From IMG/VR virus record IMGVR_UViG_3300012165_000089: a stretch of 25,209 bases of DNA, one strand, 5' to 3'. The position numbers and the translations under genes were made by a program. Positions 1 to 25,209 of the stretch are shown piece by piece. Origin of the DNA: a virus. Its lineage: Duplodnaviria > Heunggongvirae > Uroviricota > Caudoviricetes. Each line of letters starts with the position of its first letter. The first letter of the stretch is position 1. A model generated the notes under the pieces. That model had not been told where the DNA came from. It made no database searches and worked only from the letters and a program-made list of their open reading frames with translations.

Positions 1-1
1 C

Positions 2-331
2 AAAAGATACAGTTCTTTTCTCGGTATCAGCCTTAGTTGCCTTACAAGTCAAATAAATGCGTTTGCGGTGACAATTACCCCTGGAGTCACTGTTGATTAT
101 TTTGATAAATATACAGGTGATAATATCGCTGGTTTGATTTTAGGAACAGTCTTTTGGGTTTTAAGAGTTTCTGGTGTCATATTACTTATGTATGGCATAT
201 ATGGCTATGTGACTGCCAAAAAAGACGGTGAAGCAAACAATATTAACGGCGCTATTGTTAAGATTGTATTTGCGCTCATTTTTTTAACAATGCCATGGAT
301 ATTTAAATCCTTAGGGATTATCACATCATAA
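2..331 (+). CDS. VirB2/TrbC-like pilin-type membrane protein of a Gram-positive T4SS (5'-partial)
   Basis: The frame stays open upstream of the GTG at 68 to the window edge (KRYSSFLGISLSCLTSQINAFA-VTIT, a signal-peptide-like A-F-A site), and 68 has no RBS. Two hydrophobic helices are joined by a short KKDGEA loop. It lies directly upstream of VirB6-like, PrgI and VirB4 genes. Confidence 0.6.
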   Translation, partial: KRYSSFLGISLSCLTSQINAFAVTITPGVTVDYFDKYTGDNIAGLILGTVFWVLRVSGVILLMYGIYGYVTAKKDGEANNINGAIVKIVFALIFLTMPWIFKSLGIITS

Positions 332-353
332 CAATGCGAAAGGAGGGTAAAGA

Positions 354-1706
354 ATGTATAATATGTTATCGTTTCGATTCAAAAACAAAAGCCCCAAAAC
401 AAAAATGATAATAAAACGACTTCTCGTATTTTTATTAACATTATTTTTGTGCGTTCCTGGATTTACATCCTTTGCAGCAACAGAAGATTCGTACCAAGCT
501 GAAATTGATGAGTACCAAGCATACTTACGTGAGGTGGCAGATCAATGTACGGATGCAGATGCAAAGCAAAAATTCGAAAAACTAATTGAAATACTATTTT
601 CAGATGAAGTAAAGAGTAAGTTTACATCCAATGATGAAAATTACAAGACGATCAAAAGCGGGTATACAATTATAAAGGATACGGTCCGTGATACTTGTGG
701 CTTAAATGCTTGGGATGCGTTCTTTGGATCAGATTTAAATGCATGGAATCTCACGAAGCAATGGCAAAGTAAATTTCGAACTGATGCCGAACAATTAGGT
801 ATTGAGTATGGCAATGTATTCAACAATAGAGGTGACGATCAGGATGAGGTACAAAACGCATCAGTAAAGGTAAATATCTTAACTTGGAATCGCGATCAAA
901 ACACAAGCGGTGCAAGTATTAATAATAATGAACGAGGCGTTATTTCTAATTTCCTAAGGTCGTTTGATGGATTTTCTGTTTTTACCGGTATAGTGTCAAG
1001 TATCGCCGTTGCGCTAACGATAGCATTTGGATGTTCGAATTTATTAATGATGACATCTGATCGAAATTTAAGCGATGAAGCATTAATACGGGAATTTGGA
1101 AAAATGCTATTTGGCATATGGTTCATCTTTAATTACAAATTCTTTGCACTGCTAGTCATCAGGCTCGGCACCATTGTTACTGAAAAAGTATTGATTGCTG
1201 ATTTTACTTCAAATCGTGGATTGATTGTTTATAAATGTTTATGCCAATCAATCGTGGAGTTAGTAGAAGAAAAAGGGAATATTTTCAATTTAACAACTTT
1301 TACAACAACCGGTTCGGCAGGAGCTGGCGAAGGTATTGGTAATGTTATATCTAATGGCTTGAGCATCGTGACAAGCTTCGTAGGGGGCGGTATTACGCAA
1401 TTAGCTTCATCATTGGTGATTTACTCTATTGTAGTTGAGATAGGAGTTAGGTACCTATTTACACCATTAGCCATTGCCGATCTATATAGTGAAAAATTCA
1501 GGAGCAATGGGTGGATGTGGATTAAAAAGTTATTCGCCTGCGCATTGCAAGGCGCTGTCGTTTACGCAATTATTTTTGCGACACATGCATTAAAGAATTC
1601 ATTCATATCTACGGATATCACCACGGTAACGGCAATCAATCTAACCATGATTGGTATGTTCGCAAAATCAAGACAAATCGCCAATGACATCATTGGTGTT
1701 CATTAG
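354..1706 (+). CDS. VirB6/TrbL-like polytopic conjugation membrane protein
   Basis: RBS AAGGAGGG. N-terminal TM/signal, then a soluble domain, then several TM segments including IGVRYLFTPLAIA...NGWMWIKKLFACALQG, typical of Gram-positive VirB6-like proteins. Context between pilin and PrgI. Confidence 0.65.
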   Translation: MYNMLSFRFKNKSPKTKMIIKRLLVFLLTLFLCVPGFTSFAATEDSYQAEIDEYQAYLREVADQCTDADAKQKFEKLIEILFSDEVKSKFTSNDENYKTIKSGYTIIKDTVRDTCGLNAWDAFFGSDLNAWNLTKQWQSKFRTDAEQLGIEYGNVFNNRGDDQDEVQNASVKVNILTWNRDQNTSGASINNNERGVISNFLRSFDGFSVFTGIVSSIAVALTIAFGCSNLLMMTSDRNLSDEALIREFGKMLFGIWFIFNYKFFALLVIRLGTIVTEKVLIADFTSNRGLIVYKCLCQSIVELVEEKGNIFNLTTFTTTGSAGAGEGIGNVISNGLSIVTSFVGGGITQLASSLVIYSIVVEIGVRYLFTPLAIADLYSEKFRSNGWMWIKKLFACALQGAVVYAIIFATHALKNSFISTDITTVTAINLTMIGMFAKSRQIANDIIGVH

Positions 1707-1718
1707 GAGGGAAAAACT

Positions 1719-2180
1719 ATGATCATCATGCCTGTACCAAAAGATATCCGTGCTGTGAAGACAAAATTCATCGGTCCACTTACCAAGCGTCAAACGTATG
1801 CCGTCGTATCTGCCGGTATCATTGCCGCAGTAGGTTTTTTTACATTCAGTTCGCTTGTATCGATGGAATCCTTGATTGCAATCATTTCGATTATCGACAC
1901 TCCAATTCTCCTATGCGGGTTCATTGATGTATATGGTATGCCATTTTGGGTGTACGCAAAGGATGTCATAATAAGAAAAATTCTATGTCCTAAACATCGT
2001 CCGTATTGTACCGAAAACACTTATCAGGATTATGCAAAACAAAGTAAAATTACATACGAATATTTAGATGGTGATGTCGAGGAATATACCTTAAAAGAGA
2101 TGAAGCGGAAATCAAAACAAAACAAAAAAAGATTGGAAAAATTCTTACGGGATAATCCGCACTTTAAGCCAATGCCGTAA
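1719..2180 (+). CDS. PrgI-family (VirB3-like) conjugation protein
   Basis: N-terminus VPKDIRAVKTKFIGPLTKRQ, two TM helices and G..GMPFW match the PrgI pattern; upstream of VirB4. Confidence 0.8.
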   Translation: MIIMPVPKDIRAVKTKFIGPLTKRQTYAVVSAGIIAAVGFFTFSSLVSMESLIAIISIIDTPILLCGFIDVYGMPFWVYAKDVIIRKILCPKHRPYCTENTYQDYAKQSKITYEYLDGDVEEYTLKEMKRKSKQNKKRLEKFLRDNPHFKPMP

Positions 2181-2244
2181 TAACTGCCAGTTCATCTCAC
2201 TATCTATAGAGATGGACACTCTTGAATCTGATTTTAATAAATTG

Positions 2245-2270
2245 AGCGGAGCGTAGTTGCTCCGCTTTTT
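2245..2270 (+). terminator. Rho-independent terminator after prgI
   Basis: AGCGGAGC-gtagtt-GCTCCGCT followed by a T run. Confidence 0.8.
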
Positions 2271-2282
2271 AGTTAAAAAAAT

Positions 2283-2292
2283 AATATCCGCA
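2283..2292 (+). promoter_or_regulatory. AATATCCGCA motif, copy 1 (upstream of virB4)
   Basis: Exact 10-mer with an A-rich 5' flank, also at 8454, 16642 and 21906; always just after a terminator and before a new operon. Confidence 0.6.
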
Positions 2293-2421
2293 AACTTATA
2301 ACCAAACAAAACATCTTACTTTCTAACATCTTTAGTAAAAGCAGTGCTTGCTCTCGAAATCGTAAGATTTATTAAAAAAATACCATAATTACTAAGAAAA
2401 AATAGGAAAGGAGTATCATTT

Positions 2422-5013
2422 ATGTTTGGAAAAAAGAAAAATCAAGCAAGTGCTGACGTAACTGAAATTGGAAAGCACTCGTCTGCGGTTCAAAAGCATG
2501 GTGCCGATATTGAACAACAAATCCAGAACTTTTCCGGCGATATCGGTAAAATGGAGTTTGATAAAAAGAAAATCGAACAGAAAAGGTCCGGGAAGAAAAA
2601 AAAGAAGGTAGCAAAATCCAAGATCGAACAGATTAAGAGTATTAAAATCAATAAAACGGCGCAGCAATCAATTCCTTACGACATGGCGTATTTAAATGGA
2701 ATTATTGAATCGGAACGGGGGATTTTTACAAAGTGTTACCGGTTGACAGATGCAAACTTTCGGACAGCGACTCAGGAAGCACAGGATGAAATGTATTTTG
2801 CCTACGGCGATTTGCTAAATTACTTTACACCGGATGTACGTCCGCAAATTGTGATTTTCAATCGCAGTATTGATAGGGAAAAGTTTGAGAGGGAAATTTT
2901 GATTAAAGAGCAGCCTGATGGTTTCGATGACTTGAGAAAAGATATAAATAACACCCTTTTATCTAAAATCAGTGAGGGCCAGAACAATATTTCCCAAGAG
3001 AAGTATTTGACCGTCTCGGTAAGGGCGGAGAATATTGAAATAGCCGCCAGTACTTTCGGGCGTATTGATGGCGAGATCGGACCGCGTATTAAAGCGATTA
3101 ACGAATCATCAACAGAGCCGATGACGCTACAGGAACGCCTGGAGTTGCTTTATAACATCTACAATCAGGACACTGATGTACCGTTCTTCAAAAAAGCAAA
3201 TATTGATGGAAATGAAGTACGTACATTCGATATTGAGTGGATGCAGCAGCTTGGCTTAACCACCAAGGACATTATCGGTCCAAGTGGCATGGTTTTTAAT
3301 GACGATTATTTTAAGTTAGGGGATAAGTTTGGTCGTTGCTTATTCTTAAAGAATCTTCCAACGCAATTGTCGGCAGAGGTTTTAACGGATATTGCAAACA
3401 TACCATGCAATGCTTTAACCAGCGTTCATTTCTCGCCAATGCGCCAAGATGAGGCGATTAAACTTGTGCGTAATCAAATGCTTGAAATTAACCGAAACAT
3501 GGCAGAAGCGGCAAAGCGTGCAGCGAAGAGCGGCCTGGGCGAGAGCATGATTTCGATTGACTTAACACAGTCAAAAAAAGATGCCGACAAGGCATACGAT
3601 GACATTACGGTACGCGATCAAAAATCAATCCTAATGACGATTACTGTAACGGTATTTGCGGATGATATGGATGATCTCGATAAATACTCGAAGATGGTAC
3701 AGAATAATGCCGAGAAACATTTGTGTACCTTGGCGAAGTTGAATTCTCAGCAAGAGAAGGGGTTTAACTCTTGCTTACCCCTTGGGAATAATAAGATTTG
3801 GGTAAACAGACTAATGAATACGGAGTCTGCCGCTCTTTTTATCCCGTTTGAGTCTCAGGAGCTAGTGCAGGAAGGTGGGCATTACTACGGCATCAATGCT
3901 ACTAGCCGCAATCTAATCATGATCAATAGATTGAAGGGCCAAAACTCAAACGGGTTGATATTCGGTATGCCAGGATCTGGTAAGTCTATGTCAGCGAAAT
4001 ATACAATGTCTCAGGCCTTTTTATCTGACCCGAACAATGAAATTTTCGTTATAGATCCGCAAGCTGAGTACCGGCCCTTATGTGAAGCGTTACACGGTCA
4101 AGTTATCCGTATTTCACCTGGTTCAGACACACATATTAATCCGTTTGATATGGATATTACAAAGGACACCAAGGGCGGTGATGATCCAGTGACTGTTAAA
4201 TCGGATTACATTTGTTCGATCTGCGAAAGTGCCATTGGTGGTCATATGGGACTAAACCCAGTTCAAGTTACAATTATTGACCGTTGTGTGCGAATGCTTT
4301 ATGGTCCATACCTGGAACATATGGAGCAACTACGCCTTCGGGGAAGTGAAATCACATGCGATACAAGTGCTTGTCCAACGTTTAAGGATTTTTATAACGT
4401 ACTCGCAAGACAGCCGGAACCAGACGCTGAATATATCCGGTTGGCTATTGAGAAGTACTGTGTTGGTTCCTACAATACCTTTTCTCACCGTACCAATGTT
4501 GATACAAATAATCGCTTCGTTGTATATGATATTCAAGATATTGGTACCGGTATGTCCGAAATCGGTATGCAGGTATGTCTGAATGATATACAGAATCGTA
4601 CGATAGCTAACCGAAAGAGAGATGTTAGAACTTGGATTTTTATCGATGAATTGTACATATTGACACAATCCGAGTTATGTGCAAAAGTCTTAATGTACAT
4701 GTGGAAGCAGTTGCGTAAATTTGGCGGTGTCTTAACTGGAATCACGCACAATGTAGAAGACCTTTTAACCAACAGAGAGTCCCGTGGTATTATCGACACC
4801 ACTCCGTTTATCTTGATGCTGAATCAGTCAAGTGAGAATAGGAATGCGATTGGAGCAATGTTGCATATTTCAGAAGCACAGTTGAACTATATTAAAAATG
4901 CAGATTCCGGTCAGGGACTGATTTATTATGGAAAATCAATTGTTCCTTTCGTTAATAAACTATCAAAGGAATCGCTTATGTATAAAATAACATCTACAAA
5001 CCCTAACGAATAA
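2422..5013 (+). CDS. virB4: VirB4-like conjugative transfer ATPase (TrsE/ConE type)
   Basis: Walker A GMPGSGKS, VIDPQAEY, Walker B WIFIDE, RKFGG, and FILMLNQS...R motifs; 863 aa; RBS GAAAGGAG. Confidence 0.92.
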   Translation: MFGKKKNQASADVTEIGKHSSAVQKHGADIEQQIQNFSGDIGKMEFDKKKIEQKRSGKKKKKVAKSKIEQIKSIKINKTAQQSIPYDMAYLNGIIESERGIFTKCYRLTDANFRTATQEAQDEMYFAYGDLLNYFTPDVRPQIVIFNRSIDREKFEREILIKEQPDGFDDLRKDINNTLLSKISEGQNNISQEKYLTVSVRAENIEIAASTFGRIDGEIGPRIKAINESSTEPMTLQERLELLYNIYNQDTDVPFFKKANIDGNEVRTFDIEWMQQLGLTTKDIIGPSGMVFNDDYFKLGDKFGRCLFLKNLPTQLSAEVLTDIANIPCNALTSVHFSPMRQDEAIKLVRNQMLEINRNMAEAAKRAAKSGLGESMISIDLTQSKKDADKAYDDITVRDQKSILMTITVTVFADDMDDLDKYSKMVQNNAEKHLCTLAKLNSQQEKGFNSCLPLGNNKIWVNRLMNTESAALFIPFESQELVQEGGHYYGINATSRNLIMINRLKGQNSNGLIFGMPGSGKSMSAKYTMSQAFLSDPNNEIFVIDPQAEYRPLCEALHGQVIRISPGSDTHINPFDMDITKDTKGGDDPVTVKSDYICSICESAIGGHMGLNPVQVTIIDRCVRMLYGPYLEHMEQLRLRGSEITCDTSACPTFKDFYNVLARQPEPDAEYIRLAIEKYCVGSYNTFSHRTNVDTNNRFVVYDIQDIGTGMSEIGMQVCLNDIQNRTIANRKRDVRTWIFIDELYILTQSELCAKVLMYMWKQLRKFGGVLTGITHNVEDLLTNRESRGIIDTTPFILMLNQSSENRNAIGAMLHISEAQLNYIKNADSGQGLIYYGKSIVPFVNKLSKESLMYKITSTNPNE

Positions 5014-5042
5014 CTACGCATAATGTATTTTAAATATTAATA

Positions 5043-5090
5043 TAAGTCCTTTTATCAGCTGTACAAATATGATTGATAAAGGGCTTATTT
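5043..5090 (+). terminator. Imperfect inverted repeat after virB4 (terminator or operator)
   Basis: TAAGTCCTTTTATCA ... TGATAAAGGGCTTA with a 16-nt loop, followed by TTTT. Confidence 0.45.
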
Positions 5091-5210
5091 TAGTTTCCAA
5101 TTTAAAAGACACTATTCTAACAATATTATCCATTCGCAATGAATAAAAACCCTAAGTATGGAATATAATGGTGATAATGTAATAATTAAAATTCCAAAAG
5201 GAGACAAGTC

Positions 5211-5444
5211 ATGGCAAGAGGAGTAAGGAAAACGGCATTAGAGAGATTGCAGGAAGAGTTAATATCCACACGGGAAAATATCGGACAATACGAAAATCAG
5301 CTGCAGACGCTCAAGGAGAAGGAAATAGAATTGGTAAGTCAAGTTGAAATAGAAGAGCTTCGATTATTGTCCGGCGTTATGAAGGAACAAAACGTATCCA
5401 TTAGTGAATTAAAAGAGATGATTATGCAGCGTCAAAGTGACTAG
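5211..5444 (+). CDS. Small coiled-coil hypothetical protein
   Basis: RBS AAAGGAG; 77 aa; heptad-rich helix; followed by a terminator. Confidence 0.75.
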   Translation: MARGVRKTALERLQEELISTRENIGQYENQLQTLKEKEIELVSQVEIEELRLLSGVMKEQNVSISELKEMIMQRQSD

Positions 5445-5469
5445 CAGGGTAATGGCTCTGCTTTTTTTT
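5443..5469 (+). terminator. Rho-independent terminator
   Basis: AGCAGGGT-aatg-GCTCTGCT plus a T run. Confidence 0.75.
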
Positions 5470-5471
5470 AT

Positions 5472-5524
5472 TTGACTATTAAAGTAATAAATGCTATCAT
5501 TAAACAACGGATGAACAAATGTTC
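5472..5524 (+). promoter_or_regulatory. SigA promoter with a Firmicutes LexA (SOS) box
   Basis: -35 TTGACT 5472-5477, 17-bp spacer, extended -10 TGcTATCAT 5492-5500, GAACAAATGTTC 5513-5524 (GAAC-N4-GTTC, spacer fits RNRY). Confidence 0.8.
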
Positions 5525-5547
5525 TTGATTTGGATGGGGATTATTAT

Positions 5548-5814
5548 ATGGAAAAATTGGCGAATGTTATTGCAAACTTTAATACCGCTGGCAGAGTTCG
5601 TCCGCTATGGCTTCAATTCGATCCTCTTGAAGAGACTCTACCCATAAAAATATTAGAGGCAACCACTGGACAAGCAGAAAGTTCATCGGGTAGATACATG
5701 ACATACATCTGCAAGGTGAAAAATAAATACAATAATGATATTGAAATCAAGCTCCGCCACTATAAAAAAGAGGATAAGTGGTATGCCATTTACAATAATT
5801 CGACGGAATTTTAA
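5548..5814 (+). CDS. Hypothetical protein, probably SOS-regulated
   Basis: ATG at 5548 behind GGATGGGG is preferred to the TTG at 5530; directly downstream of the LexA box. Confidence 0.7.
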   Translation: MEKLANVIANFNTAGRVRPLWLQFDPLEETLPIKILEATTGQAESSSGRYMTYICKVKNKYNNDIEIKLRHYKKEDKWYAIYNNSTEF

Positions 5815-5849
5815 TACGAGACATCAATTCAAAATAAGGAGACAATGAA

Positions 5850-6185
5850 ATGAATACGAAAGAATATCCATCGGCCTGTTATTTACAATCAAAGTGTATT
5901 GAGATAAAAATATCCTTATATGAGAAGCCGGTTAGATTAGATTCACCAGCAGAGGCGTGCGCTTGCATTGGCAAAATCAGAGAAGTATATAAATTACCTT
6001 GTGAGATAAATTATAATAGCCTACAAGAAAATGTATCGGAGCTAAAAAGACTTATAAAGAACAAGCCGGTTCCTACAGATAAGATTGAGAAGATGTGTCA
6101 GATTCTATTTGCATTTTCAAAAGATTGCTCGATAGAAGATATACATAAGGATATAATTGAGTACGCTTATGAGAACGAAAAATAA
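5850..6185 (+). CDS. Hypothetical protein
   Basis: RBS AAGGAG; 111 aa; followed by a terminator. Confidence 0.7.
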   Translation: MNTKEYPSACYLQSKCIEIKISLYEKPVRLDSPAEACACIGKIREVYKLPCEINYNSLQENVSELKRLIKNKPVPTDKIEKMCQILFAFSKDCSIEDIHKDIIEYAYENEK

Positions 6186-6203
6186 AGAATGGAAATAGTT
6201 AAG

Positions 6204-6229
6204 AAAGAGGCAAAATACGCCTCTTTTTT
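6204..6229 (+). terminator. Rho-independent terminator
   Basis: AAAGAGGC-aaaatac-GCCTCTTT plus TTT. Confidence 0.75.
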
Positions 6230-6288
6230 GTGTAGTATCATCAAAACACATAATTGGATTGAATCCAAAAAAAGAAATAGGAGACAAG

Positions 6289-8259
6289 ATGATGATTGAA
6301 AGAATGAAGGAATTAAGAAGGTTGTTAAAAGAAGCGTCTGAAGCTTATTACAACGAAAGCGGAGAAATTATGAGTAACAAAGAGTACGACGATTTGTATG
6401 ATGAGCTTCGTTCTTTGGAGGCTCAGCATGGAGCAGCACCGGATAGCCCAACTGTGCAAATTGGAGCACCGGTAAGAGGTGGTTTAGCGAAGGAGAAACA
6501 CGAAAAACCGGCTTTGTCGTTAGATAAAACAAAAAGCATTAAAGACCTGGAGGACTGGTTAGGGAATGAAAAGAGCGGCGTTCTATCATGGAAGCTGGAC
6601 GGCTTAACCATTGTAGCTACATACAATCACGGACATCTGGAAAAAGTAGTAACGCGTGGAGATGGCATTATCGGAGAAAATATTACGAAGAATGCATTAA
6701 ACTTTCAGGGGCTGCCAGAAACGATTCCGATGCTCCCGTTTGATGGCAAATTAGTGATTCGAGCTGAAGCAGTAATGTCATATGAGGAATTCGAAAGAAT
6801 CAATGATACATTGCCAGTTGATGCAGAACCGTATAAAAACCCTCGCAATCTTGCTGCCGGCACCGTGCGGATGCTGAATGGTATTGGCGACCGGATCGTT
6901 GAAACTTATGCTTTTGAAATGGTAGACATGGAAAATGGGAAACCGGCCTCTGTAGTGGATCAGTTTGCTCAACTGGCCAAATACGGAATTCAGGTCGTGG
7001 ATTATCGAGTGGTAAAAAAAGCCACACTGAAATCTGCAATTGAAGATCTGGAACGTGCCATTCCTGAGAATGCCTTTCCAAGCGATGGCTTGGTATTGAC
7101 ATATGAAGATTCTGTCTATGCCGAAAACCTTGGCGTTACCGGCAAGTACCCGCGCGGATCCATTGCCTTTAAATGGCAAGACGAAGAGTTTAAAACTATT
7201 TTGCGAGAAATTGAGTGGTCCTCGTCCGCAACCGGTCTATTAAATCCAGTAGCGGTATTTGATCCGGTTGAAATTGAGGGAACGACCGTATCGAGGGCAT
7301 CTGTACATAATGTGTCATACGCAGAGAATCTGAAATTGGGATACGGCGATACTATTGAAGTGTACAAGGCAAACAAAATCATTCCCCAGCTGTCGGCGAA
7401 CTTAACTCAAAGCAATACTATGAATGTTCCTGCGGTCTGCCCGGCATGTGGTGGTGAAACAACGATTCATAGTCGGATTACCAAGGAAAGAGAAGTTCGA
7501 ACCTTGGTTTGCGTGAATCCTGAATGCGTAGCAAAACACATGGGGCGGTTCCAGCGGTTTGTCTGCCGTGATGCCATGAATATTGTTGGAATCTCAGGCA
7601 AAACACTAAAAAGATTTGTCGATAAGGGGTTCCTGCGTTCCTTGATGGATATTTACCGCTTAGAAGAACATCGAGAAGAAATCGAAAGCATGGAAGGTTT
7701 CGGTGAAAAGTCTGCGGATAACATTTTTGCTGCAATCGAAGAATCAAGAACGGTAGAACCATGGAGATTCCTGTATGCGATGAATATTCCAAATGTTGGC
7801 CGGGATGCATCAAAAAAGATTATTCGTTTCAGTGGTGGTACGTTTGAAGGATTCCTTGAAAAGCTTCGTATGGGAGAATCTTTCCAGGGGGCAGCAGACG
7901 TAGGCAACGTTACCGATCAGTCAATTTACGACTGGAAACAGAAGCGTGGATACGTAGATGACATGGCTGATTTGTTGGATCTCATGTCATTTGTAGCAAA
8001 CGAAGATAACTCATCCACGGTACTGGAGGGAAAGAATATTGTAATTACCGGTTCCTTGGAAGCGTTTAAAAACAGAGAGGCCTTTATTGCGTTTGTAGAG
8101 TCTAATGGCGGAAAAGTGGTTGGTTCCGTATCAAAAAAGACAACCTATCTGGTAAATAATGATGCATTTAGTTCATCGTCCAAAAATGTAAAAGCCAGAG
8201 CATTGGGAATTCCGATTTTGAACGAATTAGAATTCAAAAATATGGTTTTAGGCGAATAA
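6289..8259 (+). CDS. ligA: NAD-dependent DNA ligase
   Basis: LSLDK, adenylation motif KLDG, TRGDG, NPRNLAAG, PRGSIAFK, OB-fold GTTVSRASVHN, Zn finger CPACG...CVNPEC, HhH region, C-terminal BRCT (GKVVGSVSKKTTYLV). Start moved to the ATG after GGAG at 6289. Confidence 0.95.
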   Translation: MMIERMKELRRLLKEASEAYYNESGEIMSNKEYDDLYDELRSLEAQHGAAPDSPTVQIGAPVRGGLAKEKHEKPALSLDKTKSIKDLEDWLGNEKSGVLSWKLDGLTIVATYNHGHLEKVVTRGDGIIGENITKNALNFQGLPETIPMLPFDGKLVIRAEAVMSYEEFERINDTLPVDAEPYKNPRNLAAGTVRMLNGIGDRIVETYAFEMVDMENGKPASVVDQFAQLAKYGIQVVDYRVVKKATLKSAIEDLERAIPENAFPSDGLVLTYEDSVYAENLGVTGKYPRGSIAFKWQDEEFKTILREIEWSSSATGLLNPVAVFDPVEIEGTTVSRASVHNVSYAENLKLGYGDTIEVYKANKIIPQLSANLTQSNTMNVPAVCPACGGETTIHSRITKEREVRTLVCVNPECVAKHMGRFQRFVCRDAMNIVGISGKTLKRFVDKGFLRSLMDIYRLEEHREEIESMEGFGEKSADNIFAAIEESRTVEPWRFLYAMNIPNVGRDASKKIIRFSGGTFEGFLEKLRMGESFQGAADVGNVTDQSIYDWKQKRGYVDDMADLLDLMSFVANEDNSSTVLEGKNIVITGSLEAFKNREAFIAFVESNGGKVVGSVSKKTTYLVNNDAFSSSSKNVKARALGIPILNELEFKNMVLGE

Positions 8260-8297
8260 TACTATTGAAATATAATTTTCTTTGTGAGAAATCATTT

Positions 8298-8325
8298 AAA
8301 AAGAGACCTAATAAGTCTCTTTTTT
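8298..8325 (+). terminator. Rho-independent terminator after ligA
   Basis: AAAAAGAGAC-ctaataa-GTCTCTTTTT; possibly bidirectional. Confidence 0.8.
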
Positions 8326-8453
8326 AGTTCAGACCATCTTGTGTTATCTGATCATGGACAGTCGGTTTTCCATCGTTTTCGATTCTTATGCTCATTGATT
8401 AATTCTTATCAGTAGTTATTTGAAATAAAGTTCTTTTAAAAAGATAAAAATTC

Positions 8454-8504
8454 AATATCCGCAGTGATTTAAAAATTGTTGCCTGTTTACAAACTCGATA
8501 TAAT
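8454..8504 (+). promoter_or_regulatory. AATATCCGCA copy 2 plus SigA promoter at the head of the small-gene array
   Basis: Motif 8454-8463, -35 TTGTTG 8476-8481, 17-bp spacer, -10 TATAAT 8499-8504. Confidence 0.65.
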
Positions 8505-8538
8505 GGTTGTATTAAACTTAAGAAACGGAGGAGTGGCT

Positions 8539-9063
8539 TTGAGAACGGAACGATATTACCAAGAAAAGGCTCAAAATATATTTATTAAAATTATGCTCAG
8601 AGCATTGATGCGTAGAGTACATGAGCTCTCTAAATGAATATGGGATGCGCAACAAGTACAGAGGTTGCCGAGATTATATGAAAGGTGGTGTGCTTTGAAG
8701 AAGCCAACGGCAAGAAAAGAACGCTTAGAATTTATTGAGAAGAAAAAAGGAAAGCGAGGGATGGATTTTTTCCTTTATATGACGGATAGGGAAGTTAAGA
8801 ATTATTTTGATTTATTATATCCGTCTATTAAGGACAAACCGGATGCGACAGCTGCGGATGATACCGTTCAATGTTTACGATGTGGATATGATGTAGAACA
8901 TCATCTCGAATGTGCTTGCGGTGTAGATAGATGTGTTTTCACTGAAGAAGAGTGGAAAGATGATATTGAAGATGGTAGTTTTTCGGAAATGAAAAGACTG
9001 GACAAAGATTTTATTAAAAATGGTTTTCATGTACCAGATTGTGTTAAAGAGCGGAACAATTGA
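8539..9063 (+). pseudogene. Hypothetical Cys-containing protein with an in-frame TGA at codon 33
   Basis: RBS GGAGGAG 8527-8533 precedes TTG 8539. The frame runs MRTERYYQ...HELSK-TGA(8635-8637)-IWDAQQVQR into the 8665..9063 ORF, whose TTG has no RBS. Confidence 0.5.
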
Positions 9064-9069
9064 TTTTTA

Positions 9070-9321
9070 ATGAATGAAGGACGTGATGATATAAACAAAA
9101 CAAGAAGAAAGCAATTAGATGAAGTTATTTCCAAAATCAATGCGGTCGAGGATGAACTTGAAAGCATCCTGAGTGATGAGGAAGAATATCGGGATAATAT
9201 ACCTGAAAATCTTCAAGGTTCAGAGCGGTATGAAATGGCTGATAATGCCTGTTCAGAAATGCAAAATGCACTTAATTCGCTTGATGAAGCTGTTTCAAGC
9301 ATTGAAGAGGTGCGACAATAA
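9070..9321 (+). CDS. Helical hypothetical protein of a phage/ICE-associated type
   Basis: NKTRRKQL...EEEYRDNIPENLQGSERYE pattern; acidic coiled coil. Confidence 0.75.
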   Translation: MNEGRDDINKTRRKQLDEVISKINAVEDELESILSDEEEYRDNIPENLQGSERYEMADNACSEMQNALNSLDEAVSSIEEVRQ

Positions 9322-9430
9322 CAAACTAGCTTCAAATTTTAAGGAGAAAAAGATAGTTGAAAAGCTGAATAGTGATGAACAAATAAAGTATTTCACGGTG
9401 TGAGAAAAGCCCGAAGCGGAGGTAAGAAGA

Positions 9431-9724
9431 ATGCTGGTAATTTTGAAAAATTATAACCGTGTTGTTAATTTAAATTCATTTGATGGAATAAAGCTTTGTG
9501 AAGATCCTTATGATAAAAATAAAATTTCAGTAGTTGCCTATCGTGATATGGGAAGATTTTATATGATGATTAGTGGCAGTTCAAGGGGGGACTTGAACTT
9601 TAATAATGGTTACCAAAGATTATGTAGCTATCCTGCTTGTGAGAAAGAAAATGCTCAAGCAATGTATGATGAAATTTTATCCTCATGGATGGATGGGGAT
9701 AAGAGTTTTATTATTGTAAATTGA
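9431..9724 (+). CDS. Hypothetical protein
   Basis: RBS GGAGG; stop lies inside a junction-motif copy (9717). Confidence 0.7.
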   Translation: MLVILKNYNRVVNLNSFDGIKLCEDPYDKNKISVVAYRDMGRFYMMISGSSRGDLNFNNGYQRLCSYPACEKENAQAMYDEILSSWMDGDKSFIIVN

Positions 9725-9784
9725 AATAAAGAACGAAATTAGAGACAAGAATCAAAAGCTTCAGGTTTTTAATAGGAGATAAGC

Positions 9785-11419
9785 ATGAGTAATAAAAAGC
9801 AAGATAATACGAAGTTATTAAGCATGGTTTGGCGCGGTTACAATAATAAATTGAGCCAAATTATAAACCGCTACATAATAGTGCTAATATCCATTTTCCC
9901 AATTTGGACTACAAATCAGTATTTTCACCTTTTAAGGGATAGATATCAATTCTTTTGGATTGCTACATGTATGGTAACGGTCTCTTTCTTTTTGATAACC
10001 GGATGGTACTTATTTCGTTATCTAAAAGAACGAAAATATTTAGGATTGCGATTCGGTGATGAATCAGTAGCATATCCATGGAAATATTTTTGCCAGTGGA
10101 TAAATCGATTATCTATTACCGATATTTTTCTTTTTTCATTTCTGTTTGTCCTCGTGGTGTCAACGATGTTGTCACAGTGGCCAAGAGAATCATTCTGGGG
10201 AAGCGCCGGACGTCTACAGGGATTATTTCTATGGTTTTGGTATGCTTGCGCATTCTTTTTTATAAGCAGATACGCCACTTCATGGAAAATGCATATGAGA
10301 CTCATTGTAGTTATGGGGATGGGACTTTCGATTTGGGGAGTCTTAGATTATATGAATTTAGATCCCTTTCATTGGTTAGTTGCCGTAAAAGAAGGACAGC
10401 GTGGAATGTTCATGTCATCATTCGGAAATATAAACACCTACACTGCAATGATGGGCATTTACATGGCAATATCTGCCATGTTATTCTCTCGCAGTGTCAA
10501 GTGCGGGGAGCGATTGTGGGCCGCGATTGCATTGATAGCCTTCTTCTTTAATGTCATTGCTTCAATCACCGGACAATCCGATAACGCAGCCTTGGGAATG
10601 ATGATATTATTTTATTTTCTTCCATTCTTTATTTGGAATGACGGCAGAGACATTATGTCGTACTTAATCCTTATCGAAACAGCAATAACAGGTTTTGGCT
10701 TTGTTTATATTATTACCAGCTTATTTCCAAATCCATATATAGGATTAGAAAGTGGATTGCTTTTAAAACTATGTAAGCAAAATTTATTGTGGATACCTTT
10801 TTTCGTGGTTGGTATCCTGATCTTTATAGTTTCGAGACATCGCCAAAATGACACAAGGCTAATTCCTTGGCTTAGGGGTTTTTGGGGAATCGTGGGAATT
10901 GTATGCACACTGATAATTATGATAGTACTATGGGATGTTAATCACGGAGGAAATCGCGAATGGTATCAGCCATATAAGCAATGGTTATACTTTTCCGATT
11001 CATGGGGAACGTATCGTGGATGTTGTTGGAGGTTAGGAATTGAGCACTTCCGGAATTTTAATTGGATAAACAAACTGTTTGGCTCCGGCCTGGAAACGTA
11101 CGGAATTATTGTAAAGCAGGCAAATTATCAGGAAATGGTTGATATTTGCGGTCAAATATATGATTCACCCCATAACGAACCGTTGCAATACCTGTTTACA
11201 ACCGGAATTTCAGGTTTTATCTGCTATTATGGATTTTTATTTTCCGGAATTCTTAAAGCATTGCGGATAAAAGAAATGGATTGTTTTGAACAAAAAGCTG
11301 CTGCATTAACGGTTTTAGTTTACGTTGGAATTTCCATTGTAAATATATCTGTCCCGATTGTTACGCCGTATACTATTTTAATGACCGCTTGCCTAAACGG
11401 AAGACGTTGTGAGTTATAA
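9785..11419 (+). CDS. O-antigen ligase family (Wzy_C-like) polytopic membrane protein
   Basis: About 12 TM segments; motifs GRLQGL, SSFGNINT, GTYRG..W, LFGSGLETYG and PHNEPLQYLFTTG. Confidence 0.8.
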   Translation: MSNKKQDNTKLLSMVWRGYNNKLSQIINRYIIVLISIFPIWTTNQYFHLLRDRYQFFWIATCMVTVSFFLITGWYLFRYLKERKYLGLRFGDESVAYPWKYFCQWINRLSITDIFLFSFLFVLVVSTMLSQWPRESFWGSAGRLQGLFLWFWYACAFFFISRYATSWKMHMRLIVVMGMGLSIWGVLDYMNLDPFHWLVAVKEGQRGMFMSSFGNINTYTAMMGIYMAISAMLFSRSVKCGERLWAAIALIAFFFNVIASITGQSDNAALGMMILFYFLPFFIWNDGRDIMSYLILIETAITGFGFVYIITSLFPNPYIGLESGLLLKLCKQNLLWIPFFVVGILIFIVSRHRQNDTRLIPWLRGFWGIVGIVCTLIIMIVLWDVNHGGNREWYQPYKQWLYFSDSWGTYRGCCWRLGIEHFRNFNWINKLFGSGLETYGIIVKQANYQEMVDICGQIYDSPHNEPLQYLFTTGISGFICYYGFLFSGILKALRIKEMDCFEQKAAALTVLVYVGISIVNISVPIVTPYTILMTACLNGRRCEL

Positions 11420-11554
11420 GTATTATAAGTTCAGATTTACAATTTTGATCACTGGACTTTTTATGAAAAATAAAGTTAAATCAAAAGCTACTTTCAAAAT
11501 AAACTTCTTTCGTCATAATTATGCTGATTAAAAAAAGGCAAAGGAGTAATCTAT

Positions 11555-11986
11555 ATGAAAAAACATTATGATACTAAAATTGGGAGAATCATTGAAAAGG
11601 GTTTTGATTCCAGAAGTGAGGCTGCTTTATTTAATTACATCATGTCGAACGGTATGGAAGTTATTAAGAAAATGTCTGATGATGATATTCGTAAAAACCT
11701 GGTTGATTACGGCGAAAAAGCTATTATTGGCATGAAATACCAAGAAGCCTTGATGAAAACGGCCGTACAAATTTGCAACGAATGTAGCGTAACGGAACTT
11801 ATGGAATATATTCGTTGTTACTTGCCGTTTGAGCCGCAGGTTCGCGAAATGACTCTGTATAAAGAAGACTTCGAAGACTCCGCCGCAGATGGTGGTTGGA
11901 TAAATGTTATTGATTCACTTAAACTAGATATGGAAGAGGTGGGAAATACAATTCAGCTTTGGACCATCATTCCTAACGAAACCTAA
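11555..11986 (+). CDS. Hypothetical protein
   Basis: RBS AAAGGAG; stop begins a junction-motif copy. Confidence 0.75.
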   Translation: MKKHYDTKIGRIIEKGFDSRSEAALFNYIMSNGMEVIKKMSDDDIRKNLVDYGEKAIIGMKYQEALMKTAVQICNECSVTELMEYIRCYLPFEPQVREMTLYKEDFEDSAADGGWINVIDSLKLDMEEVGNTIQLWTIIPNET

Positions 11987-12051
11987 AATAAAGTTAGAAT
12001 TGCCGTGACTATTGAAGAAATATTTAACGACAATTAACGAAAGGAAAGAAA

Positions 12052-12321
12052 ATGAAAAAGGAAATACAAAAACACATTAAAATACTAGAAAAAATGCGTA
12101 TGGAAACGCATGATACTGATAAGCGACATGCGTTAAAGGCAGCCATTGAAGAGATGCAGTTAGCTATTCCGGAAAAACCAATCGATAATGGAAAACGGGA
12201 TCCTAAAATGTGTCCTAATTGTGAAGAATATTTAACACAACCACTGGGAACTGGAATATATATTGACGTGGCAGAAATGATTTCATGTCCGGCATGCCGA
12301 CAGTTATTAGATATGGATTAG
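12052..12321 (+). CDS. Phage-like Zn-ribbon hypothetical protein
   Basis: CPNC...CPAC pair; RBS GAAAGGA. Confidence 0.75.
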   Translation: MKKEIQKHIKILEKMRMETHDTDKRHALKAAIEEMQLAIPEKPIDNGKRDPKMCPNCEEYLTQPLGTGIYIDVAEMISCPACRQLLDMD

Positions 12322-12388
12322 CAAAGTTATATGACGTTGTTGCATGTAATACATCCATTATATTAAAGTTTAACGAAGGAGACGCAAT

Positions 12389-12754
12389 ATGAGATTGATT
12401 GATGCAGATGCATTTAAACAGCAAGTAGCAGCAATGGCGATACAAAATGGGTCAAGTACCGCAGCGGATAAAGCCAAGTTGATGATGGATTTAATTGATG
12501 GACAGCCGACAAGGGAAATTACAAAAAGACAATTAAAAGACCTAGAAAAAATTAAGCAAGAAAATGAAATTAAAGCGTTATGGCTGGAATTTGGTGACGT
12601 TTTAATGGATCCAGAGACAGAAGAGCTGGAATGTACGTGGCATATTTTCCCAGCAGGAACGCATAGGGAAGAGGTGTGGCATTGGTTCGAAGATACATAC
12701 GGCATATCTGTCACTGATTTGCTATATGCCATTGATGATTTTCATTTGAAATAA
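12389..12754 (+). CDS. Phage-like hypothetical protein
   Basis: N-terminal MRLIDADAFK (common start of small phage ORFs); C-terminal WHIFPAGTHREEVWHWFE; RBS AAGGAG. Confidence 0.75.
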   Translation: MRLIDADAFKQQVAAMAIQNGSSTAADKAKLMMDLIDGQPTREITKRQLKDLEKIKQENEIKALWLEFGDVLMDPETEELECTWHIFPAGTHREEVWHWFEDTYGISVTDLLYAIDDFHLK

Positions 12755-12883
12755 AATTATTCCAAGATAACTCGTGTACCTAAAGTATAGTACCCGAAGT
12801 AGCATGGGCTGAAAATGGAATAATCGAGCTGTTTGTAAGTTCTATTGGAATTAGTTAAATTCATTTTCAAGAAGAGGAGAAAT

Positions 12884-13153
12884 ATGGAAAGGAAATTTAA
12901 AATCGAATGTATCATATGTGATGTTCCCAGTAATAACATACTTTTCACAATTGAAGAGTCAGGAGTGGAATTATCTGAACTTATGTTGAAAAAGGACTTC
13001 AAGAGTAGTATTATGAACGCATTAAAAGAAAAAAGAATTTCTGGTGAGTTATATGTTGAAATGTTGGTAACTAAAAACGACAGTTACTATGATGATGATG
13101 AGTTCAATATCATTGTAGACGAAGAATTTACAGAATGTCAGTTTATTTATTAA
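12884..13153 (+). CDS. Acidic hypothetical protein
   Basis: ATG 12884 behind GAGGAG is preferred to the TTG at 12845. Confidence 0.7.
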   Translation: MERKFKIECIICDVPSNNILFTIEESGVELSELMLKKDFKSSIMNALKEKRISGELYVEMLVTKNDSYYDDDEFNIIVDEEFTECQFIY

Positions 13154-13188
13154 ATTAATTTTTATCGGCATAGCCGGGAAAGGAAAGT

Positions 13189-13650
13189 ATGAAGAGGAAG
13201 GAAGTAATTGTAAATAAAATCACTGGCAACTTGAATACAAAGAATATAGCTTTGGTCGATGGGGGCTTTCTTGCCAGTTATGGCGGTATGGTTGCCATTG
13301 GGTATCGTGGAGGCAATCGGGACTATATGCTATCCGTTACAGCAGAAGACATGGAGAAGTTTCTCCATGCTGGTGGCAATGTGGCACTTACCTTGGAAGA
13401 GTTACGGATGATGGAAGGCGAACCAGTATGGATAGAGGTGTTGGACAGACCAGATTTAAGCAGATGGCATTTTGTTATTCGAACGGAATCCCTTGGGTTA
13501 ATAGCCAAGGACGGCTTGGGGCAATACGAACCCCATTCCTGGAACGAGGAAAGACCGACATTTTCGGGTTGCTATTTTGATATCGAAAAAGGCCATAAAT
13601 ATGGCGTTAACTGGTTGGCATATCGACACAGGGTAAGCCGAGAGAATTAA
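13189..13650 (+). CDS. Phage-like hypothetical protein
   Basis: RBS GAAAGGA; LTLEELRMMEGEPVWIE...WLAYRH pattern. Confidence 0.75.
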   Translation: MKRKEVIVNKITGNLNTKNIALVDGGFLASYGGMVAIGYRGGNRDYMLSVTAEDMEKFLHAGGNVALTLEELRMMEGEPVWIEVLDRPDLSRWHFVIRTESLGLIAKDGLGQYEPHSWNEERPTFSGCYFDIEKGHKYGVNWLAYRHRVSREN

Positions 13651-13687
13651 AGTTTAGCGGCTTATGCCGGGAAAGAGAAAAAAGAGA

Positions 13688-13954
13688 ATGATGGAATTAG
13701 ATTTATTTAAACTTCTGACCAGCGACTTAGTAGATGAACTAGGATGGATTAATGATCATCAGTTTTGCGTATGGGTAAACTATAATGCTCTGGCAGAGTT
13801 TATGAATAAATTGCTTGAGATAACCGGAGCAGACGCTTTTATTGCCGGAGAAGTAAATGCGAATCTACAAGGAGATGGGATTTGCTTAGTGATGCAGGAT
13901 GTGATGGATGTAAATCTGATAGGGATATTTCCGCCGTCACAATATTTGCACTAA
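13688..13954 (+). CDS. Hypothetical protein
   Basis: Start uncertain (13664 or 13688); stop begins a perfect junction motif. Confidence 0.65.
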   Translation: MMELDLFKLLTSDLVDELGWINDHQFCVWVNYNALAEFMNKLLEITGADAFIAGEVNANLQGDGICLVMQDVMDVNLIGIFPPSQYLH

Positions 13955-13980
13955 ATTGAAGTTTAATGGAGGAAATACAG

Positions 13981-14133
13981 ATGGCGAACGGTAATTGTCC
14001 GTGGGATATAAGAAATAACTGCGAAGCATGCGGATATGAAAGATTCATCAAAGAAAAGAATTGGTATGAGTGTTTTCATCCAGAAAGTATTAACTGCAAA
14101 CGAGAACGGGAGGAAACGGAAAAGAACAAGTAA
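13981..14133 (+). CDS. Small Cys-rich protein, 50 aa (absent from ORF track)
   Basis: RBS GGAGG at good spacing; MANGNCPWDIRNNCEACGYERFIKEKNWYECFHPESINCKREREETEKNK; bounded by junction motifs at 13952 and 14131. Confidence 0.7.
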   Translation: MANGNCPWDIRNNCEACGYERFIKEKNWYECFHPESINCKREREETEKNK

Positions 14134-14176
14134 ATTAACATTATCCGACGTTAACTGGAGAAAGGAGATTGTGTAC

Positions 14177-14383
14177 ATGAGGGTGCCTAAAAATATTGAA
14201 AAACTACTTAGTCAGCGGATAGACGCTGCTATACAGGTGCAAAGTGCTGATTATAAATTGGCGGTGTGGCTTGAAAAGAATGGCATTGAGGTGGAAGAAT
14301 ACGACATTTTAGGCGGTGTCGAAATTTACGGGAATCCAGACTCAAGTGCTGAAAGAATTAGACAGGCTATTCTAAACAGGTAA
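14177..14383 (+). CDS. Hypothetical protein, 68 aa
   Basis: ATG 14177 behind AAAGGAG; the 14036 start in the track overlaps the small Cys-rich gene. Confidence 0.7.
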   Translation: MRVPKNIEKLLSQRIDAAIQVQSADYKLAVWLEKNGIEVEEYDILGGVEIYGNPDSSAERIRQAILNR

Positions 14384-14403
14384 ATTAAAGTTGGAGGTAG
14401 AGA

Positions 14404-14655
14404 ATGACAAAAGGGAATAAAGATATCAGAACATCATGTGAAAAGTATCAATATGTAATCATAGTAGAACGTGATGATGTGCAGAAATATATAGCAAAAG
14501 GCTATGGGAAAAAGCTTACATTTGATTTTACTGTACTACTAAACAAAGCTACTAAATTTGACAAGGTTGAATTAGCTGAAAGATTTATTGAGAAGATGGA
14601 CATTCAAAATGTTATTAAAATAGCAATGGTGAAAAATGAATTGTCTTTACAATAA
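14404..14655 (+). CDS. Hypothetical protein
   Basis: RBS GGAGG; flanked by junction motifs. Confidence 0.7.
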   Translation: MTKGNKDIRTSCEKYQYVIIVERDDVQKYIAKGYGKKLTFDFTVLLNKATKFDKVELAERFIEKMDIQNVIKIAMVKNELSLQ

Positions 14656-14693
14656 ATTAATTTTTAAGTTGGATTTAAAAGGAGAAAAAAATC

Positions 14694-15074
14694 ATGAGTA
14701 AATACTATAACGAATTTAGATTAGGTCTTTCTGGCCGCGAATATGAAATATTAGAAACATATTCGGATGGAATAAAAAAAATTCAATTTCCCACAATGGG
14801 CGGAGAAGTAATTTTTGCCCACCCAAAAGATTTGGATGAATCTTACAAAGAAGCACATGAAACCAGATTGGAAGACGAACGGCAACGAATCATAAGGGAA
14901 AGAAACGGATTTCCTGACATTGAAGAATTAGGAAAGAGAACTGAGAAAGCAATTGAAAAAAAACTGAAAGAACTGGATGAAAAGTATGATAAAGAATTCG
15001 ATGAATGGCTCGATAAGCGCGGATTATCGCTAGTAGATGGCTTGGTGGTTAAGAAGCGCAATCCAGTAAATTAA
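14694..15074 (+). CDS. Charged hypothetical protein
   Basis: RBS AAAGGAG; flanked by junction motifs. Confidence 0.75.
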   Translation: MSKYYNEFRLGLSGREYEILETYSDGIKKIQFPTMGGEVIFAHPKDLDESYKEAHETRLEDERQRIIRERNGFPDIEELGKRTEKAIEKKLKELDEKYDKEFDEWLDKRGLSLVDGLVVKKRNPVN

Positions 15075-15095
15075 AGTTTAACGGAGGTATAATGG

Positions 15096-15272
15096 ATGCC
15101 TTATATTAACGAACAGGGAAATGTGTTGTTGGGAAACAAGTGCTATGGATGTAAGTTTTGCTATTGGGATAGTGAAAGGCATGAATATTCATGCGAAGCC
15201 TTTGGCTGTTATGAATATTCAAATTACTCTGAATTTGTGCTAAATCATCCAGCAAAACCGAGAAAGAATTAA
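15096..15272 (+). CDS. Small Cys-rich protein, 58 aa (absent from ORF track)
   Basis: RBS GGAGG; MPYINEQGNVLLGNKCYGCKFCYWDSERHEYSCEAFGCYEYSNYSEFVLNHPAKPRKN. Confidence 0.65.
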   Translation: MPYINEQGNVLLGNKCYGCKFCYWDSERHEYSCEAFGCYEYSNYSEFVLNHPAKPRKN

Positions 15273-15370
15273 AATATGGTACATAAAAGGTTGTGGATAT
15301 AAAATGCCTTCTTGGTTATTCCATGATTTTAATGCATTGATTGTCTGGAATAGTGATAACTTCATATAGG

Positions 15371-15398
15371 AGAAGGGCTAATATAGCTCTTCTTTTTT
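15371..15398 (+). terminator. Rho-independent terminator closing the first part of the array
   Basis: AGAAGGGCTA-ata-TAGCTCTTCT plus a T run. Confidence 0.75.
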
Positions 15399-15463
15399 AT
15401 CACAATGTATACACATCCATAATTATATTATAAAAAATATAGAAATTAGAGAAGGAGATTAAT

Positions 15464-15790
15464 ATGAATAAAATTATTTTAATGGGGCGCTTAACCAGAG
15501 ATCCGGAATTGCGATATTCTCAGGGCGAACGTGCAATGGCTATTGCAAGATATACACTTGCTGTGGATCGTAGAGGTCGTCAAAATGCGGATACAACAGT
15601 TGATTACATTAATATCGTTGCGTTTGATAAGGTTGGCGAGTTTGCCGAAAAACACTTCCGGCAAGGACTGCGAGTTTTAGTATCTGGACGCCTTCAGATT
15701 GGTAGTTATACCAATAAAGAGGGACAAAAGGTAACTACTGCGGAAGTCGTGGTTGATGATCAGGAATTTGCAGATAGCAAACAGACTTAA
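15464..15790 (+). CDS. ssb: Single-stranded DNA-binding protein (OB fold only, no acidic tail)
   Basis: MNKIILMGRLTRDPELRY...DYINIVAF...KHFRQG..VLVSGRLQ; ends EFADSKQT. Confidence 0.9.
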   Translation: MNKIILMGRLTRDPELRYSQGERAMAIARYTLAVDRRGRQNADTTVDYINIVAFDKVGEFAEKHFRQGLRVLVSGRLQIGSYTNKEGQKVTTAEVVVDDQEFADSKQT

Positions 15791-15911
15791 TTTCACAAAG
15801 GAGACATTGCAAGATGTCTCTTTTTCAATAATCCTTAAAAATACCTTTCCGTTATCATAATCATAATGAACTGATTTTATAGGTATAGAGAAAATTCCAG
15901 AAAGGAAAAAT

Positions 15912-16079
15912 ATGAAATTTGAATTATTGTATTTACTGGCAAGGATAAGAGGAATATTTTCAGACAACCATAAAGGAAGTCTGGTCTTCGGTAAACCAGA
16001 TAAAGATATTGTAAAGCAAATGTATTACCGAGGTAGTTTTGTTCCGTACAGAATCGACAATCTTGTTACATACAGATAA
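15912..16079 (+). CDS. Small hypothetical protein, 55 aa (absent from ORF track)
   Basis: RBS GAAAGGA; MKFELLYLLARIRGIFSDNHKGSLVFGKPDKDIVKQMYYRGSFVPYRIDNLVTYR; stop lies in a degenerate junction motif. Confidence 0.55.
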   Translation: MKFELLYLLARIRGIFSDNHKGSLVFGKPDKDIVKQMYYRGSFVPYRIDNLVTYR

Positions 16080-16111
16080 TTGGTTTTTAAAGACCAGGAA
16101 GGTGGAAATAT

Positions 16112-16390
16112 ATGAAAAAGGTGAAATATGATTCTGGACGACCTATTATGAGATTGGAGACTGGTGATGAAGCTGTTATCAGAGTAACTCATTTCCCTGC
16201 TTCAGTTGTTGATGAAAAAGACAAAGAAAAATACAAAGATGTACCGGCGGGAAGATATAAAGCTATTTGTACAGGTCATTTGCGATTGGAATGCCAAGAG
16301 CACCCTGTGCTTAGTGGCAAATATAATTATTGGCGAGGAGATAAGTGGGGATGCTCAGAAGGAATTTATGCAGATGAGCCAGGTAAGTAA
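16112..16390 (+). CDS. Hypothetical protein
   Basis: RBS GGAAGGTGG; stop begins junction motif 16388. Confidence 0.7.
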   Translation: MKKVKYDSGRPIMRLETGDEAVIRVTHFPASVVDEKDKEKYKDVPAGRYKAICTGHLRLECQEHPVLSGKYNYWRGDKWGCSEGIYADEPGK

Positions 16391-16527
16391 ATTAAAGTTC
16401 GGCTGAAAAAGAGGTGGTACAACTTATTGGTTGTGATATGAGTTCTTGTTATCTGGATGATTTAGTAGACTGAATGTCTTGAATACTTGCCGTTAGACTG
16501 GTGAATTGTTTTTAGAAAGATTTCTGG

Positions 16528-16558
16528 AAAGACAGGGAGAATTATTCCCTGTCTTTTT
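16528..16558 (+). terminator. Rho-independent terminator
   Basis: AAAGACAGGGA-gaattat-TCCCTGTCTTT plus TT. Confidence 0.8.
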
Positions 16559-16641
16559 GTGCAAAAATCAAATTATCTGATACTTTTTTAGTGGTAAATT
16601 TATAGAAATTTTTTTGATAAAATCATAAAAGGATAAAAAAT

Positions 16642-16692
16642 AATATCCGCAGTGTTTTTATTTTTTTTAATTTACAAATTAATTGATAGTAT
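16642..16692 (+). promoter_or_regulatory. AATATCCGCA copy 3 plus extended -10 promoter of hflKC
   Basis: Motif 16642-16651; TGaTAGTAT 16684-16692; no recognisable -35. Confidence 0.6.
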
Positions 16693-16718
16693 AAGAATAT
16701 AAAAATCAAGGAGGGCAC

Positions 16719-17696
16719 ATGATGTCAACAGGTGCAAAATATCAAAGGAATTATGATTCAAGTAACGAGTATATGGAAGACATTTTAAAAGCAAAGCGAT
16801 ACTTGACAATCGGATGCATTGTATTGTTTTTGGCAATAACATTGCTTAAAAGCTTTTATACCGTGAATTCGCAGGAATGCGTGGTATTGCTTACATTTGG
16901 TAAGGCGCAGGAAGTAATGGATCCCGGGGCACATTTTAAAATTCCGTATATCCAGAAAGTAAAACGTGTGACGAAAGAGATTTTAGGGATGAATATAGGT
17001 TATTCGTCCAATAACGAGAGCATTCTTAAGGAATCAATGATGATCACCAGAGACTTCAACATTGTCAATGTCGATTTTTATATTGAATATCGCGTGACTG
17101 ATCCGGTAAAGGCATTGTATCGCAGTGATTGTGTCGATGATGTTTTAAAAAACCTCGCACAATCTTACATTCGCGATACTGTTGGTCTATATCAGATTGA
17201 TGAGGTATTGACTTCCGGTAAAAATGAAATTCAGGCGGCAGTGAAGGAAAAATTGGTGAATCGGCTGGCGAAAGATGATTTAGGGATTCAGGTGCTAAAC
17301 GTGACAATTCAGGATAGTGAGTTGCCAACGAACGATGTGTCTACTGCGTTTAAAAATGTGGAGAATGCTAAACAGGAAAAAGATAAAAAATTAAATGAAG
17401 CTGCTATGTATGAAAATGAGCAGTTACCCGCTGCCAGGACAAAAGCGGATGCTATTTTAAAAGATGCGGCCGCATATAAAGCGGAACGCATTAATGAAGC
17501 AACCGGTCAGGTGGTTCGTTATAATGAAATGTATGAGGAATACGTAAAATTTCCCCAAATCACCAAGGAAAGAATGTTCTTCGAAACAATCGAATCATTG
17601 TTGCCAAACAAGAAGGTTATTATCGATAACGGAGACGGCACCCAGAAACTATTGCCTCTGGACTCGTTAGTAACGACTTCGGAAAAGCAAAATTAA
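16719..17696 (+). CDS. hflK: HflK, SPFH-domain FtsH modulator
   Basis: N-terminal TM; VLLTFGK, PG.HFKIPYIQ, MITRDFNIVNV, P..A..AF..V..A..E, ERMFFETIE motifs; paired with hflC. Confidence 0.88.
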   Translation: MMSTGAKYQRNYDSSNEYMEDILKAKRYLTIGCIVLFLAITLLKSFYTVNSQECVVLLTFGKAQEVMDPGAHFKIPYIQKVKRVTKEILGMNIGYSSNNESILKESMMITRDFNIVNVDFYIEYRVTDPVKALYRSDCVDDVLKNLAQSYIRDTVGLYQIDEVLTSGKNEIQAAVKEKLVNRLAKDDLGIQVLNVTIQDSELPTNDVSTAFKNVENAKQEKDKKLNEAAMYENEQLPAARTKADAILKDAAAYKAERINEATGQVVRYNEMYEEYVKFPQITKERMFFETIESLLPNKKVIIDNGDGTQKLLPLDSLVTTSEKQN

Positions 17697-17710
17697 GGGA
17701 GGAAAAAATA

Positions 17711-18595
17711 ATGTTCAAATTATTCAAGGGTCACATCATTTTCTTTGCTTTGCTCATCGTGCTTTTAATTGGATATTCCGCCTGTACCATAAGAACATCC
17801 GAAAATGAATATACAGTTGTTCGTCAATTCGGAAAAGTGGTACAGGTGAATTCTGAACCAGGGTTATCTTTCAAAACTCCACTTATCCAAAACACATTGA
17901 GAGTGCCAAAAACATTAATGTTATATGACATGGCTGCGTCCGATGTTATCACTTTGGATAAAAAAGTAATGACTGCCGACTGCTTTGCATTATGGAGGAT
18001 TGAAGATCCGGAATTGTATCTGGGAAGTCTCGGTGCTAATAAAACAAATGCCGAAAGTCGAATTGATAATATCGTATATAACTCATTAAAAAACGTTGTT
18101 TCTTCCATGAATCAGGACGATGTTGTATCTGGCCGGGATGGCAAATTAGCGCAAATGATTCTGGACAATATAGGAAGTTCTATGGAATCCTACGGAATTC
18201 GGCTGGATGCAATAGAGACAAAATCATTGGATTTACCCGAAGAAAACAAGAATGCCGTATATAACCGTATGATTTCCGAAAGAGATAATATTTCGGCAAG
18301 TTTCTCTGCTCAAGGAGAGGAGGAGTACAACAAGGTAAAAAACGAAACCGATCTAAATGTCAGAGTTACAGTTTCAAAGGCGAAAGCGGAGGCAGAAGAG
18401 ATAAAGGCAAGTGGTGAGTCAGAATATATGCGCATTTTAAGTGCAGCCTATAATGACGAATCAAAAGCTGATTTTTATAATTATGTTCGAGCTCTGGATG
18501 CTTTAAAGACGAGTCTCAAGGGTTCGGAAACAACAATTATTCTCGATCGAGATAATCCGCTTGTTCAAATTCTGAATGGTTTTTCGGTATATTGA
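17711..18595 (+). CDS. hflC: HflC, SPFH-domain FtsH modulator
   Basis: VVRQFGKVV, PGLSFKTPLIQ, ITLDKK, WRIEDP, YNRMISER, FYNYVRAL motifs. Confidence 0.88.
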   Translation: MFKLFKGHIIFFALLIVLLIGYSACTIRTSENEYTVVRQFGKVVQVNSEPGLSFKTPLIQNTLRVPKTLMLYDMAASDVITLDKKVMTADCFALWRIEDPELYLGSLGANKTNAESRIDNIVYNSLKNVVSSMNQDDVVSGRDGKLAQMILDNIGSSMESYGIRLDAIETKSLDLPEENKNAVYNRMISERDNISASFSAQGEEEYNKVKNETDLNVRVTVSKAKAEAEEIKASGESEYMRILSAAYNDESKADFYNYVRALDALKTSLKGSETTIILDRDNPLVQILNGFSVY

Positions 18596-18600
18596 TTAAA

Positions 18601-18630
18601 AATGAGGGGGTTCGCCCCCTCATTAATTTT
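18601..18630. terminator. Bidirectional terminator between convergent genes
   Basis: AATGAGGGGG-TTCG-CCCCCTCATT with an A run before it and a T run shortly after. Confidence 0.85.
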
Positions 18631-19056
18631 TTATATTGATTTTTCATTCAAATAATCAGTGCCATTATATTCCAATCCTAAATCCAAAAGAATCTTTTGC
18701 AATTTCATCTGTGATTTTTTACCGAAACCACGAACATGTCCATAGTCTTTGTCAGTCCAGTTCTGTAAATCTTCCAGATAAAATGCCCCACATGATTTTA
18801 AATTAACAAAGATACTTCGCTTTACATCTAAGTGCTCTGAAATAAGATGCCAATGATTTGTCTGAGCAACACTACCATAATCCTCCACTAAAAGACATAT
18901 TTCATTGACACTGGTACCTTTAAGCCATGGCTCTATAAAATCAACTTGATACTTTTCACCATTGCTGAATATATACGATTTAGCACATTCCATAAAGGCA
19001 TAACCAACAACCTTCTTATCTGATCCTGATATAATTCCCTGGTGTAATATAATCAT
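18631..19056 (-). CDS. Protein with a C-terminal RNA polymerase alpha-CTD-like domain
   Basis: HLDVKRSIFVNLKSCGAFYLEDL...HVRGFGKKSQMKLQKILLDLGL aligns by eye with the alpha-CTD pattern (LDLSVRSYNCLKRAGI.TV.DL...VRNLG.KSLEE....L...GL). Start moved to the ATG after AGAGGAG. Confidence 0.65.
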   Translation of the reverse strand: MIILHQGIISGSDKKVVGYAFMECAKSYIFSNGEKYQVDFIEPWLKGTSVNEICLLVEDYGSVAQTNHWHLISEHLDVKRSIFVNLKSCGAFYLEDLQNWTDKDYGHVRGFGKKSQMKLQKILLDLGLEYNGTDYLNEKSI

Positions 19057-19415
19057 AAGCTTTACTCCTCTTTTCATCTGAATAATAAACTATAGCTATC
19101 TTATCACAATATATTTTAATTGAAAATTATCAAATCAAGATTTTTTGATCTCATTGCCGCATGGCTGTGCTTTTTTATTTATCCACAACCTTCTGCATAC
19201 ATAATTCTTTTCAAACGCGAACAGGCATTGGAGAGAAAACAAGCCTAAAAATTATGATATCTGAAAAGTAATTATTTTCGGTCGAAAAAGGAGGAAAGAG
19301 AGCAGTGGGTGCAAGAATCTCTTACGAGCGATTTACAAAAAATTATACAATGAGTATCAAGAAAGCAGATATATAAAACTAAATAAAGCTTAATTATACA
19401 AAGGAGTCTAAAGGT

Positions 19416-20882
19416 ATGAATATTCAAAAGAAATATGAAATGGAAGATCTATATATCAATCTTTACGGAAGAGATCCGCTTTATGTTTACGAAAGAGAAA
19501 TTAAGGGTCTCAATAATATTTCTTACGAAAAGTATTTAAAGGAGTCGATATATTCCTTTAAACAAGCAGGTTCCGTAAATCTTGTTGTAATCGACAATGA
19601 TGATGCAACAGAAGAGACTGAATTAAAACTTCCAGTAATCATAAATGACGGGAGTAAAGCTTCGATGGGTCTAAAAGATAACGTTGCAGACCGTATTGGA
19701 CGACGCATCAATAAGAGTGCTAAGCTGCTATATGAAAAAATAAGAAAAGAGTCTGTTGAAGAATGGAAAAATGATATCAATGCGTTCTATTGTTGGTTTG
19801 ATGCGGAATTATTAAAGTCAACCGGAACTGTTTTTATTCGAATCAACCTTAATAAGCCTTATGGCCCGCAAAACTGCATGCTGACAGATAGTATTAAAAT
19901 CTTAACAGAACCATTAAATGAGAAATTCCATACAAATTTGGATACGCTCTATCGAAAAATGGTTATAACTCATTCAAGAAAGGAATTAGCGCCAGAGTGG
20001 GGATCCACTCATAGCTTCATTCATTGGATTCAAAATCACCAAGAACAAATTCCGGAGCGACCAGTTTTGATTAGAATCAACCGAAATAAGCCTTTCGGCC
20101 CCGATAACTGTAAGTTTAAAAGAGTAGAAGACGTAAGAAGAAATCGTAAAAACTACACGGATGAGGAACAACAGTTAATCGATACTGTAATTGAAATCGG
20201 AAATAGTTATGGAACGGATCCGGTCGCTAAATATGAAAACATTTGCAATTGCGGCGATGTGGATTCAAAAAAATGGACTCTAAAGAAATATCTTAAATGG
20301 GTTATCAAGCAGAATGAAAATAATCATTTTGCGCCTTGCTTAAATCGTCTGAACATCAATAAACCTTATTCCCCAAACAACTGCTATTTCAGTTGGCGAT
20401 CAAGAGGTAAAAGGACACATGGTATGTCTAATACTAAACTGTATCGTAAATATCTCTATTTTACGCGGTATTATCGGGAACATCTGGAAACTAAAATTAC
20501 ATTTGAAGAATTCATGGAAATTGCCTTGAAAGAAAAGGATTATCAGCTAAATTCTCGTATGAAAATAAATTACCAAGATCCCATCACCATGGATAGTGTT
20601 GATTTTATTCAAGATGATAGTGATATAAGTGATATTAATCGCATTTGTGATATTTACCGCACAGAAATAAGAGCCGGTAAAGATGGCTTTGATGGCTTGA
20701 TGAAATTTATGGAATGGACCATTCGACAAGGATATACATCATGGATGGATTTTCAAAAAATTGGCAAAGGCGATTATTCACCAGAAACTTGTGTTTGGGA
20801 TATCTTCACAGCCGATGCTTACATCCGCTCCAAAGGAAGACGCATTACAACAACATTTGAAAATAAAGTCAATGACTCATGA
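19416..20882 (+). CDS. Protein with five tandem degenerate HNH-like (homing-endonuclease-type) repeats; last 4 codons and stop come from the inserted element
   Basis: Repeats RINLNKPYGPQNC, RINRNKPFGPDNC, RLNINKPYSPNNC, KINYQDPITMDSV and KIGKGDYSPETC, four of them preceded by a W/F..F..W-like segment; also THGMSNTKLY. Confidence 0.7.
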   Translation: MNIQKKYEMEDLYINLYGRDPLYVYEREIKGLNNISYEKYLKESIYSFKQAGSVNLVVIDNDDATEETELKLPVIINDGSKASMGLKDNVADRIGRRINKSAKLLYEKIRKESVEEWKNDINAFYCWFDAELLKSTGTVFIRINLNKPYGPQNCMLTDSIKILTEPLNEKFHTNLDTLYRKMVITHSRKELAPEWGSTHSFIHWIQNHQEQIPERPVLIRINRNKPFGPDNCKFKRVEDVRRNRKNYTDEEQQLIDTVIEIGNSYGTDPVAKYENICNCGDVDSKKWTLKKYLKWVIKQNENNHFAPCLNRLNINKPYSPNNCYFSWRSRGKRTHGMSNTKLYRKYLYFTRYYREHLETKITFEEFMEIALKEKDYQLNSRMKINYQDPITMDSVDFIQDDSDISDINRICDIYRTEIRAGKDGFDGLMKFMEWTIRQGYTSWMDFQKIGKGDYSPETCVWDIFTADAYIRSKGRRITTTFENKVNDS

Positions 20883-21101
20883 CTAAAGTCACGAGCTCGT
20901 AAAAGCTCGACATTGATTAGCCTAAGCCTTATCTGACTACGTTATTTTGGTCGATGCACCATAGGGTACTTCTCAAGCTCTATGGCAACTGTCGTTTGTG
21001 GTTAAAAGTCCTGTGGAGTAGGGACGGTGCTGCAAACATGACAAGCCTTTCCAACTTTGGCGATGAGGAAGTAACTACAACTTGATTGTAGGGCTTATAG
21101 C
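20868..21101 (+). ncRNA. Omega RNA (HEARO-like) scaffold; the guide would be the 5' flank
   Basis: Recognisable blocks GTCAAT...ATTGAT-TAGCCTAAG, GACTACGTT, stem CCATAGGG/CTCTATGG, long-range pair TACTTCTCA (20967-20975) with TGAGGAAGTA (21064-21073), TTGGCGA and GGCTTATAGC. The 3' end is approximate. Confidence 0.8.
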
Positions 21102-21206
21102 CACCGTGCTGGGACGGTATATCTCCAGCAACCCATTAAAACGAAAAGGAGTGCGGCTCTCATCTCATGACTTAAGTCACGAGTCTCCGAGCCTGTGTGG
21201 TTGTCA
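20868..21206. mobile_element. Non-autonomous IS200/IS605-superfamily (IscB-type) miniature element, no tnpA or iscB
   Basis: Near-identical subterminal hairpins CTCATGAC-TAAA-GTCACGAG (20876-20895) and CTCATGAC-TTAA-GTCACGAG (21164-21183); begins GTCAA; followed by ATGAA (21207-21211); no ORF inside. Confidence 0.85.
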
Positions 21207-21839
21207 ATGAAAACAAATAAAGTACATTTGAAGGGGACAGTTGTATCAAATTTTGAATTTAACCATAAAAACTATAATCAGAATTTCTATACAGCAAAAC
21301 TAGCTGTAAAGCGCTTGAGTGGGCAAGTCGATACTATCCCCATCATGATTTCAGATGAGACACTTGATATTACTAATAATTACATTGGTAAAACGCTGGG
21401 AGTCACTGGGCAATTTCGTTCTCATATCAAAAACGGCGACACAAGCACTAATTTACTTTTGTATGTCTTTGTCCAGAAGCTTCAATTTTGTGATAATACT
21501 CAGGATTATGTTGACGCTATTACAGATAATTGCGAATTAGTTGCTACTATTGCTAAAACCAACCCCTTGCGGAAAACTCCGCTCGGACGTGAGATTTGCG
21601 AGGTGTTCGCATTAGTAAACCGCGAAAGTGGAAAGCGTGATTATATTCCTTGTATCACTTGGGGTAAAACCGCAAAAATAGCGAACAATTTTGAACCCGG
21701 TACAGAAATTCGCATTTCAGGGCGGGTACAAAGTCGTGAATATTGGAAAAAAAATAGTAATGATGAGATCGAGACACGTACCGCCTACGAAGTATCTGTC
21801 AGAAGACTGGAAATATATTCCGACTTGAAACAGGCTTAA
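21207..21839 (+). CDS. ssb: Clostridial-type single-stranded DNA-binding protein with two OB folds
   Basis: VKRLSGQVDTIPIMIS, GQFRS, RKTPLGREI, VNR...DYIPCITWG, GRVQSREY and TAYEVSV motifs. No good RBS before 21207. Confidence 0.85.
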   Translation: MKTNKVHLKGTVVSNFEFNHKNYNQNFYTAKLAVKRLSGQVDTIPIMISDETLDITNNYIGKTLGVTGQFRSHIKNGDTSTNLLLYVFVQKLQFCDNTQDYVDAITDNCELVATIAKTNPLRKTPLGREICEVFALVNRESGKRDYIPCITWGKTAKIANNFEPGTEIRISGRVQSREYWKKNSNDEIETRTAYEVSVRRLEIYSDLKQA

Positions 21840-21845
21840 ACTATA

Positions 21846-21875
21846 AAAGGGTTGCATAAAGTGCAGCTCTTTTTT
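21846..21875 (+). terminator. Rho-independent terminator
   Basis: AAAGGGTTGCA-taaag-TGCAGCTCTTT (two G-U pairs) plus TTT. Confidence 0.7.
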
Positions 21876-21905
21876 ATGTGAAAAAATAAAAATATGATAA
21901 AAAAC

Positions 21906-21956
21906 AATATCCGCAGTCCTTGTAAAATTGCTTATCACTCTGCAAATTATTAAAAT
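21906..21956 (+). promoter_or_regulatory. AATATCCGCA copy 4 plus SigA promoter
   Basis: Motif 21906-21915, -35 TTGCTT 21928-21933, 17-bp spacer, -10 TAAAAT 21951-21956. Confidence 0.65.
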
Positions 21957-21984
21957 GAACATAGTAAAGAAAAGAGGAGGGTTC

Positions 21985-22326
21985 ATGGATAAAAAAATGA
22001 AATTGCAGATGGAGGAATACCGTCAAAAGATACAGAAGCAATACCAGGCAGAAATTTTTGATTTAAAAGAGAGAAATCGAATTTTAGAAAGGGGAATTGC
22101 GGAGCAACGCCGGTTGCAAGAGGTAAATTTGGAGTTGCAAAAGCAGCTACGTAATCAGGAAGATTGGATTAGACGTCTGTTTGAATACATGGATAACGAA
22201 GGGACTCCAGAGGCTGATAAGATTAAAAAAGAGATTGCAAAGGGCATGATATCAAAAATCCATGGATTAGATGATTTATTGAAAAACATGCAAACTGCTA
22301 TGATGTGCCATTTCGTTAATATATAA
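21985..22326 (+). CDS. Coiled-coil hypothetical protein
   Basis: ATG 21985 behind AGAGGAGG; 113 aa, Q/E/K/R-rich helix. Confidence 0.75.
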   Translation: MDKKMKLQMEEYRQKIQKQYQAEIFDLKERNRILERGIAEQRRLQEVNLELQKQLRNQEDWIRRLFEYMDNEGTPEADKIKKEIAKGMISKIHGLDDLLKNMQTAMMCHFVNI

Positions 22327-22362
22327 ATGATGAGGCCTGGCTTCTGCCAGGTCTCATCATTT
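22325..22362 (+). terminator. 17-bp stem-loop after the coiled-coil gene
   Basis: AAATGATGAGGCCTGGC-ttct-GCCAGGTCTCATCATTT; weak U tract. Confidence 0.6.
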
Positions 22363-22456
22363 GTATAAAAGAAACCAGTTTGAGAGAAGAAAATAACATA
22401 ATTAGAACAGAAATCATTTCTAGAAGAGAAAAAATAAAAAGGAGGAATAGGGTGAT

Positions 22457-24922
22457 ATGAAAACTAAGGCTAAAAGGGTAACTTGTGCAATTCTATCAGC
22501 AGCCATGATGTTTGGGAATGTATCTTCTGGAATTACAGCATTTGCGATTGATGCTAATTCCCCAATTAACGCAGATGGAACAACTCCAAACGGAAATAAG
22601 CCGCAAGATATTACTTTTACGGAAGGCGCATACGTCAACGATACACCACTTCGCTTACAAATCTCCAAGGTAAAGACAGCACCTGGGGAACATGAAGGAA
22701 TTGCGCCAGAAAATACAGAAGCGACGCAAAAAAATACAATTACATACAAAGTATCCGGACGAATCGATGGTTCCGAGTCTGATATCATTAAGAATTACGG
22801 CTCTGAATATGTGGAACTTGCATATTCCAATTCGGGTATTTATCTTGGATACGGATGGTTGCGAGGAACATTCGAATATCTTTTAAATCGCCAAGCACAG
22901 AACTTGGATGAAGAAATACAAATTCTATATAATGGATATGGCATATTTGAAGGATATGCTTACATTACTCATAAGCTTGAAACAGCAGATGATACGAATC
23001 GCTACGTAGCAGGTGCTACTATGGGGCTGTACGATGCTGTGGAAATTTTCCGCGATCCTCAAATCACCGCTGATACATCTTATTATGGAGAAGATGAGCG
23101 ATTTGCCGGAGTGACTGTAATTCGTGATTCCGGCTCCAATAACGTTACCAGTGTTTATGCCAACAAGGGATATGCAGGAACACAGATAATGTATGTCCTG
23201 CAGAAAACAAATGGCGAAAAAATAGAAATTGATAAAAATGGTACTGTTATCAATAAGAACTATGATTACCAGGACGAAATCAATGACAAGGGAAATGGTA
23301 CTTGGATTGCGAAAACAATTCAGAGAGAGGATACCCCAATCCTGTTTTATAGCCTTGATAAACTATGCATTACTACAAATGATGTTTACACAAGCATTAG
23401 TTCTGAAAACCAGAAAATGATTAATGACACATTCGGTGCTGATCGATATGACAAGGATGGACAACTTTTCGGCTTTGACAAAGAGGGAAATGTAGTAGAT
23501 ATTACGCAAAAAAACGAACGGGATTTCTCTATTTTTGCATTTGAAGCAGGCACAAGTCGTCCTGTTTATGAATTTGTAGGTGGGAATTTTAATGAAATTT
23601 GCTATAGTATGCCAGAAAAGGTAATTGAAATTGGTGCTGACACGGTGATCTATCATCTTGATGCTGATGGAAATCGTGATTCTATGGTAGACCCACAAAC
23701 TGGTATTGCGTACATTGAGGAATCAATTACACCGCCAGAAGGTCATAACAACATTCATGATGTGAATGATACGGAATCAACTCAAAACACAAAAATATTC
23801 GTATGGCCGGTAAATGTTTTTTATGATGGCTCTGGTGCAAATAGCGGAAATAGTAATGGTTCTATGACTTTCCGTAAGATTATGACCACACGCATCGCAA
23901 CAATTAACGCCGATACAAAGGACGAATTCACAACCGGCACCTTTAATGGAAGTGCGTTAGAAAAAAATATGAATCCGGTATTAGACCAGTATGGCCACCC
24001 GGTCTATTATCGTCAGTCCACGCAGACATACGAAAAAGGTGCGGATACTTACGATTACGATGGCGATGAATACACGGGATATATTTATAAAGATTCATTA
24101 GATGCTGAAAACGAGAATGCATATACCGTGAATGACCATGACACCTTGTATAATGGCGATAAAGACGATCCATTTAACCAAGAGACACATTATCAGTTTT
24201 CTGATAAACAGGCTGTACGATTAACTGTTGATATGATCGGTAATTTTATCATCAATGGCAGTAGTTTGGTTCCGGTACCAGTACGTCAAGGCTATGTGTT
24301 TGCTGGATGGTTAATGGATCCAAATCAATTAACCGATAAATGCACCGTGAAAGCATATTGGAAGAATCAAAATAGTTCCGGTATGAGTGATGATGAAAAA
24401 GAGGAATGGTATTCCGGTAAACAGGCAGAGTCTGCGGATATTAAAAACATGACTGTAACCTTTGATGCTAATGGTGGCGAGTTCCGTAGTGGTTCAGGCG
24501 ATATTCATTCTACCGACAATGTTTTGTATCGTAGACTTGGTGATGCTTATTTAATGGAAAACGTTTGGGTGACTGGCGAAAATACGCCAAATGACCCATT
24601 TGATACCCAATTGGTAGATACCATAGGAAATACCGCTGCCGGCAGCAATACGATTACTCTGACTGGCAAAACCGCCAATGACGCATATACCGCTACAATG
24701 TCTGGTGGCCAAGCTGATATGTTAAAAAGAGTAAATGCCGGAACATACATAATGGAAGAATTGAAAGCCCCTGCTGGCTATGTAAAGGGATTGCCGGTTG
24801 GAGTTACTGTAAATGAAAATGCACAAGTCCAGTATGCCGAAATGACAGATAAAACAATTAAAGCGGAATTTATTAAAGTAGATGCAACTTCATTAAAAGT
24901 TTCCCAATTTGACGGACTATAG
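22457..24922 (+). CDS. Secreted SpaA/Cna-type surface protein with an InlB B-repeat-like segment; probably C-terminally truncated
   Basis: Signal peptide ending AFA; SpaA motifs VAGATMGLYD and GTYIMEELKAPAGY; B-repeat motifs PVRQGYVFAGW and VTFDANGG; ends just after the start of a further SpaA unit (KAEFIKVDAT) with no sortase or TM anchor. Confidence 0.7.
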   Translation: MKTKAKRVTCAILSAAMMFGNVSSGITAFAIDANSPINADGTTPNGNKPQDITFTEGAYVNDTPLRLQISKVKTAPGEHEGIAPENTEATQKNTITYKVSGRIDGSESDIIKNYGSEYVELAYSNSGIYLGYGWLRGTFEYLLNRQAQNLDEEIQILYNGYGIFEGYAYITHKLETADDTNRYVAGATMGLYDAVEIFRDPQITADTSYYGEDERFAGVTVIRDSGSNNVTSVYANKGYAGTQIMYVLQKTNGEKIEIDKNGTVINKNYDYQDEINDKGNGTWIAKTIQREDTPILFYSLDKLCITTNDVYTSISSENQKMINDTFGADRYDKDGQLFGFDKEGNVVDITQKNERDFSIFAFEAGTSRPVYEFVGGNFNEICYSMPEKVIEIGADTVIYHLDADGNRDSMVDPQTGIAYIEESITPPEGHNNIHDVNDTESTQNTKIFVWPVNVFYDGSGANSGNSNGSMTFRKIMTTRIATINADTKDEFTTGTFNGSALEKNMNPVLDQYGHPVYYRQSTQTYEKGADTYDYDGDEYTGYIYKDSLDAENENAYTVNDHDTLYNGDKDDPFNQETHYQFSDKQAVRLTVDMIGNFIINGSSLVPVPVRQGYVFAGWLMDPNQLTDKCTVKAYWKNQNSSGMSDDEKEEWYSGKQAESADIKNMTVTFDANGGEFRSGSGDIHSTDNVLYRRLGDAYLMENVWVTGENTPNDPFDTQLVDTIGNTAAGSNTITLTGKTANDAYTATMSGGQADMLKRVNAGTYIMEELKAPAGYVKGLPVGVTVNENAQVQYAEMTDKTIKAEFIKVDATSLKVSQFDGL

Positions 24923-25065
24923 AAATTACATGTTTCCGCCATAATTATTACATTTTGACCATTGCATGTAGCTTATAAGAGTGAAAACAGCTTTTTTTCG
25001 GCCAATCAGATGGTGTTTGACCATGATTTTGGTCAAAGTTTTTTGCTGAATCACCATAAAAAATG

Positions 25066-25110
25066 CTTTATATATAGTCCGATATGTGGTATAATGGACT
25101 ATATATAAAG
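25066..25110 (+). promoter_or_regulatory. Transposase promoter enclosed in a 15-bp perfect inverted repeat
   Basis: CTTTATATATAGTCC - gatatgTGgTATAAT - GGACTATATATAAAG, abutting RBS AAGGAGG. Confidence 0.7.
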
Positions 25111-25119
25111 GAGGTTTTT

Positions 25120-25209
25120 ATGGCTGTTCCGGAAGAAATTCGCAAAGTTCAAAGACCTAAAAATACAGTAGTGGACGATAATGGCAGGGAAGGTCCACTC
25201 CGTTACGCA
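25120..25209 (+). CDS. Probable transposase N-terminus (IS4/IS1634-like), 3'-partial
   Basis: MAVPEEIRKVQRPKNTVVDDNGREGPLRYA behind AAGGAGG; resembles, from memory, N-termini of gut-anaerobe DDE transposases; only 30 codons visible. Confidence 0.6.
   Translation, partial: MAVPEEIRKVQRPKNTVVDDNGREGPLRYA

Follow-up and report, generated by a model that had tools for sequence, protein, structure and literature searches.

A short AT-rich word, of the form (T)AAATTAA-nn-TTT(A) and 12-14 bases long, stands on one strand at about a dozen small-gene junctions of a conjugative element, usually 0-6 nt upstream of a strong Shine-Dalgarno sequence (SD). The same word is found at small-gene junctions of unrelated gut phage contigs, and two genes of the element recur in foreign contexts at 94-95% DNA identity, with the likeness running exactly from word to word. 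We consider that these swaps most likely represent ordinary recombination at a shared expression signal, and not a new integron-like system. The DNA analyzed, hereafter the window, is a stretch of 25,209 nucleotides that, along with 10 kb upstream of it, makes up the 35 kb that we examined, of a contig of approximately 89 kb.

The junction word, its copies and its distribution

The word is present in 11 copies, all on the plus strand, between positions 11984 and 16401, and nowhere else in the 35 kb of the element. These copies, two weak ones upstream of them, and the genes and units that they border, are as follows.

8508..8521, plus strand: weak copy of the junction word in the leader (8.8 bits), just after the presumed -10 box and followed by an SD
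9056..9069, plus strand: weak copy, differing at 2 bases, whose positions 6-8 form a TGA stop; it has no SD, and the ATG at 9070, directly after its last base, is the next start codon
11555..16390, plus strand: block of about 15 genes of 55-153 aa in one orientation, almost none of which belongs to a family; an SSB gene, with its own promoter and terminator, is among them
11984..11997, plus strand: weak junction word (10.8 bits), overlapping the stop of a 143-aa gene, with an SD 41 nt on
12359..12372, plus strand: junction word (16.0 bits), 38 nt beyond the preceding stop; the SD of a 121-aa gene follows 2 nt on
12856..12869, plus strand: degenerate junction word (11.0 bits), about 100 nt beyond the preceding stop; the SD of an 89-aa gene follows 3 nt on
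13151..13164, plus strand: junction word of the TAAATTAATTTTTA form, its first three bases being the stop codon; left border of the phage-shared unit
13165..13177, plus strand: small GC hairpin (centroid, -5.3 kcal/mol) between the word and the SD of a 153-aa gene
13151..13655, plus strand: unit of single-gene exchange, made up of word, hairpin, SD, 153-aa gene and the following word, with 94.9% identity to phage contig L003/L168
13643..13656, plus strand: junction word with the stop codon at positions 6-8; right border of unit 13151..13655, with the hairpin at 13658-13669 next to it
13952..13965, plus strand: junction word, at whose last base the likeness to contig L162 (76%) stops
14131..14144, plus strand: weaker junction word (10.3 bits), at the stop of a 55-aa gene
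14381..14394, plus strand: junction word running directly into an SD (GGAGG)
14653..14666, plus strand: junction word; left border of the unit shared with contig L001
14651..15087, plus strand: unit of single-gene exchange, made up of word, SD, 126-aa gene and the following word, with 94.1% identity to contig L001
15067..15080, plus strand: perfect junction word with the stop codon at positions 6-8 and an SD 2 nt on
16388..16401, plus strand: junction word at the stop of a 92-aa gene, followed by an SD-like run and then only by frames of 4-11 codons; possibly the scar of a lost gene

Searches of Pfam and PHROGs left nearly all of the array proteins without a name. A putative operon promoter (8476-8504) and a putative terminator (15371) were recognized by eye. 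No likeness was seen to the HEARO RNA at 20868-21075, and a link with it was rejected.

The first-pass annotation of this DNA had described the repeat as a dyad, TAAA-N6-TTTA, with inverted arms around a 6-bp core, and had listed ten copies, all of which were recovered at their positions. When enrichment was measured against shuffled controls, as had been proposed there, the bare dyad proved only marginally enriched (6 observed versus 2.39 expected, with at least 6 in 4 of 100 shuffles), and the fuller pattern of that annotation, with at most 2 mismatches and on both strands, was found 16 times versus 9.6 expected; the clustering on a single strand is, however, strong, with 9 matches within 4.15 kb, whereas 1000 dinucleotide shuffles average 3.1 and never exceed 7. 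Matches of at least 10 bits to a matrix of the word are confined to 11984-16388 and are all on the plus strand, bearing out the claim that all copies face one way, and none is found in the tra, ligase, SPFH (hflKC) or adhesin parts, from which the motif had already been reported missing, or in the 10 kb upstream of the window. As to the arms, the dyad is not the organizing feature of the word, since the information content is concentrated in AAATTAA..TTT, the outer T and A are weak, and the word is predicted to be unpaired when folded as RNA. A de novo motif search in the 50 nt upstream of 103 starts returned the junction word as its top motif.

The word is not restricted to the window. In 40 kb of other contigs, with the shared parts masked, a matrix built from nine copies of the window has 11 matches on the gene strand versus 3 on the opposite strand, while shuffles give 1.36 +/- 1.05. 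The AT-richer relatives do not possess the word. Likewise, the junctions of the only relative, a distant one in Clostridium porci with a shorter block, found with the ligase as a probe in species genomes, are without it, and in 301 genomes of the family of the only isolate with a related element, a family that may not be that of the host, the word is no commoner than a backwards control. Translation therefore does not in general depend on the word, which these 301 genomes and the C. porci junctions do without, and its reader may be something more specific. No plasmid or phage matched 8400-16700 in a megablast search, and the 153-aa protein had no match among isolated phages; a 41-nt junction gave only weak, SD-centered matches in isolated phages, the 21-mer of word plus SD had 0 matches in IMG/VR, and a 15-mer search gave mostly single chance matches, with an array in contig L069 only. 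The 83-aa protein found nothing in JGI metagenome contigs, and a literature search with the exact word returned only unrelated primers and constructs.

Position of the word and its possible role in the transcript

At the motif-bearing junctions of the window and the related contigs, the stop codon begins at motif position 1 in 12 of 30 cases and at position 6 in 10 of 30, in agreement with the two registers of stop overlap noticed at first reading. In 22 of 32 cases the word ends -3 to +6 nt from the SD, and the median distance from its end to the start codon is 16.5 nt, within junctions of 13-40 nt; among junctions with a long spacer, the word accompanies the SD in 5 cases, and at 3 junctions it is kept at the stop, with the SD 35-41 nt off. 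Small genes carry the word in 29 of 71 cases, versus 3 of 32 larger genes (p = 0.001), and it is absent from structural and transfer genes. At five junctions a GC hairpin with differing stems stands between the word and the SD, the word itself remaining unpaired; hairpins placed like that of 13165..13177, with other stem sequences, occur at 13658-13669 of the window and in contigs L003, L006, and L162, and the hairpin z-scores are modest (-0.7 to -1.5). Promoter-like sites in 8000-17000 number 37 versus 36.3 expected, no terminators were found at the junctions of this region, no recurring inverted repeats were found at junctions, and Rfam gave no match in 11400-16700 at E up to 1.

The explanation that we favor, with about even confidence, is that the word forms the core of a portable module, at once junction and leader, which works on the transcript and also offers short homology through which genes can be exchanged. 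Such a module would have stops in two frames, the AU-rich word in unpaired form, in some cases a small GC hairpin, and a strong SD, and it would belong to a pool of small accessory genes common to this conjugative element and to certain gut phages whose SD usage is Firmicutes-like. We infer from the position of the word that it acts at the RNA level, as the leader of the downstream gene, with a possible role in ribosome loading or re-initiation; alternatively, it may be a processing site, the downstream product being protected by the hairpin or by a bound ribosome. An RNA-level role had been named as the alternative in the first-pass annotation, and judged by position it appears to fit the place beside the SD better than a recombinase model does. 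Pairing of the word with the 3' tail of 16S rRNA and likeness to the T7 epsilon enhancer were both dropped, by reasoning and not by computation, since the word is located upstream of the extended SD and corresponds in sense to the rRNA segment itself rather than to its complement.

The start-associated sequences (SAS/ESAS) of Cluster K mycobacteriophages offer one known parallel. They are short, asymmetric repeats of one orientation that precede the starts of non-structural genes of various families, sometimes hold the upstream stop codon, are practically absent from the host genome, and in some copies are joined by an inverted repeat; a function in translation is suspected (Pope et al., 2011; PMC3203893). 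They are also GC-rich and include the SD core, with the consensus GGGATAGGAGCCC (PMC3203893). The word resembles them in being asymmetric, of one orientation (11 versus 3 matches), at a median of 16.5 nt before starts, and no commoner than the control in the 301 genomes, from a family that may not be the host's. Unlike them, it is AU-rich, has two TAA triplets, lies 0-6 nt upstream of a separate SD, is found in unrelated phages plus a conjugative element, and bounds exchange units.

The position of the word also bears on a DNA-level explanation, an operator of the stoperator type, at which a repressor or silencer bound to the double-stranded word would block transcription through the accessory block. 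Stoperators are reportedly asymmetric 13-bp sites that recur in narrow gaps between genes, all oriented alike with respect to transcription and often over stop codons; they are bound by the phage's own repressor, are specific to an immunity group, and have a related true operator placed at the early promoter. The word is likewise asymmetric and of about 13 bp, keeps one orientation to transcription, and occupies short intergenic spaces, often over stop codons; in addition, a weak copy stands at the start of the operon leader (8508-8521), and host-type genomes do not use the word. However, it is common to unrelated elements, being the same in a conjugative element and in phages whose integrases and morphogenesis modules are unrelated, with no shared regulator gene seen; it is tied to the SD by a tight spacing, and the covarying hairpins between the two point to the transcript. 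We thus regard an operator as improbable. Stoperators of mycobacteriophage L5 and of Cluster A are named in the same paper as the SAS (PMC3203893).

Exchange units, mosaic boundaries and the question of a recombinase

One of the foreign contexts of the window genes is a phage with portal and head genes. While 13151-13655 is shared with phage contig L003/L168, the rest of that contig is unlike the window, and the flanks of the segment of L001 that corresponds to 14651-15087 are likewise unrelated; a third context of the latter unit begins at 14679. In contig L162, other genes stand between two homologs. Among related phages, 14 of the 32 mosaic boundaries fall in the word-adjoining 2.3% of bases (p = 3e-11). 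If the null is that boundaries may fall at any gene junction, then 14 of 20 are at motif-bearing junctions versus approximately 50% expected, a borderline excess (p = 0.05). Left boundaries are concentrated at the word's left edge, and right ones at +11 to +13, which is expected if both partners carry the word; some left boundaries are found at +12 to +21, however, and some right ones at -4 and -1, and other boundaries are at stop codons, SDs or start codons, or within genes. As to the question raised at first reading, whether breakpoints among relatives fall inside the core, they pile up at the word but do not share a single crossover point. Within the array, the gene order is identical in 17 contigs.

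These data can also be read as a pure expression signal, with the boundaries coinciding with it through selection for breaks at gene borders and with no role in recombination. The borderline excess at the level of junctions agrees with this, as do the stability of the array in the 17 contigs and the other boundaries of near-identical phages, which are at a stop, SD or start codon without the word. Such a reading does not easily account for the 14 boundaries inside or at the edges of the word, in some of which one partner has half a word only (L069 versus L164), or for the proportion of junction boundaries that are motif-bearing, 70%, versus 29% of junctions bearing the word, and we consider it unlikely. 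According to the portable-module explanation, general or phage-encoded homologous recombination would cross over at words, because the same 12-20 bases stand at many junctions, and single genes would therefore be swapped word to word between elements; recombination via such short homology, and not by a dedicated enzyme, is most likely.

A precedent is known in the T4-type phages, in which the PeSL (promoter-early stem-loop) repeats flank small orphan genes in variable regions and recombine with one another, resulting in single genes being shuffled between related phages (Arbiol et al., 2010, PMC2839356; Comeau et al., 2014, PMC4122927). These repeats are longer, with a sigma-70 promoter and a terminator stem-loop, and mini-circles have been shown experimentally (PMC2839356; PMC4122927). 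The word is similar in flanking orphan genes (29 of 71 small genes) and in having 14 of 32 boundaries located at it; it differs in possessing neither promoter nor terminator, in being only 12-14 nt beside an SD, and in being known here from contigs.

The first-pass annotation had gone further, proposing an undescribed capture system with minimal sites. Its cassette-like element stands, in that single small genes are exchange units bordered by the word (the 94.9% and 94.1% units and the boundary pile-up). In such a dedicated exchange system the word would be a very small crossover site, at which a site-specific recombinase, acting in trans from a phage, the rest of the element or the host, would excise and insert single-gene cassettes in an integron-like manner. 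The word-to-word units common to phage and conjugative element are compatible with this, most boundaries fit a crossover near word positions 8-11, and tyrosine recombinase genes are co-directional within the arrays of two motif-bearing phages. The two enzymes are, however, unrelated to each other beyond the family, and Pfam recognizes no recombinase or integrase in either the 25-kb window or the 10 kb preceding it; the co-occurring tyrosine recombinase that it had been proposed to look for is missing from these 35 kb. Folding and Pfam together reveal neither an attC hairpin nor an integrase in the window: the word does not pair, and the junctions are not flanked by inverted repeats. The left boundaries at +12 to +21 and the right ones at -4 and -1 exclude one fixed crossover, a fixed place beside the SD is not needed for a recombination site, and there is no rearranged array in the 17 contigs and no joints in the contigs examined. 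The capture system is thus left without positive support, and we hold a dedicated recombinase to be very improbable.

Integron attC sites are imperfect inverted repeats of approximately 55-140 nt (R''-L''...L'-R') that fold single-stranded, and IntI and attI adjoin the array. The array of the window is similar in that its small genes are co-oriented and promoterless and that a repeated site, in many cases holding the stop codon, comes after each of them; in contrast to integrons, its junctions are of 13-40 nt, with no inverted repeat of 55-140 nt and no folded strand, and no IntI was found in the 35 kb.

Significance for small accessory genes

Counter-defense and host-takeover functions accumulate among the small accessory genes located at the entry end of phages and conjugative elements, and little is understood of how such genes move from one element to another. 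In the present case, genes of this kind are marked by a single short word, both in unrelated phages and in a conjugative element, and a gene has passed between phage and conjugative element at 95% identity, exactly word to word. Were a trans-acting recombinase to be responsible after all, it would join phages and conjugative elements in one network of single-gene cassette exchange. If instead the word is both an expression signal and a place of exchange, it would provide a simple rule by which orphan genes stay expressible wherever they land, and it would also serve as a handle for finding such genes in metagenomes.

The junction word on a conjugative element

The window belongs to a conjugative element and makes up the terminal 25 kb of a contig of 85-89 kb, which came from a series of enrichment samples labelled 'fungus metagenome'. 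Encoded in the window are PrgI, a VirB4-type ATPase, an NAD-dependent DNA ligase (6259-8259), a Wzy_C membrane protein, two SSB-type proteins, two SPFH proteins and an HNH-repeat protein, and the 10 kb upstream encode a Dam-type methylase, a 2168-aa protein and a DnaG-type primase (L166 1-8702). The ligase of a related element in Clostridium porci, the sole isolate found to possess one, is 60% identical to that of the window. An Rfam HEARO RNA (106 bits) lies at 20868-21075, between the HNH-repeat ORF and an SSB-like gene, with no IscB-type gene adjoining it, and AATATCCGCAGT is present in three copies (two of them at 8456-8467 and 16640-16651), at about equal distances 5' of presumed promoters.

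As to the AT-rich word of 12-14 bases found between the small co-oriented genes, all of the copies located by the first-pass annotation are confirmed. That annotation saw a dyad, TAAA-N6-TTTA, with inverted arms around a 6-bp core. The bare dyad is scarcely enriched (6 occurrences versus 2.4 expected), while the copies are alike well beyond the arms, with exact ATTAAAGTT in five and exact GTAAATTAAAGT in three. Information is highest in the central TT and AA and in the TTT run, the outer arm bases are weak and the word remains unpaired on folding, thus it is an asymmetric word and not a dyad. The clustering withstood shuffled controls, with nine single-strand matches to the original pattern (at most 2 mismatches) within 4.15 kb and a maximum of 7 in 1000 dinucleotide shuffles. 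In the 50 nt 5' of 103 gene starts from the window and related contigs, the top de novo motif is (G)TAAATTAA-nn-TTT(A), ranked above the Shine-Dalgarno sequence (SD). Over 35 kb of the element, matrix matches of at least 10 bits are confined to 11984-16388 on the + strand.

The word is not a product of AT-richness; phages related through their PAPS-reductase gene, from other metagenomes, are lower in G+C (34-37%) and possess plain junctions without it. Neither is it a host-wide habit. Across 301 genomes from the C. porci family, the strict 14-mer is not commoner than its own backwards pattern and never clusters, a control that is indirect as regards the window's own host. In the homologous block of the C. 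porci element, genes meet at ordinary stop-SD-start junctions.

The anatomy of the junction was drawn from 32 motif-bearing junctions, in the window and in other contigs compared with it (L numbers). The upstream stop codon begins at motif position 1 in 12 of these and at position 6 in another 10. The word supplies TAA in two frames, often along with the last one or two codons of the upstream gene. In 22 of the 32, the distance between the word's end and the SD is -3 to +6 nt. Where spacers are long, the word is kept beside the SD in five cases (window 12359 and 12856, L001 3107 and 4304, L009 1407) and beside the stop in three (window 11984, L003 1372, L010 581); in two of the latter three, and at window 16388, the word is still followed by an SD-like run, but by no proper gene. 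Five junctions have a small GC hairpin between the word and a GGAAAGGA-type SD, each weak alone (z = -0.7 to -1.5), constant in place and differing in stem sequence.

GC hairpins between word and SD
Window 13165
Window 13658
L003 (phage contig) 2592
L006
L162

Some further features of the array were observed. The segment after the last word (16402-16560), with an SD-like run, frames of only 4-11 codons and then a terminator-like hairpin, resembles what is left of a downstream gene that was lost. The 130-nt spacer 5' of the 89-aa gene contains a 117-nt stretch (12747-12863) that may be a small mobile insertion, with no match in Rfam; it has 26-nt imperfect inverted arms, the right one overlapping a degenerate junction word, and its 35-nt core (12765-12800) recurs at high depth in several other contexts in the same metagenomes. 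The 121-aa protein (12389-12754) ends in a widespread small domain of about 55 residues, without a Pfam name, that is found in 890 cluster representatives at E <= 0.001, fused to many different N-termini.

Occurrence in phages and single-gene exchange units

The same word is present at small-gene junctions of L001, the phage L003-L008/L168, L009, L010 and L162, all reached via homologues of two array genes. With a matrix from the nine window copies only, applied at 12 bits to 40 kb of these contigs with shared parts masked, 11 gene-strand matches were obtained versus 3 on the opposite strand (shuffles, 1.36 +/- 1.05, maximum 5). Searching for the word together with an SD revealed L163, with six copies in 2.2 kb, as well as L164 and L165, and a word array is also carried by L069, an IMG/VR phage with genes for terminase, portal and capsid. 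The word stands at 29 of 71 genes of up to 160 aa versus 3 of 32 larger genes (p = 0.001), and it was not found at the structural genes of the motif-bearing phages or at the transfer genes of the element. The original observation is not only upheld but widened to unrelated phages.

Word-to-word units shared with other contigs
Window 14651-15087: word, SD, 126-aa gene, next word; 94.1% identity to L001
Window 13151-13655: word, hairpin, SD, 153-aa gene, next word; 94.9% identity to L003

L001 and the window have nothing in common beyond the first unit, and the L003 contig runs on into portal and Mu-F head genes. In contigs of other runs, the 126-aa gene has a third context, beginning at 14679, and the 13151-13655 segment is deeply covered, its loose ends lying precisely in front of 13151 and after 13655. 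In the contexts of each unit, differing upstream genes stop at differing TAA of the same word. L162 encodes homologues of the 121-aa and the 96-aa gene, separated by other genes, and its likeness to the window stops at 13965, the last base of the word.

Exchange boundaries and the question of a recombinase

Among related phages, segments of at least 88% identity have 32 distinct boundaries, 14 of which fall within -6 to +22 nt of the word, a zone of 2.3% of bases (p = 3e-11). Some 20 of all these boundaries are at gene junctions, with 14 of these motif-bearing, versus 29% of all junctions with the word, an excess that is borderline at this level (p = 0.05, under a null in which either partner may carry the word). 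Other boundaries are at a stop codon, SD or start codon, or within genes. Left boundaries group at -2 to +4 and right ones at +11 to +13, as expected of a crossover somewhere inside a word common to both partners. Boundaries at +12 to +21 on the left and at -4 and -1 on the right mean that one crossover point cannot account for every case.

The first-pass annotation proposed an integron-like gene capture, and this is partly supported overall: the word-to-word single-gene units stand, and the proposed recombinase gained no positive evidence. A dedicated site-specific recombination system at the word is very improbable. No recombinase genes are present in the 35 kb of the element that were inspected, and the junctions, just 13-40 nt in length, have no attC-like inverted repeats. 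Tyrosine recombinase genes are found in L003 (8054-8986) and L069 (2606-3637), co-directional, inside small-gene arrays and just before more small genes or terminase, and L003 and L004 part ways right after the stop of the L003 gene; the two enzymes are unrelated beyond family. As to gene order, the evidence points both ways: the array is the same in 17 contigs at 99.8-100% identity (several samples, one study), and contigs of other runs show no joints, while single genes are shared word to word with phages and L162 has other genes between two homologues.

A proposed portable junction module

We consider it an even chance that the word acts on the transcript as the central part of a portable junction module and doubles as a short homology for exchange. 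Such a module would combine stops in two frames with the AU-rich, unpaired word, a strong SD and, in some cases, a hairpin. The word would load ribosomes, permit re-initiation past the stop, or serve as a cleavage site, the downstream product in the last case being shielded by the hairpin or a bound ribosome. Action on the transcript is suggested by the tie to the SD, by hairpins fixed in place with changing stems, by strict co-orientation with the genes, and by users without a common regulator; a stoperator-like DNA operator appears distinctly unlikely. The same 12-20 bases at many junctions would offer a brief identity patch to general or phage-encoded recombination, which would account for units that run from word to word and for the crowding of boundaries; that the word is an expression signal only, with no part in recombination, is a less likely though not negligible alternative.

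In position and distribution, the closest known match is presented by the start-associated sequences (SAS) of Cluster K mycobacteriophages, which are 13 bp, asymmetric and of one orientation, are located 5' of non-structural genes of varied families, sometimes include the upstream stop, are nearly absent from the host genome, and are of unknown function (PMC3203893). In evolutionary effect, it is the promoter-early stem-loop (PeSL) cassettes of T4-type phages, through which recombination shuffles orphan genes (PMC2839356). The word belongs to neither, lacking the SD core of the former and the promoter and terminator of the latter. New here are the word itself, its place 5' of the SD, with stops of its own, and its occurrence in unrelated phages as well as on a conjugative element, between which a gene was recently transferred.

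Follow-up and report, generated by a model that had tools for sequence, protein, structure and literature searches.

The window (the whole 25,209-nt stretch of DNA that was analysed) carries ~335–339 bp that contain no gene and separate two co-directional genes of a Gram-positive conjugative element, and the locus raises the question of what this insert is and whether it still acts. An earlier note on this DNA had read it as an IscB-type mini-transposon that lost its protein and kept its omega RNA, riding on a conjugative element; the conjugative context is borne out by a PrgI-family protein and a VirB4-like ATPase. The insert retains a guide-RNA scaffold and both transposase hairpins. As the note had also claimed, it holds no ORF, since an ORF scan of 20868–21206 gave nothing longer than 43 aa and only chance frames, and the iscB ORF (RRXRR and HNH) is absent directly 3′ of the omega RNA. 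We take 20868–21202/21206 to be, almost certainly, a non-autonomous, ORF-less deletion derivative of an IscB-type (ISC) IS200/IS605 element, a PATE-like mini. Its parts and neighbours are as follows.

19416–20882 (+): 488-aa gene of the conjugative element, without a Pfam family; likely source of read-through into the omega RNA
20848–20867 (+): putative guide, the flank directly 5′ of the scaffold (...CAACAACATTTGAAAATAAA), placed relative to the HEARO start
20868–21075 (+): IscB omega-RNA scaffold (HEARO), matching RF02033; includes the RE of the transposon (minus-strand reading)
20868–20875 (−): RE terminus/TEM, TCATTGAC on the minus strand, ending TTGAC; 19 of 19 sisters start GTCAATG
20876–20895 (−): RE subterminal hairpin (the shared 20-mer), putative TnpA binding site; also the first hairpin of the omega RNA
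20896–20899 (−): putative RE DNA guide for the TEM TGAC, minus-strand sequence CGAG; on the top strand for TnpA it is found at the 5′ foot of the hairpin
21076–21134 (+): internal segment specific to type A, with three small hairpins; the full-length iscB elements fetched have nothing that matches it
21135–21163 (+): remnant of iscB, ~25 nt from the very end of its coding region, with the approach to the LE hairpin, from local alignment to the iscB 3′ end in loci L147 and L136
21164–21183 (−): LE subterminal hairpin, the second copy of the 20-nt hairpin; putative TnpA binding site
21184–21202 (−): putative LE DNA guide GAGA (21184–21187, minus strand), linker and LE tip, from position and comparison of copies
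21203–21206 (no strand): ambiguous 4 nt GTCA, extra LE tip or original host DNA, judged by its absence in every sister, the reading frames and the arrangement of homologous loci
21207–21211 (+): ATGAA, the TAM/target (TTCAT on the minus strand), from the right flanks of sisters; its ATG is the start of the SSB-family gene
21207–21839 (+): SSB-family gene, 210 aa (PF00436, E 4.5e-17)

The scaffold is recognised by the HEARO covariance model (RF02033), the Infernal-type check that the earlier note had proposed, which matches 20868–21075 on the plus strand over the full model (1–211 of 211) with 106 bits and E 3e-21, the gathering score being 83. It is 82–93% identical to the scaffolds of sister copies, seven of which adjoin an iscB start, and its structure is kept over 14 copies with three compensatory pairs. 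The two matching terminal hairpins noticed earlier are confirmed as well: a 20-nt sequence that reads CTCATGACT, then A or T, then AAGTCACGAG (terminal hairpin motif CTCGTGACTTWAGTCATGAG) occurs at 20876–20895 and 21164–21183, on one strand and in direct orientation. On the minus strand, the top strand for TnpA, the element runs from the TAM TTCAT through the LE tip, the putative DNA guide GAGA, the LE hairpin and ~90 nt of remnant into the antisense omega-RNA scaffold, and then through the putative DNA guide CGAG and the RE hairpin to the TEM, ending TTGAC. Imperfect, subterminal hairpins of one strand and direct orientation at both ends, in place of terminal inverted repeats, are a mark of IS200/IS605 (ISC) elements and PATEs, and so is a conserved 4–5-nt target that abuts the LE, with identical ends at many unrelated sites; the family has both. 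The RE guide CGAG was assigned by the IS608-type rule of pairing between DNA guide and TEM. A summary of this rule from the IS608 literature forms part of PMC10055086. One of the hairpins in 21076–21134 differs between copies by a compensatory change (CCGT..ACGG versus CCGC..GCGG), and the iscB gene of L147 has its stop codon inside the LE hairpin.

The left end is placed at 20868 by the sister copies of a fungus-metagenome series, in which 19 insertion sites with unrelated left flanks all abut GTCAATG; moreover, the summed contig depth jumps from ~30 to several thousand precisely at this position. On the right, ATGAA comes first in all 13 readable flanks (nine fetched copies and four further loose ends). 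The TTCAT target and terminal TTGAC that the earlier note had described hold across the family, all sisters having the GTCAA/TTGAC terminus. Its statement that ATGAA is an IscB TAM was also correct, TTCAT being the experimentally determined TAM of GstIscB of ISGst5 (PMC10055086). The final bases of the LE tip, between GAGCCTRTRY and ATGAA, differ among copies and include GGTT, GATT, GGTTA, GAATT, AAATT and ACGAATT. Independent assemblies of many samples, in the JGI, ENA and Logan data, have the same junctions, and summed k-mer depth on the hairpins reaches up to ~200 times the flank depth.

Seven of the 19 sisters are full length and continue into the RBS and start of iscB, and IscB elements with 89–93% identical scaffolds are present in the same metagenome series. 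One of them, L147, is complete, and its positions 7471–8802 match guided_IscB (NCBIfam NF040563, 378 bits) with RRXRR and HNH domains. The further mini-copies with ATGAA flanks that the earlier note had suggested looking for exist in this series, in two ORF-less architectures: type A, that of the window itself, occurs also in L132, L136 and L139, and type B occurs in L133, L135 and L148. Because each type is found at several sites (at least three) with different flanks, the minis were transposed as minis, after the loss of iscB. Both types keep the scaffold through the last model position. The 11-kb contig L136 combines a mini of type A with the 3′ end of an iscB element.

Neither iscB nor tnpA is present in the 25-kb window or the neighbouring contig sequence, and tblastn with six Y1 TnpA queries gave no match in the window or in any fetched metagenome locus. 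In the genomes of Holdemanella and Youngiibacter the same 20-mer adjoins genes for Y1 TnpA, and the Terrilactibacillus copy has one extra loop base; in these other Bacillota the hairpin is upstream of the TnpA gene, on a strand that corresponds to the minus strand of the window. In a genome-contig scan the hairpin pattern was seen at at least 120 loci in Bacillota and other phyla, none of which is close to this element beyond the hairpin, and a scan of genome contigs with the 488-aa protein found no relative. The plasmid collection gave no near match to the locus, with distant HEARO-like matches only.

The right end is less sharply defined. GTCA at 21203–21206 repeats the first four bases of the element and is seen in the window copy only, in no sister. 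Because these bases and the following ATGA repeat the first eight bases of the element (the 8-bp direct repeat GTCAATGA, at 20868–20875 and 21203–21210), the length is uncertain by 4 nt, and the element measures either 335 bp (20868–21202) or 339 bp (20868–21206); of the 339 bp given in the earlier note, the left end stands and the right end may lie 4 nt further in. The sisters have no target-site duplication. The 8-bp repeat that flanks the window copy consists of the unexplained GTCA and of four bases that belong to the TAM and match a TAM-like ATGA within the RE. Removal of 20868–21206 would join the upstream gene and the SSB gene in one reading frame; a natural fusion of the two was considered and is unsupported by Pfam and by the longer homologues of the 488-aa protein, which have no SSB domain. 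Before the insertion the site probably had the sequence ...AATAAA-GTCAATGAA..., with the TAM 4 nt off the guide match, so that the guide followed by ATGAA would be found only in the donor joint made by TnpA and not in a naive uninterrupted locus. Thus the earlier proposal that the guide would cut uninterrupted copies of the locus probably fails for the original site and would apply to the donor joint. For the origin of the extra GTCA we considered an LE tip captured from an RE–LE junction, an insertion at a TTGAC that resembles a TEM, and a permuted element. In the ISGst5/Geobacillus stearothermophilus system the spacing between TAM/TEM and DNA guide is flexible, so ends can capture extra bases (PMC10055086).

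The element supplies the final four codons and stop of the 488-aa gene (V N D S *, 20868–20882), and homologues of this protein stop within a few residues of ...FENK. On the plus strand no terminator-like site was found from the 488-aa gene to the element. Because no sigma-70-like promoter was found directly upstream, expression of the omega RNA would depend on read-through. The guide-like flank at 20848–20867 has no other close match within the 25-kb window. Every contig that spans the site, in at least 10 samples, carries the insert; no empty site was seen, all contigs with the exact SSB or 488-aa protein having the insert, and no joint across the element was found in the Logan contigs of four runs. 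Members of the protein cluster are all 488 aa or fragments.

Taken as a whole, the locus is very probably best explained as a PATE-like IscB mini that is mobilisable by TnpA and yields a guide RNA via read-through, with IscB in trans. A Y1 TnpA acting in trans would bind both hairpins on single-stranded DNA and either excise the element or insert it 3′ of TTCAT. An RNA of ~16–20 nt of flank followed by the scaffold would arise by read-through from the 488-aa gene; guides of IscB come from the flank outside the RE (PMC10055086). The IscB of a full-length sister could load this RNA and cut the guide plus ATGAA, the donor joint left by excision, and recombination after this cut would restore the element. 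Transcription, IscB loading, the action of TnpA and the co-residence of these partners in one cell are steps that we infer.

That the window copy itself still acts as a guide is possible, and we rate it somewhat below even because its scaffold is the most degraded of the family: it has the lowest HEARO score among the 18 family copies scored (106 bits versus 121–138 in complete sisters, with 112 bits for the other allele at the same locus), and bases at 20944 and ~21050 break pairs of the long-range stem. Nearly an even chance goes to an element of the same origin that is now an inert fossil, having landed once in an ancestor of the conjugative element, become fixed and started to decay, neither moving nor guiding. 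The low score and the unique pair-breaking substitutions are what such a fossil would show, and the two alleles differ by two SNPs inside the scaffold and by none in ~700 bp of aligned flank; the presence of the element in all site-spanning contigs and its aberrant LE tip point the same way. However, the score exceeds the curated cut-off by 23 bits and the match spans the whole model; the TEM, the TAM and the two hairpins are all intact, as are both putative DNA guides, and the same samples are rich in active-looking relatives.

A scaffold that is degrading rather than conserved gives no sign of locus-specific selection, and it is very unlikely that the conjugative element has co-opted the scaffold as a structured spacer or regulator (an attenuator or RNA-stability element) with no OMEGA role left. 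Such a use would suit the exact position between two co-directional genes, the stop codon given to the upstream gene, the distance put between the SSB start codon and any ribosome-binding site upstream, and the fixation in all copies of the conjugative element, but sister copies sit in many unrelated contexts, and relatives of the conjugative element without the insert have an ordinary 46–158-nt spacer with an RBS. Contig L009 is a chimera of two copies, and assemblers do break in this repeat. An assembly artefact or a chance resemblance nevertheless has a negligible probability, given the independently assembled junctions and the E-value of the covariance-model match. Within the preferred reading, a PATE-like mini served in trans, the two independent mini architectures have in common that the retained 5′ part ends within one base of the last model position of the omega RNA. 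This shared scaffold end and the spread of both types to several sites would fit a mini that needs its own guide RNA, with a borrowed IscB, for restoration after excision. We consider it rather unlikely that ORF-less IscB minis are hyperparasites under selection and not mere debris.

At the level of the general family, the element is like ISGst5 (GstIscB) and the PATE-like elements of G. stearothermophilus (Meers et al. 2023, PMC10055086), which share the IscB-type IS200/IS605 organisation, a HEARO-like omega RNA with the RE as its boundary, TTCAT as the TAM and a Y1 TnpA in trans that uses subterminal hairpins and DNA guides (putative here), and whose ORF-less minis may keep omega RNAs; the host community (a fungus-associated metagenome here) and the sequence are different. 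That study ties omega-RNA-bearing PATEs mainly to TnpB, whereas the present scaffold is of IscB type and lies on a conjugative element. ISC transposons, with their 5′-GTCA terminus and N|ATGA target (Kapitonov et al. 2016, PMC4810608), resemble it in the terminal GTCA, in ATGA(A) directly 3′ in iscB orientation, in the lack of target duplication (in the sisters here) and in imperfect subterminal hairpins, but they encode IscB and are 1.3–1.7 kb long, against 335–339 bp and no gene here. PATEs and REP-type IS200/IS605 derivatives are likewise short, gene-less, hairpin-ended and reliant on a Y1 transposase in trans; the classical ones are essentially just ends, whereas the window element and the second mini type keep a complete ~210-nt guide-RNA scaffold. 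The standalone omega RNAs of Altae-Tran et al. (2021), as far as the summary in PMC10691335 describes them, also have transposon ends without effector or transposase, occur alongside effector-bearing loci and work in trans, which was established there by experiment, whereas the present element is known from its sequence. As such RNAs and ORF-less PATE-like minis are both published (PMC10691335, PMC10055086), the novelty claimed in the earlier note was overrated, and what is new here is one more example.

No new mechanism is revealed by this locus. It is a natural example of how effector, guide RNA and transposase are separable in OMEGA systems, with 0.34 kb that keep the scaffold and two transposase handles only. 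If ORF-less IscB minis are such hyperparasites, one on a conjugative element would bring a ready-made guide into any recipient with a compatible IscB. The family set, with its 19 insertion sites, invariant TTCAT TAM, intact IscB relatives and two mini types, may be used to ask if the persistence of a mini depends on its own omega RNA.

The covariance model that describes IscB omega RNA in Rfam (HEARO, RF02033) matches the plus strand over 211 of 211 model positions, with 106 bits (E 3e-21) against a gathering score of 83 bits, and it is the sole Rfam match within the window. This bears out the omega scaffold that the earlier note had read from the sequence, and the two matching hairpins claimed there were also recovered, as a 20-mer in direct orientation. 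Features of the element are as follows.

20868-21075 (+), omega-RNA scaffold (RF02033)
20876-20895, first copy of the hairpin CTCATGACT[A/T]AAGTCACGAG
21164-21183, second copy of the hairpin, same orientation

An ORF scan of 20868-21206 found no gene, as the note had said, but only chance frames of at most 43 aa. The scaffold, the paired hairpins and the absence of a gene at this locus are real, and identification of the element as an IscB-type mini is supported.

The window belongs to a JGI series of fungus-associated metagenomes, from which a 22-nt word of the scaffold pulled 19 contigs. Across these and the chimeric ENA contig L009 there are 19 distinct left flanks, and because every one of them meets GTCAATG (19/19), the left end is placed at 20868. 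In nine fetched copies, and at four additional contig ends, ATGAA directly follows the right end, so that the ATGAA (TTCAT) flank noticed earlier holds for the family. Between the conserved ...GAGCCTRTRY and ATGAA lie 4-8 nt that differ among copies (GGTT, GATT, GGTTA, GAATT, AAATT and ACGAATT in sisters, GGTTGTCA in the window). Summed over contigs, depth climbs from ~30 in flanking sequence to ~1,000-6,000 across the hairpins and the scaffold, and is back at flank level past ~21202. Assemblies break or jump within this repeat; positions 1-483 of L009 join the left flank and first ~230 nt of another copy, including a 44-nt insertion, to sequence identical to the window locus.

At 7 of the 19 sites the scaffold is followed by an iscB RBS and start, and the contig L147 (7471-8802) encodes a complete IscB with RRXRR and HNH domains (NF040563 guided_IscB, 378 bits). 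The ORF-less architecture of the window (type A) also occurs at L132, L136 and L139, a second one (type B) at L133, L135 and L148, and five of the 19 sites are truncated where a contig or locus ends. In either type the scaffold is retained to within one base of the last model position, along with the last ~25 nt of iscB and the left-end hairpin, and therefore the minis have spread as minis. Predicted stems are kept across 14 copies, with three pairs changed on both sides and few broken. A small hairpin (window 21116-21129) within the type A-specific segment shows a compensatory change against L132/L136, from CCGT...ACGG to CCGC...GCGG, which hints that the extra segment has a fold of its own and may extend the omega RNA at its 3′ end. 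On contig L143 a group II intron domain hit (RF00029, 49 bits; 2098-2170) lies ~1.6 kb from an IscB element.

Genomes of Holdemanella and Youngiibacter have the same hairpin immediately before Y1 TnpA genes, where it reads CTCGTGACTTTAGTCATGAG on the TnpA-sense strand, equal to the minus strand of the window; a Terrilactibacillus copy has one loop base more. Read on that strand, with LE and RE as the transposon ends, the layout is TTCAT, LE tip, GAGA, LE hairpin, ..., CGAG, RE hairpin, TCATTGAC. The putative pairings TCAT/GAGA and TGAC/CGAG would fit the IS608 rule. In the IS200-like TnpA elements of Holdemanella hominis (L155, ~1990-2040) and Youngiibacter multivorans (L154/L160) the hairpin foot is GAACA instead of GGAGA, with TTTAT instead of TTCAT ~17 nt upstream of the foot and 22 nt from the hairpin, which looks like the covariation of target site (TAM) and DNA guide described for ISGst families. 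TTCAT is the TAM of GstIscB (ISGst5) by experiment, in line with the note, which had given ATGAA as a reported IscB TAM, and it is also the TnpA target; at the foot of the hairpin, short DNA guides read the TAM and the terminal motif TEM (PMC10055086). ISC elements end in 5′-GTCA and have N|ATGA as target (PMC4810608). The layout agrees with these three published findings.

In the window copy only, GTCA (21203-21206) stands between the usual ...GGTT and ATGAA, giving an 8-bp direct repeat, GTCAATGA, at 20868-20875 and 21203-21210. The right boundary is either 21202 or 21206; hence, of the 339-bp extent proposed earlier (20868-21206), the left end stands and the right end is uncertain by 4 nt. 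The family rule that ATGAA abuts the end also favours the longer extent, and capture of extra bases is a plausible mechanism for it: TAM/TEM-to-DNA-guide spacing is flexible and ends can capture extra bases (Meers et al., PMC10055086). Since RE ends ...GTCAT-TGAC, a TAM-like site precedes the normal site by 4 nt at an RE-LE junction. Excising 20868-21206 would join ...GAA AAT AAA to ATG AAA ACA..., in frame and stop-free, fusing the upstream 488-aa gene (19416-20882) to the SSB gene. Homologues of the 488-aa protein all end within a few residues of the junction point, those examined all lack an SSB domain, and in each of three related loci a spacer of 46-158 nt with an RBS keeps the two genes apart, which argues against a natural fusion. 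Should GTCA be host DNA, restoring the site would give ...AAT AAA GTC AAT GAA AAC AAA TAA, in which the upstream gene gains a stop and has a 14-nt overlap with the SSB start. In that case the TAM of the uninterrupted allele would be shifted 4 nt from the guide match, and guide+ATGAA would exist only at the joint from canonical TnpA cleavage, which qualifies the note's model of cutting at uninterrupted copies. No empty site was found among the contigs and data searched.

The gene content of the window, which includes a PrgI-family protein, a VirB4-like ATPase (TraG P-loop/AAA_10), an NAD-dependent ligase, two SPFH proteins, two SSB-family proteins and a giant SpaA-domain surface protein, is that of a Gram-positive conjugative element, and the first two confirm the conjugative setting suggested earlier. 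Contigs of 85-89 kb were found repeatedly in several samples, and in insert-free relatives the 488-aa gene is likewise followed by the SSB gene and then by that for the giant surface protein. The 488-aa protein is without a Pfam family and has internal repeats (module end ...N(K/L)(N/T)KP(F/Y)(G/S)P(D/Q/N)N), of which a 586-aa homologue has more; its gene is conserved beside SSB and giant adhesin genes in related conjugative elements. In at least six of nine copies (window 21207; L136, two copies; L148, L147, L135, L139) an ORF of 65 to 568 aa begins at the ATG of the ATGAA flank, and thus the family often inserts exactly between RBS and start codon. The window SSB start has no obvious Shine-Dalgarno; relatives have GGAG 5-6 nt upstream. 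A shorter SSB-family gene (15464-15790, 108 aa) might make up for lowered expression of the 210-aa SSB (21207-21839) downstream of the insert. The omega RNA runs in the same direction as the genes of the conjugative element, and because neither a plus-strand terminator-like site nor a good promoter was found just upstream of it, read-through from the 488-aa gene would be the likely source of a guide-bearing RNA.

With HEARO the window copy scores 106 bits, as against 112 for the second allele of this locus and 121-138 for complete sister scaffolds. Most of the shortfall comes from the long-range stem, in which G to A at 20944 and a C near 21050 disrupt pairs that other copies keep. The two alleles show two scaffold differences and none across ~700 bp of aligned flank; the differences fall at 20944 and 20953 relative to L001/L003/L007, and the window allele, that of L008, carries the pair-breaking variant. 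The insert is present in all contigs spanning the site, from at least ten samples. Together these observations fit an old, fixed and slowly decaying insertion. The copy nevertheless has its two hairpins, its two putative DNA guides, TEM and TAM intact. Its present activity seems doubtful.

Standalone mobilised omega RNAs without effector or transposase, active in trans with compatible effectors, were reported by Altae-Tran et al. 2021, according to the summary in PMC10691335, and ORF-less minis of PATE-like form, 'which often encode omega RNAs', are also on record (PMC10055086). The present element is a new member of this kind, of IscB type, with a TTCAT TAM and on a conjugative element. Hence the kind is already known, and what is mildly new lies at the family level, where two independent mini architectures keep the whole scaffold and both proliferated. 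If IscB-mediated restoration of a mini depends on the guide that it carries itself, retention of the scaffold and spread of both types are what one would expect, and the pattern is suggestive of such a need.

Follow-up and report, generated by a model that had tools for sequence, protein, structure and literature searches.

The locus considered here raises the question of whether the removal of a short insert restores a protein that the insert had split. It lies in a window of 25,209 nucleotides, the whole stretch of DNA that was analysed, which is catalogued as an IMG/VR virus record (IMGVR_UViG_3300012165_000089). An open reading frame with HNH-like repeats (ORF1), an insert and an SSB-like gene follow one another on the same strand. 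In the original prediction, the precise removal of the insert was taken to point to an ancestral gene, a double-stranded DNA reader fused to a single-stranded DNA-binding protein, and excision was proposed to act as a switch that restores it. In the following, the nature of the insert, its boundaries and its mobility are described, and the fusion is weighed against an ancestor with two genes.

The window belongs to a conjugative element of a Firmicute and has genes for PrgI, a VirB4-like ATPase, an NAD-dependent ligase, a SpaA-type surface protein and a second SSB. Identical or near-identical copies of the locus are present in metagenome contigs of up to 89 kb. The product of the SSB-like gene has the two-OB form of PF00436, as its residues 2-92 and 109-186 each match solved SSBs, and its relatives in the family are mostly stand-alone proteins of 200-230 amino acids. 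A profile built from ORF1 homologues had no meaningful match among solved structures. A scan for promoters and terminators between 19100 and 22100 returned sites no more numerous than expected by chance. The features of the locus are listed in Table 1.

Table 1. Features of ORF1, the insert and the SSB-like gene, with positions in the window.
Feature	Position	Strand	Description
ORF1	19416-20882	+	488 aa; degenerate HNH-like repeats; partial match to PHROG HNH endonuclease
ORF1 codons 485-488 and stop	20868-20882	+	GTC AAT GAC TCA TGA; supplied by the insert
Double-OB SSB-like gene	21207-21839	+	210 aa; PF00436, two stretches
Second, ordinary SSB gene	15464-15790		Within the window
iscB-less IS200/IS605 (ISC/ISGst5-like) mini-transposon	20868-21206	+	339 nt; 335 nt if 21203-21206 is flank
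HEARO RNA, IscB omegaRNA scaffold	20868-21075	+	Rfam RF02033; 106 bits, E 3e-21
Expected omegaRNA guide segment	20852-20867	+	16 nt 5' of the scaffold; predicted from the family; contains the A4 run GAAAATAAA
Transposon-encoded end motif TTGAC	20868-20872	-	GTCAA on the plus strand; right end in the transposase's sense
Subterminal imperfect hairpin	20876-20895	.	CTCATGACTAAAGTCACGAG; 20 nt
Decayed iscB 3' remnant	21078-21170	+	...AGTVYLQQPIKTKRSAALIS-stop; about 31 codons, without start codon
Second subterminal hairpin	21164-21183	.	CTCATGACTTAAGTCACGAG; left end in the transposase's sense
Hairpin-to-target-motif stretch	21184-21206	+	23 nt; last four, GTCA (21203-21206), extra relative to other copies
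Target motif TTCAT	21207-21211	-	ATGAA on the plus strand; its ATG is the SSB start codon

The sequence of the insert identifies it as a non-autonomous IS200/IS605 element of the IscB (ISC, ISGst5-like) group, in which iscB has been lost and the omegaRNA (HEARO) gene and both transposase-binding hairpins have been kept. The match to the HEARO model spans its whole length (1-211 of 211) and lies above the curated gathering score of 83. No iscB or isrB gene stands directly after the HEARO, only the decayed remnant. Unlike iscB-linked HEARO RNA, the scaffold is therefore an orphan copy, with no HNH/IscB ORF behind it. Orphan HEARO copies were frequent in the original descriptions of this RNA. Over its first 209 nt, the insert shares 91% identity with the scaffold of L091, a full element that continues into iscB; over the 55 nt around the second hairpin (21146-21200), it shares 93% with the right end of L039. 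The middle 69 nt correspond to a decayed IscB C-terminus (...IKTKRSAALIS-stop), which can be compared with the IscB C-termini ...LIERRKALLS-stop (G034) and ...GLLTGRSTALLS-stop. An iscB gene is present in the close relatives L091, L013, L014, L079 and G034. The two hairpins of the insert are 95% alike, and more than 120 metagenome contigs have the exact 20-mer of the first one where IS200/IS605-type elements end.

When 401 genomes of the order were queried with the DNA of the insert, the full element was recovered in G034 and the other matches were partial HEARO matches, while the pattern AGTCACGAGTCTC-N8-28-ATGAA had no match in these 401 genomes. A DNA search of 19416-21839 against plasmids returned matches to the HEARO core only, in four plasmids; in the two that were read (H1 and H4), the core lies directly upstream of an annotated iscB. 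The same stretch had no match among phages. The scan of the window ORFs showed neither an IscB gene nor a TnpA (Y1 transposase) gene. Other targets for the guide segment within the window do not exceed chance, and the predicted RNA fold of 21136-21225 is no better than that of shuffled sequences (z = -0.4).

The insert is multi-copy in the source community. In the four sequencing runs with the locus, read depth was 50-4600 over the element vs 11-31 over the flanks, and the element was joined to many different flanks. A copy that is about 7% diverged spans the same deletion junction as the insert in the four runs, which together with the depth indicates that the iscB-less form itself is multi-copy in that community. 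That the insert is a mobile element from a family that excises scarlessly is thus supported.

The boundaries 20868-21206, as originally proposed, are quite likely the true ones, because the ends of other copies, their in-silico empty sites and the published family rule agree. The insert starts with GTCAA, exactly at the start of the HEARO model, and this start was seen in about 18 copies with differing upstream flanks; all copies with a readable left end have it. On the other side, ATGAA abuts the right end in eight other copies that were read and have the same right-end type, two of them with an annotated iscB. Partial copies in the sequencing runs likewise abut ATGAA, and two related copies abut ATAAA. 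In most right flanks (8 of 11), an ORF of 60 amino acids or more begins at the ATG within the target motif, or this ATG is annotated as a start codon. When the copy in G034 is removed in silico, a response-regulator-like ORF ends in a TGA that overlaps the ATG of the next gene. In L079, a 1561-nt element lies between AAGGAG-N6 and the ATG of a 148-aa ORF, and in-silico excision restores AAGGAG-N6-ATG. With the 339-nt boundaries, the insert has no target-site duplication; an ambiguity of 4 nt (GTCA) is left by the 8-mer GTCAATGA, which is found at 20868 and again at 21203, 335 nt apart. In addition, the stretch from the second hairpin to ATGAA is the longest seen (23 nt vs 16-21 nt in other copies), which counts against full certainty of the boundary.

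Multiple features of the insert are known from the ISGst5 (IscB) elements of Geobacillus stearothermophilus and their gene-less relatives (PATEs). For GstIscB/ISGst5, it has been described that the target motif TTCAT (ATGAA on the other strand) adjoins the left end, that the HEARO is bounded by the right end and that the end and target motifs have different bases at positions 3 and 5 (Meers et al. 2023, 10.1101/2023.03.14.532601). The same arrangement is found here, with TTGAC vs TTCAT as the two motifs and a HEARO-type omegaRNA bounded by the right end. Protein-less relatives have also been reported, with a bias to lie downstream of a co-oriented gene; spacing in the family is flexible, the capture of flanking DNA has been described, and the IscB guide is part of the flank, on the 5' side of the scaffold (Meers et al. 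2023, 10.1101/2023.03.14.532601). The present insert shares with these elements the subterminal hairpins, the position downstream of a co-oriented host gene and the protein-less state. It differs in that its iscB is down to about 31 decayed codons with the whole RNA scaffold kept, in that 23 nt precede the target motif, and in that its host is a conjugative element of an uncultured Firmicute.

A second group for comparison is formed by the ISC transposons, which have 5'-GTCA ends and the target N/ATGA (the slash marks the insertion point), as proven with real empty sites (Kapitonov et al. 2016, PMC4810608). The insert likewise has a 5'-GTCA terminus and lies just upstream of ATGA, and it would share the lack of a target duplication if the 339-nt boundaries hold. 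It also resembles the ISC transposons in that most of these are non-autonomous and depend on a Y1 transposase in trans (Kapitonov, Makarova and Koonin 2016, PMC4810608). Unlike the insert, the ISC transposons encode IscB and have ends proven by real empty sites (PMC4810608); for the present locus, no such site was found. The insert is a new copy, and both the element and the place in which it lies are of known kinds.

The claim that removal of the insert fuses ORF1 to the SSB gene was reproduced. Position 20868 is a codon boundary of ORF1 (19416 + 3 x 484), and in-silico deletion of 20868-21206 leaves a single open frame of 694 amino acids with the junction ...TTFENK/MKTNKVH... It was also correctly noted that the element gives ORF1 its present stop and that the SSB ATG has no ribosome-binding site, in either the filled or the empty site. 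The anti-Shine-Dalgarno duplex energy, computed on the 18 nt preceding the start codon, comes to -3.2 kcal/mol for the filled site, against -0.6 or -0.8 kcal/mol for the two possible empty sites. SSB genes of the relatives and other genes in the window reach -7.9 to -12.2 kcal/mol. An in-frame join is expected by chance in about one of three cases, and its frame hinges on the A4 run in GAAAATAAA just 5' of the insert. When one base is added to this run in silico, ORF1 ends in ...FEK-TAA; when one base is removed, it ends in ...FEIK-TGA, which overlaps the SSB ATG, the classic coupled arrangement in which the element family often lands. Compared with the homologues, frame 0 (RRI...FE) and the shifted frame (RAL...KIK-stop) match about equally over the last ten residues of ORF1.

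The relatives have two separate genes, and the join is therefore most likely incidental. The nine closest ORF1 homologues (491-533 aa, 41-45% identity) stop 3-7 residues past the F/Y of ...TTTFENK. Over all homologues, the length is 479-586 aa, and none has an SSB part. A separate SSB gene with a strong ribosome-binding site was found in the three homologue loci that were read, after a spacer of 46, 53 or 158 nt. Neither the matches among 5.8 billion protein clusters nor the best 150 SSB-family matches from 1.84 billion representatives included a fusion of about 694 aa; the latter are 182-469 aa long and mostly begin at the SSB domain. At the junction itself, both partners are whole: ORF1 has its entire C-terminus, and the SSB its entire N-terminus including the ATG. 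As to the lineage itself, the insert is present in all six aligned near-identical loci, with one variant of the insert a base shorter. A search pattern for either possible version of the empty site (gap 0-12 nt) was unmatched in metagenome and viral contigs. In the contigs of the four sequencing runs, the two flanks are nowhere joined without the element; as rare variants are lost from contigs, this does not establish that such a joint is absent.

These observations bear on the idea that the locus encoded a single 694-aa ORF1-SSB fusion right before insertion, and that the element split it and transposase-mediated scarless excision restores it as a switch. This idea is improbable. It has the literal reading of the site on its side: with the boundaries that follow from the family rule and without later mutation, the frame is uninterrupted and there is no stop between ORF1 and the SSB gene, which counts against a two-gene ancestor. 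Scarless excision can restore an interrupted gene, as has been shown with lacZ (Meers et al. 2023, 10.1101/2023.03.14.532601), and a transposase acting in trans is plausible, with the element family abundant in the same samples and Y1 transposase genes in one of three related genomes that carry such elements. The SSB start without a ribosome-binding site in any state is explained by a fusion as well as by coupling. On the other hand, an ancestral fusion is not what the homologues point to, as they end at the same point and have separate SSB genes with their own ribosome-binding sites, and no fused protein was found in the clusters and representatives searched. The meeting of two complete termini is the look of two abutting genes, and the frame depends on a single base in the A-run. 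Excision as a switch is further disfavored by the empty-site searches and by the lack of a TnpA or IscB gene in the window, and a matching IscB would cut the restored site. Relatives with two ORFs, which the original prediction itself had named as evidence to the contrary, are what the available relatives have; at 41-45% identity and with real spacers, they are not the empty site of this lineage, which is a point against reading the two-gene ancestor from them directly. The fused state just before insertion has, taken by itself, a low probability. It is highly improbable that an empty-site allele encodes a working 694-aa protein of HNH-like repeats and a two-OB SSB, and that the element toggles the conjugative element between split and fused forms by scarless excision and re-insertion, possibly policed by IscB in trans.

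The 4-nt ambiguity at the right end allows another arrangement, in which 21203-21206 (GTCA) belongs to the flank and the mobile unit measures 335 nt. Before insertion, the site would then have read ...AATAAAGTCAATGAAAAC..., with ORF1 ending in ...FENKVNENK-TAA and overlapping the SSB start by 14 nt. In-silico deletion of 335 nt indeed gives this ORF1 end and no fusion, so that excision leaves two genes, a normal overlapping pair, without the need for any later mutation. The repeat of GTCAATGA fits such a unit, as do close copies with 19-20 nt from hairpin to flank, which would place the boundary between 21202 and 21203, and the tail ...ENKV... is loosely like the ...EKVKQ-stop of the nearest homologue. 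However, this would make GTCAA (TTGAC) the target, a sequence that serves as the end motif rather than as the target motif, and when the target motif of ISGst2 was changed to the end motif, excision was abolished (Meers et al. 2023, 10.1101/2023.03.14.532601). All other copies abut AT[G/A]AA, and the extra length is less telling where spacing is known to be flexible, with 21 nt in G034. The shorter unit is accordingly unlikely, with a small but real chance of being correct.

An ancestor with two genes is favoured, whether by way of a later slip or of the 335-nt boundary. In the reading that is probably correct, an iscB-less IscB-type IS200/IS605 element inserted directly 5' of the ATGAA that forms the SSB start codon, in the same orientation as the two genes. 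These would until then have been tightly packed and translationally coupled, and ORF1 may originally have ended either in an ATGA overlap, with TGA as its stop, or in a TAA directly ahead of the SSB ATG. Once in place, the element would have offered every frame that runs into it a stop after a few codons, so that a one-base slip in the A-run GAAAATAAA would have cost nothing. Such a slip could have left the present frame, which by chance runs into the SSB gene when the element is removed; no slip would be needed if the last GTCA is flank, in which case the genes overlapped by 14 nt. The caveat in the original prediction, that an ATGA overlap had been upset by one base, is thus nearer to this explanation than its headline of a fusion. 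The slip itself is a postulated step, and the A4 run common to all six near-identical loci that were aligned stands against it.

If the insert behaves as its family does, its omegaRNA is probably made by read-through from ORF1, with 20852-20867 as the guide. A matching IscB in trans would cut the empty site next to ATGAA, which would lead to retention of the element (for the mechanism, see Meers et al. 2023, 10.1101/2023.03.14.532601). Such cutting would work against the switch idea.

For the annotation of this locus, the supposed split fusion would be corrected to two ordinary neighbours separated by a well-known selfish element, and the last four residues of ORF1 and its stop codon would be read as transposon sequence. 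The insertion puts the SSB gene 324 nt from the upstream stop, without a ribosome-binding site, and this copy of the SSB may be poorly expressed. The case adds to the pattern in the literature that IscB-type elements with an ATGAA target sit exactly on host start codons. If the fusion were true, it would be a rare natural switch of protein architecture operated by a transposon. A portable ribosome-binding site within the elements was also considered, since all elements considered have a conserved GGAG on the 5' side of the left-end stem; this was rejected, because the motif is conserved through the IscB C-terminus (...IERRK...). In the loci of the ORF1 homologues, an NrdD-family gene (PF13597) precedes in the two with a visible upstream side, and a large gene follows, with SpaA domains in the sole locus with Pfam data.

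The insertion studied here, a gene-less IS200/IS605 mini-transposon that retains the HEARO RNA, adjoins an ATGAA target motif, and in 8 of the 11 copies compared (the right flanks of the window and of related copies), the motif's ATG either begins an ORF that is 60 aa or longer or is an annotated start codon. In L079, a copy with iscB, AAGGAG-N6 lies on one side of the element, and the ATG lies exactly on the other. On the upstream side, at least three insertions show the host ORF entering the element, where the initial 15-20 nt of the HEARO scaffold provide its stop codon.

Coordinates of the features in the window and in the compared loci
Feature	Locus	Position
Stop codon supplied by the element	L013	2440-2459
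Stop codon supplied by the element	L136 (genome G034)	left end
Stop codon supplied by the element	window	20868-20882
ATGAA in right flank	window	21207
ATGAA in right flank	L013	3974
ATGAA in right flank	L014	3964
ATGAA in right flank	L079	5342
ATGAA in right flank	L136 (G034), L024, L039, L075, L130	
HEARO region compared with the variant allele of L011 and L012	window	20920-20995
42-codon frame	window	21082-21210
Canonical SSB gene	window	15464-15790
Micro-element	L024	~3951-3995
Micro-element	L075	~1717-1764

Ahead of the two-OB SSB gene, the element contains a 42-codon frame with a TTG start, preceded 10-12 nt upstream by GAGGAAG, and its terminal TGA overlaps the SSB ATG. Translation of this frame, if it occurs, could bring ribosomes to the SSB gene by coupling, but the frame may be due to chance. 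The conjugative element to which the window belongs has a second SSB gene, of the canonical single-OB type (PF00436, E 2e-27), and so the two-OB SSB that follows the insertion may be dispensable.

Position 3 of the target motif is not strict in the family of the window insert, since the right ends of two copies (L096 and L076) with nearly identical left-end sequences TCTCCGAACGCAGTATTA adjoin ATAAA in one case and ATGAA in the other. Two further loci, L011 and L012, carry a variant allele with one base fewer and four substitutions inside the HEARO region, while their flanks are identical to those of the window; the insert has thus evolved in place. Micro-elements of ~45 nt were also observed, in which the GTCAA end motif is followed by a single hairpin, a 16-19 nt stretch and ATGAA; these micro-elements look as if the two transposon ends had collapsed into one hairpin.
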